Shown here piece after piece: positions 1 to 57,307 of a stretch of 57,307 nucleotides of DNA. Position 1 is the first letter of the stretch. Each line of letters starts with the position of its first letter. The stretch is from a virus (taxonomy: Duplodnaviria > Caudoviricetes): IMG/VR virus record IMGVR_UViG_3300025133_007637, positions 1-57,307 of that record. One strand, 5' to 3'. A program made the translations under genes and the position numbers. The notes under the pieces were generated by a model. It did no database searches, was not told the origin of the DNA, and saw only the letters and a list, made by a program, of their open reading frames with translations.

Positions 1-179
1 ACTCTGCCAGCCAAATGTATAATTGCATCAGGCTTTAATAGATCAAAAACTGCAAAACATTCAGAAGCATTTCTTAAATCACAATCGTGAGATGATAAAT
101 AATACCAATTAGGATTTTGTTTTTGGAGAGCTTTTCCAACAAAGCCAGTGCCACCTGTGACTAATACTTTGTTATCCAT
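1..179 (-). CDS. fcl: GDP-L-fucose synthase-like NAD(P)-dependent epimerase/reductase, N-terminal part (runs off window edge)
   Basis: Manual translation from ATG at 179: MDNKVLVTGGTGFVGKAL...LSSHDCDLRN...KPDAIIHLAGR, the extended-SDR GxxGxxG plus Fcl-type 'DLR' and 'IHLA' motifs. Not in the ORF track. Confidence 0.7.
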   Translation of the reverse strand, partial: MDNKVLVTGGTGFVGKALQKQNPNWYYLSSHDCDLRNASECFAVFDLLKPDAIIHLAGR

Positions 180-192
180 GTTTTTTTTCTTA

Positions 193-1255
193 TCAACTTT
201 CTTCTGTCGGATCCATGTAACACTTTTTTATATTCGAACTAAATTCTTGTTTTGAAGTTTTTTTGTGGTTTAAAAATACATTCAGTATTTTATTATAGTC
301 CTTTTTTCTAATCTTCTCAATTAAATTATATGTTTTTGCTACAAGATCTTGACTCTTGTTTCTAGCATTTTCCAAAGAAAACTGATTATTATCTGTAGTT
401 GTTAAATGTTTAACAGACCACTCCTTTGAGATTAAAAATACATCATTCATTGTTGAAGCGTGGATAGAAAAACCACCGTTTTCCCCACTAAGAATAATTC
501 CTTCGCTTAAGTAAAACAACGACATTAAATCATCTTGAGAAAACGAGCCATGAAGCTCAACATAATTTTCGTGGTGGTTGTGAAGCTTTTGTGGAGGAAA
601 GCCAATGTTTACAATTTTAATTCCATTATTGAGTAAATAAGGAATAATTTCTTTTAATTCTGGAACTGTCTGCAAAGTATTTGTATTTGATTGCTTTTTT
701 TCAAAATTTCTTGTAACTATAATGTATGTTTTTTTGTCAAAAATTGAACCATACTTCTCTTTTATGTTTTGAAAAGTTTTAAATTCTGGTTTTAAAAAAT
801 TCCCCTCTTTAATAAACGAACACAAGTTTCCAAAATCTCGTTTCCAATGTCCTAGGTCGCGGCCCTTGCTAAACCAACTTGAAAAAACAATATTATCATC
901 TAAATCTGAAATTTCAAAGTCATGGTACTTTACTATTTTAAAATCATTATTATTTTTATATTTTTTTTTGAACAAATTCAATTGTATCTTTCCATCTTGT
1001 TGAAGCTAATTCTCTACCATTCTCTACCATAATGTTTAAAACTTCGGGTAAATTTCCACTTTGTTTGTTCATATACTCATTTGATGCCAATAACAGCTCA
1101 TCTGCTTCACTAATTATTCCCACTGCTTTTTCTGGTATTGCACAAATTATTTTGATATTTTTATATCTTTTCTTAAGTTCTCGTAAGAAAAGATTACATT
1201 TTAAAAATGCATGAAATTCTAGAATGGGGCAATAGACAATAAGATCTTTATTCAT
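193..1255 (-). pseudogene. Frameshifted putative glycosyltransferase-like gene (ORFs 956-1255 and 193-981 join across an A9 run at 961-969)
   Basis: Upstream ORF ends CAA AAA AAA ATA TAA. Removing one A gives QKKYKNNNDF, in frame with the 262-aa ORF, for 353 aa in total. Product inferred from context only. Confidence 0.55.
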
Positions 1256-1259
1256 TGAC

Positions 1260-2204
1260 TTACCATCTCCAGCTTTTATGTTTTATAATTTTTTCTATTT
1301 CACTATCAAAATTCTTTTGCGGTTTCCAACCCAATTTACGCAATTTAGAATCATCTAAAGCATAACGTAGGTCTTGGCCTTCTCTCACAACTGAAAAATC
1401 TACATAATTTTCCCAATTGTCTAAAGTTCCATTAAAAGATTTAATAATTTTCTTTACAGTATCAATGTTTTTTTGCTCAAAGCCACCAGCAACATTGTAA
1501 ATCTCATTAACTTTCCCTGAATCTATTATTGTCATCGCAGCATTAGCAGTATCGCTCGCATGAAGCCAATTTCGTGTTGGCGTTCCGCCGTTATGTAATC
1601 TAATCTTTTTTCCTCTCATCAAATTTTTAATTGAAAGAGGAATTAGCTTTTCAGGATATTGGCCGATTCCATAGTTGTTCGTGGGACGCAAAATAATGTA
1701 TTTGATTTCATAGGTTCGTGACCAGGCATGAATTAACATGTCGGCGGCAGCTTTAGACGCAGAATAGGGATTGCTGGGCCTTAGAAGATCGTTTTCTGTA
1801 TGAGATCCCTCGATAATGTCACCATAAACTTCGTCTGTGCTAATGTGAAACAAAATTGGTCTGTCGTTACAATTTACAGGTTTAATTCTAACGTTTTCTA
1901 AGAGATTTTTAACACCGTTTATATTACTTTCTATAAACTTGTCGCTATTCACAATACTATTACCAACATGAGATTCTGCGGCAAAGTTTACTACATAATC
2001 GCAGTCATAAAGATTATTTAAATTTTTGATGTCGCACTTATCAAAAGCAAAGTTGGGATAATTTTTAAATTCTTTTAACAGTTCGTTATTTGAGGCATAA
2101 GTCATTTTATCAACGCCTCTAACGTGCCAACCTCGATTAAGTGCTTGGCGAGTAAAATAGGAGCCCATAAATCCCAAACAACCTGTTACATAAACTATCT
2201 TCAC
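1260..2204 (-). CDS. rfbB: dTDP-glucose 4,6-dehydratase
   Basis: NFAAESHV, HISTDEVYG, PYSASKAAAD, NNYGIGQYPEKLIP motifs. Confidence 0.9.
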   Translation of the reverse strand: MKIVYVTGCLGFMGSYFTRQALNRGWHVRGVDKMTYASNNELLKEFKNYPNFAFDKCDIKNLNNLYDCDYVVNFAAESHVGNSIVNSDKFIESNINGVKNLLENVRIKPVNCNDRPILFHISTDEVYGDIIEGSHTENDLLRPSNPYSASKAAADMLIHAWSRTYEIKYIILRPTNNYGIGQYPEKLIPLSIKNLMRGKKIRLHNGGTPTRNWLHASDTANAAMTIIDSGKVNEIYNVAGGFEQKNIDTVKKIIKSFNGTLDNWENYVDFSVVREGQDLRYALDDSKLRKLGWKPQKNFDSEIEKIIKHKSWRW

Positions 2205-3541
2205 TTAATGCCTTCGAAAAACTCATCTACTGATTTTTTGATGTATCTAATTTTATCATCTGTGATTCCGATAAAAGTTCCCAAAAAGAAAGAGTTAGTT
2301 GTTACTTGTTGGGCAACAGGGAACATTTCATCTAGATCTCCGTAATCAGAAGCCATGTGGTGATAGCCTGGATGTGTTAGAATATTGCCAGCAAAGAACG
2401 AACGGGTTTGAATTTTTTTGCCTTCAAGATGAGAAATGATGTCTTGCTTTTTAAAAGGCGCATCTTTTTTAACTGTCATCAAATAGGCAAACCAACAAGG
2501 ATCTGAGTTCGGGGTTGCTTTCGGCAAATGAAAATACTTTTCATAGGGTTTAAAAACCTCATTTAATTTAAGAAAATTAAACTTTCTTGCATGATCCATT
2601 TCAGGTAATTTTTTAAGTTGTTCTAATCCCATAGATGCCTGGAGATCAAGAGGTTTAAGATTAAAACCAATATCATCAAAAACATAACGATGATCATAAA
2701 CTGCTTCTTTCAAACCAGGAAGCCAATTCTTAAATCGATTGCCGCAAGCAGTTCCGTCCACAACGTTTCCTGGTTTCATTGTATTGCAATAACAGGCGCG
2801 GCCCCAATCTCTCAGGCTGGACACAGCCTTTCTAATTTTCTTATTATTTGTAGCAACAAATCCACCTTCGCCCATTGTCATGTGATGTGCCGGAAAGAAA
2901 GAACATGTTGAAATATCGCCAAAAGAGCCTAGTTTTTTGCCTCTATAGGTCGAACCAAGGGCATCACATGAGTCTTCTAAGAAAATAAGATTATTTTCTC
3001 TAACGATTTTCATTAATCTATCCATATCTGGAGGATTGCCCAAAACATGAGCAAAAGTTATGGCTCTGATTTCAGGATCATTCTTAACCAATTCTTCAAC
3101 TTGATTCAAGTCCAAATTCAAATCAGGTAATGTTACATCAACGAAAACTGGCTTGAATCCTAGCTGAATAATTGGATTAATTGTTGTTGGAAAACCAACA
3201 ACCGGAGTTATAATTTTTGAACCCTCTGGAAGAGCAAATCCTTTTTTGGATTTTGTAGCAGCCATCATTAATAAATTGGCTGAACTTCCAGAATTCACAA
3301 GACAACCAAATTTCATGCCAAGATGCTTTGGAAAGGCCATTTCAAATAGATTAGAGTCTTTCCCAAAAATAAGCCATTCGCTCAAAAGAGATTTTATAGC
3401 TTCGCGATATTCATTCTTGTCAAAGTGTGGGCCGGAATAGGAAACCCAATCCTCGCCCGGTTTCCAAGACTCGTTTTGTCGCTTTTCGTCAATGTAGTCT
3501 TCAACTAAAGATAAAATGTTTTCTAATTTTGTGTCAATCAT
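2201..3541 (-). CDS. rfbH: CDP-4-keto-6-deoxy-glucose 3-dehydratase (RfbH/DdhC, PMP-dependent)
   Basis: VNSGSSANLL, EDSCDALG, SFFPAHHMTMGEGG (His replaces the Schiff-base Lys), RDWGRACYC...TACG Fe-S cysteines, YDHRY. Confidence 0.9.
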   Translation of the reverse strand: MIDTKLENILSLVEDYIDEKRQNESWKPGEDWVSYSGPHFDKNEYREAIKSLLSEWLIFGKDSNLFEMAFPKHLGMKFGCLVNSGSSANLLMMAATKSKKGFALPEGSKIITPVVGFPTTINPIIQLGFKPVFVDVTLPDLNLDLNQVEELVKNDPEIRAITFAHVLGNPPDMDRLMKIVRENNLIFLEDSCDALGSTYRGKKLGSFGDISTCSFFPAHHMTMGEGGFVATNNKKIRKAVSSLRDWGRACYCNTMKPGNVVDGTACGNRFKNWLPGLKEAVYDHRYVFDDIGFNLKPLDLQASMGLEQLKKLPEMDHARKFNFLKLNEVFKPYEKYFHLPKATPNSDPCWFAYLMTVKKDAPFKKQDIISHLEGKKIQTRSFFAGNILTHPGYHHMASDYGDLDEMFPVAQQVTTNSFFLGTFIGITDDKIRYIKKSVDEFFEGIK

Positions 3542-3543
3542 TT

Positions 3544-3849
3544 TTATATTTCTTCTATCCTCTTTGTTTTATCACAAATTAATAAATCATAATGAGGTTT
3601 GCCCATTTTTAATTCATGGTGTTTAACATTCCATTCTTCAAGTTGATTTTTAGTTAATTCAGTCCAATCGAGTCCGGTTCCACTCCCCCGAGCGGTCCAA
3701 TAAATTATTTCATTTCCTTCATCGTATAAGTTATTAACCAAAGAAATATTATCTATAAGTGGGGTGGCCTTGCTATAATCTCTCGATTCATTCGGATTTG
3801 AATTCTTGTGTTCACAAATTGTTTCATCGATGTCTACATATATTATCAT
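3544..3849 (-). CDS. Small HAD-superfamily phosphatase (capsule-biosynthesis type)
   Basis: YVDIDETIC, YWTARG, GKPHYDLLICDK. Confidence 0.75.
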   Translation of the reverse strand: MIIYVDIDETICEHKNSNPNESRDYSKATPLIDNISLVNNLYDEGNEIIYWTARGSGTGLDWTELTKNQLEEWNVKHHELKMGKPHYDLLICDKTKRIEEI

Positions 3850-4700
3850 TATTCCCCTCTCAACTTTTTTCTAATAGAAATTTCGGCTGGTGTCACAACT
3901 TTATTAGAAGATCCCAAAATAGTATTAATATTTGAACACCTCTTTTTAAGCTTATCCATTCCCATAACTTCTAGACTTGCTTTCTGATCAGTGCCCCATA
4001 AATTATGAGAAAGGGTTATATGCCTTTCAATTACTTCGGCACCCAAAGCCACAGCAATAACTGTAGGCTCTAAATCTTCCTCGTGGCCCGAATATCCGAT
4101 CACACAATCATATCGTTCCTTATAAAATGGTATTAAATTTAAATTAAGTTCTGCGGGTGGCGTAGGATAGCTCGAATTGGTGTGCATTACTACTGGACTT
4201 TTGCCATTTTTCATTATTAAATTAACTGCTACATCAACTTCTCTCAGCGTAGACATTCCAGTAGACATTATTACTTGCACTCCAGATTTTGCACTCTCTA
4301 TAAGCAATTCCGTTTTTGTTATTAACGCTGAAGGGATCTTTATAAAAGGAACTTCATAATGTTTTAAAAAATTTAAACTATCCAAGTCCCACACAGATGC
4401 AGTCCAATCTAAAGGCTTCTCTAAACAATATTTGCGTACTTGATCATATTCTTTTTTCTGAAACTCGATTTTATATTTATAATCCAAATATGTCATCTTC
4501 CCCCACGGGGTTTCTCTCATCACCCCTTTTTGGTGTTCGGGAACACAAATATCTGGATTTCTTTTTTGGAACTTCGCACAATCCCAGTTACATGCATTTA
4601 CCGCATCAATTAGTTTTTTGGCAATTTGAATATCGCCATTATGATTTATTCCTATTTCTCCGATAAAATATGGATGTTCCAATTTATTAAAATCTAGCAT
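3849..4700 (-). CDS. neuB: NeuB-family nonulosonic acid (sialic/legionaminic/pseudaminic) synthase, lacking the C-terminal SAF domain
   Basis: FIGEIGINHNGD, AKFQKR, KIPSA, STGMS, GYSGHE, IERHITL. Start moved to ATG 4700 behind a GAGGAG SD. Confidence 0.88.
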   Translation of the reverse strand: MLDFNKLEHPYFIGEIGINHNGDIQIAKKLIDAVNACNWDCAKFQKRNPDICVPEHQKGVMRETPWGKMTYLDYKYKIEFQKKEYDQVRKYCLEKPLDWTASVWDLDSLNFLKHYEVPFIKIPSALITKTELLIESAKSGVQVIMSTGMSTLREVDVAVNLIMKNGKSPVVMHTNSSYPTPPAELNLNLIPFYKERYDCVIGYSGHEEDLEPTVIAVALGAEVIERHITLSHNLWGTDQKASLEVMGMDKLKKRCSNINTILGSSNKVVTPAEISIRKKLRGE

Positions 4701-4713
4701 TGTGTATCTCCTC

Positions 4714-5379
4714 TTATTTCTTTTCTTTAAATTCTTTAAGGTCGCTCTCATAGTCAACATCCACTATTGTATCGGACAAGGGGTAGAAGAATGTATCTTC
4801 ATAATATAAATTGTTGTCCAAACGATTTAAAATATTAGGGCTTGTAATTACCGTATAATGGCAAGCCTCAAAACACGCAGGATACTCTTGCCTTCTATAT
4901 AATTGATGATCAACAACTTTTGCCCCTTTCGATCCGTCTACAACAAGATAGCACATATAAGGATGAGTTAAAATTTTTTTTTGGCACAGGAGCGACTGGG
5001 CACCAGCTTTTAAATAAAAATCATATATTTTTTTAATATCATCAAATTTTCGTTGAGGGTAAGTTAAATACAGCGTGATTAAATCTTGAGTAGGAGATAT
5101 ATTAAATTTCTCTACTGCATCTTTTATAACAAGCTTCATACTCGTATCGTCCTGACACAAACTAGAGTCTCTTTTTAAAATTTTAAAGTTATATCTTTCG
5201 GCTCGTTTTATCAACTCTTCATCATCGGTAGTGAAAATGGTTCGCTCACATAAATATGCAGGTATTTTTTGGGCTGTATAATCAAAAAGGTATCTATTTT
5301 TATTTGGGAACCCTTTAGAATTTTTACGTGCCGGAATAATTATCCAAGCATTTTTCATCAACTCAGATTCATATTCCAC
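4714..5379 (-). CDS. neuA: Acylneuraminate cytidylyltransferase (CMP-nonulosonate synthetase)
   Basis: IIPARKNSKGFPNKN, TTDDEE, DVDYESD; adjacent to neuB. Confidence 0.8.
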   Translation of the reverse strand: MEYESELMKNAWIIIPARKNSKGFPNKNRYLFDYTAQKIPAYLCERTIFTTDDEELIKRAERYNFKILKRDSSLCQDDTSMKLVIKDAVEKFNISPTQDLITLYLTYPQRKFDDIKKIYDFYLKAGAQSLLCQKKILTHPYMCYLVVDGSKGAKVVDHQLYRRQEYPACFEACHYTVITSPNILNRLDNNLYYEDTFFYPLSDTIVDVDYESDLKEFKEKK

Positions 5380-5381
5380 AA

Positions 5382-7079
5382 TTACATCTCAAGTATTTTT
5401 TCTGTTTGGTCAGTATCAATATATTCTCTTGCCTGTAAAAATGTATCCATCGGCATGTTTCCAAAATTTACAGGATTTCCATACATATCATTCAACACTT
5501 TTGTAGCGTCATCCAATTCTAGCACATACTGATAAAAATTTTCATCACAAATTGGCTCTCCATCGCTATCAAAGGAAATATTAAAATGTTTAGACAACTC
5601 CGGGCGGACTTCGCGCCACATTTCGGTCCCTGGATATGCCGTTGCAGTAAACATACGAGCATTAACACTATCGTAAGCTCGCTTATATTCTGAAGTGCCC
5701 GGTACTAAATCCTTAGTACAAAAATTTTGTTGCCACTTAATAAAAGCTACGCTAGTTTGAAGATGCTCTAATTCTTCGCCGGGGAAGGCCATAATCCAAG
5801 TGCAGTTTCCATGAATATCGGCTTCCTTACAATTCTTAACCGCATTTACCATTGTAGTCGGAAAATCATAAATCTTCCCATTGATTCGTGTGGATGTTAT
5901 GCCATTCTTTAAAATAAATCCCCCTTTTTTCATATTCTCTAGTGTAATTGGAGATGCTGATTCTGCACCGAAACCAATATAAACACATCCAGATTCGGCC
6001 ATGTCAAAAAGTCGAGAATCAGCCTCGTCCATTCTAGTGTGAGTTCCCCACTTGATTTTGTCTATCCCGTATTCCTTAAAGACTGGCACCATTCGTTTAA
6101 TTCTTCTTTTATCTACGGCAAAGTTATCATCAGGAAATCCTATAAAATCCAAATTATAGGTATCTATATATTCTCGAATTTGTTTTGCAATATGCTCACA
6201 ACTTCTCATCCCGTAATTTCTTTCTCCCTGGGAACCTCTATAACAAAAAGTACACGCATAAGGACAGCCACGACTACTTACCGTGGTTAAACTTCTTTTC
6301 ATCTCAAACGGAGTAGCAGAACTATTATTGGCTCCTAATCCCCACACAGGAACCTTGATATAATCTTCTAATAAATTATAACCATGTGGATCTGACTCCA
6401 GTAAATCCAACGCAGCATAAGGCAATTTATTTAAATCTCTAGGTCTATTTCCCTCGTACTTAAACCGATGCTTTCCACCCACGTACTCAACATAATGCTG
6501 ACTTATTTGTTGAGACTTGACCGCTTTGTTAATTCCAAGCATCTTGATTGTTTTCACATCATTTAATATAGACAAGATCACATCATCACCTTCAGATCGG
6601 GCAATAGCATCTAATTCAGGAATCCACTTAAATAATCCCATGCTAATTTCTGTAGCAAGACCATTTCCAGTAACAAGAAAACAATCCCGCTGGTGTCTTC
6701 GGATAATTTTTGAAATTTGTTGCTGCCACCTTAAAGTCGTTATCTTTCCTGACAAAGCTATAATATCTTGATCACCAACATTTTCTAAATGCTTGAGAAT
6801 TATAGATTCTGCTTCAAGATAACTCAAGTGGCGACCATTAGGAAGGTTGCGATTAATTGCGATTTCATCTTTAATTCGATAACCGTTTAAATCAATAATA
6901 TGGGGCTCGGCTCCGTGATTTCTTGCAATTGAGGCTAAGATACCCGGACCCTCGGGAGGAACATTAGGAAGGGCGGCCTCTCGTAGTGGCATATTGATAA
7001 AAGTTATCTTTATCCCCCGAAAACTATTAGAAGAAAAATCTTCTACAGAATTTTTTATAATAGAAAGCAACTTGGACAT
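5382..7079 (-). CDS. Cobalamin-binding radical SAM protein (class B methyltransferase-like)
   Basis: SRGCPYACTFC (CxxxCxxC), FPDDNF, GFGAESAS, AYPGT; N-terminal B12-binding-like segment (GILASIAR..G..IIDLN, SEGD). Confidence 0.85.
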   Translation of the reverse strand: MSKLLSIIKNSVEDFSSNSFRGIKITFINMPLREAALPNVPPEGPGILASIARNHGAEPHIIDLNGYRIKDEIAINRNLPNGRHLSYLEAESIILKHLENVGDQDIIALSGKITTLRWQQQISKIIRRHQRDCFLVTGNGLATEISMGLFKWIPELDAIARSEGDDVILSILNDVKTIKMLGINKAVKSQQISQHYVEYVGGKHRFKYEGNRPRDLNKLPYAALDLLESDPHGYNLLEDYIKVPVWGLGANNSSATPFEMKRSLTTVSSRGCPYACTFCYRGSQGERNYGMRSCEHIAKQIREYIDTYNLDFIGFPDDNFAVDKRRIKRMVPVFKEYGIDKIKWGTHTRMDEADSRLFDMAESGCVYIGFGAESASPITLENMKKGGFILKNGITSTRINGKIYDFPTTMVNAVKNCKEADIHGNCTWIMAFPGEELEHLQTSVAFIKWQQNFCTKDLVPGTSEYKRAYDSVNARMFTATAYPGTEMWREVRPELSKHFNISFDSDGEPICDENFYQYVLELDDATKVLNDMYGNPVNFGNMPMDTFLQAREYIDTDQTEKILEM

Positions 7080-7128
7080 TTTCTAAAGCCTCACTTCTAG
7101 ATCAGATTTATCTTATCTATTAGATTTT

Positions 7129-7971
7129 TCATAATTTGTTGTTGTCTCGAAATGATAAATTATAAGGTAATTTATTATTTTTAAAAGACAGGTTGTGTAT
7201 TTCGACCCCATTATTATACCCTATTTTGCATAAATATTGTAGGTCATTTATGATTTGCTTTCTTTCAAAAGGATCATCAAAAGCATAAAGCTCCTGAGAT
7301 GTTTTTGATGATTTTATTTTTTCGTCAGTATAACCAGCATGTGTGTGTCCAGTTTTAGAAAGAGCCTCTGAATACGAAAGATCAAAACCTGTAACATGGA
7401 TTGGATTACAACCCAAAAACAAAGCTAATGCAATCATGTGATTGGTAACAGTATTACAGTGAGAATAGGCTGATTTAAATCCATATTTAGAAGCTAACAT
7501 AGATTGAAAGACTTTGTGTTCCCACAACCACGGATAAATCTCAAAAGAATCATCATCAAATTCTTCAAGTAATTTCTCAAATTCTGTTTTCAGTGGAATG
7601 GTGATCAAAGAGTTAATTTTTCTTTTTTGACATTCCCTTAAAGACTCTTTTAACGCCTCATAAGAATTAGCTGCAACCCAATAATCCGGTTGAAAATCTT
7701 CATCGAAGAAGTCTGGTATTAAATGAAAATCATTACAAGTTATTTTAACATAAGATTTATAAGATTCCTTATCCAACTCTAATAAACTTGGACCATGTGC
7801 AAGCACTACAGCGGGTTTGTTTTTGTGGAAATCTTTTAATGATAAAATCTTATCATAGCCATTTATCATTTTTTGGCGAAATAAAGATTCGTTCTTAACA
7901 AAATTAAATTCTTGACCTATTTTTGTTTTTAAATCTACATTTTCTACAAATTCTCTAATTTGTCTTTGCAT
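7129..7971 (-). CDS. Maf/DUF115 (MptE-like) family putative nonulosonate transferase
   Basis: AVVLAHGPSL, ITCN, ALFLGCNPIHVTGFDL...HAGY motifs; sits next to neuA/neuB. Confidence 0.65.
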   Translation of the reverse strand: MQRQIREFVENVDLKTKIGQEFNFVKNESLFRQKMINGYDKILSLKDFHKNKPAVVLAHGPSLLELDKESYKSYVKITCNDFHLIPDFFDEDFQPDYWVAANSYEALKESLRECQKRKINSLITIPLKTEFEKLLEEFDDDSFEIYPWLWEHKVFQSMLASKYGFKSAYSHCNTVTNHMIALALFLGCNPIHVTGFDLSYSEALSKTGHTHAGYTDEKIKSSKTSQELYAFDDPFERKQIINDLQYLCKIGYNNGVEIHNLSFKNNKLPYNLSFRDNNKL

Positions 7972-8809
7972 TACAAAAATCCTTTATAACCTTTTCCAAA
8001 CTGCTGTCTAAACCCTGTAGTTTTAAATTTAAAGAATTAAGATTATCTGCACACCCAGTATATTCCGGGGAAAATCCACCTTCTAATACTTTAATTTTAG
8101 GCTTTATAATCATAATCTTGTAAATTTTTTTAATCACTTCTTTTAATTCTACCTTTTCAGTATAGCATAAATTTAAATCCCTTGTCAACACCTTTTTATC
8201 ATAATTTTCTAAATAATAATCTATTACTTTACAAACATCATCAGCTGCAAAAAAATCCATTACCTTATTCTGGTGTATAATGGGGGCTTCGCCCTTCAAA
8301 ATTCTATTAACAGAACCCTTTATAAACCTATCTTCTTTTTCAAATTTACCAAAACAACCAAAAAGCCTGAAGTTGAAAAAATTCTCATCTGATTCTCTTA
8401 TTTTTTTTGAAATAAGATTTTTAGCTATTCCATAATAATCCAAAGGTACAAAATTTAAAATTTCCTCCTCTGAGGCGTTAATCACGCCATTGGGACGATT
8501 GAATTCTGCCCCGGAGCCGAAATTGATCAAAACCTTAAACTTATCCGAATTTTGAATAAGATTCTCAAACATTTTTAGATTATTTATAAAATCTGAGAAT
8601 GTGTCGTTATCATTTCTTTTTCCGCCTGAAATAGCGGTGTGTATTACTGCATCAACTTTGAAATTTAAAAAAAAGTTATCGACTTCCTCTTTTGAAGACA
8701 CATCAAGAACAGTTCTATTGGTGGCGATCAAATCATGCTTAGAGTTTAAAAAAGAGTTACAGATCTCTTTACTTAAAAAACTATTACATCCAGTTATTAA
8801 AATTCTCAA
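7955..8809 (-). CDS. NAD-dependent epimerase/dehydratase (extended SDR)
   Basis: ILITGCNSFLS, IHTAISGG, NFGSGAEF, YGIAK (YxxxK), FRLFGCFG. Confidence 0.8.
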   Translation of the reverse strand: MRILITGCNSFLSKEICNSFLNSKHDLIATNRTVLDVSSKEEVDNFFLNFKVDAVIHTAISGGKRNDNDTFSDFINNLKMFENLIQNSDKFKVLINFGSGAEFNRPNGVINASEEEILNFVPLDYYGIAKNLISKKIRESDENFFNFRLFGCFGKFEKEDRFIKGSVNRILKGEAPIIHQNKVMDFFAADDVCKVIDYYLENYDKKVLTRDLNLCYTEKVELKEVIKKIYKIMIIKPKIKVLEGGFSPEYTGCADNLNSLNLKLQGLDSSLEKVIKDFCNAKTN

Positions 8810-9288
8810 TATTTTCTCTTAAGATTCAAATAAAATGGTTTTTCATTATCAATGATTTCACGAAAAGAAATTTCTAATTCTGTTTTACCTTCAGGGTGGA
8901 GCATTGTTATATTAGAAAAATTTTGTATTATTTTTTTATCATCTTCTGACCAATGGGAAAACCCCAAATAACCATAGTCTTTATCTCTCCCGCCGCCAAT
9001 TAATTTAACTGGAATTTTCTCATGATCAATGTAATTTCTTATCAACTCAAAAGGTCTATACAACAAAAACGATGTTATTGAGTAGACAATAGGTATTTTT
9101 TTTTCCATCGCAAGCCCCACTGCGGACCCAACCATCAACTGTTCGGCAGAACCAACATTAATGAACCTATTGGGAAAGTCCTTTCTTATCTTATCCCACA
9201 AACCATAACCAAGATCGCCAGTAATCAGATAAATTTTCTCATTTTTTTGCATCTCTTTATACAATAATTTAGAAAAGTCTTTTCTCAT
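8806..9288 (-). CDS. Transketolase-like protein, pyrimidine-binding subunit
   Basis: TGDLGYG, RFINVGSAEQLMVG.A.GLA, RPFELIR, GFSHWS. Confidence 0.85.
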   Translation of the reverse strand: MRKDFSKLLYKEMQKNEKIYLITGDLGYGLWDKIRKDFPNRFINVGSAEQLMVGSAVGLAMEKKIPIVYSITSFLLYRPFELIRNYIDHEKIPVKLIGGGRDKDYGYLGFSHWSEDDKKIIQNFSNITMLHPEGKTELEISFREIIDNEKPFYLNLKRKY

Positions 9289-9925
9289 TCATTTCTCTCT
9301 TTCTTTTTAACATTTTTTTAGCCAAATCATAGTCATCAGAACTCATAATATGATAATGAGCATTTATTCCACATAAAAATGGAAAATGCTCTACTGTTGT
9401 ATGTCTTACTTTAACATTTGGATTAAATGCCTTTATCCTTTTAACTAAATAATCTTCATTTATTTTATCATAAGCACAATAGCCGTTTACGTTTAAATAA
9501 ATTTTCAAATTAGATAAACCATTTTCATAGGCAAATCTAAGACCTTCCCAGATAGAACCTTCTGCACACTCACCGTCACTAATTAAACAATAAACATTTT
9601 TATTTTTGTTTGCCAATGCTCTACCTATTGCCACTAACAAGCCAAGTCCCAAACTTCCCGTTGAACAATATAACTCATTTTTTTCATCTCGATAAGGGTG
9701 TCCACCATGTTTTATAAAAAGGCTTTCTGCGTTAATGTTAAAATGTTTTTCTATAACAACATAAAGAGCAACAGCCGCATGTCCAGAAGATAGAATGAAA
9801 ACATCATCTTTATTTTTTGTTTTAAAAATTTCCTCTATTATTTCTAAACTAGAAAAATAGCTTCCTAAATGTGATAAACTGTGTTTGTGTGCTATCTCTA
9901 TTATCCTTTCTTTTAAATTTTCCAT
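9269..9925 (-). CDS. Transketolase-like protein, TPP-binding subunit
   Basis: HLGSYFS, FILSSGHAA, STGSLGLG, ISDGECAEGSIWE...N (TPP motif). Confidence 0.85.
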   Translation of the reverse strand: MENLKERIIEIAHKHSLSHLGSYFSSLEIIEEIFKTKNKDDVFILSSGHAAVALYVVIEKHFNINAESLFIKHGGHPYRDEKNELYCSTGSLGLGLLVAIGRALANKNKNVYCLISDGECAEGSIWEGLRFAYENGLSNLKIYLNVNGYCAYDKINEDYLVKRIKAFNPNVKVRHTTVEHFPFLCGINAHYHIMSSDDYDLAKKMLKRKREMNEKRLF

Positions 9926-10641
9926 TTATTTCCCCATTTTTCTCTTATCTTTTTTACATAATCTACTTTTTCTTTATGCATCCCCCATGTTGCTTGTTCA
10001 GGGTGCCAACGATAATAATATCCTAGCCATTGTGGAAATGGAAAAATAAATAAGTTATTATCAGCTAAGTTAAAATAAAGATCATAATCATCTGCTCCAA
10101 GATAATCTTCGTCATTCCATCTGATTAGGCCATCATCGTAAAGATCTTTGGAATAGACCATAGATGGGGTATTGACTGGACTTTTTGAAAATAGAAGTTG
10201 TTTAAATTCATCTAAATTTTTATATGAATGGGACATTTCGCCCGTGAATCCCTGATTGTCACCTTTGACGCCTAAAATTGGAGATTGAAGTAATTTGATC
10301 CTATCTGTATTCTTAGAAACTATCTTAACTATTTTCTCTACATAATCCTCTGCCAGATAATCATCTGAACCTAAAATAGTAAAGTATTTTCCACTTGTGT
10401 GTTTTAAAGCTTTACCAACAGGTTCAGACCAAGAAAATTTATAAAGATTCGGTGCTGTGAAAGTCTTTAATTTGGGATAATCACTCTGTACTTGTTTTGC
10501 TATCTTTAAACTATTATCGGTACTTTCATTATCCACAAAAATTACTTCCGTATCTTCGTGAGTCTGAACAAGGGCTGATAATAGTGACTGCCGAATCCAT
10601 TTCTCTGAATTGTAACAAGGTATTATTATTGTAAATCTCAT
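9913..10641 (-). CDS. Glycosyltransferase family 2
   Basis: FTIIIPCYNSE, VDNESTDNS, LGSDD, DDYDL. Confidence 0.88.
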   Translation of the reverse strand: MRFTIIIPCYNSEKWIRQSLLSALVQTHEDTEVIFVDNESTDNSLKIAKQVQSDYPKLKTFTAPNLYKFSWSEPVGKALKHTSGKYFTILGSDDYLAEDYVEKIVKIVSKNTDRIKLLQSPILGVKGDNQGFTGEMSHSYKNLDEFKQLLFSKSPVNTPSMVYSKDLYDDGLIRWNDEDYLGADDYDLYFNLADNNLFIFPFPQWLGYYYRWHPEQATWGMHKEKVDYVKKIREKWGNKWKI

Positions 10642-11538
10642 TTATAACTCCATTAATTGCTCAACTCTTTTGATATAGGTGTGTTCATTGTTGATCAATT
10701 CCCTATTCTTTCTCTTGACTTCTTCCAAATCATCTAAAGGCATGTTAACATAATGTTTTATTAATTCAACCATCTGTTTTGGAGTGTCATAAAGTTCTAA
10801 ACTTGGAAACGTATTTTTAACTTGAGTAATGTTATCACATACCAACGCTCCTGTCAAGCCTAAAGATTTAAAAGTCCTCTCATTCGAATCAAGTCCAAGA
10901 ACTCTCTGGTAAGCGTCATGGATATTGAGTGCAACTTTACTGTTTGATAGAACTTGATTCTCTTGTTCATGCGTTAAATTTTTGTTTATAAAAATACCAC
11001 ACTTTAGTCCTGAATTATGCAATTCAGCAAAATGCTCTAACATTATTCTTTTCTTTTCATTGAATCCATTATTGGCCCAGCCGCCAATAAAGCATACATC
11101 GTAAGCATATTCACCTTTTCTCAAATCTTTATAATTTACTGAATCAAAGGCCAACAAAATTCTATCAACAGATTTCCATTTATTATGAAATTTAGCATTG
11201 TCTCCAAAAGACCACAATTTACAATTATCTATTGAGTTTAAAGAATCGATAACATTATCCGCGCATAAGCATTTAAAGTTTGGATGTCTTCCCCATGGTT
11301 CAGGAAAACTGTTTGGCTGTGCATAAACAAAAGACTTGATAGAATTTTTAATAACATGTAAATTTTGTAAATTGATATCAGAATCTACAGACATCAAATA
11401 ATAATCAGAATCATCTATTTCAGATAAAGAGTTATATAAAATGGTTTCATAACCCTTTGATTCCCAACCACCAACATACCCCTTATTATAAATCCAATGG
11501 CCCGCATGAGAACTATGGTTCTTAATATAAACTCTCAT
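10642..11538 (-). CDS. GT-B glycosyltransferase (CgeB/Glyco_trans_1_2-like)
   Basis: YDVCFIG, SKVALNIH, NERTF, HTYIKRV. Confidence 0.75.
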   Translation of the reverse strand: MRVYIKNHSSHAGHWIYNKGYVGGWESKGYETILYNSLSEIDDSDYYLMSVDSDINLQNLHVIKNSIKSFVYAQPNSFPEPWGRHPNFKCLCADNVIDSLNSIDNCKLWSFGDNAKFHNKWKSVDRILLAFDSVNYKDLRKGEYAYDVCFIGGWANNGFNEKKRIMLEHFAELHNSGLKCGIFINKNLTHEQENQVLSNSKVALNIHDAYQRVLGLDSNERTFKSLGLTGALVCDNITQVKNTFPSLELYDTPKQMVELIKHYVNMPLDDLEEVKRKNRELINNEHTYIKRVEQLMEL

Positions 11539-12458
11539 AACTTATTAATCTCTTCTAAGACCTTTTCTAAGCGGGCGTGAGACTGGTGTTCTTTAAGGAA
11601 CCTATTATGCCCACGAGTGCTTATTTGTTCTACAATTTTCGGATTTTTTATAAGAAATTGTATCTTCTCTAGTAATTCCTGTCCTGACTTCCAAGTTACT
11701 ATTTCTTTATTAATTTCAAAGAAGTTTTCGATTCCATCATGGTGTTCGGTTAGTAATAAACTGTTCGCTCCAGGTATTTCAAACATTCTTGCCTTCATTT
11801 GTGTTTTAAATTCAGGATCATTAGGGTTCACGCTAAAATTTAATCCAATTTTCGAGTTAGAATAAGCCATCATTAATTCTTCATAATTAACATTTGTGAT
11901 TTGAACCATTGGGACTTTATAGTTCTTCAGCATTTCAACATAGGGAGTTCTTAATGGATCCATTCTTCCAACAAAAGAAGACTCTAATGTCTTATCACGA
12001 AATTCTATGAACGGATGATAATTCTTATTGGAGTGCCATGCACCTAAAATAATCTTGTCATAGCCAACTTGCTTAAAATTGTCAATATAACTGGGTTCTG
12101 GTGTTGAACAAACATTAAAATAGTGACACGTTTTACTAGAAAAACTTTTAAATCGCCAAGTGTCGTCACAAAACCAATTAAATGTCTTTGTTCTACCAGA
12201 TTCTGTTTCTTGTCTTATTTCTTCCCAAGGCTCAAAAGGAGTCATTTGGGGATTTCCGGTCATACAACAAAAAATTAAGTCGGGTTTAAAGGATTCTATA
12301 ATTTTTGAAAAACTTTTTTCTTCTGGATTTACAGTATCGTAAAAATAAACATCATGTTCCAGGTCTTTTAGGGGTAAGTAAACGTTTTTATAGCCACCAT
12401 CTTCAATGTCCTTGGTTCCTCTCCTGAGTGTTTTATTCAAAGTTAAAAGAATTTTCAC
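11535..12458 (-). CDS. GT-B glycosyltransferase (CgeB/Glyco_trans_1_2-like)
   Basis: WFCDDTWRF, SKIGLNF, QMKARMFEIPG..LLLTE, EHQSHARL. Confidence 0.8.
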   Translation of the reverse strand: MKILLTLNKTLRRGTKDIEDGGYKNVYLPLKDLEHDVYFYDTVNPEEKSFSKIIESFKPDLIFCCMTGNPQMTPFEPWEEIRQETESGRTKTFNWFCDDTWRFKSFSSKTCHYFNVCSTPEPSYIDNFKQVGYDKIILGAWHSNKNYHPFIEFRDKTLESSFVGRMDPLRTPYVEMLKNYKVPMVQITNVNYEELMMAYSNSKIGLNFSVNPNDPEFKTQMKARMFEIPGANSLLLTEHHDGIENFFEINKEIVTWKSGQELLEKIQFLIKNPKIVEQISTRGHNRFLKEHQSHARLEKVLEEINKL

Positions 12459-13316
12459 TTAAAACACCTCCAATACTTTTGTAAGGATTTCAGGTTTTTT
12501 ATCCCTCATTTTTTCAATCAACTCTTTTCCCTTTAACTTAAACCAATCTTCTTTTGAGGCTCCGACATTATTATTCGTCGTAATAGACATGCCTGCCATT
12601 CTTGCTTCCACGATTATGCGGGACAAGGTTTCTGGTGTTTTGGGAAGAAATACAAATTTATCATTGTTTGTTAATCTGTTTAAAAATTCTTCATTTGAAC
12701 ACGAAGGGATAAGTTCAAAATCCAATTCTTTAATTTTGCAAAATCTAACTGCGTCTGCTGTATTCTTATGCCAATTATCACTTTGCATAATTGAAAACTT
12801 ATCCTCTTTGGGTTTATCGGCCAGTTTTTCTAAAAGACTTAAACTTTCATCAGACCAAAGATTCCCGCCCAGACTAACGATGTTGTCTAATGACAAGTTC
12901 TTCTCTACAATCTGCTTATGAAATTCGCTTTGACAAAATACCGCTTTTGCGTATTTATAAAAATCATAGTTAATGATTTGATCTTTCGGTGCAATATAAT
13001 CTTTATAATCGGCGGGATTTCTGGTTTTTAAATACTTGTGATCATGTTCATAAATTACATAATTACAGTATTGTGTTAATAGATCTCGAAATCTAGGATT
13101 TAATTGCACAAAATTTGAAACAATAAAACTGGATGAACGATTGTCATAAAGAAATTGTTCTGTAATGTGGCTGCATTTAATTTTTATAAGTGGTTGGGTT
13201 GTTTTAGTAACTAAATTACAGAATTCGTGATTATTTAATTCACCACCACCAAGCAGACCATCTTCTACAAAAAAATCTGCTATAAAGATGATTTTATCAT
13301 CCGAATGACTCAACAC
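12459..13316 (-). CDS. Putative GT-B glycosyltransferase
   Basis: GGGEL at N-terminus, YEHDHKY, ETLSRIIVEARMAG (ExF/LxxxxxEA). Confidence 0.65.
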   Translation of the reverse strand: MLSHSDDKIIFIADFFVEDGLLGGGELNNHEFCNLVTKTTQPLIKIKCSHITEQFLYDNRSSSFIVSNFVQLNPRFRDLLTQYCNYVIYEHDHKYLKTRNPADYKDYIAPKDQIINYDFYKYAKAVFCQSEFHKQIVEKNLSLDNIVSLGGNLWSDESLSLLEKLADKPKEDKFSIMQSDNWHKNTADAVRFCKIKELDFELIPSCSNEEFLNRLTNNDKFVFLPKTPETLSRIIVEARMAGMSITTNNNVGASKEDWFKLKGKELIEKMRDKKPEILTKVLEVF

Positions 13317-14580
13317 TTAACTCGTCTAGCCAATTCTCAACACTGAATTCTTTCTCATCGTAAACACTAGTAACAAATTTATTATACATCTTATCTTGTG
13401 CATGTGTTTCTAAAAGATGAGCTTTCAGTTTTTTAGCCTTTGATTTTGCTGTTCCATAATTATTAAAAACTTTTCGCATAACCTTTTTACAATGCCATTC
13501 TATCGGAAAACACCATTGAGAATCAGCCTCGATAACAGTAGCCCAAACAGCCTCTTTCTGAACTGGTTTAACTTCATAGGAAACCGAACTAAACATTGGT
13601 TTCGCCTTTGACGCCTTTTCTTTTGAACCATCGTGAATATACAAATAATCAACAGGTCCACCCCAATCGGGAGCGATTACTGGTAAGCCGCTATAGGCAG
13701 CTTCGAAAATTGGTAAACCATAACCTTCTCCGTGCGACAAACTTAACAATACCTTAACTTTTGGGTGTAAATACAAAGAATGCATTTCTTGGTCTGTAAG
13801 ATCGCCATGCAATAGGTGAACACTGCAAGTTCGATCTTTATAGTTGGTTAAAAGCTCACTCAACCTTTGTTGAGTAGCCATTCGATCTTGAATACAATTC
13901 TTCGCTAAAGAAGTTTTAATAATAAGGCCAACTTCTTTATCATGAAATTCTTCAACAAACCATTTAATGGTGTTTTCCATGTTTTTTCGTGGAATCCATG
14001 TTCCGACAGTCAAAAAGTTAAATTTATGCTTTAATTTTAGATCTAAATCTACTTTCTCGAATTCTCTAACTGGATATCCGACTACATCAATTTTTAAATC
14101 TGGCTTTGCTTCTAATAGTTTAACCTTCACTGGTTCTGGTGAAGTCCCATTATTCGCTTCTACAACTGTATTCACAAAAGCAAATTTAGTGTGTTGTGAG
14201 ATCACAATCATTTGATCAACTTGTGTGGCGCATTTCTCAAACCATTGTGGAGAAATTTTGGTAGATTCTGTACCTGCTGTTATACCAATAGTTTTTTGCG
14301 CGTTTGGATTTCTTTGCCATTCTCCTGGTATTGTGACATGCAAACACAAATCAAATTTACCACCTTGTTGAGTATATCCAATTGTTTTGCCCAATAACTG
14401 ATCAATCCACTGGCGTTCTTCGTTATCTTCCCAAATCCAACCAGTTTGGCCCCAGTTAAGACTAACGAGATAAACATCAAATAACTCAGGACGTGATCTT
14501 AGAGAGCGAAGCACAAAACGTGTGTGTTCTCCATAACCGCTTTGCGTTAGCGCCGGTCCAATAACTAATACTTTTTTCAT
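13297..14580 (-). CDS. Glycosyltransferase family 4
   Basis: SGYGEH, PRKNME, SHGEGYGLPIFEAAYSGLPVIA; start at MKKVL overlapping the upstream stop. Confidence 0.85.
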   Translation of the reverse strand: MKKVLVIGPALTQSGYGEHTRFVLRSLRSRPELFDVYLVSLNWGQTGWIWEDNEERQWIDQLLGKTIGYTQQGGKFDLCLHVTIPGEWQRNPNAQKTIGITAGTESTKISPQWFEKCATQVDQMIVISQHTKFAFVNTVVEANNGTSPEPVKVKLLEAKPDLKIDVVGYPVREFEKVDLDLKLKHKFNFLTVGTWIPRKNMENTIKWFVEEFHDKEVGLIIKTSLAKNCIQDRMATQQRLSELLTNYKDRTCSVHLLHGDLTDQEMHSLYLHPKVKVLLSLSHGEGYGLPIFEAAYSGLPVIAPDWGGPVDYLYIHDGSKEKASKAKPMFSSVSYEVKPVQKEAVWATVIEADSQWCFPIEWHCKKVMRKVFNNYGTAKSKAKKLKAHLLETHAQDKMYNKFVTSVYDEKEFSVENWLDELSVESFG

Positions 14581-15905
14581 ACTTCTATAAGCTCCCAAGA
14601 TTTATAATTTTTTCGTGTATCCCACGATCCACATTCATCGTGAATTTCTGTCATAAAATTTGACCAATCAGATGCGAATGCTTCAAAACCATAATTTTCT
14701 TCCACATGCTTTCTTCCTGATTCTCCCATTTTCTTTCGCTCTTCTTGTCCAAGTTCATACATCTTCATAAGAGAATCTGAGACTGATTTTCCAGATAACC
14801 GATCTTCATAGATATAAGGAACTTCTTGACTTCCAATAATTGCTTTAGAAGCAGGTTCCAATCCAATTCCATTTTCATAGATTGTAATGGCCTTGTTCTT
14901 CTTGTTTCTCTTAAGAGTAGATTCAAGACTAACTTTATCAGTTTTTGTTACTTGTTCTTGGAGCCCGCCAGTCATTGTAACAATAATTGGAGTCTCACAA
15001 GCCATTGATTCGAATGTAGATAGTCCGAAGCCTTCAGCATCTGAAATTCCCAAAGTTACATCTGCGGCACTATACATGGCAGACAAGTGCGGGGCGTCGA
15101 TCTTTACACCAGAAATTAAAAATTCTTTCTCTTTAAAACCAAGCTTTTGAGCAATAACATGTAAGTCTTGCCCATTAGGATCTTTTGCTTCTGTATGCAT
15201 TAATAAAGTAACTTTTCTATCTTTGTACTTCTTCTTAAATTGTGTCAAGAAATCCGCATACCAGAATACTAAAGAGCCACTTTGTTTGCGCCTTGCATTT
15301 CTACTATTCCAAAAAATTAAATAATCATCATCGTTAAATCCAAAGTTCTCTTTTCTAAACTCTTTTCTTTTATCTGCCGGTAAAGGATTAAAGAGTTGAG
15401 AAGGAACAGCGTGAGGAATATACTTTTCTTTCACTGCGGGTGATACTGTTTGAACTAAATTCGATGTTAATTTTGAAATAGTTACGACTGCATCATTTGA
15501 ATCATACCAACATTTATTAAAATCGGGATAGGGGAAATTGTCCCAAACATGATAATAAACCATAGGAACAAGTGAACGAATCTCGTTTTCCATTTGCCAA
15601 AGCCAAGGATAAAAACGAGGATCTGTCATAAACCACAAAATGTCTGGTTTTGAAGATCTAAGAATAGAGCGAAGCATTTCTGGATTTCCATATCCATCAA
15701 TGGGATAGATTATCCAATCATCTTTAAATTCTTCGACTTTTACTGGCTGGTAGTTTTCGTGTTTGATTGCACCGCCGAGACTTACAAACTCAAATTTACC
15801 AGTTTTTAACAACTCAACAATAAAATACTTTGTTTGTGTTCCAACTCCTGATGGTGATAGTGGGTGATCTGAGATTGTTAAAATTTTTATTTTCTTATCG
15901 GACAC
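14577..15905 (-). CDS. Glycosyltransferase family 4
   Basis: PSGVG, RNARRK, EGFGLSTFESMACETPII. Confidence 0.85.
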   Translation of the reverse strand: MSDKKIKILTISDHPLSPSGVGTQTKYFIVELLKTGKFEFVSLGGAIKHENYQPVKVEEFKDDWIIYPIDGYGNPEMLRSILRSSKPDILWFMTDPRFYPWLWQMENEIRSLVPMVYYHVWDNFPYPDFNKCWYDSNDAVVTISKLTSNLVQTVSPAVKEKYIPHAVPSQLFNPLPADKRKEFRKENFGFNDDDYLIFWNSRNARRKQSGSLVFWYADFLTQFKKKYKDRKVTLLMHTEAKDPNGQDLHVIAQKLGFKEKEFLISGVKIDAPHLSAMYSAADVTLGISDAEGFGLSTFESMACETPIIVTMTGGLQEQVTKTDKVSLESTLKRNKKNKAITIYENGIGLEPASKAIIGSQEVPYIYEDRLSGKSVSDSLMKMYELGQEERKKMGESGRKHVEENYGFEAFASDWSNFMTEIHDECGSWDTRKNYKSWELIEV

Positions 15906-15914
15906 CTATTCTCC

Positions 15915-16682
15915 TTATGGGCACCATTGTGTTTTGTCAAATTCACACTTTTTACAACTTAAGCGATTCTTTGGATGATTGCCTTTGGAGATATTATACA
16001 CGGCTTTGTTTAAGATTTTTAATGCATTATTAATTTTTCTTTCACCACTGGAAACTCTGAAGATTTCTACCTTGTCTTTTTTGGCTGTTCGCTTCAATAA
16101 TCCGAAATAGGTTTCCACTTTCTGTGGCTCTATGTTATGTTTTTTGCAAAAGAACTTTTTATAATAGGTCAACTGATAGGTGGTAATTTTATCTGTTCTT
16201 CTTTGCATGTCCCAGCCCCACGAACATGATTTCCAATCAATAATATGATACTTACCATCAGGAGTTTGAATGACTAAATCTAAAAAACCTTTGTAGTCAT
16301 AATCGTCTGGTATGTCTTCAATTGATTCGATTATCTTTTCTTCTGCTGAAAAAACTTTATAACCAGGAAACTTAATCTTTAAAGACATTAAAATCATTGA
16401 TGCCAATTCAAGACCCTGTTCCTTCATTTCACGAATCATCGGGGCATGTTCTTCAGGAATTTCTTTCAGCTTATTAAGCTCATCTTTAAAAGAGTGTTTA
16501 AAAACTGTTTCATAATCTGTATTTTCATTAAGTGTCAGTTTCTCGCAAGTTTCATGGAGGGCTGTTCCAAATGCAGTATAAACATTTCCTTGGAAAAGTT
16601 TAATTCTATCAACATAAGTTAATTTATGATAAAAGGGACAAAAATCCCAATTTTTTAATGCACTGAATGAAATGTGTGGCAT
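15915..16682 (-). CDS. PD-(D/E)xK exonuclease, Cas4/RecB-like with Fe-S cysteines
   Basis: SFSAL..CP, FGTALH, GFLDLV, IIDWKS, QLTYY, C-terminal CxxC...CP. Confidence 0.85.
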   Translation of the reverse strand: MPHISFSALKNWDFCPFYHKLTYVDRIKLFQGNVYTAFGTALHETCEKLTLNENTDYETVFKHSFKDELNKLKEIPEEHAPMIREMKEQGLELASMILMSLKIKFPGYKVFSAEEKIIESIEDIPDDYDYKGFLDLVIQTPDGKYHIIDWKSCSWGWDMQRRTDKITTYQLTYYKKFFCKKHNIEPQKVETYFGLLKRTAKKDKVEIFRVSSGERKINNALKILNKAVYNISKGNHPKNRLSCKKCEFDKTQWCP

Positions 16683-16714
16683 CTAGTCCTCTCTAATAGA
16701 CCTGTGTCAAAAAC

Positions 16715-17008
16715 TTATACAGTTTTTGATTTTTTAGTCTTACTAGAGGATACCACACTTTTCTTAGGTTTGTCAAGTGTATTCTTGGAAAAAATCAATG
16801 TTCTTTCCCAGGGGCCGGATTCATTATCTAGGGGTTGTGCTGAATAGTCGGGTAAACTATATCCCTTTAAATTAATCTTTTGTTCATTTAAATAATTTAA
16901 AACAGTATTAGTCGTAACACAAATAAGTCGATCTCTGCCATCTCTTTTCTTAAGTTTTACATTAACTGTTATTTTGTCTTTCTCTTGTTTAATTTCATAT
17001 TCAACCAT
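16715..17008 (-). CDS. Hypothetical protein
   Basis: AGGAG SD and overlap with the upstream gene; no recognisable motif. Confidence 0.6.
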   Translation of the reverse strand: MVEYEIKQEKDKITVNVKLKKRDGRDRLICVTTNTVLNYLNEQKINLKGYSLPDYSAQPLDNESGPWERTLIFSKNTLDKPKKSVVSSSKTKKSKTV

Positions 17009-17690
17009 TTTCTTCTCCTTTTGTAAATAATTCCTTTATTTTATCAAATAAAATAGGATTAATTTCTTTTAAATAGTCTGCTTCGCCTCTTACGAATTCT
17101 TCAAATCCATTAGCAAAGTATTCACGTATTGAAGTTACAGAATACGGAGATAAAAATAACCCAGCAGTCATAAGAGACAATTTGTCATATCCAAGTTGTT
17201 TTAATAGAAAATCATCCAATTCATCAACACGATCTTCTGAAAAGAATAGAGAACCCATACCTGAAAAAGATAATCCACTTGCCCTTAACATAGACACTAA
17301 GCGTTTTTTCTTTCCATTGTATTCATTAAAAATTCTTCCATCACTATAGATTTCTGAACCAAATCTATCTTCAAGCATATGAGCTAATTCATGAATGATG
17401 TCTTTAATAATTATTTCTTCACTTACTTCTGGGAAATCATTAAAAGATGACAGATAAATTGCACCATCTATAAACATGGCTGAAATCTTTCTAGCATCAA
17501 GTTCTGGAAATTCTCCAATGTAAATCACATCAAGACCTTGAACAAATTTATAAGGAATTGATTTCTTCACTTCTTCTATTACTTCATCAATATTAATGTG
17601 ATCAAGAAATGGATGTATAATGTGAATCGGAACGTTATAAAGATAATATTCTTTCTTCTTTCTTGAAGTTTCTTTTATGTATTCTTTCAT
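17001..17690 (-). CDS. Putative zincin metallopeptidase-fold protein
   Basis: IIHELAH (HExxH) and downstream EYFANGFE. Confidence 0.55.
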   Translation of the reverse strand: MKEYIKETSRKKKEYYLYNVPIHIIHPFLDHINIDEVIEEVKKSIPYKFVQGLDVIYIGEFPELDARKISAMFIDGAIYLSSFNDFPEVSEEIIIKDIIHELAHMLEDRFGSEIYSDGRIFNEYNGKKKRLVSMLRASGLSFSGMGSLFFSEDRVDELDDFLLKQLGYDKLSLMTAGLFLSPYSVTSIREYFANGFEEFVRGEADYLKEINPILFDKIKELFTKGEENG

Positions 17691-17741
17691 AATTTGAAAT
17701 TTACAATTTTATTGTATCATATTTCATAAGTCATTTTAAAA

Positions 17742-19067
17742 TTAAAGAACTTTAGATGTCAAAGTTGCTACTTTAGACCGCTCTCCCTTCAAGAATGTAA
17801 TGTGACCTGTAATATCATAAGGTTTGAGTTTTTCAATTGCATAAGTTAAACCATTAGAGGTTTCATCTATATTAACATTATCAATTTGTTCAATATCTCC
17901 AGTCAAAACAATCTTACTTCCATGCCCAACACGAGTTAAAATAGTTTTAATTTCATGTCGTGTTAAATTTTGACACTCATCAATAATAATGTAAGCTTTC
18001 TGAATTGATCTTCCTCTTATATAAGTTAATGCTTCTATTTCAATAATCTTTTTTTGCATGTATTGAGTCAACATCAAATTATCATCACCAAATAGAAATC
18101 TCAGATTATCCTGAATTGGCGCAAGCCAAGGAGCCATTTTTTCTTCCATTGTTCCAGGCAAATATCCTAAATCTTTACCCATTGGCATAATGGGTCTTGA
18201 AACAATCATGCGATTATAAGGAGAATCCTCGCCCATGACTTGTTGTAACCCAGCAGCAAGAGCACACAAAGTTTTTCCACTTCCAGCTTTTCCAATTAAA
18301 GAAACAATAGGAATCTCAGGATCCAAAAGAAGATCAAGGGCAAAATTTTGTTCTTTATTCTTAGGACTTATACCCCAACCATCTTCTTCTTTTCGATCTG
18401 GGATTTTTTTAAATGGTGAAAGAGTATCGACAAATCTTGTAATTGCGGTTTTCTTTTCATTGGAAGAAGAAACTAACATCACAAATTGATTGGCATATAA
18501 TTCAGGCTTTCCATCAACAGCATCAGATAAAAAGATTTGTTCTCCTGCATAAAATCTATCAATAATCTGATCATCTACTAAAACTTTCGCAAATCCACTA
18601 TAAAGCTCGTGTGCAGTTTTAATAACCTTTTCTGACTTGTACCCTTCAGCGTTTAAACCAACAGCATCACATTTAATTCTTAAATTTATGTCGTTGGAAG
18701 CAACAATAACCTTTCGGCCAGGGAATTCTTTTTTAATTGTTAAGGCTGTTGCAATAATTTGGTGGTCTGCAACTGTGGGAGAAAATCCTGCTGGAAGCTC
18801 TGATAAGTCTGGTGCTTTTGTAAAACAAAGACCCAATCCTTTTCGAATTCTAATTCCTTTTTGAAAATTGCCCTTTTCTCTTAATTCGTCTAATGTTCTA
18901 ATAATGCTTCTAGCATTTACTCCGACCCCATTTGGTCTTTTTTTGCAATTATCTAGTTCTTCTAAAACAACTAAAGGAATGATAATGTCGTTATTACTAT
19001 AAGAGAAAATTGCACGATAATCTGTAAGATACACGCTTGTATCTAAAACATAAAACTTTTTTGCCAT
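17742..19067 (-). CDS. phoH: PIN-PhoH (PhoH2-type) ATPase/RNase
   Basis: N-terminal PIN VLDTSV..EELD..D..I..SNDINLR; GKAGSGKT, LGYLPG, IRGRS, IIDECQN, TGDIEQID. Confidence 0.92.
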   Translation of the reverse strand: MAKKFYVLDTSVYLTDYRAIFSYSNNDIIIPLVVLEELDNCKKRPNGVGVNARSIIRTLDELREKGNFQKGIRIRKGLGLCFTKAPDLSELPAGFSPTVADHQIIATALTIKKEFPGRKVIVASNDINLRIKCDAVGLNAEGYKSEKVIKTAHELYSGFAKVLVDDQIIDRFYAGEQIFLSDAVDGKPELYANQFVMLVSSSNEKKTAITRFVDTLSPFKKIPDRKEEDGWGISPKNKEQNFALDLLLDPEIPIVSLIGKAGSGKTLCALAAGLQQVMGEDSPYNRMIVSRPIMPMGKDLGYLPGTMEEKMAPWLAPIQDNLRFLFGDDNLMLTQYMQKKIIEIEALTYIRGRSIQKAYIIIDECQNLTRHEIKTILTRVGHGSKIVLTGDIEQIDNVNIDETSNGLTYAIEKLKPYDITGHITFLKGERSKVATLTSKVL

Positions 19068-19172
19068 AAAATCCTTCTATTTGAATTAATGTCAGCCACA
19101 GGCTCAATAATAAATAGGCGGGTGTTTTGAGTTTTCTCATTATAGTTACTTTATAGGAGACACTTTTGTAAT

Positions 19173-20033
19173 TTGAAAGATGCGGTCGCAAAACTTATTT
19201 TATCAACCATGATGTTCATAACACTTGTTGGATGTTCATCTTGTGTTAACAGTTCTTATCTTTTCGGCCCAGGAGATCTTTTCAGAGATAAAAGGAGATC
19301 TTTTATAAAAATTGATGTTTACAAAAACATTGTTGTTACCAAAACATCAACTGCTCCCGACTATGCTCGATCTGAAGAATATGAACTTGATTTAAGATCG
19401 TCTGCTTCTGGATTTATTGTTGGCCACGACAGAGAAATAACTCTTGTGGCAACATCAGCACATGTTTGCTCTTTTATGGTGGGAAAGCAAATAAATTATT
19501 TTATCCCCGATTTTAATGCACGAGATCCTGACTGGAAGTTTAAGGAAAGGAATTCTTTTATCTTAAGTGATTATAAGGGAAGAACCTATGCGTCTATTCC
19601 GCTCAAATTTGATCTAAAAACTGACATTTGTATTCTAGGATCTGCTAAAATTCCTCTTCCAGAATTAATAATTTCAAAAAATCCACCACTAATTGGTGAG
19701 AAATACTATAACATCGCTGCACCAATGGGCGTTTGGTCTTCAAAAATGATTCCATTATTTGAGGGATTTTATTTGGGACCAATGAAAATGCGAAATGGTA
19801 GAAGAACATCCTATGCCTTTTCAATACCAACAAAAGGAGGATCTTCTGGTTCTCCTATTTTAAACAGTTATGGAGAAGTTGTTGGAGCAACACATTCAGC
19901 CTATAGAGGATTTGAAAATCTTTGTATGGCAACAACAAACACCCAGATCTACATGGCACTTCGATCTGCGATGAATCGACTATTAAAAAATTATAAACAA
20001 TTTAAGCTCATCATTGATCTGATCAATATTTAA
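19173..20033 (+). CDS. Trypsin-like serine protease, predicted lipoprotein
   Basis: Lipobox LVGC; triad motifs TSAHVC, DIC, GGSSGSPI. Only credible plus-strand gene. Confidence 0.8.
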   Translation: MKDAVAKLILSTMMFITLVGCSSCVNSSYLFGPGDLFRDKRRSFIKIDVYKNIVVTKTSTAPDYARSEEYELDLRSSASGFIVGHDREITLVATSAHVCSFMVGKQINYFIPDFNARDPDWKFKERNSFILSDYKGRTYASIPLKFDLKTDICILGSAKIPLPELIISKNPPLIGEKYYNIAAPMGVWSSKMIPLFEGFYLGPMKMRNGRRTSYAFSIPTKGGSSGSPILNSYGEVVGATHSAYRGFENLCMATTNTQIYMALRSAMNRLLKNYKQFKLIIDLINI

Positions 20034-20501
20034 TGGAGGTGGCGGGAATCGAACCCGCGTCCTAAATGTTTTAACAGTTTGTGATATACAAGGTTAAACT
20101 TTAATCTTTCTTTTGGACGAAAGAATTAAGTTCTTCTGCAACTTTAATAACTTGTTCAGAAGTAACAGGCGTCCAATTTTTTTTGCCGCTTGTTTCAAAT
20201 TGCATATGAGCGTTCTGCTCTACAATTCGTTGGGCTTGCTGTAGCAATCCTTGCCTAATTTCGTATCCGTTTCTATTGTTATTCTCTGACATAGTATTTC
20301 TCCTCTCTGTCTGTGTGTTAATTTAAAGCACGGTTTATTGGGTAACAAGGAAAAACCGTAAAAACCCCGCTTTGTTTGCTTACGCAGCCAAAGTTAATGC
20401 AACATTATCGTTAGCAGTTATTTGTTTTAAGCCTTTTAGTGTTTGCTTATACACCCTTGCACAAATCTATCTCGACACCCAGTCGAATCCAGTTCACCCC
20501 C
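20034..20501 (-). ncRNA. ssrA: tmRNA, standard one-piece form, 468 nt, tag ANDNVALTLAA (20380-20415), CCA not encoded
   Basis: 5' GGGGGTGAACTGGATTCGAC; 3' GACGCGGGTTCGATTCCCGCCACCTCCA; acceptor stem GGGGGTG/CACCTCC with G3-U70; helix 2 (TGGGTGT/ACATTTA, TGCAAGG/CCTTGTA); pk1 (GTGT/ACAC, TAAGC/GCTTA); resume context ATAACT-GCT. Confidence 0.95.
20101..20292 (-). CDS. 63-aa protein encoded inside the tmRNA
   Basis: ATG with GAGGAG SD 7 nt upstream; amphipathic helical sequence GYEIRQGLLQQAQ...PVTSEQVIKVAEELNSFV; lies wholly between the tag ORF and the 3' strand of helix 2. Confidence 0.75.
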   Translation of the reverse strand: MSENNNRNGYEIRQGLLQQAQRIVEQNAHMQFETSGKKNWTPVTSEQVIKVAEELNSFVQKKD

Positions 20502-20514
20502 GTAGTGTATAAGT

Positions 20515-20543
20515 ATTATAGCAGATTTTTTTTGGAATGTGAA
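20515..20543 (-). promoter_or_regulatory. sigma70 promoter of ssrA
   Basis: TTCACA-17 nt-TATAAT with extended TGn; -10 lies 13 nt upstream of the mature 5' end. Confidence 0.75.
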
Positions 20544-20552
20544 GAAAAATTA

Positions 20553-20942
20553 TTAGTATCGGCCAGCGGTTGACAGAGGGTCGTCTGGATTCAATTCTGA
20601 CCTCCGTGTAACAGTTCCTTTTCCTGCTAAAGAATCCATTGTAGAGCGAAACACATCACGAACATCAGGATCTTTTGTAATTTCTCGCGGAAGATGACTC
20701 TCCCAGTTTTGTAAAGCTGCTGCAAGGCCAAGCCTCATTTTTGGTGCGTTATTTCCAAGTTCCCATAGCTGATTAAAAATAATCTTCGCACCTTCCACAG
20801 TCATATTTTTTCTTTCGTCGGTTGACATCTTCTGTAATTTATCAACAAAAAGTTCAGCTTCAATTTCCGCATCGCCTTCTTTTAAAATAGTTGAAAGTTC
20901 CTCTTTAATAATTTTCTGAAGTTTGTCTTTTGTAAGTTTCAT
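20553..20942 (-). CDS. Hypothetical protein with MKLTKxxLxxIIKEE N-terminus (possible internal head protein)
   Basis: AGGAG SD; N-terminal motif recalled from large-phage proteins. Confidence 0.65.
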   Translation of the reverse strand: MKLTKDKLQKIIKEELSTILKEGDAEIEAELFVDKLQKMSTDERKNMTVEGAKIIFNQLWELGNNAPKMRLGLAAALQNWESHLPREITKDPDVRDVFRSTMDSLAGKGTVTRRSELNPDDPLSTAGRY

Positions 20943-20992
20943 ATAAATCTCCTGTGATTTACAATAAATAGTTACTTATTAAACAAAAAGAA

Positions 20993-21065
20993 AGCGAATG
21001 ATGGGGTTCGAACCCACAACGTTCAGCTTGGAAGGCTGACACTCTGCCAGTTGAGCTACATTCGC
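20993..21065 (-). tRNA. tRNA-Gly(TCC), CCA not encoded
   Basis: GCGAATG/CATTCGC acceptor stem, anticodon loop CTTCCAA, T-loop GTTCGAAC, U73 discriminator. Confidence 0.95.
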
Positions 21066-21197
21066 AGAAAACTTCGCAAGATTGTTGATTATTCACAACA
21101 ACAACGCTAGACTCAATTCATTAACTTCATTGGAGTCATTGAAGGATAGTTATACTTATAAATCTTTTTTATCTTGCTAAGTTCTAAGCGTTGAATT

Positions 21198-21226
21198 ATA
21201 ATACCTTAATTTCTACTCCTTGTCAA
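21198..21226 (-). promoter_or_regulatory. sigma70 promoter upstream of tRNA-Gly and its 125-nt leader
   Basis: TTGACA-17 nt-TATTAT. Confidence 0.7.
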
Positions 21227-21587
21227 CCTCATCTTGAAAATAACTATCTATTTTATGCTTTCTTGCTAAAAGCAAGAATGTTTTTTCATTTAAGCCCAAA
21301 AAGCGGGCGGCTTCTTTCTTCGAACGTGTGGCTGAAACTGCAAATTTTAATACCGCATCCTTAACAATAACTCTGATTGAATTCCAAATTGGAAGCCCAT
21401 AAAGTTTCCCATTTAGGCCAAACCTGGAAGCTAATTCTAATTTTAAACCAATAACCTCTTCTAAAGAAAGATTATTTAATAAAATCTCAAATTCCTCGCT
21501 GGATCTATTCTCTCTTTTTAATTTTTTTGATAATGAATAGTAACGATTTTTGCCGTTATTCTTTTTCGGTGTCGTCATTAGCCACAC
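21213..21587 (-). CDS. Protein with C-terminal Fis-type HTH
   Basis: RSKKEAARFLGLNEKTFLLLARKHKI resembles HTH_8. Confidence 0.6.
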   Translation of the reverse strand: MWLMTTPKKNNGKNRYYSLSKKLKRENRSSEEFEILLNNLSLEEVIGLKLELASRFGLNGKLYGLPIWNSIRVIVKDAVLKFAVSATRSKKEAARFLGLNEKTFLLLARKHKIDSYFQDEVDKE

Positions 21588-21834
21588 CTAATATACCATA
21601 ACCAGCTATGTCTTTAAAGGGTGACTCTCCAAAAGCGTCTTTACGAGTAGAAATTCTAAACAATTTGTCTAAAATTCGAGTGATCGCCAGCATGTCTTGG
21701 TACTGGCATGGTTCTATACCATTTGGGTATAAAACTTTTAAAATTTGTTCAGACTTTTCGAAAGAGCTTCCGTAAGCTTCGTTTTTTTTATCAACAAGTT
21801 TGCCGATTTCAGTTCCAATTTTTTCAAATCGCAT
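21556..21834 (-). CDS. DUF1599/nucleotide-modification-associated domain-like protein
   Basis: KKNEAYGSSF...DKLFRI...ESPFKDIAGYGIL; start moved to MRFEK (21834) to avoid the overlap. Confidence 0.65.
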   Translation of the reverse strand: MRFEKIGTEIGKLVDKKNEAYGSSFEKSEQILKVLYPNGIEPCQYQDMLAITRILDKLFRISTRKDAFGESPFKDIAGYGILGVANDDTEKE

Positions 21835-21841
21835 GTATGCC

Positions 21842-22750
21842 TCAGAGAGAAAGGTCTGTGTCAAGTGCTTCCGGCTCTGGTTCTTCTCCAGGGACTTCAG
21901 CAGTTTCGATACTTGCTTTCTCTTTTTCATACTCATCAGTAGTAGGTTCGCTAACTGCTCCAAGTTCTTTCTCCCATTTATCAAAATAAAGCTTTAAGTT
22001 TGTAATAAGATATTCCTTAAACACATCTTGATCTTTAGGGTTGTCTAAAACGTCATAGGTTTCTACAATGTTTTTCTCAATGTTATCAAAAGACCTTTTT
22101 GCCATAGCTTTTCCTGTTTCGTCTTGACCTTCAATTCCAAAGGTGTCTTCTTCTTCCTCTGGTGGAGTGTCTTCGATATCAATAAACTTATCTTCGTCAG
22201 AAAGCGGATCATCAGCCACTTTTATTTCAACTTCTTCGATTTCTTCAGATTCGTCTAAGTTTAAAATGTCTTCTTCAGTGGCAGCAACTCCACCTTGCCG
22301 ATTTATGTCTTCGGTTCTTAAAGCAGTATCAACTGCATTAATGATATGGGCACGAAATGAATTTCTTTGTTCACTGCTTGTTGTTAGAGTTTTAAATCCA
22401 ATCTCTAAATTTGGTAAAACCTGTTTTAATAGTTCTTCCAAAAGGTTAATCGCTGTGGACTCGTGTGGAACATCTTCAATGTCTTTTTTTGCTTCAATTA
22501 TAAGTTTTTTTAAAATTGAACGCAATTTGAGTTCTTCATTTAGTTTAGTTTGTTTAAGAATTGTCTTTTCTTTATGAATTTCAGAAATACATTCTTGAAC
22601 AATCTCACGCAATTTGAGTTCTTCTAAAAAGTCTGCGCGACTTATATAATAGTCATTATTATTAGAGTCTGGAGCTTTACCCGAGGGACCGGCAACAGCA
22701 CCAGTAGACATCGCACTCATTTCTTCTAAATTCTCGTCTTGCTTATTCAC
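21842..22750 (-). CDS. Acidic hypothetical protein
   Basis: Long ORF, very E/D-rich, two EELKLR helices. Confidence 0.7.
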   Translation of the reverse strand: MNKQDENLEEMSAMSTGAVAGPSGKAPDSNNNDYYISRADFLEELKLREIVQECISEIHKEKTILKQTKLNEELKLRSILKKLIIEAKKDIEDVPHESTAINLLEELLKQVLPNLEIGFKTLTTSSEQRNSFRAHIINAVDTALRTEDINRQGGVAATEEDILNLDESEEIEEVEIKVADDPLSDEDKFIDIEDTPPEEEEDTFGIEGQDETGKAMAKRSFDNIEKNIVETYDVLDNPKDQDVFKEYLITNLKLYFDKWEKELGAVSEPTTDEYEKEKASIETAEVPGEEPEPEALDTDLSL

Positions 22751-23000
22751 TTTGTCTATCTTCCTTGATTATTTTCAATTCTTCTTCCAAAACACTAATT
22801 TTAGAAGTCATTCGCCGTGACATACGACGTAATTCGGACAATTGTTGCTTCATCACCTCTATTCTCCTTTTTTCATAAAGAGCGCGGGGGCGAAAAGAAT
22901 TAATATTCTCCGAAAGTGCCTGAATCCAACTATCAATAGTTGGAAGTTGGCCTTCGTTTAAAATAAAATTTTTAGTAATTTTATTTAAACTGTATTTCAT
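22743..23000 (-). CDS. Hypothetical coiled-coil protein
   Basis: Translationally coupled to neighbours. Confidence 0.6.
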   Translation of the reverse strand: MKYSLNKITKNFILNEGQLPTIDSWIQALSENINSFRPRALYEKRRIEVMKQQLSELRRMSRRMTSKISVLEEELKIIKEDRQSE

Positions 23001-23152
23001 TAACCATCATCTCTGGAAAAGAAAGTTTTCTTCTTTTTAACCTTTTTAACTTCTTTTTTTGGTTCTGGCGGAACAACAACAGGCGCAGCTTCCTCAACTA
23101 CGGGTGCGGGTCCGAATTGTCCAGTTTTCCTCATTCTTCGTTTTTTAGCCAT
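23000..23152 (-). CDS. Small basic protein (50 aa, not in ORF track)
   Basis: AGGAG SD; MAKKRRMRKTGQFGPAPVVEEAAPVVVPPEPKKEVKKVKKKKTFFSRDDG; stop overlaps the next ATG. Confidence 0.6.
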   Translation of the reverse strand: MAKKRRMRKTGQFGPAPVVEEAAPVVVPPEPKKEVKKVKKKKTFFSRDDG

Positions 23153-23165
23153 TATTTCTATCTCC

Positions 23166-24185
23166 TTATTTCTTTGCCCAAAGTTTGGTCAATCTTTCAT
23201 TAAGTTCAGAGCGTTGTGTCGCTCGAATTTTATTGCGACTTGGAGAAAACGATTCTTTGATCTCTTCGACTTCTTCGTTCTCTTCGATTTCTTCAACTTC
23301 TTCATTTATGTCGTCATCACCTTCATCTTCATACTTGTCGTGATCATCTTCAGATTTATCTTCTTCATAATCTCGATCATCTTTTAAAGATCGTAAATGA
23401 TTTTCCATTTCTTTAATGTGATTATCATCGGCATGTTCATTTTTCCATTCATCCCATGCCTCGGCCTCGCCGCTATCTTCTTGTATAACGCCGCCAGTGG
23501 GATCATCTGAAGGATCTCCCTTAAGCCGACCTTCTTCTGTGACTGAAATACTTTGATCATCAGCACCTGCTATCTTCGCAGAAACTTCAGTATTATCCTT
23601 CTCCATGTCTTCGATGGTCCCTTCGGATAAATCATCATTAAACATTTCTCTAATAACTCCCTGAATAATGTCTCTTAAATGAGATTCATTAATTTTCTTC
23701 TTCATTTTATCTCCCTCTACCAATTTTTCACCTACTACACTATTTGTGTCCGGTGTTTGGTCTGTATTAATAAATAGTGGGGTTCCACCCTTAGATTTCA
23801 ATTTATCTTCCCAATCTCTAAAAATCATGTTACCCGTTTCATAAGCTTCTCTTTCCATTTCTCTTAAATGATCATCATTTTGTGCATAACCTTCAACTGT
23901 GGCTGCACCACCGTTAAAATCGCCCCTACAATTTTGGGCGTGATGAACAAGTTCATGGGACAAAGAGCGCAGAATGTCTTTAATGTGACGGCCCTGCGAA
24001 TAAATTGCAATTTTGAAATCTGCTGGATTGTAAAATGCTGTTTTGCCAAGAGGATTGTCAGAATTTTTTTTACTCTTTATTAAACAAATCTTTGGATGAG
24101 GTTCGAAACCTAATTTGGATCGTGATTCATCATACAAACTTTTAAAGAGTTCTTGATAATCTTGCATTTTGCGAGAAAAGCTCAT
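23166..24185 (-). CDS. HExxH metallopeptidase-like domain plus acidic C-terminal region
   Basis: LRSLSHELVHHAQ...EMEREAY. Confidence 0.6.
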   Translation of the reverse strand: MSFSRKMQDYQELFKSLYDESRSKLGFEPHPKICLIKSKKNSDNPLGKTAFYNPADFKIAIYSQGRHIKDILRSLSHELVHHAQNCRGDFNGGAATVEGYAQNDDHLREMEREAYETGNMIFRDWEDKLKSKGGTPLFINTDQTPDTNSVVGEKLVEGDKMKKKINESHLRDIIQGVIREMFNDDLSEGTIEDMEKDNTEVSAKIAGADDQSISVTEEGRLKGDPSDDPTGGVIQEDSGEAEAWDEWKNEHADDNHIKEMENHLRSLKDDRDYEEDKSEDDHDKYEDEGDDDINEEVEEIEENEEVEEIKESFSPSRNKIRATQRSELNERLTKLWAKK

Positions 24186-24223
24186 AACTTTAAATAATTA
24201 GTTTTGTTTGACTAAAACCTACT

Positions 24224-24445
24224 TTAAAATAATTGTATAACTATTTTGTGTTCTTCGGAAGGGTCGTCTGAGTTGTTGTCTTCTTCGACTGGATTATAGG
24301 GCAAAACCGGCAAATGAAGTCTTGGTCTTTCTTGGTCTTGTTTTTGTTTTTGAAGCTTTTCGCGCTCAAATTCAATCAAAACTTCAACAGGAACATCGTC
24401 CCAGGGATTTTTACGATCTTCCATATTATTAACTAGTGGGAACAT
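24224..24445 (-). CDS. Hypothetical protein
   Basis: Fills the gap on the coding strand; true start may be MEDRK. Confidence 0.5.
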   Translation of the reverse strand: MFPLVNNMEDRKNPWDDVPVEVLIEFEREKLQKQKQDQERPRLHLPVLPYNPVEEDNNSDDPSEEHKIVIQLF

Positions 24446-24456
24446 AAAGCTAATCC

Positions 24457-24693
24457 TTATTCTTTTGTTTCATTTGTCAAATAAGATAAATTAAATGGTT
24501 CATAGGTTCCATTCACTTTTACAACTTTAGCAAAAACAAATTTACGGTTAATTCCCTTTCGTTCATAATAGATTTCCTGAATTATTCCGTATTCTTTATC
24601 TTGTTTAGCTAAGTGTTTCCACGAGACTAAATCGCCCACTTTAAACATTGACAACAAGTGAGCATCAAATAAATTTTCTTGTTCGCCATTCAT
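24457..24693 (-). CDS. Small SH3/KOW-like protein (FxVGDLV family)
   Basis: FKVGDLVSW...YGII. Confidence 0.65.
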   Translation of the reverse strand: MNGEQENLFDAHLLSMFKVGDLVSWKHLAKQDKEYGIIQEIYYERKGINRKFVFAKVVKVNGTYEPFNLSYLTNETKE

Positions 24694-25151
24694 TATTTTG
24701 CTAAATCTTTAACATAGGAATAGACACACTTTGACATCACATTATAATAATTTTCTTCATTATAATAAATGTCCAAACGATTAGCTAAATCTTTACCTTT
24801 CCTCCAAGCATCCAATTCTTCAGACAAGATGTCTATTTTATACTTTGGCGACCTTTCGAGTTTCACATTACTGTTACAATAACTCATTTTGGCAGAAGAA
24901 GGGTATCTTTTTTCATACCTTTTTTCATTCACCTGTAAAAGAAGGTGTCCGCATTCATGCATTAAAGTATACAACCTATTTTCAATTCCTTGGCGCGTAT
25001 TTACTGCTATTGTTTTTTCTGCCGGTCGAAATTCATCTCGAATACAATAATCAAACTCAACATTATAATTTTTATTATTAACCCATTCGACTAATGTGTC
25101 CAAACCATGTTGAAAGATCTTTTGTTTAAACTTTTTTTGTGCTTTTGACAA
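24693..25151 (-). CDS. Putative zinc metallopeptidase
   Basis: LMHECGH...EELDAWRKG; GGAGG SD before TTG. Confidence 0.6.
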   Translation of the reverse strand: MSKAQKKFKQKIFQHGLDTLVEWVNNKNYNVEFDYCIRDEFRPAEKTIAVNTRQGIENRLYTLMHECGHLLLQVNEKRYEKRYPSSAKMSYCNSNVKLERSPKYKIDILSEELDAWRKGKDLANRLDIYYNEENYYNVMSKCVYSYVKDLAK

Positions 25152-25177
25152 CCTACACCTCCAATAGTGATAACCAT

Positions 25178-25206
25178 ATTATGACATACGGATCACAGAA
25201 AGTCAA
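25178..25206 (-). promoter_or_regulatory. sigma70 promoter
   Basis: TTGACT-17 nt-CATAAT with extended TGn. Confidence 0.6.
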
Positions 25207-25245
25207 GCTTCAAAAATGATTAATTTATTGTCAAAAGTGCAATAA

Positions 25246-25575
25246 TTAATAAATCTCTAAGATTTTAACTACTGAATGGTCTGAGATTGCGCCGGTATAA
25301 TTTGGCGATGTTTCCCCTGATGACGGAGTGGCATCAATGCTTGTTTTTGTATAATAACAATAAACCGACAAACCTGCATCAAAAACTCGTTGGTAATATT
25401 TGACAGTTAAGGATTCTGTAACGGTGTTAGTGGTAGTGATAGTGGGTTTTTCATAATTAAGAGTGTCTTTTTTATACCAATTGCCGCCTCTTTTTACCAT
25501 ATTTGGATTAGCAGAAACCGCTTGATAATAAGAACCGCTGGAAACCGAATAATTAATTGAACCTGATGCACCCAT
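25246..25575 (-). CDS. Putative virion structural protein
   Basis: S/T/G/Y-rich, in a block of similar genes. Confidence 0.5.
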   Translation of the reverse strand: MGASGSINYSVSSGSYYQAVSANPNMVKRGGNWYKKDTLNYEKPTITTTNTVTESLTVKYYQRVFDAGLSVYCYYTKTSIDATPSSGETSPNYTGAISDHSVVKILEIY

Positions 25576-25587
25576 TTTAAATCAACT

Positions 25588-26688
25588 TTAAGTGGTTTCT
25601 CCAGGCAATAATGAAGCTGTAAAAGGAAGCCACCAACTTCCAACCGCGCAGTGCGTTGGTGTGCCTGTAGCGGGTAGCGTCATTCCAGAAAATCCGTAAT
25701 CGTTTTTGCAACCACCGGGGTGAACATCTGGAATTCTTCCTCTAATAACAGTTGATGTACTCGACCTCAATTCGGCCACATATCCGGCGAGTAATGGCCA
25801 AGTACCATCGATGACCGAACCACCGACGTTCGCATCACAGAAAAAGCTGTTGCCCGTACTGTAAGCGCCACCATAGCTGAGAAAAGAAGCATAATTTCCA
25901 TTTGTGAGATCCACCGCACCAGCGACGGACCAAAATCCCTGTCCGCCAGCATCGCCCCATCCATTGTTTAAACCATAGCCTGAATCGCAAATCGTATTCG
26001 TCGAGTTGGTTGAAACCTGTCCAGCCTCACCATATGTCCATGCGCCTTGCCGATTAGCATCCGTGTCCCAAGCAACTCTCACCATCACTGGAAAAGGATC
26101 AATACTGGCAGAACGAGGAGTTTCCACTCGAAAACATCCTATACTGCCATGATAATTGGGGTAGCTTACATTATTTTGTGAGGTAACAGACACAAAACTA
26201 CCAGTAAGATCGATAGTTCCATGAAAATAAGTAGTATTCCCCGCATCATAGGCAAGTCTATATTGTGATTGCTTTTCATACGCCAAAGCGGTTTCTGCTG
26301 GTCGCGAGTCTTTAGCTATACTCCCAAAATTTGGTTCAGTATAATCAAAAATCCAATAGGCGTCTGTAGTATCAGCGTACACCAAATCTACCGTTAACCA
26401 TATATAACGAGTAACACCACCAGTAACAGGCAAAATGTTTTTCCTCATAGTAAACCACGAACGGTCGCCAGTGCTCCAAATGAAATCTCCTGTACCTGAG
26501 ATGAAGGTTGACCCACCAGTGGTGACACCATTAGATGCCGAAAGCACTTCCCACGCGGCTGTGGTACTACCTGCGCCCCCACTCAAAAAATTATAAAATT
26601 GATACATCCAATTTGCGCCGGTTGTGGCGTCGTCCACGCTGGATACCGCTATATTTTGTATACACTGCCAAGATTTTTCTGTTGCCAT
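25588..26688 (-). CDS. Putative virion structural/tail protein
   Basis: G/S/T/W-rich beta-type composition, higher GC than the flanks. Confidence 0.55.
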   Translation of the reverse strand: MATEKSWQCIQNIAVSSVDDATTGANWMYQFYNFLSGGAGSTTAAWEVLSASNGVTTGGSTFISGTGDFIWSTGDRSWFTMRKNILPVTGGVTRYIWLTVDLVYADTTDAYWIFDYTEPNFGSIAKDSRPAETALAYEKQSQYRLAYDAGNTTYFHGTIDLTGSFVSVTSQNNVSYPNYHGSIGCFRVETPRSASIDPFPVMVRVAWDTDANRQGAWTYGEAGQVSTNSTNTICDSGYGLNNGWGDAGGQGFWSVAGAVDLTNGNYASFLSYGGAYSTGNSFFCDANVGGSVIDGTWPLLAGYVAELRSSTSTVIRGRIPDVHPGGCKNDYGFSGMTLPATGTPTHCAVGSWWLPFTASLLPGETT

Positions 26689-26692
26689 TTTT

Positions 26693-26920
26693 TTATCCTA
26701 TTGTTCCACTATGCGTGGTGATTAAATTTGAAAGACCTCTTTGGATATTTGCTTGGGTTTCAGTTCCCAAGTATTCAAAACCTTGAGGAAGTAATTTTGT
26801 TATTCCGATTTTCCACTTAATTGAGGTATCACCGTCAACAATTCGAGCAGTTGTAATTGCTACTGAGACTGAATTTTTATTTTGCAACAAAAAAGAGTTG
26901 ATTTCTGTCCATGTCATCAT
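26693..26920 (-). CDS. Hypothetical protein
   Basis: AAGGA SD; within the structural block. Confidence 0.55.
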   Translation of the reverse strand: MMTWTEINSFLLQNKNSVSVAITTARIVDGDTSIKWKIGITKLLPQGFEYLGTETQANIQRGLSNLITTHSGTIG

Positions 26921-26955
26921 TTTTTTAATTTCCTTCTCACATTAAATAGTATTTA

Positions 26956-27318
26956 TTAATACAATGTTACCTTTATCCCTTTAATTAGTGTCGAAGTTGT
27001 GGCATCAGAACCAGACGCATAAAAATCAACCCAACCATTAACACCAAACGCAGCAGTAGTAATTGCAGAGCCTGAAATGTCCTGTAATCCACGACCGACG
27101 CCAGCGGTGGTTCCAGAAGCATTAAGTTCATCAACACTGGCACCACCAGTAAATTTCTTAACTTCTACTGAACCAGTGTTTGCATCTGTTGGTCCAAACA
27201 TCGCCCGAAAAGCAATATAAGAATTACTTCCAGTTATAATCCTGGCAGAACCAATATGTGTGGCCGATGTTCCAGAAACTTCCGCATTTAAAATTAAATC
27301 TATTCCACAAGCTGCCAT
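26956..27318 (-). CDS. Putative structural protein, paralog of the C-terminal domain of 27344-27958
   Basis: HIGS..VEVKKFTGG..WVDFYASGS..IKGI. Confidence 0.55.
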   Translation of the reverse strand: MAACGIDLILNAEVSGTSATHIGSARIITGSNSYIAFRAMFGPTDANTGSVEVKKFTGGASVDELNASGTTAGVGRGLQDISGSAITTAAFGVNGWVDFYASGSDATTSTLIKGIKVTLY

Positions 27319-27343
27319 AATTTATTCCCTTCTATAAATACTA

Positions 27344-27958
27344 TTAAATTTCATAAAACACGCCTCTAATGCTGGAAGTCATAGGATTACTCGACCCGGA
27401 AATGTAAATGTCATACCAATCCGAATTAGAAACAACAACATTTGACGAACTCATCGCCGCCCAAGTGCCGCCAGCTGTTCCCGAATTAATCATCTGCAAT
27501 AATGAAGTTCCTCCCGTAAACCTTTTAAATTCTACATTAGAGTTCGCTCCCCCAGAGCCAGTAATTAATGCCCCAATTGTTAAATAGGTCTTGGCATCGA
27601 GCCATAAAGAACCAATTTGCATCGGAGTTGTACCGTTTGGATTCGAAGCTGAAATAACTTGCGTATAAAGAGTTGGAATGTATTCTAAACCAGCTGTATG
27701 AACAGTTGATGTGGAAGAAATGTGGCCAGCATTAATATTCTGTGTTGGGAATGTGGGATCGTCAGAAGTTGGAGCTAAATTTGGAGGGACTGCCCCGGCA
27801 GTAGCCCGGTAAGGAGTGCTTCTATTTCGTAATGTCTGTACCGCCCAATTGCCTCCAAACGCGAAAGGTGCTTGAGTTCCTTCGACACCAGCATCAAATG
27901 GTCTTTGCGCTACTGAGCGACTCAGGGTCGTAATTGTATAATCAGAAGAATAAGACAT
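27344..27958 (-). CDS. Putative structural protein
   Basis: QIGS..VEFKRFTGG..WYDIYISGS..IRGV; S/T/G-rich. Confidence 0.55.
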   Translation of the reverse strand: MSYSSDYTITTLSRSVAQRPFDAGVEGTQAPFAFGGNWAVQTLRNRSTPYRATAGAVPPNLAPTSDDPTFPTQNINAGHISSTSTVHTAGLEYIPTLYTQVISASNPNGTTPMQIGSLWLDAKTYLTIGALITGSGGANSNVEFKRFTGGTSLLQMINSGTAGGTWAAMSSSNVVVSNSDWYDIYISGSSNPMTSSIRGVFYEI

Positions 27959-27970
27959 TTCTAACCCATT

Positions 27971-28414
27971 TTAAGAACCAGCAGTTATCGTAAAAACTCC
28001 ACTAGCATTCCAAGTAACCGTTATATCACCACCATTGGCTGTAACTGTAAAACTTCCACTATCATCCCAATAGGCCAATAGGTAATCATCAGAACCAGGA
28101 GTGGAACCAGCCGCATAAATTACCATAGCGTTAGCTGTGCCTGTTGTAACAGTGGAAAATGTTACATCACCCGCATCAAATGTGCCTGGAGTTGTAGAAA
28201 TGTCTCCACTTGTTAAAGCTGTTGGAGTTCCAATGTAATTAGAGGAAACTGCGGTACTAAAAAACTCATCAGTATTTAAATTAACTGCTCCCGCCAGTTG
28301 ACCATAGGTTGATGTAACCAAAGCACATTTAATGGTGTCAGTATCGAGATCTATGTCTCCGTTCATCAAGTGTTGAACGCCTTTTTTATATAATTTATTA
28401 CCGTAACCGGCCAT
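27971..28414 (-). CDS. Phage tail-associated structural protein
   Basis: IDLDTDTIKCALV...FDAGDVTF...NGGDITVTWNASGVF, a pattern recalled from phage tail-region proteins. Confidence 0.65.
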   Translation of the reverse strand: MAGYGNKLYKKGVQHLMNGDIDLDTDTIKCALVTSTYGQLAGAVNLNTDEFFSTAVSSNYIGTPTALTSGDISTTPGTFDAGDVTFSTVTTGTANAMVIYAAGSTPGSDDYLLAYWDDSGSFTVTANGGDITVTWNASGVFTITAGS

Positions 28415-28484
28415 TGATTAAATCTCCCCGATGAATTTAAGGTAAATAGTTATGAGGAGAATTAAATGGAAAGAGGAGGAGAGT

Positions 28485-28802
28485 TTACTTTACATTACGA
28501 AAAGCACAGTGAATTCCGCGAAATGCCCTGCGATCAATTTTTAATTGAACGCCTTGTCTGTCTAAAAAGCTATAATCCAGTACAGCAGCACCACATCGAT
28601 CAATTATCTTTGCGGCATCGGTCTTTGTACTGTAAACATATACAAACCCCTCTTTTTTGTCAGCATTTGCATCAATAATGTGAGATTCGCCCTCGGGACC
28701 ACCACCTTTTCCTTTAAAATGGTTTCTAACTTCATCCAAAGAGGGTTTTTCAGTTAAAAGTTGGCCCCAAGCGTCTTTTTTGTTGTTTTTTGTATCAGTC
28801 AT
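28485..28802 (-). CDS. Hypothetical protein
   Basis: GGAG SD, coding strand. Confidence 0.6.
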   Translation of the reverse strand: MTDTKNNKKDAWGQLLTEKPSLDEVRNHFKGKGGGPEGESHIIDANADKKEGFVYVYSTKTDAAKIIDRCGAAVLDYSFLDRQGVQLKIDRRAFRGIHCAFRNVK

Positions 28803-28810
28803 TTGTTCTC

Positions 28811-29383
28811 CTAAAATTTATCCAACAGAATATCGAGGGATTTTGCGGTTGCTAAGGCATCGCCCATAGCCGTATGACGGTCATTTTCAGCGATTTCAAC
28901 GCCCGCAGACTCAAATAAAACGTCCGCAGAAGCCCGAAATCCCTTAACTTTGCCCGAAATCATTAAGAATTGCAGTATAGAACACGAATCTAAGGCCCGA
29001 TCTCGGAAATCTAAGCTCATATCTTGTTGAGCGAGCCTGTAAAGCCGTCTAATGAACCCTAAATCAAAGGCAACATTGTGGCCCACAAGCTGTATTGGCT
29101 TTCTTGAGAGTCCAAAACGCTTGTTTAAAGCTATTTTTATACGTTTAACTGCCTCAAAAGGTGAAAAACCTTCCTTATTAATGACATTTAAGTCAATTTT
29201 ATTAATCTTTAAGGCTTTTTCTTCAACGTTTAATTCTGGTTCCTTGATATAAAGGTCAAATAGCTTTGTTATTTCACCTCTGGGTTGCCAGACGACGCCA
29301 GCAATACTTAAAATGCTATTTTTTTTGCAACTTAAGCCGCCAGTTTCGGTATCAACCACTAAGAATGTATTTTTCATTGTCAT
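28811..29383 (-). CDS. DEDDh 3'-5' exonuclease (DnaQ-like)
   Basis: VVDTETGG, VGHNVAFD, HTAMGDA. Confidence 0.88.
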   Translation of the reverse strand: MTMKNTFLVVDTETGGLSCKKNSILSIAGVVWQPRGEITKLFDLYIKEPELNVEEKALKINKIDLNVINKEGFSPFEAVKRIKIALNKRFGLSRKPIQLVGHNVAFDLGFIRRLYRLAQQDMSLDFRDRALDSCSILQFLMISGKVKGFRASADVLFESAGVEIAENDRHTAMGDALATAKSLDILLDKF

Positions 29384-29389
29384 AGCTCT

Positions 29390-29418
29390 ATAATATCACA
29401 CAAATTTATCTTTGTCAA
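29390..29418 (-). promoter_or_regulatory. sigma70 promoter giving a probably leaderless exonuclease mRNA
   Basis: TTGACA-17 nt-TATTAT; ATG 6 nt after the -10. Confidence 0.65.
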
Positions 29419-29603
29419 TTCAGAATTACCCTATTTTCCTCTTATCTTTGCATAACTTTCATAAATGTAAACTATTATAACAAAAAGACCACAAAATAGT
29501 GCAGCTAAAACCCAAGAACAAAGGTTTCCCAATGTTTTTAAGTAAAATGAGCTATAATTTGAGAGTTTATCCATTAGTTTAATCAATAACAAAAGAACTA
29601 AGC

Positions 29604-29626
29604 AAAAAAAAGGGGCCGAAGCCCCC
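29604..29626 (-). terminator. Rho-independent terminator after the beta-barrel gene
   Basis: GGGGC-TTCG-GCCCC followed by T8. Confidence 0.9.
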
Positions 29627-29648
29627 AAAAACTTAGTTTTTATTTTAA

Positions 29649-30272
29649 TTATAGGCTTGCGCTAAGTCCAAGACCCAAGACATGGGTATTGCTGGTGCTA
29701 TCACCAATAGCAGAATTAAGCATATAAAACACATTAAGCCCCAAAGAGTCCGTTATGGCTTTTGAAACGCCCAAGGTGGCACGATTTCCGGTCACTCCAG
29801 AATCATCAACGAATAATTCATCAGAAATAAACGGTGAAACGCCTGAAACGTCCGTAGTTGCACTCAAAGAAGTGCGTCCACGTAATGTGTCGCCATCTCG
29901 CAACTCCAACTTTGATAAACTATCCAAATTAATAGTTCCAGTCAAGAGTCGAAGACCAACACCAACAGACAAACGCTGTTCGCCAGTGGAAACATTACGA
30001 TAACCAACACCAACGCTTACAATATCGCTCGCTTGAGTGGTAATACCAATGTCAGTGTGTTGTCGTGCCAGTGAAGGACCAGTTGCATCAGCAAAACGCA
30101 ATTCTTCTCCAACATTAAGCGTCAAACTATCAGTCAAATTGCCCGATACGCTTAAGCTCGTCCAAACTGCTGAGTCAGCAGCCATGGCGGAATTAGCAGC
30201 AAAGATGAATCCGATCACCAAGCCGGAAAGAATTCCAATCTTTCCCCATTTATTCAATTTAATTTTGTTCAT
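29649..30272 (-). CDS. Outer-membrane beta-barrel protein (DUF2490-like)
   Basis: Signal peptide ending AMA-A; alternating amphipathic strands; W.SLSV.G.L...EELRF, PFISDELF, C-terminal VLGLGLSASL. Confidence 0.7.
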   Translation of the reverse strand: MNKIKLNKWGKIGILSGLVIGFIFAANSAMAADSAVWTSLSVSGNLTDSLTLNVGEELRFADATGPSLARQHTDIGITTQASDIVSVGVGYRNVSTGEQRLSVGVGLRLLTGTINLDSLSKLELRDGDTLRGRTSLSATTDVSGVSPFISDELFVDDSGVTGNRATLGVSKAITDSLGLNVFYMLNSAIGDSTSNTHVLGLGLSASL

Positions 30273-30285
30273 TTAATTTCTCCTT

Positions 30286-30372
30286 TTAGAACAAGAAGGC
30301 TACCATTAGCCCGAATGACGCAACCAAGGTTACGAGGCCAAAATAATCAGCCGTTTGTAATTTTTTAGACAT
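30286..30372 (-). CDS. 28-aa single-pass membrane micropeptide (not in ORF track)
   Basis: AAGGAG SD; MSKKLQTADYFGLVTLVASFGLMVAFLF. Confidence 0.65.
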   Translation of the reverse strand: MSKKLQTADYFGLVTLVASFGLMVAFLF

Positions 30373-30387
30373 TTTGTCTCCTTTTTA

Positions 30388-30465
30388 TTATCCGCGTGAA
30401 CGCAAATAGAAAAATGCTCCAACAAGTCCAGCGACTACAAGAGCGCCAATAACTTCCATACTCAT
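30388..30465 (-). CDS. 25-aa single-pass membrane micropeptide (not in ORF track)
   Basis: AAGGAGGT SD; MSMEVIGALVVAGLVGAFFYLRSRG. Confidence 0.65.
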   Translation of the reverse strand: MSMEVIGALVVAGLVGAFFYLRSRG

Positions 30466-30467
30466 TT

Positions 30468-30680
30468 TTACCTCCTTATTAACTTTTTTTCAGTATGTAA
30501 CTGAATTGTAGGTTCGTTTAAATTCATCCAGAACGAAAGACCTTCTTTCGCCCATAAAGCATAAACGCCGAGTTTATTTGAGCCATCATCATCAGGTCTA
30601 TTTGACACTTCTATCACAAGCCCCTGATCTCCACATTGGGATTTAATCAAATCCCCAACTTTAAATCTGTTTTTTTTCAT
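30468..30680 (-). CDS. Small SH3/KOW-like protein (FxVGDLV family)
   Basis: FKVGDLI...QGLVIEV...VYALW. Confidence 0.65.
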   Translation of the reverse strand: MKKNRFKVGDLIKSQCGDQGLVIEVSNRPDDDGSNKLGVYALWAKEGLSFWMNLNEPTIQLHTEKKLIRR

Positions 30681-30692
30681 AATTTATTTAAA

Positions 30693-31271
30693 CTAAAAGC
30701 CGAGTGCCTTTAATTCCTCGATTGTTTGACGGGTATTTTTATAAAGAATAGCTTTACCGCCAGATTCTTTAAACGGAATAGTATTACTTTGGAAATCATC
30801 AATAAGAATTCCAATTTTTCCACTTTGATTAGCAAATTCATTTTTATTAAATCTTATTTGAACATTGTCTCCTGTTAATCCCAAATTATCTTTCACCCAT
30901 TTCTTTTTTCCAATAACTGATTGGAGATCGACAGGTCTTGACAGAATCTTTGGATTAAATTTTTGAATATAACTCCACAGTTCTTTTCCACGGGGTTGCC
31001 ATTTGAGATTCATCCAGAAATGACGATTATCTGGCATTACTCTATACATAAAGTTTCTAACAGGCTTCTTAAAGTGTTCAGAATTTTTATTAGCATCTCT
31101 TTCTTGTAATTTTTTGCCGTTGAGGGCTTCTCTTGCTGCTAATTGAGCATTTTTATAACGATTCGACGCATTTTCAGGTGCTTCATTATAGATAGCGTCA
31201 TTAATGCCGTCCATTAGATCGACCAGAACCCCATCTAAATCACAAAAAATTTGAAAGTTGTTTTTATCCAT
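30693..31271 (-). CDS. HAD-family 5'(3')-deoxyribonucleotidase-like protein
   Basis: IFCDLDGVLVD, FWMNLKW, GKKKWV, ILIDD, GGKAILY. Confidence 0.8.
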   Translation of the reverse strand: MDKNNFQIFCDLDGVLVDLMDGINDAIYNEAPENASNRYKNAQLAAREALNGKKLQERDANKNSEHFKKPVRNFMYRVMPDNRHFWMNLKWQPRGKELWSYIQKFNPKILSRPVDLQSVIGKKKWVKDNLGLTGDNVQIRFNKNEFANQSGKIGILIDDFQSNTIPFKESGGKAILYKNTRQTIEELKALGF

Positions 31272-31273
31272 GT

Positions 31274-31576
31274 TTACCTTTTTATGCTCACAGAGGGACT
31301 TGAACCCCCACGCCTAAGATTAGCAAAAGATTTTAAGTCTTCCGTGTCTACCATTTCCACCATGCGAGCAGGAGTGCAAAACTCTTTTCGACAAGGCGTG
31401 TTGCAAATCGCAAAGCATTTGCCCCATTCCCATTTATGTTTAATAGTTCTTTCACAAATTGCGCTGCACTCGTGGCAACAAACGAAAAACCTTTCATCAC
31501 ACTGAATTTTACCATTTGGTCTTGAACATTCAGAAAAACTAAACATTAAAGAAATCACTAGAATAAGATTTTTCAT
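31274..31576 (-). CDS. Secreted Cys-rich small protein whose reading frame runs through tRNA-Leu
   Basis: Hydrophobic N-terminus, 10 Cys in the first 69 aa, own promoter; no stop before the tRNA. Confidence 0.5.
   Translation of the reverse strand: MKNLILVISLMFSFSECSRPNGKIQCDERFFVCCHECSAICERTIKHKWEWGKCFAICNTPCRKEFCTPARMVEMVDTEDLKSFANLRRGGSSPSVSIKR
31285..31369 (-). tRNA. tRNA-Leu(TAA), CCA not encoded
   Basis: GCTCGCA/TGTGAGC acceptor stem, TGGTAGACAC D-arm, anticodon loop CTTAAAA, long variable arm, GTTCAAGTC T-loop, A73. Confidence 0.92.
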
Positions 31577-31587
31577 CTATTAGCTCT

Positions 31588-31616
31588 ATTGTACCTGGGT
31601 TTTAAAAGGATGTCAA
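31588..31616 (-). promoter_or_regulatory. sigma70 promoter for the Cys-rich ORF/tRNA-Leu
   Basis: TTGACA-17 nt-TACAAT. Confidence 0.75.
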
Positions 31617-31631
31617 GGAAAAAAAATTTCT

Positions 31632-32870
31632 TTAGAATTGATCTTCTTCAGTTGAATTTTTTAATGCTAGTGTTGAGGAATTACCCCCACTTATAACTTG
31701 TGAAACTTTATCAAAATAGCCGGTGCCGACTTCGTGCTGATGTTTTGTTGCAGTAAAACCGTCTTTTGCAGCTTTAAACTCTTTTTGTTGAAAACTAGAG
31801 TATGCGGCCATTCCTTCGGTCTTATATTTGTTAGCTAATTCAAACATACTATAATTTAATGTATGAAAACCGGCCAAAGTGATAAATTGAAATTTAAAAC
31901 CCATTTCATTAAGTAATTCACGAAATTTCTTGATTGTTTCTTGGTTCAAATTCTTTTTCCAATTAAAAGATGGAGAACAATTATAAGCTAATAATTTATC
32001 TGGGAATTTATCATGGATTGCTTTAGCAAATGATTTGGCTTCTTCTAAATCTGGTGTTGAAGTTTCAAACCAAATCATGTCTGCATGAGCGCAATAGGAT
32101 AAACCTCTATCAATAGCCATGTCAAGTCCGCCAGTAATCTTATAAAAGCCTTCAGCTGTTCTTTCACCAGTTATGAATTTGTGATCGCGTTCATCAATGT
32201 CAGAAGTCATTAGTTTTGCGCTTCCAGCATCAGTGCGAGCGATAATAACTGTTTCAACAGCACAAACATCAGCCGCAAGCCTCGCCGCAGTTAATGTTTT
32301 AATAAATTGAGAAGTAGGAACAAGAACTTTTCCACCCATATGTCCGCACTTCTTTTCTGAGGCTAATTGATCTTCAAAATGAACACAAGATGCGCCAGCT
32401 TCAATCATAGCTTTCATCAATTCATAGGCATTTAATGAACCGCCAAAGCCTGCTTCTGCATCAGCAATAATTGGAACAAACCAATCAATATCATGATTAT
32501 CTTCCGAATGATCAATTTGATCTGCTCGTTGTAAAGCTTTATTAATTTTTTTAACAACTTCTGGAACAGAGTTTGCTGGGTATAGGCTTTGATCAGGATA
32601 CATACTTCCTGCAAGATTTGCGTCTGCTGCTACTTGCCATCCACTCACATAAATCGCTTTCAGCCCAGCGCGGACTTGTTGAACAGCTTGGTTGCCAGTA
32701 AGTGCGCCTAGTGCCGCAACGGGTTGCGGGCCTTGGAGCCGATCCCAAAACTTTATTGCACCAGTTTCTGCCAAAGTATATTTAATTTGTAAAGAGCCTC
32801 TTAAAGACATTACATCTGTATAATCATACGGACGTTTAATATATTGCCATCGATCAATTGTCATTTTCAT
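31632..32870 (-). CDS. aceA: Isocitrate lyase
   Basis: [79 protein letters not shown]. Confidence 0.97.
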
Positions 32871-32882
32871 TCCTCCAAGAAA

Positions 32883-34397
32883 TCAAGTAATAAGATCATA
32901 ACATTTTAAAGTTAGAAAGTCAATTATTTTTTTAGAACTACACAATTCAATAAAAATCTCTTTTGTGTTATCAAATTGTTTACAATTCTTAAACTGCTCT
33001 AATTCCTCATTTATTAATTTAGTTAAAAAAGGTTTTGTCACCCTTTCGCCGTTGTTAAGATAAATTTTAAATTTTAACCACTGCCAAATTTGTGCTCGGG
33101 AGATTTCGGCAGTTGCTGCATCTTCCATAAGATTATTAATTGGAACACAACCGTTTCCGTTTAACCAAGCATTCAAATACTGAAATCCAATTCTAATGTT
33201 ATCTCTTAAACCTTCTTCAGTGCAAACTCCCTTTGGAACACATAATAAATCTTTCTGGGTTATTAAATCATTAAGATAAATTTGTTTATGAATTTGATTT
33301 GGAGTTTCCATATGAGAATCAAAAATGCCTTTAGCTATATATACCAAACCAGGATGTGCTACCCAAGTTCCATCATGTCCGTCTTGAACTTCCCTTTCTT
33401 TATCTGCCATTACTTTTGCCATCGCAACTGCATTTCTATGTTCCGCATTTTTAATAGGAATTTGTGCTGCCATGCCTCCAATGGCATGTGCGCCTCTTTT
33501 ATGACAAGTCTGTACTAAAAGTTGTGAATATGAGCGCAAAAAATGCTCTTTCATTCCAACCTGATTACGATCTGGCAAAACAAAACATCTTTCTGATGAC
33601 ATTGTTTTTATAAAACTGAAAATGTAATCCCATCTGCCACAATTTAAACCAGCAGAATGTTCTCGAAGTTCAAATAAAATTTCATTCATTTGAAATGCTG
33701 CTGGCAAAGTTTCAATCAAAACCGTAGCTTTAATAGTTCCAGGTTTTAAATCAAAATAAGATTCTGTAAAGTTAAAGACATCGTTCCATAGTCTTGCTTC
33801 TTTATAACTTTCTAGTTTTGGTAAATAAAAATAAGGAGCACTATTATTTTTTTTGAGTGCTTTATGATTATGGAAGATATATAAACCATAGTCAAAGAGA
33901 GAAGCACGAATTGGTTTATTATGAACAACATAATTCTTTTCAACAAGATGAAGACCTCTTGGTCTTACAAAGAGAGTCGCAGTTTGATTTTTTAAACTAT
34001 AATGTTTTTTCGTTGTGGGGTCTGTGTACTCTATGGTTTTGGCCACTGCGTCACGCAGATTCTCTTGACCCTGAAGACAATTCTCCCAAGTCGGACAATT
34101 TGAATCTTCAAAATCTGCCATAAAAACATTGGCTCCTGAATTGAGAGCATTAATAATCATTTTACGAACTGGCGGTCCTGTAATCTCTACTCTACGATCA
34201 TTTATTTCTTCTGGAAATGGTGAGATTGTCCATTCAGTTTCTCTCACTTCTTTTGTAGAAGGTAGAAAGTGTGGATGAACTGGAATAATTAATTTCTGCC
34301 TTCTAGCATTCAGAAGTAATTCTATTGAATTAGAAAATGAAACTGAAAGATCATTTAAAAATTTTTTTGCTTCTTTAGTTAAGATTTGATTTGACAT
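32883..34397 (-). CDS. aceB: Malate synthase A
   Basis: DRRVEITGP, MADFEDS, VRPRGLH, YFYLPKLES, LIETLPAAF, GLNCGRWDYIFS, GGMAAQIP, MEDAATAEISR. Confidence 0.96.
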   Translation of the reverse strand: MSNQILTKEAKKFLNDLSVSFSNSIELLLNARRQKLIIPVHPHFLPSTKEVRETEWTISPFPEEINDRRVEITGPPVRKMIINALNSGANVFMADFEDSNCPTWENCLQGQENLRDAVAKTIEYTDPTTKKHYSLKNQTATLFVRPRGLHLVEKNYVVHNKPIRASLFDYGLYIFHNHKALKKNNSAPYFYLPKLESYKEARLWNDVFNFTESYFDLKPGTIKATVLIETLPAAFQMNEILFELREHSAGLNCGRWDYIFSFIKTMSSERCFVLPDRNQVGMKEHFLRSYSQLLVQTCHKRGAHAIGGMAAQIPIKNAEHRNAVAMAKVMADKEREVQDGHDGTWVAHPGLVYIAKGIFDSHMETPNQIHKQIYLNDLITQKDLLCVPKGVCTEEGLRDNIRIGFQYLNAWLNGNGCVPINNLMEDAATAEISRAQIWQWLKFKIYLNNGERVTKPFLTKLINEELEQFKNCKQFDNTKEIFIELCSSKKIIDFLTLKCYDLIT

Positions 34398-34409
34398 GAT
34401 AAAACTGTA

Positions 34410-34814
34410 TTAAGATTTTAATGAATAATAAAATAGTTCTATTGCATGGGTCTGACACAGGATTTTTTTATCACTCCAATGCAACCACTTAGTAGAACAA
34501 TAAAGATTACCTATTTTACCACATTTTTCACATGTTTTGTAAGCAAGAATGCTGGTTGCTTGTAAAATAGTGTCAATTTCTTTGGTACTGTTTATTGATT
34601 CAATCTCAAGACAACCAAATTTTTGCTTTAAAGAAACAATTTTAAAACTAGATAAATCATTTTTAGGATAAATGCTTATATAAAGATCTAGGGTGCGACA
34701 TAATTCTGTTATTAGATTGCACCAGCCACGATCAAAGTTGAAACTAAGGTTGTCAAAATCTAAGAAAAGATGAGAATAGGATTTGAACAGTGACTTCTCT
34801 TGTCTTTCTGTCAT
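34410..34814 (-). CDS. Hypothetical protein with CxxC motif (GW..L...KQKFG.L...TCEKCG family)
   Basis: Pattern common in phage/bacterial hypothetical proteins; first gene of the aceBA unit. Confidence 0.6.
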   Translation of the reverse strand: MTERQEKSLFKSYSHLFLDFDNLSFNFDRGWCNLITELCRTLDLYISIYPKNDLSSFKIVSLKQKFGCLEIESINSTKEIDTILQATSILAYKTCEKCGKIGNLYCSTKWLHWSDKKILCQTHAIELFYYSLKS

Positions 34815-34856
34815 AAAATAAATACAAATTACTTCATAATTTCTTTATTGAAATAA

Positions 34857-34885
34857 ATAATAGCATATAAATTTCAACAGGTCAA
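34857..34885 (-). promoter_or_regulatory. sigma70 promoter for the orf-aceB-aceA unit
   Basis: TTGACC-17 nt-TATTAT with extended TGn, just downstream of a terminator. Confidence 0.65.
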
Positions 34886-34909
34886 CAAAAAAGAACAGAG
34901 AAATTAGAA

Positions 34910-34937
34910 CAAAAAAAAAGGGGCTTAGAAGCCCCTC
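34910..34937 (-). terminator. Rho-independent terminator after the KTSC gene
   Basis: AGGGGCTT-CT-AAGCCCCT-type hairpin followed by a T9-10 run. Confidence 0.85.
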
Positions 34938-34967
34938 AAAAAAATGATTTTTTTTATTTAACGAAAA

Positions 34968-35186
34968 TTAACCTGCAACTTTGGTCGTCGGGAAACGTCC
35001 ACGAATATTGCTATTGAAATAGGTTCCTGCGCTCTTGGCCTGAACCAATGCGTCAGCAGTTTGACGGCTCACACCGCGAAAAACATATTTGGTTGCCGGT
35101 GCCTTCTGCATCGTAACAGTAAGTTCCTCATTAAGTTGATTATAGCCAACTTCGCTAATAAGGGATGAATTGTTGATTTTTGTCAT
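34968..35186 (-). CDS. KTSC domain protein
   Basis: SSLISEVGYN....L.V...YVF.GV....LVQAKSAGTYFNSNIRGRF; GGAGG SD at MTKIN. Confidence 0.85.
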   Translation of the reverse strand: MTKINNSSLISEVGYNQLNEELTVTMQKAPATKYVFRGVSRQTADALVQAKSAGTYFNSNIRGRFPTTKVAG

Positions 35187-35238
35187 AAATGACCTCCATT
35201 GTATTTGGTGAAACATTTCACCTGTTTAAGATAGCACC

Positions 35239-35267
35239 ATTATAAACGATTCAATTGCTTTTGTCAA
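35239..35267 (-). promoter_or_regulatory. Consensus sigma70 promoter for the KTSC gene
   Basis: TTGACA-17 nt-TATAAT. Confidence 0.85.
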
Positions 35268-35377
35268 GTGATTTTTTGCTCTTTTATGGCATTAAGCCAA
35301 ATTAATGTTGCACCCACAAGACCAAAGACACAAATCGGCATACCAATAAATAAATTTAATAAAAGTTTAGTCTTCAT
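35264..35377 (-). CDS. Small membrane protein (37 aa)
   Basis: GGAGG SD; MKTKLLLNLFIGMPICVFGLVGATLIWLNAIKEQKIT. Confidence 0.5.
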   Translation of the reverse strand: MKTKLLLNLFIGMPICVFGLVGATLIWLNAIKEQKIT

Positions 35378-35651
35378 CAATACCTCCAGGCGCAGCCGTC
35401 GCGGGAAATTTCTCATCCTCGCAAACCAACCGCATTTCATCCCACGCCATACAATCCTCAGAACCATCAATAAATTTAACATAAAATCTATGATGAGAAC
35501 TTGTTAATTCAACAATTTCAGTTATAATTGCGTATTCAACAGGATGATTCAATCCAGTACACCACTCAAAATGTGGAGAATCATAACCGTGTTTTTTATT
35601 AGCTAAAACTAAATCGCCAACATGAAACTTAGCCACTCGCAAACCTATCAA
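35367..35651 (-). CDS. Small SH3/KOW-like protein
   Basis: KFHVGDLV...YAIITEI...FYVKF; start probably GTG at 35636. Confidence 0.65.
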   Translation of the reverse strand: MIGLRVAKFHVGDLVLANKKHGYDSPHFEWCTGLNHPVEYAIITEIVELTSSHHRFYVKFIDGSEDCMAWDEMRLVCEDEKFPATAAPGGIDED

Positions 35652-35841
35652 TAGTTATTTTTTTAAAAGCTTTATCAATTTTTAAACGCAACCCATTTAC
35701 AATTTTTTGTCGCTTTAGATCGTCTTTCGATGGAAGTTCATCGACACTCCACCGTTGTCGAGTAAGTTGCATTTGGAGTTTATACAGTTCTCCATCCAGT
35801 AAAAGTGCTTCATCTTCAGTTATTTCTATCATTTTTTTCAT
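35629..35841 (-). CDS. Hypothetical protein
   Basis: GAGG SD, coupled to neighbours. Confidence 0.55.
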   Translation of the reverse strand: MKKMIEITEDEALLLDGELYKLQMQLTRQRWSVDELPSKDDLKRQKIVNGLRLKIDKAFKKITIDRFASG

Positions 35842-35947
35842 CCTCTAATAAATCTAATTTAATCTTTCTTGCAAACCACGCCATCGCAACAAAATTAATA
35901 ATGAATACAACCACCACACCGATTATGTCCAATGTGGTATAATTCAT

Positions 35948-36178
35948 TTATGATGCCTCTGCCACTAATTCAATATTATGTTCAGCCCAACTATCTTCTT
36001 CAATTGTTGATTCTTGTTCAATCGCCCAATAAATGTGATAGTATCTTTTCAAACCAGCACCTTCGCCACCAATGATGGCCACATCAGTAACAACTCCATA
36101 GTCATCATTTTCATAACACCCATTGTCTTCGGGAAAAAGTACAAGATCCCCAACTTTAAATTTATTATCAATAGCCAT
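35948..36178 (-). CDS. Small SH3/KOW-like protein
   Basis: KFKVGDLV...YGVVTDV...YHIYW...IELVA. Confidence 0.7.
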   Translation of the reverse strand: MAIDNKFKVGDLVLFPEDNGCYENDDYGVVTDVAIIGGEGAGLKRYYHIYWAIEQESTIEEDSWAEHNIELVAEAS

Positions 36179-36332
36179 TATGGATTCTCATGTTCATACG
36201 TGAACGGTTCTAGTGTTGCGTTTTCAATAGAATTTTCATTTAAATAGCGGTAACAATCGCCATAGTTTCCTTCAAACAATACTTTACCTTCTTCATCAAG
36301 AACTTTCCAAATTGTGTAAAATCTCATCCTTT

Positions 36333-36563
36333 TCAAGCGCAGCTCTCCTTTGCAGGTGTAATTAATTCAAGTTGAGTATAGCTGTACGCAGACAGTCTCG
36401 CCCTACGATCATCAGCCCATTGAATTTTATACCAAGTTTGCTCATCATGCCCTCGCACTGTACCAGTAACAATTCCATAATCTTTACCAAATAAAAAATC
36501 GGTAGATTGACTATTTTTATAAGCAATTAAATCGCCAATTTGAAATTTATGATAGTTTGCCAT
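36333..36563 (-). CDS. Small SH3/KOW-like protein
   Basis: KFQIGDLI...YGIVTG...YKIQW...LELI. Confidence 0.7.
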   Translation of the reverse strand: MANYHKFQIGDLIAYKNSQSTDFLFGKDYGIVTGTVRGHDEQTWYKIQWADDRRARLSAYSYTQLELITPAKESCA

Positions 36564-36762
36564 TTTGACCTCGTGTTATTAATTTTAATTGGCCTTTGTG
36601 AATCCAAGAACTGCGACCATCATACCACACACATTTTATTGTGTCAACTTTATCAGAATCATCAGAAGTTATTTTAACCACAACTCCAAAACCTCGATTT
36701 AATTTAGATAATAAAGTTGTATGCTTTACCAGATCGCCTATTTGAAATTTAAACCTTTTCAT
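36547..36762 (-). CDS. Small SH3/KOW-like protein
   Basis: KFQIGDLV...FGVVVKI...IKCVW...LKLI. Confidence 0.7.
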   Translation of the reverse strand: MKRFKFQIGDLVKHTTLLSKLNRGFGVVVKITSDDSDKVDTIKCVWYDGRSSWIHKGQLKLITRGQNGKLS

Positions 36763-36950
36763 GCTTGAGCAATTAATTTAATTATCTTCTTGTCATAAAT
36801 TATCCATTCAGGCTTTATAGCATTTAGCCATTGAACGCGCAATAGTAAACATTTTCCTTCGTTGTGATCAACTTCCACAACAATCCCAGTTTCAACCATA
36901 ACGCTGCCAGAAATTACGGTTGAGTATTCAATTAAATCGCCGGTTCTCAT
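36759..36950 (-). CDS. Small SH3/KOW-like protein
   Basis: MRTGDLI...TGIVVEV...LRVQW...IKLIA. Confidence 0.7.
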   Translation of the reverse strand: MRTGDLIEYSTVISGSVMVETGIVVEVDHNEGKCLLLRVQWLNAIKPEWIIYDKKIIKLIAQA

Positions 36951-37171
36951 TTTACTTTTCCATGAAGTTCAAGCGAGTATTCCATTTCCCAACGCTCACC
37001 AACATCAATAAATTTAACTTTATAGGCCCACGCCATTTTCCCCGAATCATCGCAGGCGAACGAACGGTTCGATTTTTCCAACACAATGCCAATTTTGCCA
37101 TGGCAAACTCTAAGACCCATCGGGAAATTTGTAAATTTAACTAAATCGCCAACATTAAATTCACTTTTCAT
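36947..37171 (-). CDS. Small SH3/KOW-like protein
   Basis: EFNVGDLV...IGIVLE...YKVKF...LEL. Confidence 0.7.
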   Translation of the reverse strand: MKSEFNVGDLVKFTNFPMGLRVCHGKIGIVLEKSNRSFACDDSGKMAWAYKVKFIDVGERWEMEYSLELHGKVK

Positions 37172-37364
37172 TGTTAACTCTTGCTTTCATTATTAAACAT
37201 TTAGATTTTTCCCAAGTAAACGGTTCACCAACTGCCCATTTAATTCGATAAGAATAAGCGTGTTCTTTCCTACGACGCCAATCGGAAGAACTTTTGCCTA
37301 TCACAATTCCAAGATGCTCAGAATAATTAAGTTGAACTAAATCGCCAACATTAAATTTGCTCAT
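37161..37364 (-). CDS. Small SH3/KOW-like protein
   Basis: KFNVGDLV...LGIVIG...YRIKW. Confidence 0.7.
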   Translation of the reverse strand: MSKFNVGDLVQLNYSEHLGIVIGKSSSDWRRRKEHAYSYRIKWAVGEPFTWEKSKCLIMKARVNNEK

Positions 37365-37636
37365 TATAACCTCGCCAATACTTTAACTTTAAAATCTTCT
37401 TGTAATGGCGACTTAACTTCAAAAAAGAACTGAGTTCTTCCACTAGTTCCAACCCATTCCCAATATTTTCTTGGGGTTTGGGGATGTGGTTCGACGTGGA
37501 CGCCAACGCATCTTATAATAATACCGATTTCAGTGGGCCAACCAAGTTTTTCGACCTTAATCAAATCGCCTTTTTTGTAATCCCATGAATTTTTCATTAT
37601 GCTTTCGCCTTTTTCAATGAAGTATTCATATAACAT
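37364..37636 (-). CDS. Small SH3/KOW-like protein
   Basis: YKKGDLI...IGIII...VKVLA; start probably MKNSW. Confidence 0.65.
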   Translation of the reverse strand: MLYEYFIEKGESIMKNSWDYKKGDLIKVEKLGWPTEIGIIIRCVGVHVEPHPQTPRKYWEWVGTSGRTQFFFEVKSPLQEDFKVKVLARL

Positions 37637-37854
37637 TGATCGCCAGTATTTTTATCGTGAGCCCAATGCACACGAACAAATTGTTCAGCTTCGTGAAGTT
37701 CATTACTATCGGAATTTCCATCAAACACAGGATCACCCCAATCTTCCACACCAATAACAAGTCCATAAGTTCCCATCGGAGGATGTCTTGTGGAACAAAA
37801 CTGATTGTCCATTTGAACTAAGTCGCCTTTTTTAAACTTTCGCATTTTTTGCAA
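37597..37854 (-). CDS. Small SH3/KOW-like protein
   Basis: KFKKGDLV...YGLVIGV...VRVHW. Confidence 0.7.
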   Translation of the reverse strand: MQKMRKFKKGDLVQMDNQFCSTRHPPMGTYGLVIGVEDWGDPVFDGNSDSNELHEAEQFVRVHWAHDKNTGDQCYMNTSLKKAKA

Positions 37855-38065
37855 TTACCCATGCTCTATCCCACGATGAATAGCATAACCAAATCCGCCC
37901 ATAGGGATGATCCAACCAGTGAATGTCAGCATAACGGGATCTGCGTTTGCCATCGTCGGGATAATCCATTCCAATTTCTGCAACAATGCCAATTTCACCA
38001 GTAAACCACTGGACCAAATCGCCAACCTTAAATTTATCTTTTTTGTTCATTGGGTTTTTCTCCAC
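37832..38065 (-). CDS. Small SH3/KOW-like protein
   Basis: KFKVGDLV...IGIVAEI...YADIHW. Confidence 0.7.
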   Translation of the reverse strand: MEKNPMNKKDKFKVGDLVQWFTGEIGIVAEIGMDYPDDGKRRSRYADIHWLDHPYGRIWLCYSSWDRAWVIAKNAKV

Positions 38066-38354
38066 AATCGCATTCCTTCATTTCAACTTGATGCTTTCTT
38101 AAAAGACAAATGGGGCATCGAACATAGTTTCCATCTCCCAAAGCCCAATACCATTTCCACATCCAAGGTGTTCTAAAAATTATTAATTGCCAAGGACCGA
38201 GATACCAGAGAATGCAACACATTGGAAACCCTGAATGACGACCACAGTTCCAATCAAATTGGAATTTGGCCATTAAGTTTTTGACTTTCATTTTGCTTTT
38301 GCCACCAATGTTAATTGTTTTACTGGTTCCCATGTTGGGTGATGATTCGACCAA
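38034..38354 (-). CDS. Small Cys/Trp-rich protein
   Basis: GRHSGFPMCCILWY...YVRCPIC; start probably MKVKN. Confidence 0.55.
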   Translation of the reverse strand: MVESSPNMGTSKTINIGGKSKMKVKNLMAKFQFDWNCGRHSGFPMCCILWYLGPWQLIIFRTPWMWKWYWALGDGNYVRCPICLLRKHQVEMKECDCGEKPNEQKR

Positions 38355-38482
38355 TGAATTTGATAAGCAGTAGCATGTGAGCCGAAGCTTTTTTTCTGGA
38401 TTATGATTCCTGTTCCAAAGTTTTCACGTTGTGAACAAAATCCGCCCTCAACCAGATCGCCTATGTTAAACTGCTTTTTCAT
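38288..38482 (-). CDS. Small SH3/KOW-like protein
   Basis: QFNIGDLV...TGIII...YQIHW...LTLVA. Confidence 0.7.
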   Translation of the reverse strand: MKKQFNIGDLVEGGFCSQRENFGTGIIIQKKSFGSHATAYQIHWSNHHPTWEPVKQLTLVAKAK

Positions 38483-38718
38483 TTCGCCCTCGCCATTAAT
38501 CTTATTGTTGTTGTTAGTGTCATATGTGTTCGGTTTTTATTTTTCCAATAAACCACTGGGAATTCCCAACTCCTCTTACGATTAATTTTAAACCCCACAA
38601 CAATTCCGTAATCTTTTCCACGTTTACCCGCGTTACTCACCCACCATCGCCAAACAAGATCGTTTTTTTTCGGACGTTCGCCGGTTTTATATGGTTTTCT
38701 TTTTATTTGATGTGCCAA
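38479..38718 (-). CDS. Small SH3/KOW-like protein
   Basis: PKKNDLV...YGIVVG...PVVYW...IRLMARA. Confidence 0.65.
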   Translation of the reverse strand: MAHQIKRKPYKTGERPKKNDLVWRWWVSNAGKRGKDYGIVVGFKINRKRSWEFPVVYWKNKNRTHMTLTTTIRLMARAK

Positions 38719-38980
38719 GTGGAATTACCTTTGTTATTTTTGGTTTAAAAAAAATGATTTCTTCGCCTTTGGTTAGATCCCAACACTCAATTTGTGTTCG
38801 TCCGACTTGGTTGCCTTGCAAATTGGTTACAAGTCGCGTATAGTCACAGATTCTTTTAAAAATTTGACAAGGATCGTGAGGCAAACAAAAATGTTGACCG
38901 TTTTTAACATTAATAAGAAACATCGAACCATCCTTGTTTTTTTGCCTTAATTTGAGAGATTTTGCAATCAAAGATTTCAC
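38687..38980 (-). CDS. Hypothetical protein
   Basis: Coding strand; start probably MFLIN. Confidence 0.45.
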   Translation of the reverse strand: MKSLIAKSLKLRQKNKDGSMFLINVKNGQHFCLPHDPCQIFKRICDYTRLVTNLQGNQVGRTQIECWDLTKGEEIIFFKPKITKVIPLGTSNKKKTI

Positions 38981-39128
38981 CAGTGCCTAACTCGACCGCA
39001 ACAGTTCTGCTCGCATTTTCTGTCCAATTGTTGAAATTTATGACAGTTGCGGGCATTTCTTGCCCACCATTGATAACGATGACCGATTGTCCGACAAGCA
39101 CAGTGTTTTTGATCTTTGACAAATTCAT
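38910..39128 (-). CDS. Small beta-barrel-like protein, probably leaderless
   Basis: LVGQSVIV...ATVI...VAVEL.TGE; ATG 5 nt after the -10. Confidence 0.6.
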   Translation of the reverse strand: MNLSKIKNTVLVGQSVIVINGGQEMPATVINFNNWTENASRTVAVELGTGEIFDCKISQIKAKKQGWFDVSY

Positions 39129-39133
39129 ACCCC

Positions 39134-39176
39134 ATTATCGCATGAATTGCCTGAAATGTCAATGATAGTAAACCCT
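39134..39176 (-). promoter_or_regulatory. Early-type promoter with proximal AGGGTT box
   Basis: TTGACA-17 nt-GATAAT; CCCT starts 11 nt beyond the -35. Confidence 0.7.
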
Positions 39177-39230
39177 TATGTGGGCTTTTATGTGGGCTTT
39201 TTAATTTGAAATTTTTTTTCTGTGATTTTT

Positions 39231-39482
39231 TTAATTATTAATCTTTTCGATTTCGTCTTCGTTCCATAGAACGACTGAGTAATAATTGGCATCAACTGCC
39301 AAATGTATGGTATATGCTGGGAGGTATGGGCTTGATGTCAAGATGCTTTCTTTGCCCCAAGTCCCGCATTTGTGAGTTTCGGTTATAATGCCGAATTGTC
39401 CTTGCAAATTTGGGGGAACTGATTTTGAGCATTTAAGCCGAACGAGTTCACCGATTTTGAATTTGTATTTTTGTTCTGACAA
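39231..39482 (-). CDS. Small SH3/KOW-like protein
   Basis: KFKIGELVRL...FGIITE...YTIHL...EDEIEKI. Confidence 0.7.
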   Translation of the reverse strand: MSEQKYKFKIGELVRLKCSKSVPPNLQGQFGIITETHKCGTWGKESILTSSPYLPAYTIHLAVDANYYSVVLWNEDEIEKINN

Positions 39483-39505
39483 GCACTCATAATTACTTAA
39501 TTAAC

Positions 39506-39721
39506 TTATGCTTCGGCCAAAAGAATTATTTTATCTGCCCGAACGTCCCAATAGATTTTGCTGTCCATTCCATGCAATTTATAATAAATTTGTCCGCCAA
39601 TTTGCGGATAGGTGTTTTTGTCGAGCACTACGGCTGTGATGTAAGGTTGTTCGTCGATGTGCCACCGAACGTGTGGTTTTTTAATTATTACTAAGTCGCC
39701 TGGTTTGAGTGATGTGTGCAT
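39506..39721 (-). CDS. Small SH3/KOW-like protein
   Basis: LKPGDLVII...AVVLD...YYKL...IILLA. Confidence 0.65.
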   Translation of the reverse strand: MHTSLKPGDLVIIKKPHVRWHIDEQPYITAVVLDKNTYPQIGGQIYYKLHGMDSKIYWDVRADKIILLAEA

Positions 39722-39864
39722 TTTCCAAATCTCAAAAATTTACCGGCGCATTGAAAATGTACTTAGCCGCCAGCGGCGGCACCGCCAACGCTAGGGACAT
39801 AGATTCCGGGGTGGGGGGGTGCCCCCCTCCGTCAACTTGCGTTGCATGTCAATTCAAATTGCGA

Positions 39865-40110
39865 CTATTTCCATTCGCTGTTCTCCCAATCGTCAAGCGT
39901 TTCCTGTGCAACAAGTGTAACACGACCTTGATCGCTTGGCAAGAATTTGTTTATGTGTTTGCTTGTAGTGACAGACCACTTGCGATCAGTCTTGAACCAT
40001 GCGCCAGTTGGTGACTGCAAAGCAACAGGGGTTTCGTAAGAGTAAAGAACCTCAACACCGCTTGCTGATTCGACGATGGTTTGGTTTGATCCGTTTGGTT
40101 TAACTTTCAT
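39865..40110 (-). CDS. Conserved phage hypothetical protein
   Basis: SNQT...VLYSYETPVA...WSVTTSKHINKFL pattern recalled from phage early proteins; AAGGA SD. Confidence 0.7.
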   Translation of the reverse strand: MKVKPNGSNQTIVESASGVEVLYSYETPVALQSPTGAWFKTDRKWSVTTSKHINKFLPSDQGRVTLVAQETLDDWENSEWK

Positions 40111-40155
40111 AATACTTCCTTGATTCCTTATAGGTCAATGGTTAATGGTTATAGA

Positions 40156-40398
40156 TTATAGACAAATGCTAACGTCGAAAGGGTCGCGTCCATCGGCATC
40201 GACTGGCGAATCTTGCACAAGCGGTAATGCTGCTTGCACTTCACCCGAACCAATAAGACTCACAGCTTCGGCAAAATACTTTTCATGCATGTCAAGAAAC
40301 ATGCCGTTATCAACGATCTCTTGAATGAAATCAATGTTTTCTTCTCGGCTCATTAGCTTATTCGAGAAACGATCCATTTTTTGTAGTATTCCAAACAT
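40156..40398 (-). CDS. Hypothetical protein, distantly similar to 49538-49717
   Basis: DFIQEIVDNGM...Y...A.SLI.SG vs EFFQGLINSGM...Y...A.SLI.EG. Confidence 0.6.
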   Translation of the reverse strand: MFGILQKMDRFSNKLMSREENIDFIQEIVDNGMFLDMHEKYFAEAVSLIGSGEVQAALPLVQDSPVDADGRDPFDVSICL

Positions 40399-40418
40399 TA
40401 TAATTCTGATTCCTTTTT

Positions 40419-40598
40419 TTAGTAAGATTGCACGGTTTCAAAACCGTATCCGTTATTGTCTTTTAGTGACCAAAAAAGATCGATTGCTTTCAAGCGAAGG
40501 GATCTTTTTGATTCGTCGGGGAATGCTTCAACTTGGTAAAGATCCAAGTATTCAAGCAGTTCATTTTTATCCATGTTTTTTATTTCAGTCAAATTCAT
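40419..40598 (-). CDS. 59-aa hypothetical protein, leaderless (not in ORF track)
   Basis: MNLTEIKNMDKNELLEYL...; ATG 6 nt after GATAAT. Confidence 0.55.
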   Translation of the reverse strand: MNLTEIKNMDKNELLEYLDLYQVEAFPDESKRSLRLKAIDLFWSLKDNNGYGFETVQSY

Positions 40599-40604
40599 AA
40601 TCGT

Positions 40605-40688
40605 ATTATCTCATCCTTGTGGGCTGTTTGGCAATTAGCATAAACCCTACTTTTGTCGTTTTTTTAATCTTTTCTGTGGAAACCCTTA
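40605..40688 (-). promoter_or_regulatory. Promoter cassette with two AGGGTT boxes
   Basis: TTGCCA-18 nt-GATAAT; CCCT at +11 and +49 from the -35. Confidence 0.6.
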
Positions 40689-40844
40689 GTAAGTTGGGAC
40701 CAGAATGAAGGTATAACCCGGACCATATGAGTCCTGGTATTTCTTGACCAGCTTGAGAGCGTTGAAAGATTTTGACTCGCTAAGAGTCATCGGGACATCG
40801 AAGTGTGAACCGTTTGGGTGAATCCCTGTAATTTTAAATGACAT
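40686..40844 (-). CDS. 52-aa hypothetical protein (not in ORF track)
   Basis: MSFKITGIHPNGSHFDVP...; its TAA stop is the first triplet of the TAAGGGTT box. Confidence 0.5.
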   Translation of the reverse strand: MSFKITGIHPNGSHFDVPMTLSESKSFNALKLVKKYQDSYGPGYTFILVPTY

Positions 40845-40897
40845 GTGTAATAACCTTTGCTGTTTGACAGCTTTATAGGGGTGAAAGTGAATTGCTG

Positions 40898-41122
40898 CTA
40901 GTCTGCATCCAAATAGTTTTGATTTTCAATGCAAGTGACATCCCCAGCATAGATCGCCTTGTGGCCAGTGTAAACCAATAGTTGACCATCATTGTCGGTC
41001 GATACTTCGGCTTGACCTTTGAAAAGGATCGTCATAGCTCGTTCAAGATCGCTCTTGGTTGCAAGTTGGCTGCGAAGTACCTCCGCGAGTGCTTTAATTT
41101 TTTGTTCTTTAGTAACTTCCAT
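40898..41122 (-). CDS. Hypothetical protein, paralog of 41214-41480
   Basis: LRSQL...AM..LFKG.A....DND.Q..VYTGH.A. Confidence 0.7.
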   Translation of the reverse strand: MEVTKEQKIKALAEVLRSQLATKSDLERAMTILFKGQAEVSTDNDGQLLVYTGHKAIYAGDVTCIENQNYLDAD

Positions 41123-41145
41123 AATTTCCTAATCTTTATACCTGT

Positions 41146-41216
41146 ATTGTCTCACAATGGGGCTTGCTTGTCAACAATAAAATGTTATTTATTTATCTTT
41201 TCTGTGTAAACCCTTA
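41146..41216 (-). promoter_or_regulatory. Promoter cassette
   Basis: TAAGGGTTTACACAGAAA; TTGACA-17 nt-GACAAT; CCCT at +37. Confidence 0.75.
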
Positions 41217-41480
41217 ATCTTTTCTCGATTCAAGATAATTGTTTTCTAAAGAATCCATGCAAGATGCCGACATTAGACGAGCAGCAGCACCATAATCTTG
41301 GATGTCCGCTTGGTGTCCGGTATAGACCACAACCTGATGATCATTGTCAAGCTCGATGCCCGCTTCACCTTTGAACAATTCTTTCATCGCATACGAGAAA
41401 GATGCAAAGTCGGTTAGTTGCTCTCGCAAGTATTTTGCAATAACTCTGATTTCATTTTTCTTTTTATCACTCAATTTCAT
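41214..41480 (-). CDS. Hypothetical protein, paralog of 40898-41122, leaderless
   Basis: LREQL...AM..LFKG.A....DND.Q..VYTGH.A. Confidence 0.7.
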   Translation of the reverse strand: MKLSDKKKNEIRVIAKYLREQLTDFASFSYAMKELFKGEAGIELDNDHQVVVYTGHQADIQDYGAAARLMSASCMDSLENNYLESRKD

Positions 41481-41486
41481 AACTGT

Positions 41487-41557
41487 ATTATCTCCTATCC
41501 GGTCAGACTTGTCAACAAAAAAAGATAAATAAATAATCTTTTCTGTGTTAACCCTTA
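41487..41557 (-). promoter_or_regulatory. Promoter cassette
   Basis: TAAGGGTTAACACAGAAA; TTGACA-17 nt-GATAAT; CCCT at +37. Confidence 0.75.
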
Positions 41558-41725
41558 GTCGATGCGGTTGCCATTTTGGTCAACGATCCACAGTCGGCCC
41601 CAATCAGCACCAAATGCCATGACGTATTCTGCTAACATTCGGCGGGCATAACCCGAAGTGTGAAATCCTTCATCGATGATTTCATCTTGTGTGTTGCCTT
41701 GATAATTTCCTATGATTTTATACAT
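41555..41725 (-). CDS. 56-aa hypothetical protein (not in ORF track)
   Basis: GGAGG SD; MYKIIGNYQG...EIIDE...ARRMLAEYVMAFGADW..; stop inside the TAAGGGTT box. Confidence 0.65.
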   Translation of the reverse strand: MYKIIGNYQGNTQDEIIDEGFHTSGYARRMLAEYVMAFGADWGRLWIVDQNGNRID

Positions 41726-41754
41726 TAGTTTATTCCTCCAAACTTTCTAACTGT

Positions 41755-41825
41755 ATTATCTCATAGGCCTAAAAAAATGTCAAGATAAAAGATTAATCAA
41801 TTGTCGATTTCTGTGTTAACCCTTA
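41755..41825 (-). promoter_or_regulatory. Promoter cassette
   Basis: TAAGGGTTAACACAGAAA; TTGACA-17 nt-GATAAT; CCCT at +37. Confidence 0.75.
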
Positions 41826-41838
41826 GTCAAGATGTCAC

Positions 41839-41911
41839 TTTTAATTTTGGCCAGTGCCTGCGATGAAAGTTTTAATTTTGCTAGCTCTTCCATATAAAAG
41901 TTTTAATTTGC
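41839..41911. repeat. Three phased TTTTAATTT(T)G repeats at 31-nt period
   Basis: Copies start at 41839, 41870 and 41901. Confidence 0.6.
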
Positions 41912-42450
41912 ATATCACTCTTGCTGTTTATGCTTTCCCTTATAGGGATTACCCTATGCGGGACAGTGATTTTATCACATCCGGTCATGACTGTCAATGA
42001 TTAATTTAATGTTTATGTCGATTTTCGTGTAAACCCTGAATGTCTAGAATGCGTTTAATCCGCGATCTAACCGGTGTCGAATCAACTTAAGGGTTTTCAC
42101 TGTCCCGGCTGGGTTAACCCTACACTGCCGCAAACTGACAGTTTGACAGACTGGCCCGCAATCTCGCTTGCATTGTTCGCAACTGCGGTTGACTGCGCAG
42201 GTTGGCTTGACATGCAATTTGTCCTGCATTGTGCAAGTTTGGTTGACGTTGCAAGGCTTGTTGACATTGGCTTAAAGTGCTTGTGATGCGAGTATGCAGG
42301 TTGTATTGCAGGTTTGCAAGATACCTTGCGAGCGTATCAGATACGCCAAAACAAACCCCCATTCCTCCACTTCGCCCCACTCTAAGCCACTTTCCATCAC
42401 TTCCCACTATTACTTTCACAATGCCTTTGCCTGTTTCCCACTCCATCACG

Positions 42451-42630
42451 TTACTTCATAAAAGGTGTCAATTCATTTACATTCGCATGATAATGCATAT
42501 TGTCCATTAATTTTATCAATGCAACTTTGTTTCTCAACTCTACCACTTGGCCTATCCATTCTTCTTCGTTGATTGTTACTCTTACCATTGAATCAAGTTT
42601 AATTTTGTTTTTTAATTTACTCTTTTTCAT
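42451..42630 (-). CDS. 59-aa small beta-barrel-like protein (not in ORF track)
   Basis: MKKSKLKNKIKLDSMVRVTINEEEWIGQVVELRNKVALIKL...; ATG overlaps the upstream TAA. Confidence 0.6.
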   Translation of the reverse strand: MKKSKLKNKIKLDSMVRVTINEEEWIGQVVELRNKVALIKLMDNMHYHANVNELTPFMK

Positions 42631-43019
42631 TATAGTTGTTCCACACCAATGTTATTCCAATTATCTAAATGTCTGCCATAGTCGTCGTCATGTCTTGTGA
42701 TGTCATCTTCTCCGAGGTATGAACCAAACTGAGTTTCAATGAAAACTAAATCTTCTTCTTTGCTTGTGTTCTCGATTCGATGCTTCATGCCTTTGCTAAT
42801 CATCACAACGGCTGCTGTCGTTACATCATCTTCTTTGTTATCAATGGTTATCTTTCCTTGACCTGAAACAATTAACCATGCTTCTGCTCTGTGTTTATGC
42901 TCTTGATAACTTTGTCGATGTCCTGGTTTAATCGAGATTCGTTTAACTCTATATTCTTTTCCTTCTGTCACAACCTTTGCAGCTCCCCACGGATAAGGTC
43001 TTTCATCATTGTTCGTCAT
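42630..43019 (-). CDS. Mannose-6-phosphate isomerase type II cupin domain
   Basis: PWG, VKRISIKPG.RQSYQEHKHRAEAW, HRIEN, IETQFGSYLGEDDI.R..DDYGR. Confidence 0.88.
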   Translation of the reverse strand: MTNNDERPYPWGAAKVVTEGKEYRVKRISIKPGHRQSYQEHKHRAEAWLIVSGQGKITIDNKEDDVTTAAVVMISKGMKHRIENTSKEEDLVFIETQFGSYLGEDDITRHDDDYGRHLDNWNNIGVEQL

Positions 43020-43136
43020 TATTTTTTTCCTCTGTGAATAAATTTATTTTGTGTCCGCTTTTTCTATCGGAAAAATGAATCAAAGCGATCAACGTTCCAC
43101 CAATAACTACAGACCAGATTGCTAAATAAACAACTG

Positions 43137-43319
43137 TCATTCTTCAAGCACCTTCTCTCTTAAATTTTTGATGAATCTTTTAAGATTTCTGTATCCTTTT
43201 TGTTCTGTTGATGTCAAGGGTCGAGCAGCTTCCACTTCGATTTTTTCTTCAAATTCATCATAAATTTTTTGCCACTCTTTATTTTCTTTGTATTCTTTGA
43301 GATCAATTATCTTTGTCAT
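43137..43319 (-). CDS. Hypothetical protein
   Basis: AAGGA SD; MTKIIDLKEYK start. Confidence 0.55.
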   Translation of the reverse strand: MTKIIDLKEYKENKEWQKIYDEFEEKIEVEAARPLTSTEQKGYRNLKRFIKNLREKVLEE

Positions 43320-43488
43320 TTGTTTTCCTTATTAAATGTTCTTCAACCCAATTACTTGTGTCTGCATCGAATTGAATTTTGATCCATTTGTCTCTACTAT
43401 CGTTCCAAAAATAATCTTCTTTCTTTATTTGTTCGCCAATTTTTAAGAATCTAAATCCCTCTGGCAAAAACTTATTCTCTTTATTCAT
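43303..43488 (-). CDS. Hypothetical protein
   Basis: PEGFRFLKIGEQIKKED.FW...W; coupled to neighbours. Confidence 0.55.
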   Translation of the reverse strand: MNKENKFLPEGFRFLKIGEQIKKEDYFWNDSRDKWIKIQFDADTSNWVEEHLIRKTNDKDN

Positions 43489-43716
43489 TTATTCTGCTCT
43501 CGCTCTTATTTCTGTTTTATCCCATCCCATTGAACCACGAAAGATTTTAGTCTGAAATCCGTGCAAATTGTTTTGCCATCGAATGTCAGCGTAATCACAA
43601 ACACCTGAACCCTCACCGAATCCGGGCCGAACTTTGTATCCAACCTCTAACACGACTCCATAACCTCTAAGGTTTGCCCAGACAAAATCACCTTTCTGAA
43701 ATTTGTGTTTAATCAT
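43489..43716 (-). CDS. Small SH3/KOW-like protein
   Basis: KFQKGDFV...YGVVLEV...YADIRW. Confidence 0.7.
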   Translation of the reverse strand: MIKHKFQKGDFVWANLRGYGVVLEVGYKVRPGFGEGSGVCDYADIRWQNNLHGFQTKIFRGSMGWDKTEIRARAE

Positions 43717-43947
43717 TTATATTTTCTTCTTCTGGTTCATCTCTTTTAAAATCTTCTGAGAGTTTATCCCAATCTAACATTAGGACTCCACCTTTATAGA
43801 AGGTCAAGCATGTAAACATCAAACCAATGGTTGCGAATACTGTTAGAAACATCTCTATTGCTATCTTTATAATTGTTATACTCATTTATTTATTTTCCTT
43901 TATTGCCTTTTTCCATTGAAGCCATAATGACCATAAGACTATTTCAA

Positions 43948-44286
43948 TCATTTTATTTCTTCTGCTCGCGCCTTTGATGCTTCTTCTGGTGTTTTATAAT
44001 AACCAATAAGCTGATCACCGATGACCGCTGCCCAACGATGCGTGTCTGATTGTGGACCTTTCTTGCGCTTCACCCATGAGACACCCTCAAGTTGAGGCCA
44101 TGCTTTTGTTGGCTCTTTTATCTTTCTTGGTCTGCCACGTTTTCTTTTTGATTCTTCGATCAAAATCTTTGGCTTGTTTTTCGAACCCCTCGGCCTTCCT
44201 CGCTTTCGCTTTGGTTCTTTGATTAACTTCTTTGGCTTGTTCTTTGACCCTTTTGGTCTGCCACGTTTTCTTTTAATTTCTTCCAT
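43948..44286 (-). CDS. Triple AT-hook protein with C-terminal AP2-like domain
   Basis: 3x KRKRGRP(K/R); GVSW.K....RWAAVI....IGYYKTPEEASKAR. Confidence 0.7.
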   Translation of the reverse strand: MEEIKRKRGRPKGSKNKPKKLIKEPKRKRGRPRGSKNKPKILIEESKRKRGRPRKIKEPTKAWPQLEGVSWVKRKKGPQSDTHRWAAVIGDQLIGYYKTPEEASKARAEEIK

Positions 44287-44298
44287 GAGTCTAAATGC

Positions 44299-44333
44299 AA
44301 AAAGTGCGCTTACCTATTATAGCAAGCGCACTC
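44299..44333 (-). terminator. Rho-independent terminator
   Basis: AGTGCGCTT...AAGCGCACT hairpin followed by a T run. Confidence 0.7.
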
Positions 44334-44353
44334 TTAGTTTTTAATTTTTTTCC

Positions 44354-44791
44354 TTATACCTTCTTTCGTCGGCCACGTTTGAAGCGTCCAAGCTCAACAC
44401 CACGCTTGCGTAAGTTGCTTGCTTTGACTGCGGTGCTTGCGGGTGATGATCCGAGCATTTTTGCAACCTCATTCAATGAGCCATTTTCAAGTGCTGCGTT
44501 CCACATTTCAATGAAAACACTTTCATCAACCTTTGCGGGCCTTCCTCGTTTGCGCTTGGCTGGTTTTGTTTCCTTAACTTCTTCTAAAGTTTCAAGACGC
44601 AAATCGTCAATGGTAATTGGTTGAACTTCCCGTCGCTTTTCTATTTCTATTTCTTTGTTTATTTCGTCGATTAAATTCATGATTGTATTCCTTCTAAGTT
44701 TAGCAACGGACTCAAATGTGATAACATTAATTCCGCTTTTATTTGTTTTAATTCTGGTGATGCGTCTTTTCCCATTCTTGATAAATCCCAC
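44354..44791 (-). CDS. AT-hook plus HTH DNA-binding protein
   Basis: KRKRGRPAK; SLNEVAKMLG....TAVKASNLRKRGVEL; start probably MNLID. Confidence 0.65.
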   Translation of the reverse strand: MGFIKNGKRRITRIKTNKSGINVITFESVAKLRRNTIMNLIDEINKEIEIEKRREVQPITIDDLRLETLEEVKETKPAKRKRGRPAKVDESVFIEMWNAALENGSLNEVAKMLGSSPASTAVKASNLRKRGVELGRFKRGRRKKV

Positions 44792-44928
44792 ATCAATTCT
44801 TCTACTCTATCTTTTCCCAAGCCGTCGATGGCATCTTCTAACAAATCAGCTGAAGCAAGAACGTCTGCATATTTGTTTAGCATGATCATCGCGGCTTTGA
44901 TCAAAAGTAATCCTTCTGTTTCAGTCAA
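44677..44928 (-). CDS. Hypothetical protein
   Basis: Coupled to both neighbours. Confidence 0.5.
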   Translation of the reverse strand: MTETEGLLLIKAAMIMLNKYADVLASADLLEDAIDGLGKDRVEELMWDLSRMGKDASPELKQIKAELMLSHLSPLLNLEGIQS

Positions 44929-46102
44929 GAATCAACATCCTTTCCCCCACGGGTTTGAAGCGCGTGTATCGTGCGCCGTAAGTATCCGTCAACCACATTC
45001 TTTGACATTTTGAACGAATTGGTTTCGGTGCCATCATGTCGGTAATGATAATGTGACCATCAAAAACTCTTTTATTAACAAATTCTGTGGGAGCATTAAA
45101 ACATGTACCACCATATAAAACACGCTCCTTCTTTCTCTTTTCTCCTTTTTTCCAAACATAAACTTTTTCCTCAAATACCTGATGATCAAATGGAACCACT
45201 GTGAAACTTGCAAACTTTGCAAAGTCTCCGAGCCAAGTGAACACTTTGGACAATAATTCATCGCTAACTGAGCCCGATTGATCAATGCTAATTGCGATGT
45301 TCGCCCGGTGCTGAACTCGACGACCAAACTTTTTGCCCGGTAGTCTTCGATTGCGTTTGGTTACGCTGGTTTTCTTATCTGCTGCAACACTCGCTTTAAT
45401 AAATGAAGCCAAAACTTTTTTGGGGTCCAATTTAAAACGTCCTTGGACAGCATCTTTAATTGCTTGTGCAGTTGTGCTCGAAACGGTGCCCCAACCTTTT
45501 GGTTGTCCGCCTTTTCCGTCGCCAACATCGCATTCTGTCGCAGCTTTCGCGATAGCATCTTGCATTTTCTTATCTGCAATTTGTTTTCCTAAATCATCTG
45601 GTGATGGTTCTCCAAATTCTGAATGATCATCAAATTGATCACAATCTTTAAATTTGTCAGGCTCGTTTCTCTGCTGTCCTTTAATCATGTTCGCATACCA
45701 ATCTGCTGCTTGACCGAGAAGATGGATGTCCACAAACTCTCCGCGACCCGGCATCAAAACAAAATCAGGCGCATTGTCCCGCATGTTGCTCAATGAATTG
45801 ATCGCCAAGTCCATCGCACAATTAGCAGTTTTACGATCCACGTCTTCTAATTGACGACCTTGAACATGGCCGAACGATGCGTGATAAAGCTCGTGCATCA
45901 AAACCCATTTTTTATGAATAGGCGATAACGACTCCATAAATTCAGGATTATAAATTAATTCATAAACCAAGCGGTCTGGATTAAATTTTATTCCTGCTGT
46001 CGGAATTGAGTCGGTCGGGCGTTTATCAAGTTGTCTTGACAAAAGCGCAAAGTATGGCTCGCCGTGTAGCAAATGATAAATGTCGTGATCTAATTTATAC
46101 AT
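44921..46102 (-). CDS. DUF2201-type metallopeptidase/VWA-like protein
   Basis: VLMHELYH, NCAMDLAIN, IDQSGSV (MIDAS), GGTCF, IITD. Confidence 0.85.
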   Translation of the reverse strand: MYKLDHDIYHLLHGEPYFALLSRQLDKRPTDSIPTAGIKFNPDRLVYELIYNPEFMESLSPIHKKWVLMHELYHASFGHVQGRQLEDVDRKTANCAMDLAINSLSNMRDNAPDFVLMPGRGEFVDIHLLGQAADWYANMIKGQQRNEPDKFKDCDQFDDHSEFGEPSPDDLGKQIADKKMQDAIAKAATECDVGDGKGGQPKGWGTVSSTTAQAIKDAVQGRFKLDPKKVLASFIKASVAADKKTSVTKRNRRLPGKKFGRRVQHRANIAISIDQSGSVSDELLSKVFTWLGDFAKFASFTVVPFDHQVFEEKVYVWKKGEKRKKERVLYGGTCFNAPTEFVNKRVFDGHIIITDMMAPKPIRSKCQRMWLTDTYGARYTRFKPVGERMLILD

Positions 46103-46104
46103 TT

Positions 46105-47268
46105 TTATTTTTCCTCTGCCGGTTGACTGACAATGCTTGCAATATAGTTACCAAATGATTTTCCATCGGGCAAATTAATGCTCCACATTTTTGAAATGGC
46201 ATCACCATTTGCTCGCGTCAATGCTTCCCATGCTTTCATCGCCAATTCAGGTGAAATGTTAGACACAAAAAGTGCCACATTTTTTAATTGGTGATCTTTT
46301 AATTTTCCTTTAAACAAATCAGAATCAGAAATTTTGTCGATCATGGCATTTGCGTCATTGATCCCAAAACTGTTAACCACTTCCTTGCAACGTCCTTCGA
46401 AAATGTCTTCGACGGATACTTGTCGCTCGTAAGTTTCAACAAAATCGCGAAAGGCGATTGCGCCTTCTTGACCGATGAAACCTTCACCAATAAAATAAAG
46501 GTCCATCGAGATTTTCTTATCTTCGTTGGGCTCCAATAGATTTTCAGAATCCAGTGCCAAGCATTTATCAAAATGCGCCCAAGATCGTCGAGATGGATAA
46601 ACTTTATGCGTTTCAATCTCGCCTTTGTGCTCCAAGTGTTTGGGATTTTTTCTAATAAAATCCACAACCAAAGGATCGCAACGATCTTTGGCCCAATCGA
46701 TCCAATCTTCAACGGTCGGTTCAAGATTTACATGCCACCACCGATCATGCTCTGCTGGATCAAGTTCTGAAACTTGGTATGCGTTGCTCTCGTCGTGCGA
46801 GCCACCGTTAACCATCGCAACGATGATTGTATCCGGGTGCAAGTAATGACCGGCAATTTTGCGACTGTCACACAATTCCATAAGAGATTGACGCACGTCA
46901 TTATTAGCGCGATCAACTTCGTCAAAGAATAAAATGCAGGGTTTGTGGCAAGCCTGGGCAAACCAGCCCATCGGAGCAAACGAAGTGATCCGACCATGTT
47001 CCGAGTCTTTTGGTTCAGGTACACCGATCACGTCACCCGTGTCCGCCATTTGAGAGGCGCGACGTTCAACGATTGGGAAAAGATAATCTTCGCCCCACTT
47101 CATTGTAAAATCGGGACCAAGAATCCCGCCAAGTTTGTCTGCTAATTGATAAACAATTTCAGACTTCCCAATGCCGTGACGACCGTGACCCATAACGGGT
47201 TTGCGACTGCGAATAATACGCGGTGCAATCTTACTAAATTGTGCAAATGAAATTCCTTGTGTAGCCAT
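46105..47268 (-). CDS. MoxR-like AAA+ ATPase
   Basis: GRHGIGKS, ILFFDEVDR, LDPA..DR, PSRRSW; paired with the VWA gene. Confidence 0.88.
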   Translation of the reverse strand: MATQGISFAQFSKIAPRIIRSRKPVMGHGRHGIGKSEIVYQLADKLGGILGPDFTMKWGEDYLFPIVERRASQMADTGDVIGVPEPKDSEHGRITSFAPMGWFAQACHKPCILFFDEVDRANNDVRQSLMELCDSRKIAGHYLHPDTIIVAMVNGGSHDESNAYQVSELDPAEHDRWWHVNLEPTVEDWIDWAKDRCDPLVVDFIRKNPKHLEHKGEIETHKVYPSRRSWAHFDKCLALDSENLLEPNEDKKISMDLYFIGEGFIGQEGAIAFRDFVETYERQVSVEDIFEGRCKEVVNSFGINDANAMIDKISDSDLFKGKLKDHQLKNVALFVSNISPELAMKAWEALTRANGDAISKMWSINLPDGKSFGNYIASIVSQPAEEK

Positions 47269-47304
47269 AATTATTTTTTTCTCCTAACCTTTTTTTCTCT
47301 AACC

Positions 47305-47347
47305 ATTATCTCATATTAATTATGAATCGTCAACCCTGTTAAACCCT
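47305..47347 (-). promoter_or_regulatory. Promoter with proximal AGGGTT box
   Basis: TTGACG-17 nt-GATAAT; CCCT at +11. Confidence 0.65.
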
Positions 47348-47358
47348 ATGAATTGCTT

Positions 47359-48003
47359 TTAGTTATCATTTATGTGATCAACACTTGAATCAGATCCGTT
47401 ATGCCAGCGACGATCAAAAGAATCTGACAACTTGGATACGTCAACTCTGGCTGCAATTTCCATTTCAGGCGTATGATAATCAGTGTCAATCAAACCAGCA
47501 AAGTCAGAAGGTAAAGACATGCCTCGCGTTGCTCCAGATGGAAACCGAACACGCACCACACCGCACGGCCTTTTTGTCTGTCGGTGATCTAATCGCCTTT
47601 CTGCGAAACCCACCACAACTCCGTAATGTCCTAGGTCGTTGCGTTGTCGTAACATCCGGTCTTGAGCCCACTCTGAAAAATTTGACACATCGCGAAACTT
47701 TAATAATGTCCCATGACCAAATCCGACCTCGCCGCAACGCGCTAAAAAACTTTTTCGCCATTGGCAACTTAAATCGGCAGCTTTGCCTAAATCTTCGTTC
47801 CGTTGCGAACACGTTTTTTTATTATGCCCAGTTTCTCTACAATAACCACACCGACGAGGGTTGTTCCTTGATTCGTTTTCTTTGATTTTAGCTTGTCGGG
47901 CATAATACCCGTTTGGCTCCTCACGTATCCTCTTTTTTAAAGAAGGACAATTTCTTCGATTGTGTCCACGATCTCCACAAAACCCACAGCGATTACTACT
48001 CAT
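47359..48003 (-). CDS. Double CCHC zinc-knuckle protein
   Basis: CGFCGDRGHNRRNC and CGYCRETGHNKKTC (Cx2Cx4Hx4C). Confidence 0.75.
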   Translation of the reverse strand: MSSNRCGFCGDRGHNRRNCPSLKKRIREEPNGYYARQAKIKENESRNNPRRCGYCRETGHNKKTCSQRNEDLGKAADLSCQWRKSFLARCGEVGFGHGTLLKFRDVSNFSEWAQDRMLRQRNDLGHYGVVVGFAERRLDHRQTKRPCGVVRVRFPSGATRGMSLPSDFAGLIDTDYHTPEMEIAARVDVSKLSDSFDRRWHNGSDSSVDHINDN

Positions 48004-48018
48004 TTTTACTCCTCAAAT

Positions 48019-48276
48019 CTAAAGACAAAAAGGTGATCCCAATAAGATCATCTTTTTAGTTGCGGGATAGCGATAAACACGATCTGAATCTATGTGTTTG
48101 CACCTAACAAGTCTTTTGGTTTCACCATATGCAAATACATCATTATCACCATAACCATAACCAAGATCAAAACCATCGAACACAGTTATCTTCTCAATTA
48201 CTTTATAAATGTTTTTTGGATTCAACGGATCACAAACCATCGAACCTTCTTTTATTTTTTCCAATTTAAACTTCAC
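48019..48276 (-). CDS. Hypothetical protein
   Basis: AGGAG SD before GTG, downstream of a cassette promoter. Confidence 0.6.
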   Translation of the reverse strand: MKFKLEKIKEGSMVCDPLNPKNIYKVIEKITVFDGFDLGYGYGDNDVFAYGETKRLVRCKHIDSDRVYRYPATKKMILLGSPFCL

Positions 48277-48302
48277 TTTATTTCTCCTAACTTTCTAAAT
48301 GT

Positions 48303-48409
48303 ATTATCTCATATGGGATTAAATAAAGCAATTCTGATAAACCCTGCGTTGTGTCGTTTTATTTATTTTAACAGGGAAACCCTTAAACGGGACAGTGAAA
48401 GCAGGGTTT
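48303..48409 (-). promoter_or_regulatory. Promoter cassette with several AGGG boxes and a CACTGTCCCG site
   Basis: TTGCTT-17 nt-GATAAT; CCCT at +11 and +49. Confidence 0.6.
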
Positions 48410-48606
48410 CACCTACGAGCGCGTTTGGGGGCAACTGCTCGCCCAATGATGCCACGATCATCGAATGAAAGCGCACAGGCTCTCACCGGATAACCGATTT
48501 TATTATCTCGATGCACCTTGCATTTGAAATCGGCTATGTCTAACATTTGATCATCGTAATAATAAAGACCGAACAAGATTAAAATTACTGCTATTGTTTT
48601 TAACAT
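48409..48606 (-). CDS. Small membrane-anchored protein
   Basis: AAGGA SD; N-terminal hydrophobic helix. Confidence 0.5.
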   Translation of the reverse strand: MLKTIAVILILFGLYYYDDQMLDIADFKCKVHRDNKIGYPVRACALSFDDRGIIGRAVAPKRARR

Positions 48607-48618
48607 TTTATTGTTCCT

Positions 48619-49155
48619 TTAACTGCTATGGATTAAAAATTGTTTCACTTTTGCAAACTCATCACGGTTGCTATTCTTTACAAACTTGACTTGCTCTAAA
48701 TCGGTTGACTTCTGGTTGCCAGTTGTATGACCAGGAGTAACTAATTTATCAATTTGCTTCAAAGTGTTGAAGTATTGTTGGCGAGTGAAAGACCAGACCT
48801 TAACATGATCTGGGTACATTCCCACAAGCTGAAGCGAAGTCCACTTCTCTTGCTTGGGTCTGATCTGGTTCCACCATAATTGTTCTTGACCGTTGGTTCC
48901 TAAAGTAACCGTTGCATATTTAACTTCGGAATGTTCGCCGTCGATTCGCAGATCACCTTGATCAGAAATCTTTTCTACAACGTGACCTTTTTCTTCTAAC
49001 AAAGTTTTTACTATTCTAACTCCTAGTTCACCTTTTTGTTGGGGTGTCGTTAGTGATAGTACGCCACTATTTTTAGAATCTTCCCAAAACTTTAATTTTT
49101 CATCACTTTTCATAACTTCGTTAACAAGCGAATTTACTTTGATTGTATTTGACAT
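48619..49155 (-). CDS. Restriction-endonuclease-like PD-(D/E)xK protein
   Basis: KGELG...GDLRIDG...EVK...WNQIR. Confidence 0.55.
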   Translation of the reverse strand: MSNTIKVNSLVNEVMKSDEKLKFWEDSKNSGVLSLTTPQQKGELGVRIVKTLLEEKGHVVEKISDQGDLRIDGEHSEVKYATVTLGTNGQEQLWWNQIRPKQEKWTSLQLVGMYPDHVKVWSFTRQQYFNTLKQIDKLVTPGHTTGNQKSTDLEQVKFVKNSNRDEFAKVKQFLIHSS

Positions 49156-49157
49156 AA

Positions 49158-49388
49158 TTATTTTTGTTCTCCCTTTTCGTCTTTTTTCGATAATTTTGTT
49201 AATGCTCTGAAAGTGTATTCCACGGTTAATAACTTAATCATTTTTGGTGTAACCTCAAAAAAAGGTTCTTGTTCATCACGATCCAATACCTTTACGCAAG
49301 GTTTTTTATCTTCATTAAGATAACCAAAAACTGAAACTTCTTCTATTCCTGAGATTGTCTCAACATGAGAAAGAAAACTAAGATTCAT
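49158..49388 (-). CDS. Hypothetical protein
   Basis: AGGAG SD. Confidence 0.55.
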   Translation of the reverse strand: MNLSFLSHVETISGIEEVSVFGYLNEDKKPCVKVLDRDEQEPFFEVTPKMIKLLTVEYTFRALTKLSKKDEKGEQK

Positions 49389-49390
49389 TT

Positions 49391-49534
49391 TTAATACTCC
49401 TGCAAAATCTTGCGGAGGCGTTGTATCTTTTGCCGCGTCTTTTTGCGCTTGGTTAACTTATGTGGGTGAGCACCGGCTTTGCGCTTGAAAATCTGGCAAA
49501 ATTCGGGGCCTAGTGCTGGTGCTTTCTTTTTCAT
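49391..49534 (-). CDS. 47-aa basic protein (not in ORF track)
   Basis: MKKKAPALGPEFCQIFKRKAGAHPHKLTKRKKTRQKIQRLRKILQEY; AGGTGA SD. Confidence 0.5.
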   Translation of the reverse strand: MKKKAPALGPEFCQIFKRKAGAHPHKLTKRKKTRQKIQRLRKILQEY

Positions 49535-49537
49535 AAC

Positions 49538-49717
49538 TCACCTATTTTGTTTCGGTAATGAGCAAAAACCCTCATCAATAAGGCTCTTTGCGGTTCGTCC
49601 GTAATGTCCTTGGAGTGTCCAAGCCATTCCACTATTAATCAAACCTTGGAAAAACTCGACGAGTCGTTCCCAATCCATTTGACCATTTTCATAATCAATT
49701 ATGTCTTGAACATTCAT
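49538..49717 (-). CDS. 59-aa conserved phage protein (not in ORF track)
   Basis: IIDYENG...FFQGLINSGMAWTLQGHYGRTA..LI.EG pattern recalled from phage proteins. Confidence 0.65.
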   Translation of the reverse strand: MNVQDIIDYENGQMDWERLVEFFQGLINSGMAWTLQGHYGRTAKSLIDEGFCSLPKQNR

Positions 49718-49887
49718 TATTTAATTTCCTCGACTGTCACTTCTAACAGTTCCTCACCAGAATATTCGGTGTGGATAGGTTCGGCACCAGTAGAATAAAC
49801 CACTTCTTCGGCTTCTTCTTCTGACGGTGCTTCCACTTCATAGGTTTGATACACAGTACAGGGAATAATAACTTTAAATTTTTTCAT
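49717..49887 (-). CDS. 56-aa DpnD/PcfM-like acidic protein (not in ORF track)
   Basis: MKKFKV.....V.....VEAPSEEEAEE. Confidence 0.55.
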   Translation of the reverse strand: MKKFKVIIPCTVYQTYEVEAPSEEEAEEVVYSTGAEPIHTEYSGEELLEVTVEEIK

Positions 49888-50066
49888 TATTGAATTTCGT
49901 CTTCGTCTTTGATCAGGCCAAAGGTAATCGCATCTTCAACAAGTTGATCAAAATCACTTTGATAATCAGAGTCCAATGCTTTTTGTGCAAACTGAATCAA
50001 ATCGTATTGTGTCCAAGATTCAATAACTTGCGGAATAAGTTTATCAATTAATTCAAATTTGGTCAT
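49887..50066 (-). CDS. 59-aa acidic hypothetical protein (not in ORF track)
   Basis: AAGGAG SD; start and stop overlap neighbours. Confidence 0.55.
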   Translation of the reverse strand: MTKFELIDKLIPQVIESWTQYDLIQFAQKALDSDYQSDFDQLVEDAITFGLIKDEDEIQ

Positions 50067-50404
50067 TATACTTCTCCTTTTAATTGTGCAACGCGATAAT
50101 CTTCTTCGACCAGATCATCTTCTTGGATATCGACCAATTTAGTCATAGTCAATTTCTTGACTGAATCGTCACAAAGACCCTGCACTACTCGCTTCCATCG
50201 ATTACTTCGAGTAGAATCCATCCATTTTTTATCCTCTAAGAGTTCGACGGCATCTTCTACTAATTTATAGTCAACACACAATCCCAAATCTTTGTCGATG
50301 ATGTCATCCACCAAGCGGCCCAACGTACAGACAAAGTTTTCAAGGTCTAAGATTGACCTAGCAAATTTTTCATCCTGTTCTTTAATTATTTCTATTATAC
50401 TCAT
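50066..50404 (-). CDS. Hypothetical protein
   Basis: GGAG SD; C-terminus YRVAQLKGE shared with 51423-51653. Confidence 0.6.
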   Translation of the reverse strand: MSIIEIIKEQDEKFARSILDLENFVCTLGRLVDDIIDKDLGLCVDYKLVEDAVELLEDKKWMDSTRSNRWKRVVQGLCDDSVKKLTMTKLVDIQEDDLVEEDYRVAQLKGEV

Positions 50405-50598
50405 ACTCGGAGTTCTCCATTTTCATCTTCGTAGCATTCAACTTCATCAATTTCAACATGATTTACTGATACTACAAACCATTCAGAATCCCGTGCATTT
50501 TGTGCTTGCTGGATTGCCATTTCTTCGTTATCCACATCCTCGATTTCAATTTCTTGGGTTACGGTGATGGTTCGTGTTACAATGTATATTTTATTCAT
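50401..50598 (-). CDS. DpnD/PcfM-like acidic protein
   Basis: MNKIYIV...TVTQEIEIEDVDNEEMAIQQA. Confidence 0.55.
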   Translation of the reverse strand: MNKIYIVTRTITVTQEIEIEDVDNEEMAIQQAQNARDSEWFVVSVNHVEIDEVECYEDENGELRV

Positions 50599-50624
50599 CT
50601 TTTTTTTAATCCCTCACTTTCTAA

Positions 50625-50882
50625 ATGTATTGTCTCACGATTGTATGCTACTTGTCAAGTATTTTCTTAATCTTTTTGATCAGTTCTTTGTAGGGTTTCT
50701 CTAGCCTATCCTGCATAGGAATGTCAACAAACCCGGATACCCTTTCTTCTGCCATTGATCCGGCTTGAACGCGACCGAGCGATAGCGATACGAGAATTAA
50801 TTTCCACTCTTTTTCACTCAACTTCATGTATGTATTGTCTCACGATTGTATGTTATTTGTCAAGCGTTTTCTTAATCTTTTG
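50625..50882 (-). repeat. ~53-bp direct repeat (50625-50678, 50830-50882), each a TTGACA-18 nt-GACAAT promoter
   Basis: ATGTATTGTCTCACGATTGTATGYTAYTTGTCAAGYRTTTTCTTAATCTTTT on the + strand, twice. Confidence 0.85.
50648..50827 (-). CDS. 59-aa hypothetical protein between the repeats, leaderless (not in ORF track)
   Basis: MKLSEKEWKLILVSLSL...KIKKILDK; ATG 6 nt after the -10. Confidence 0.55.
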   Translation of the reverse strand: MKLSEKEWKLILVSLSLGRVQAGSMAEERVSGFVDIPMQDRLEKPYKELIKKIKKILDK

Positions 50883-51146
50883 TCTTGGGTCGAAGTTTTT
50901 TAAGTGGGGGTTTTCATCCACCCAATTCTTATGGATTGCCCAACGGTGGTCCCACAATCGTTTACGAATTGAATCGATCCGAAAAGGATTATTTGAATAA
51001 ATTGCACGTTTATTCCCCATTTGGGCGTGTCTCTGCTGCAAAGCGCATTTGTATTTTGTTGCTAATTGTTCTAATTTTGAGCGTTCATCATCTTGAACAA
51101 ACCCCAAGAAGTACCAATCTTTTTCAAATCGTGGCATAGCAGACAT
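50853..51146 (-). CDS. Hypothetical protein
   Basis: GAGG SD; ends KIKKTLDK inside the repeat. Confidence 0.6.
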   Translation of the reverse strand: MSAMPRFEKDWYFLGFVQDDERSKLEQLATKYKCALQQRHAQMGNKRAIYSNNPFRIDSIRKRLWDHRWAIHKNWVDENPHLKNFDPRQKIKKTLDK

Positions 51147-51150
51147 TTTA

Positions 51151-51423
51151 TTAACCTCGTTTAACCAATTTTAAACAGCCGGGATGGGTTCCTACTGCCG
51201 TGTTTGTATATTCAGTCCATTGAACTAATGGTGTGTTGTATTGTTTGTTGATGCCCACAACGGCACCCAAGATCCTACGAAAAGGTTTTGAAGCATCTCC
51301 GGTCGGATCACATAATTCCTTGGATACTAAATCGCCAAGCTCCGGGTACTCACCGGATTCATACCGAATCTTCTTTGGTCCATCAAATGGAACTGTTATA
51401 CCTTTAAAGGGTTTGTTCATCAT
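51151..51423 (-). CDS. Small SH3/KOW-like protein
   Basis: PELGDLV...LGAVVGI...PLVQW...LKLVKR. Confidence 0.65.
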   Translation of the reverse strand: MMNKPFKGITVPFDGPKKIRYESGEYPELGDLVSKELCDPTGDASKPFRRILGAVVGINKQYNTPLVQWTEYTNTAVGTHPGCLKLVKRG

Positions 51424-51653
51424 TATAGTGCTTCTCCCTTGAGTCGTGCGACTTGATAGCCTTCGTCAATCAGGTCAAGAATGTTTTGGACCGACGTGGG
51501 ATCAACCGTTCGCGATACAAGTTTAGTCGCAACGACTTCAGGATTTCCGTAACCATCCTGAACTTTATGGTAGGCATCATTAAAAGTGTCGGCATCGACT
51601 TCTATGACTTCGTGAATGACTTTTGAAACAAGAACTTTATAACGTTTTTTCAT
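51423..51653 (-). CDS. DpnD/PcfM-like protein, leaderless
   Basis: MKKRYKVLVSKVIHEVIEVDADTFNDAYHKV; the track's upstream extension covers promoter DNA. Confidence 0.6.
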   Translation of the reverse strand: MKKRYKVLVSKVIHEVIEVDADTFNDAYHKVQDGYGNPEVVATKLVSRTVDPTSVQNILDLIDEGYQVARLKGEAL

Positions 51654-51659
51654 ACCCAT

Positions 51660-51750
51660 ATTATCTCCTATCGGAGCAATAAAGTCAACGAAAAAGATTA
51701 AGATAATGCTGATTTTCGTGGAAGCCCTGCGTAGGGTATTCACTGTCCCG
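51660..51750 (-). promoter_or_regulatory. Promoter cassette with AGGG boxes and a CACTGTCCCG site
   Basis: TTGACT-17 nt-GATAAT; CCCT at +37. Confidence 0.7.
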
Positions 51751-51764
51751 CAGGTTTTGGGTTT

Positions 51765-51971
51765 TTAGGAGAGATTTTGGAGCAAGGCGTCAATTTTTTC
51801 AACCAAACCCATTTGATTGGCGTGACCGGCTGAATCGTGCCAGTAATCGGGCATCTTTACATGTGATTTTAAAATTGTTGCGCGGGATTCTTTTAAAACT
51901 TCGACAAGTTCTTTTTGAGCAGCAAGGGATTCAAAATAATCCTTAGCATTTATATAACATGGTTTTTTCAT
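51765..51971 (-). CDS. Hypothetical protein
   Basis: AAGGA SD, coupled. Confidence 0.55.
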   Translation of the reverse strand: MKKPCYINAKDYFESLAAQKELVEVLKESRATILKSHVKMPDYWHDSAGHANQMGLVEKIDALLQNLS

Positions 51972-52384
51972 TTATTAAATTTCCTTAGTTCATTATTTGT
52001 AACTTCAAATTCATCACCTGAAAAATCGTAAGTCGGTTTTGCTGGTGTCTTTTCGCTAAAACCAATGCCTTTAATTCCTCTAATGTCGGTTCGACTGCTT
52101 TCTACTTTTGGGTGAAATTGTGCTGCCCAATTATTGTGTTGCTTGTAGGGATCTTTCTTGGGATTAATGGGATGATTGCCACAGCCACACCAGTGAATAG
52201 TTCTTATCTCTGGCTGTGTTACTTCTTCATCATCAGGAATTTGTTTTTTATGAGATTTTTTCATCATCTTCTTTTTTGCCACAGATGGCTTTTCTGTGAT
52301 TGGACCCAGATTTCCTAATAAATTTACCTTCATCATGTCGTTCATTTCAACTCCTTCGTTTGACTTGAAAGCGAATACCTTCAA
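51968..52384 (-). CDS. Hypothetical protein
   Basis: Start probably MNDMM (AAGGAG SD). Confidence 0.55.
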   Translation of the reverse strand: MKVFAFKSNEGVEMNDMMKVNLLGNLGPITEKPSVAKKKMMKKSHKKQIPDDEEVTQPEIRTIHWCGCGNHPINPKKDPYKQHNNWAAQFHPKVESSRTDIRGIKGIGFSEKTPAKPTYDFSGDEFEVTNNELRKFNK

Positions 52385-52922
52385 TCAAGTCCTTATAGTA
52401 TTTATGCAGGTTCTCTTTTCTTTTGGTTACTTTTTTTTGGTATTTAATGATTTTATGTTTATTTTTTGATTTAGGCCAACCGGGACCACCATTGTAACAT
52501 CTGTAGGCCAAACCGCCCTTACAATGTTTATACCTGTCCCTATAATAGTTTAAAATATAGGAACCTGCTTTTATACTAACCTCGGGCTTGAACATTTGCG
52601 TTTCACATTCTTTTCTAGTTTTAAAGTGCAAAGACTTTTGCCACCACTTACAATTAACCTGAAATAAACCTGCATCGCGTGTTCGCGAATAGGCTTTAGG
52701 CTTTAAAGAAGATTCAGTGAGCGCGATTGCTAACAACTCATAAGGATCTTGTTGGTTATTTTCTGCAAACTTAACAATTTGCACCACATGTTTGTGTTTT
52801 GATTGTCGATTTAATCCATAGGGATCACAGGCACCCGCTAGGATGGCTGCGTTGATAAAGGTAACGACCCATTCCATTTTTACTTCCTTATTTACTAATA
52901 AATGTCGTTTCCGAAGAACCAA
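52347..52922 (-). CDS. Lytic transglycosylase (SLT domain)
   Basis: LLAIALTESS....A.S...DAGLFQVN...GSYIL...YNGG; start probably MEWVV with a possible lipobox LAGAC. Confidence 0.85.
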   Translation of the reverse strand: MVLRKRHLLVNKEVKMEWVVTFINAAILAGACDPYGLNRQSKHKHVVQIVKFAENNQQDPYELLAIALTESSLKPKAYSRTRDAGLFQVNCKWWQKSLHFKTRKECETQMFKPEVSIKAGSYILNYYRDRYKHCKGGLAYRCYNGGPGWPKSKNKHKIIKYQKKVTKRKENLHKYYKDLIEGIRFQVKRRS

Positions 52923-53188
52923 TCATCATCATCATTAAAATCAAAATCTAGCTGGAAATCATCAATAAGGTTTTGATCGAGGATGTCTTCTAATTTATTA
53001 TTATCAAATTCTTCTGAATCTACCATTTCTGATTCTATTAAATTCTCAACGATTAAAGTAACTATTTCATCGTATTCCTCATCTGAAATGTTCTCTTTGC
53101 ATTCCCTTAAGTTGGCCCACGCCTCGGAAGCAGTTAATGTTCCCATTAAAAAATCCTCCATTATTTTGTTTGCTAAAAAATTATCCAT
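52895..53188 (-). CDS. Acidic hypothetical protein
   Basis: AAGGAG SD. Confidence 0.6.
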   Translation of the reverse strand: MDNFLANKIMEDFLMGTLTASEAWANLRECKENISDEEYDEIVTLIVENLIESEMVDSEEFDNNKLEDILDQNLIDDFQLDFDFNDDDDWFFGNDIY

Positions 53189-53251
53189 TTATTTCTCTCC
53201 TTTGTTGGACTAATGAATAGAATAACACAATTATCTTTCACTTGTCAAGAC

Positions 53252-55171
53252 TTAAATACAAATGTTCTGAAAGATATTCCTTAATAATTCAGTATATCGT
53301 ACTGGATCGGGTGGATAAATGTTAATTAATCTATCCATTTCATTATTAACAATGTCATCCCACATTTGAAAATAATTATTATTTGTTATTATATAAGTTT
53401 CATACATATCACCAGGAGAACAATCGCCAACACTACAATTCAGTGCTTGAGCTTGAACGTGAGTTTCTGTTGTAGAACCCCATGTTTGGGCTGGCTCATC
53501 AGTAATCATAATAATATAAGGATAGGCATCTGATCGCCAGTTGATCCCCACAGGATCGCTCGGGTCTGTTAAAGAGTCCATTACATCCCAACTCGGTTCA
53601 CTACCTCCACCATTACACGCCATATTCAATAGTGCTGCGCGAAAGGCCGCGACATCCACTAGTGATGGTTGTGATCGCAATTCATAACGTGCTGATGAAT
53701 TAGTTTGATATTGACCAGGAAACGAAACAAGAGCAAATCTGTGTTCAGTGTTTTGAAACTGTGAAATGTATTGTGTTATTCCTTGTGTCAATGCTGAGAT
53801 AAACGGGCACATTGAACCAGAAATGTCTATCACAAAAACCATATCAACTTTGGCGTGAGGATTTAAATCTTCGTCTATTGCGCCATCGCAATCATTGTCT
53901 AAATGATCACAAATTTCTAGCTGCGGAGATACAGCACCAATACAATCAGACCATACGCCTAACGTGCAAGAACTAGTTCCAACGCGACATTCACCAATTC
54001 CAGCTGTTGCTGTATTCCCACAGGTCATTCCCATTCCGTCTATAACACCATCGCAATCATCATCCCAGTTGTTGCATGTTTCTGGTGCTATGTTATAGAA
54101 ATAGCATGGACCCCATGCGCCATACTCATCACACAACTCAACTCCAACACCACAATTAACAGGAGTATTAGTTGCTGGATCAAGTATGTTCTGGTTACAA
54201 ATGCGAGCTTGGCCAAGCACACAACTACACCCCTCATCAACTACGCCATCACAATCATTATCGATCATATCACAAAGTTCTGTCGTGGGTTGGGCTGCAT
54301 CACAGTTTACCCAAGCACCACTTGAACATTCCTCGACGCCAGAACCACAGGCACTAACGCATCTGCGTATTAATCCCTCATCAACCGCACCATCACAATC
54401 ATTGTCCGCCCCATCGCAGGTTTCGGCTTCGGGATAGATCGCATCAATACATTTTGACTCGCCGCCATCACACAACACCCTTCCAAATGCACAAATTCCT
54501 ACAGCTTGCGATGGTCCACACGTTATATGACGAATGTCGTCCACTACACCACTGCAATCATCATCAATCTGATTGCAGGTTTCCGCAGTTGGAAGTGTTT
54601 GGTTGTTGCACGGTCCCCATTGACCATTGATACAGAATTGCTCACCGCGTTTACAGATTGAGTCGCCGCCGAATGTTGCGTTAGTGGGTCCGCGCCAGCA
54701 ACTAATGGGTTTTAAGTCTTCGTCAATCTGATCGTTACAATCATTGTCGCGGCCATCACAAACTTCTGTTGCTGTTGGGTTTACTGATTTTCGCAAATCA
54801 TCGCAATCGCCGCCGCAAGAGGTATAGCCATCCTTGTCAAGATCAAATCCTTCATCGACCTCTCCGTTACAGTCATTATCCACACCATCGCAAATTTCTT
54901 CAGCGGGAGAAACAAAACCTACACAAATTTCACGATCTTCAGGATCGCATTCAATTATTCCAAAATGACATGCACCTGTTTTATAAATGTCGTGATCTTT
55001 AAAGTTATCTGCTAAAACGACGGTTCCGTCGTTAGTAATTCCGCAAGGACGATTTATATGACAAACTTTAGCTAAACCAGAGCCGTCATCACACGATGAA
55101 CAACCTTGAAGAATGGTCGCTACCGCGATGAAAAATAATAGTATTTTGCGTTGGCAAAAAATTGCCCCCAT
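53252..55171 (-). CDS. Lipoprotein with seven Cys/Asp-rich putative metal-binding (MopE-like) repeats and a C-terminal vWA domain
   Basis: Lipobox LQGC; 7x ExCDxxDNDCDGxVDE; VDMVFVIDISGSM (MIDAS), ITDE. Confidence 0.85.
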   Translation of the reverse strand: MGAIFCQRKILLFFIAVATILQGCSSCDDGSGLAKVCHINRPCGITNDGTVVLADNFKDHDIYKTGACHFGIIECDPEDREICVGFVSPAEEICDGVDNDCNGEVDEGFDLDKDGYTSCGGDCDDLRKSVNPTATEVCDGRDNDCNDQIDEDLKPISCWRGPTNATFGGDSICKRGEQFCINGQWGPCNNQTLPTAETCNQIDDDCSGVVDDIRHITCGPSQAVGICAFGRVLCDGGESKCIDAIYPEAETCDGADNDCDGAVDEGLIRRCVSACGSGVEECSSGAWVNCDAAQPTTELCDMIDNDCDGVVDEGCSCVLGQARICNQNILDPATNTPVNCGVGVELCDEYGAWGPCYFYNIAPETCNNWDDDCDGVIDGMGMTCGNTATAGIGECRVGTSSCTLGVWSDCIGAVSPQLEICDHLDNDCDGAIDEDLNPHAKVDMVFVIDISGSMCPFISALTQGITQYISQFQNTEHRFALVSFPGQYQTNSSARYELRSQPSLVDVAAFRAALLNMACNGGGSEPSWDVMDSLTDPSDPVGINWRSDAYPYIIMITDEPAQTWGSTTETHVQAQALNCSVGDCSPGDMYETYIITNNNYFQMWDDIVNNEMDRLINIYPPDPVRYTELLRNIFQNICI

Positions 55172-55203
55172 ACTAATACTTATACACTACGGGAATCAAA
55201 AAG

Positions 55204-55941
55204 TCAATTATTTTTTTTATTTTCCCTAAGTGAATGTAAGGAGTCGTAAGCAGAATTCTTAAAATTATTCAACTTTTCTAAATAACCTTGATTGCGAAGC
55301 ATTTTAAAAGCTAAATTTTCTGTAGAGAAAATCCCACCCTTTTCTAATCCACACTTGCGAAGTTTCTTTACTTTGTCTTTTAAATTTGACGCACGCTCAA
55401 ATACTGAGCCAGGAGATAATCTTTCTAAGCTATCGATTTCCCTCATTAATGAGTCTGCCTTTTTATCTGCGCCTTCGATATCAAGAATGGGTTTTTCTTT
55501 TTTTGGTTGTGTCAACCATTCATCATTTTGTAAAGAATAGACGCCCGTAGAATGATGAGGTTCGTTTATATCTTGAACATAAGTTTCAACCTCGTGATCA
55601 TACAATTTAATATCGTGAACATTATTCCATGACATTTTTTTTAAATTAAAAAAGTCGCGCAACAACTCAGGATCGATCTTAAGTTCATCAAGATCAACAA
55701 GTATGTGTAAGTCAACGTCCGACAAATCTGTCCAATTATAATTGGCTAAAGAACCAGTTAAAATGATATCTTTAACATTTAAATTAGGGACTTTTAAACT
55801 ATCTATGAATTCTTTAGCGATAATTAAAAGTTGTTCTCTAACTTTGGATTCAAGTTTATTATCTTTCCAAAAAGAAGGGTGAAGCTCATCTTTAACTTCA
55901 AAATCATTTCTGATCTTGTTAGTATTAAATTTGATCTTCAT
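55204..55941 (-). CDS. Pol-beta superfamily nucleotidyltransferase
   Basis: ILTGSLANYNW...SDVDLH, VETYVQ, GVYSL, ENLAFKMLR. Confidence 0.8.
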   Translation of the reverse strand: MKIKFNTNKIRNDFEVKDELHPSFWKDNKLESKVREQLLIIAKEFIDSLKVPNLNVKDIILTGSLANYNWTDLSDVDLHILVDLDELKIDPELLRDFFNLKKMSWNNVHDIKLYDHEVETYVQDINEPHHSTGVYSLQNDEWLTQPKKEKPILDIEGADKKADSLMREIDSLERLSPGSVFERASNLKDKVKKLRKCGLEKGGIFSTENLAFKMLRNQGYLEKLNNFKNSAYDSLHSLRENKKNN

Positions 55942-55953
55942 TATTACTTCTCG

Positions 55954-57027
55954 TTATTCGCCTTCTTCTACTAATTGGCGAGTTGCTCCATAAAGCTCTT
56001 TGGCGTTTTCTGATGCTTTCAAGCCAGCATTTTGGTTGCCGTTGACCGTGTATAGATTAATGTTTTCACTCATGTCTGCCAACCGATTATAGATGATGAC
56101 AATTTCATCTTGTAACTGATCAATGTATTTGTTTGCAATCTTTCTTATGTCTTCTTGAGAACCAAATTCCAAAGTTGCCACAGGGCCGAGTGCTTTGACT
56201 TGTCCCACGCCAATCTCAAAATGAGGTGAGTTTTTCTTCCATTGTTTATCGCTAACGTGTTCTTCTGCATAAAAAGTAGTTTTTCCTTGTGGAGTTCCCC
56301 TTTTCCATTCACCAAGAGGGCCGAGTTCATTCCCCATTAGTTCGCCGGTTGAGCCAACAGTAAATTCGTAAAAATCCATTGTATCAACTGCACCAGTGTC
56401 TTGCTCGTCTTTGAGAACTACTAAGTATTTCATCGGCTTTTTATACTTTAAGATACTGTTCCTCAAATCACGAAGGGAGCCGCCAACGTATCCACTGCCA
56501 CCTATTTTATAAAATTTTAAACTAATCGGGTTTCCAGAAGCATCAGTAAAGTCGGCAATATCACCACCCTGAACCTTATCTTTCTTTTGGTTGGCAGCAA
56601 TTTGTGCAGCATCTTTGCCATAAAGACTTGCTAAAAACGCTTCAAACAAAAATCCGGCTGTTGCATAGTTGTAATCGTAAATGATAGCAGCCAACACATC
56701 AAGAAAAACAAGATTAGAAAGAATAGTGGATGTAGATCTGCGTCTGATACAGGCTTCTTTACAATTGTTGATAAATCTGTTGATGAAATTAATTTTAGCG
56801 GGTAAAGATTTACCACCAATCTTATTCATAAACATTCCTATTGCTTGTCTGTCAGAAGAATCGGGATCACCAAACTTCTCACTTATTCTAAATTCAGGTA
56901 ATGATAAGGTTGTATCACGGTCTGTTTTTTTAATGCGTTTGCGGGCTTCGCTTAAAAGTTCTCGCCCTTCTGTGTGGGCACGCCATTTTTTTATAAATTC
57001 GCTCATTTCTTTAAATACCTTCTCCAA
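55954..57027 (-). CDS. Hypothetical protein, possible PD-(D/E)xK fold
   Basis: AGFLFEAFLA...IADF...PISLK; start probably MSEFI. Confidence 0.55.
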   Translation of the reverse strand: MEKVFKEMSEFIKKWRAHTEGRELLSEARKRIKKTDRDTTLSLPEFRISEKFGDPDSSDRQAIGMFMNKIGGKSLPAKINFINRFINNCKEACIRRRSTSTILSNLVFLDVLAAIIYDYNYATAGFLFEAFLASLYGKDAAQIAANQKKDKVQGGDIADFTDASGNPISLKFYKIGGSGYVGGSLRDLRNSILKYKKPMKYLVVLKDEQDTGAVDTMDFYEFTVGSTGELMGNELGPLGEWKRGTPQGKTTFYAEEHVSDKQWKKNSPHFEIGVGQVKALGPVATLEFGSQEDIRKIANKYIDQLQDEIVIIYNRLADMSENINLYTVNGNQNAGLKASENAKELYGATRQLVEEGE

Positions 57028-57307
57028 GATTCAAATAACATTTTATCAGATATTTTGGACTTTTTTGATTCTTTTGGTGGTTCCCAACCTACTGCCCCCT
57101 CTGGTGGCGGAACATAATTGCTTGATGGTGGGAGTTTTTTTGATGCTGGTTCAGACTGATCGTCAGGTTGAAAAGGGGGCTCTTGATCTTCCGCGTCTTT
57201 TAAAAGACCATAATATTCATTCGCAGACACTTGACGTAATGATTGGTTCCAACCTTGCTTATTCATTTCTTCCAATAGTTTTGCTGCCAATCTCATTTGT
57301 TGGTCGT
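57003..57307 (-). CDS. C-terminal part of a protein starting outside the window
   Basis: Frame is open to the window edge; ends LFESWRRYLKK. Confidence 0.5.
   Translation of the reverse strand, partial: DQQMRLAAKLLEEMNKQGWNQSLRQVSANEYYGLLKDAEDQEPPFQPDDQSEPASKKLPPSSNYVPPPEGAVGWEPPKESKKSKISDKMLFESWRRYLKK

Follow-up and report, generated by a model that had tools for sequence, protein, structure and literature searches.

A protein gene probably nested as a cassette in a minimal two-pseudoknot phage tmRNA

The window, 57,307 nucleotides of DNA deposited as IMG/VR record IMGVR_UViG_3300025133_007637, comes from an uncultivated marine phage. On its minus strand, at positions 20034-20501, lies a one-piece tmRNA gene of 468 nt with its parts in standard order, and we consider it highly probable that a protein-coding cassette is nested in this minimal, two-pseudoknot tmRNA, in the linker between pseudoknot 2 (pk2) and helix 2. 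The first-pass annotation had given the same length, correctly, and had claimed a complete protein gene with its own ribosome-binding site inside the tmRNA gene. This core claim stood, and the comparison with relatives shows both the RNA and the protein gene to be under purifying selection.

The tmRNA was identified by a match to Rfam family RF00023 at 20031-20501(-), which covered the model end to end (positions 1-374) with 108.8 bits and an E-value of 1e-41, the curated gathering score being 47. Ten ORF-bearing relatives scored 79-113 bits against the same model. The full-length match, together with direct reading, bore out the annotation's view that the core tmRNA parts are present in standard order. 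Of the two programs it had proposed for the boundaries, Rfam thus supported them and ARAGORN was silent on the window's copy, where it called no tmRNA; it did call one in seven ORF-bearing relatives (L216, L217, L220, L223, L227, L228 and L271) and in all five ORF-less relatives. A permuted two-piece tmRNA (RF04321 or RF01849) was rejected for the window because the gene order is standard. The RF04321 match at 20380-20615 (47.1 bits) covers the 5' half alone and was judged spurious, since a 41-nt insertion occupies the place where the T-arm belongs. An origin by re-permutation, with a relic acceptor piece upstream of the tmRNA, was likewise rejected, the Rfam 'permuted' match there being spurious. 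The exact tag, ANDNVALTLAA, was absent from 185,579 species genomes; the looser pattern ANDNxALxLAA matched mostly alphaproteobacteria and indicated no specific host.

The elements of the RNA can be followed from its 5' end, all on the minus strand. The acceptor stem has 7 pairs, with G3 opposite U70; its 5' strand, GGGGGUG, lies at 20495-20501 and its 3' strand, with the discriminator A, at 20034-20041, as seen in the sequence, the Rfam match and the alignment. CCA is not encoded, the sequence reading UUA after the discriminator. The 5' strand of helix 2 (20455-20482) has its partner at 20062-20093, the pairing coming from the alignment. In pseudoknot 1 (pk1; 20428-20454), read from the sequence and the alignment, two interleaved stems can be drawn, GUGU/ACAC and UAAGC/GCUUA. 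The region is near-invariant among relatives and therefore covariation neither backs nor contradicts these stems; its 28-nt core was used as a lineage marker for the contig search. The tag frame (20380-20415) consists of the resume codon GCU, the tag ANDNVALTLAA and the stop codon UAA, which lies in the hairpin of helix 5 (20370-20393; 8 pairs, from Rfam and alignment columns 110-133). Pk2 (20329-20368), also read from sequence and alignment, is the last structured element 5' of the cassette and is present in ORF-less relatives as well. We drew it with GGGU/ACCC, a weakly supported first stem, and ACGGUUU/AAACCGU. The latter stem, already part of the pk2-like element in the annotation, has been lost by no relative and has changed in a compensatory way in L017; the annotation's other stem, AAAGC/GCUUU, failed, as it overlaps helix 5 and is missing from relatives L290 and L303.

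The cassette leader (20293-20318) has a CA-rich stretch, a GAGGAG Shine-Dalgarno (SD) sequence and a 7-nt spacer, after which the ATG at 20292 opens a 63-codon protein gene (20101-20292, stop included) that closes with TAA at 20103-20101. The sequence here is as first annotated. A linker of 7 nt (20094-20100) separates the TAA from CCUUG, the start of the 3' strand of helix 2 (20062-20093). A search pattern for the SD sequence caught 28 distinct ORF-bearing tmRNAs, and this distance measures 7 nt in 27 of them and 8 nt in the other one; the pattern missed a single sequence, L247, whose 63-aa ORF is complete. The T-arm, GCGGG UUCGAUU CCCGC (20042-20058), is backed by Rfam and by compensatory changes.

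Upstream of the tmRNA we found a sigma-70-type promoter (20515-20543, minus strand; TTCACA, a 17-nt spacer with TG, and TATAAT) that agrees with the consensus at 11/12 positions and ranks first among 6 sites in 19800-21200. The tmRNA 5' end lies 13 nt beyond the end of its -10 hexamer, and a TATAAT-like -10 occurs within 30 nt upstream in 22 of the 30 distinct relatives that could be judged. The sole promoter-like site near the ORF has 9/12 matches and a -10 hexamer placed between the SD sequence and the ATG. No usable promoter lies between the tmRNA promoter and the ORF. The protein gene would be transcribed from the strong promoter of the tmRNA, as part of the tmRNA precursor, and the ORF would be translated by ordinary SD-led initiation and not by trans-translation. 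Because 87 nt, including helix 5 and pk2, separate the tag stop from the ORF AUG, and because the ORF has a strong SD sequence of its own, independent initiation is a simpler reading than the re-initiation after tagging that the annotation had proposed.

RNA-library contigs from runs of three studies cover the 5' part of the tmRNA; these are assembled contigs with a depth of 4-29, from which ends and levels cannot be read and which may include DNA. In run X16, a 436-nt contig continues from the 5' part to the end of the ORF. In runs X17 and X18, which come from one sample, a 185-nt contig begins exactly at the tmRNA 5' end and stops a little beyond pk2, and positions 20166-20285 are uncovered by RNA-library contigs in four runs. 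A joint of 20062 to 20482 in run X15 was discarded, as it has a side of only 21 nt and probably comes from the tmRNA of another organism.

The 185-nt contig bears on a possibility that we take seriously without favouring it, namely that the cassette is nicked or cut out after transcription, leaving a two-piece tmRNA and a free short mRNA. The gene would still be nested, and only the mature RNA would not be bifunctional, so that this reading is a sub-variant of the best explanation and not an alternative to nesting. Cleavage of the RNase E or RNase III type in the CA/AU-rich flanks would produce a 5' piece ending at pk2 and a 3' piece with helix 2 and the T-arm, joined by helix 2 and the acceptor stem. 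Two-piece tmRNAs held by base pairing function in nature, as passages of PMC11915505 describe. Moreover, the insertion site is single-stranded, with flanks rich in A/U and CA, and homologs in tRNA arrays likewise need release from stable-RNA precursors. However, the 185-nt contig ends within a CA repeat, where assemblies tend to break, the X16 contig goes on to the end of the ORF, and no conserved long stem flanks the cassette as a site for RNase III.

That the tmRNA itself is under purifying selection is shown by the changes seen among 11 aligned sequences. Three of the five T-arm pairs show double compensatory changes, each in 3-4 of the 11; helix 2 has a U-A to A-U double change at columns 21/509 in 4 of them; and the acceptor stem keeps its G.U at columns 3/536 in all 11, with one U-A to C-G double change at columns 6/533. 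The tag is intact in 33/33 distinct tmRNA sequences, and its variants are conservative (ANDNVALSLAA, ANDNVAISLAA, ANDNVAITLAA, ANDNVALPMAA and ANNDVALPLAA), while the resume codon varies synonymously between GCU and GCA among relatives. The 5' arm of the window is 94-98% identical to those of L019, L015 and L016, whose ORF proteins are 42-49% identical to that of the window. Two relatives, L002 and L006, have an aberrant 8-nt T-loop and Rfam scores of 79 and 86 bits, and some copies may therefore be decaying.

We infer that the ORF-bearing tmRNA still works with the SmpB of the host, since the cassette leaves the TLD, helix 2, pk1, tag, helix 5 and pk2 intact and since, in ORF-less relatives, 8-17 nt of arbitrary sequence are tolerated at the insertion site. 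No SmpB gene was found in the window, the record being ~32% complete. Conversely, the ORF-bearing tmRNA could be inactive in trans-translation, having been captured as a promoter and stabilising scaffold for the protein gene or as an SmpB decoy, and its conservation could reflect recency or a new role. The abnormal T-loop of L002 and L006 would agree with this, the arms are so alike between the two forms that recency could explain some of the conservation, and a TLD-only phage tmRNA that inhibits the host tmRNA is on record in parts of PMC4131195 and PMC11915505. We nevertheless regard inactivity as improbable: the compensatory double changes in the T-arm and helix 2 fall within the ORF-bearing set, all 29 distinct ORF-bearing sequences keep the tag frame with conservative or synonymous changes, and the tmRNA arms have remained 94-99% identical between phages whose flanking proteins have fallen to only 58-80%. 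A scaffold or decoy would, moreover, have no need of the tag, helix 5, pk1 or pk2.

How often the ORF is nested was assessed in 80 metagenome loci. Both tmRNA arms were present in 35, and in 8 one arm was present with the other side off the contig; where this could be judged, no locus had one arm with the other missing. The tmRNA-flanked ORFs were complete in 39 of these 43 loci, cut by contig ends in 4 and broken in none. Since the metagenome and viral sets share contigs, the locus counts are not independent; without redundancy there are 33 distinct tmRNA sequences, of which 29 bear the ORF and 4 lack it. The exact pk1 core occurred in 22 viral contigs, where 14 bore the ORF (tmRNA of 463-528 nt), 5 lacked it and 3 were cut. 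The tmRNAs of the five syntenic ORF-less relatives are 243-253 nt long and have pk1 and pk2 without pk3 or pk4; the cassette site is a linker of 8-17 nt with clean junctions, against a cassette of ~220 nt in the window. Both forms share the gene order orf142, orf124, tmRNA, protease, PhoH, and when the ORF-less contigs were searched for the gene at another position, a single weak match came up (L303, E 6.6e-4). The suggestion that the ORF replaces pk3-pk4 was not upheld, as the closest ORF-less relatives have neither. Judging by these alleles, the ORF is an optional cassette in the single-stranded linker between pk2 and helix 2 of a naturally minimal two-pseudoknot tmRNA. In a tree of 77 rows, the nested label required at least 2 changes and the nested ORFs formed one group in 0/200 bootstrap trees, with the group B ORFs sister (98/94) to ORFs of tRNA arrays. 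The site has thus been filled more than once, by two non-sister ORF types.

Optional presence among close relatives and clean junctions might also be expected of a mobile or intron-like intervening sequence removed by splicing and ligation of the exons, as are the group I introns of tmRNA genes, and homing endonuclease genes do occur inside tmRNA introns according to passages of PMC11915505. We consider this very improbable for the window. Using the gathering score, plus E <= 0.01 over 20000-21100, Rfam gave tmRNA, tRNA and tmRNA_permuted only and thus no intron family at the locus; a dedicated tmRNA_intron model is not part of Rfam, as stated in a portion of PMC11915505. Direct reading also spoke against the intron form, as the T-loop is intact (UUCGAUU) and the insertion site is not the T-loop. 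In addition, the segment is nearly all ORF, with little supported structure, the 63-aa protein matches no endonuclease or other family, and the same protein family lives as an ordinary gene outside tmRNAs.

The ORF at 20101-20292(-) itself is, by the sequence comparisons, a real gene under purifying selection. Between the window and L002, its copies differ by 12 synonymous and 0 non-synonymous changes; dN/dS is 0-0.15 inside group A and 0.15-0.27 to group B. The annotation had proposed looking for dN/dS below 1 and a conserved SD sequence, and both were found, GGAG(G) and ATG being invariant in 11/11 aligned ORFs. Variable columns fall at codon positions 1/2/3 in numbers of 7/4/22 and 15/11/30, the indels are all in frame (+6, -3 and +18 nt), and the frame stays open across 46 protein clusters. 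Neither the stops or frameshifts nor the covarying pk3/pk4 that the annotation had named as counter-evidence was seen in relatives: their ORFs have no stop or frameshift, and RNAalifold supported no pk3/pk4-like pairing across the ORF segment, with a few helices of 2-4 bp only. A helix closing the cassette, GCUUUAA/UUAAAGU, was unsupported, its 86.7% paired cells being equalled by 201 of 500 shuffles; if formed, it would preserve the ring geometry. That the ORF is a fortuitous reading frame across a degenerate pk3/pk4, or the product of a chimeric assembly, is barely conceivable and is already refuted by the comparative data: the cassette region (20094-20330; 237 nt, the ORF and both flanks) does fold better than shuffles (z -2.97) and Rfam forces a pk4-like hairpin onto 20141-20178, but group B does not keep that hairpin, ORF-less relatives have nothing at the site, the third codon position dominates the variation, homologs at 30-60% identity occur without a surrounding tmRNA, and the locus is seen as 33 distinct sequences from many samples, with 31-70% of its words held by 14 DNA runs of 13 studies.

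The annotation's small phage family was rightly recognised and understated, as a profile scan of viral contigs turned up 164 relatives, which are mostly 88-105 aa long and lie outside tmRNAs. Its proposed check, whether homologs also lie inside tmRNAs, came out positive for the nested copies; others are in tRNA arrays or free-standing, and no tmRNA remnants were found around the non-nested ones. The closest non-nested homologs lie between tRNA genes with spacers of ~40-50 nt and must, in parallel with the nested gene, be expressed from stable-RNA precursors. A CA-rich leader and GGAG precede nearly all family members, the free-standing ones included. The neighbours of free-standing homologs vary (hydrolase, desaturase, acetyltransferase, DUF1127 and virion proteins) and give no functional hint.

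The 63-aa protein is predicted by AF2 to be a two-helix hairpin (pLDDT 78; helices 6-35 and 45-61). The model of a long-form homolog had a pLDDT of 63.5, too poor for a fold search. Foldseek gave 0 matches at E <= 0.001 for the 63-aa model, and VIA-align a best Z of 6.2, all matches being generic helical hairpins. Searches of Pfam and PHROGs with the protein and 7 homologs found nothing above threshold. Pfam PF24182 (G1RFP, gene 1 ring-forming protein) was rejected at 14.2-15.3 bits against a cut-off of 22.6; its sub-threshold matches span 13 residues in 3 of 7 long-form members and do not include the protein of the window. The ESM Atlas returned viral 'hypothetical protein' clusters only, and cultured phage records in INPHARED had no match to the locus DNA, the 63-aa protein or three homologs, and therefore no annotated relative. 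When all PDB chains were compared with a profile built from 38 family members, nothing was significant and the best match was a designed helical barrel (E 0.019). The Melnitz paper reportedly places ssrA upstream of a gene for a late-transcription coactivator of the T4 gp33 type, a protein with a structure in the PDB; gp33 was absent from the 9 PDB rows at E <= 10 and from the Foldseek and VIA-align lists, all of them searches that a short divergent helical protein could escape. Our best guess, and a doubtful one, is that the role of the protein is tied to the tRNA/tmRNA translation module of the phage.

Bacterial dual-function sRNAs that encode a small protein, such as SgrS/SgrT and RNAIII/hld, resemble the arrangement in the window in that one transcript would hold a structured RNA and an independently translated small ORF. 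They are base-pairing regulators, whereas the RNA here is a tRNA-like, ribosome-entering housekeeping RNA. Protein genes are also found in tRNA operons, as with E. coli tufB behind thrU-tyrU-glyT-thrT and the small ORFs in the T4 tRNA region. In both cases an mRNA comes from a stable-RNA precursor, and the closest non-nested homologs do sit between tRNAs; tRNA-operon ORFs, however, lie between RNA genes, while the ORF of the window lies inside the body of one RNA gene. At 63 codons it is also longer than the small proteins of dual-function sRNAs, which are put at roughly 50 aa or less in the abstract of the review PMC12310071.

Passages of PMC11915505 distinguish three forms of tmRNA gene, standard, permuted and intron-bearing. 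With the standard RF00023 tmRNA, the window's gene shares the gene order, the Ala-type acceptor stem with G3.U70, the T-arm, helix 2, a putative pk1, the resume codon, a degradation tag ending in LAA, and helix 5. It differs in having two pseudoknots where tmRNAs typically have four (PMC11915505, in the same passages), in the coding cassette of 220 nt with its own SD sequence between pk2 and helix 2, and in its length, 468 nt against 243-253 nt in its own ORF-less relatives. Permuted genes are similar in that they carry extra in-gene sequence outside the canonical RNA, and one bacterial example has a tRNA-Ala within the intervening sequence (mentioned in part of PMC11915505); the gene in the window is not permuted. 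In L035, L312, L322 and L332, a homolog of the ORF starts 74 nt past the point where the tag of a permuted tmRNA ends in its stop codon, and the junction has the CA-leader and SD sequence seen with the nested ORF. This adjacency represents one lineage (3/24 contigs, all of the same sequence). Intron-form genes also have protein-coding sequence physically within the tmRNA gene; there, a group I intron in the T-loop, in some cases with a LAGLIDADG homing endonuclease gene (PMC11915505, in passages on this form), is self-splicing and removed, whereas the ORF of the window has no intron, lies between pk2 and helix 2 and encodes no endonuclease. In agreement with the first-pass annotation, our search of the literature, including portions of PMC11915505, found no described tmRNA with an embedded independent coding sequence.

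Placement of the nested cassette inside a stable RNA would give high early expression and protected message ends. We lean slightly, at a little under even odds, towards a mature charged tmRNA that keeps the ORF, as a true tm-mRNA, over the two-piece form. A ribosome halting at the ORF stop would, at a distance of 7 nt, open part of helix 2, and translation and tmRNA function may thus interfere. It also seems possible, if somewhat short of probable, that the CCA-tailed, alanine-charged 468-nt RNA serves both as a working tmRNA and as a translated mRNA in the form of a closed ring. Both ends of the message would then be locked in the SmpB-bound tRNA-like domain, yielding a very stable and very abundant early message; ribosomes that reach the ORF end would unwind the top of helix 2, seven nucleotides downstream, and translation would exclude rescue on the same molecule, making a switch between cargo expression and rescue. 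Stable-RNA genes would, in this closed-ring reading, be a general landing pad and expression platform for this protein, since two gene lineages occupy one site and the gene also occurs in tRNA arrays.

A standard tmRNA whose body holds a protein gene that belongs to no intron may represent a fourth form of tmRNA gene. Because ARAGORN missed the copy in the window and gene callers annotate the ORF alone, similar cases may be hidden. The syntenic alleles, without cassette, with type A and with type B, amount to a natural experiment on the old question of how much RNA, and what RNA, the arc from pk2 to pk4 of a tmRNA must contain. By the evidence of selection, this tmRNA lineage appears to work with either ~10 nt or ~220 nt of unstructured coding RNA in that arc. 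If the mature RNA does keep the ORF, no stable RNA that enters the ribosome would before it have doubled as a conventional mRNA.

The Rfam tmRNA model matched the minus strand of the window over its full length (20031-20501; 108.8 bits against a gathering score of 47; E = 1e-41). ARAGORN did not call the window's copy but did call seven ORF-bearing relatives and all five ORF-less ones. Read from the sequence, the minus strand carries an acceptor stem with G3·U70, a normal T-arm, helix 2, a pk1-like pair of interleaved stems, the tag ANDNVALTLAA followed by UAA (20415-20380), with the stop within helix 5, and a second pseudoknot 3' of the tag. Then come a CA-rich stretch, GAGGAG, 7 nt and an ATG at 20292, which opens a 63-codon frame ending at 20101; a 7-nt gap directly after its stop leads into the 3' strand of helix 2. 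CCA is not encoded at the 3' end of the window's tmRNA. These results confirm the first-pass annotation, which had described a tmRNA with all its core parts enclosing an ORF with its own SD, and its interpretation was right at its core, translation of the ORF and its retention in the mature RNA being putative.

A protein search with the ORF returned 46 clusters at 63-98% identity, nearly all of 59-66 aa, in whose alignment the indels are in frame and the replacements conservative. In a codon alignment of 13 nested copies, dN/dS was 0-0.15 within group A (the nested ORFs close to that of the window) and 0.15-0.27 to group B (a second group of nested ORFs), and all 12 sites that differ between the window and the contig L002 are synonymous. 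Variable columns at codon positions 1, 2 and 3 number 7, 4 and 22 in group A and 15, 11 and 30 in group B. Across 11 aligned full tmRNAs, GGAG(G), ATG and TAA do not vary, and indels within the ORF are of +6, -3 and +18 nt. Inside the ORF RNAalifold found only a few helices of 2-4 bp, and a hairpin that Rfam forced onto the pk4 positions is not retained in group B. The aligned relatives thus show none of the stops, frameshifts or covarying pk3/pk4 pairing that the first-pass annotation had named as refuting its reading. Judged by its pattern of change, the nested ORF is a gene. The CA-rich leader (ACACACA...; 20306-20318, minus strand, directly 5' of GGAG) precedes GGAG in nearly all family members (L002-L089), regardless of genomic context, and looks like a conserved, translation-enhancer-like element for the family's gene.

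The first-pass annotation had also proposed that the ORF replaces pk3 and pk4. A scan with the invariant 28-nt pk1 core picked out 22 viral contigs: 14 with a tmRNA of 463-528 nt and a complete ORF, five with a tmRNA of 243-253 nt and no ORF (L290, L293, L298, L299 and L303), and three in which the tmRNA is cut at a contig end. ARAGORN calls the five short forms as ordinary tmRNAs, with the tag ANDNVALTLAA or ANDNVALSLAA. The arms of long and short forms are collinear as far as pk2 extends and once more from UUUAACCUUG, with which the 3' strand of helix 2 begins; between these points the short forms have an unrelated linker of 8-17 nt, whereas the long forms have the CA leader, SD, ORF and stop. 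Pk3 and pk4 are absent from all aligned forms, long and short, and the replacement reading therefore fails. By this comparison, the ORF is an insertion in the linker of a minimal tmRNA. The same linker takes additional sequence in L015 (~1425-1475), L262, L263, L292 and L306, where an extra insertion of ~49 nt between pk2 and the CA leader gives a tmRNA of 528 nt.

Both forms lie in a common gene order: orf302, orf142, orf124, (tRNA-Gly), tmRNA, a convergent trypsin-like protease and PhoH. By orf124 identity, the short forms L290 and L299 join the group-A phages (~74-77%) and L293 and L298 the group-B phages (~60%). Short forms thus occur within both sublineages, and the presence or absence of the cassette has changed more than once. 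In L303, a weak match to a long-form family member (1135-1356, minus strand; E = 6.6e-4, 30% identity) lies ~900 nt from the ORF-less tmRNA, on the opposite strand; phages with an ORF-less tmRNA may carry a family gene elsewhere.

We then classed by context 80 metagenome loci retrieved by protein profile. Both tmRNA arms were present in 35, and eight had one arm with the other side beyond the contig; in none was one arm missing where this could be judged. A further 27 had a tRNA gene within 150 nt and no tmRNA, and neither RNA was found in seven loci with flanks long enough to judge and three with short flanks. The nested ORFs were complete in 39 of 43 cases, the other four being cut at contig ends, and the 3' arm directly follows the ORF stop in 36 of 38. 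As some contigs are common to the metagenome and viral sets, we counted non-redundant sequences: 33 distinct tmRNAs, 29 with the ORF and 4 without. The ORF of L247, missed by the SD pattern, was counted from the metagenome classification.

The maximum-likelihood tree had 77 rows: each of the 65 distinct forms of up to 80 aa, and the first 12 of 54 longer ones (the other 42 being left outside). In it the nested ORFs fall into two groups, of which group B is sister (98/94) to a 67-aa type found in tRNA arrays, not to group A. The nested label requires at least two changes on the tree, and the nested ORFs form one group in 0 of 200 bootstrap trees, although the tree, drawn from only 69 alignment columns, is weak at depth. 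Between groups A and B the tmRNA arms are nonetheless 94-97% identical. The site was either filled on two occasions or had its cassette exchanged by recombination between the cassette's conserved ends.

Among 11 ORF-bearing copies, three T-arm pairs show double compensatory changes, each in 3-4 copies; a U-A/A-U swap occurs in helix 2 in four and one U-A to C-G change in the acceptor stem, and G3·U is kept in all 11. Each of the lineage's 33 distinct full-length tmRNAs retains an intact tag, as ANDNVALTLAA in 25 and as five conservative variants in the remainder. The 5' arms of L019 and the window are 96.6% identical, whereas their ORF proteins share 42% (tblastn); with flanking proteins at only 58-80%, the RNA arms are the most conserved part of the neighborhood. 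By these patterns, the ORF-bearing tmRNA is also under selection. In two ORF-bearing tmRNAs with lower Rfam scores (79 and 86 bits), L002 (~3230-3250) and L006 (~2765-2785), an 8-nt T-loop, AGUCGGUG, replaces UUCGAUU; these could be decaying copies or carry a variant T-loop.

The exact tag (20380-20415, minus strand) was found in none of 185,579 bacterial and archaeal species genomes, and the looser pattern ANDNxALxLAA matches chiefly alphaproteobacteria (Sphingomonadales). The tmRNAs of these bacteria are two-piece, whereas the phage tmRNA is one-piece. An origin by re-permutation is conceivable, by analogy with the 're-permuted' mitochondrial tmRNA mentioned in PMC11915505.

Upstream of the tmRNA, 13 nt short of its 5' end, lies a near-consensus promoter that matches at 11 of 12 positions (TTCACA, 17 nt with TG, TATAAT). 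A single promoter-like site was seen close to the ORF (9 of 12); its -10 hexamer falls between SD and ATG, so that it could not supply the SD. We infer that the ORF would be transcribed within the tmRNA precursor. Sequence words of the locus were found at 31-70% in 14 marine DNA runs (13 studies) and at 7-13% in six RNA runs. RNA contigs from four runs (three studies), compared with the window, cover the 5' part at a depth of 4-29; they include a single-sample contig of 185 nt, running from the tmRNA 5' end into the CA repeat, and short contigs matching 20034-20165. A 436-nt contig matches 20307-20492 and rejoins the window at 20112; its ~211 letters without a match leave room for, but do not prove, a diverged, group-B-like ORF. 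Such contigs are blind to ends, strand and level and show neither transcript continuity nor processing.

The window, an IMG/VR virus record estimated at ~32% complete, has ~36% G+C, and its genes include PhoH, a PD-(D/E)XK nuclease, glycosyltransferase-sized ORFs and two tRNAs. tRNA-Gly(UCC) (20993-21065, minus strand) lies ~490 nt upstream of the tmRNA (~45 nt in several relatives) and tRNA-Leu(UAA) (31284-31370, minus strand) farther away; the tmRNA belongs to a small stable-RNA module of the phage. The convergent trypsin-like peptidase (19173-20033, plus strand; 286 aa; Pfam Trypsin_2, E = 2e-11) has a lipoprotein-like N-terminus, and its stop and the tmRNA 3' end share 3 nt. It adjoins the tmRNA in ORF-bearing and ORF-less relatives, at 67-72% identity, and the pairing of a protease with a degradation-tagging RNA may not be coincidental. 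L015 repeats 20 nt of the tmRNA 3' end exactly (2246-2265; T-arm 3' strand and acceptor strand), ~470 nt downstream of the gene; this copy resembles a duplicated attachment site or a scar left by recombination.

Full-text literature searches found no description of a tmRNA with a protein gene inside its body. The available text of a 2025 tmRNA database (PMC11915505), which took viruses from RefSeq only, gives three tmRNA gene forms, homing-endonuclease genes solely within T-loop introns and one tRNA inside a permuted intervening sequence; that of a 2014 paper (PMC4131195) lists ten phage tmRNAs, none described there as oversize. In the paper on Melnitz (PMC9004378), a 'transcription coactivator' gene is preceded by a two-piece ssrA. 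L035 and L037 have a permuted alpha-type tmRNA (140.6 bits with Rfam in L035; tag ANDNYAPEMALAA in both), and 74 nt past its tag stop begins a 120-aa homolog of the window's ORF with the same CA leader and SD. This arrangement occurs in 3 of 24 contigs with that tag, the three being identical in sequence. The adjacency is thus that of one lineage and lends weak support to a functional tie. PDB profile and fold searches detected no similarity of the family to gp33, the T4 late-transcription coactivator.

A profile scan of viral contigs gave 164 relatives. Among the best 80 of the 164, most are free-standing and of 88-105 aa, with the N-terminal motif NxNGYEIRxxxLxxA and the C-terminal motif AExxYxFV in common. 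Rfam (40 loci) and ARAGORN (60 loci, nothing at 53) found no tmRNA or tRNA near most relatives. The stable-RNA contexts belong to short forms of 58-70 aa: a 60-aa type lies beside tRNA-Leu/Asn/Thr arrays, or free, and the 67-aa type between tRNA-Thr and tRNA-Tyr/Leu/Lys, with spacers of ~40-50 nt. Pfam, PHROG, PDB and Atlas gave no lead to function, and the AlphaFold model of the 63-aa protein, a two-helix hairpin (pLDDT 78), has generic fold matches. The only clue to the protein's role is that its gene is habitually housed in tRNA and tmRNA genes.
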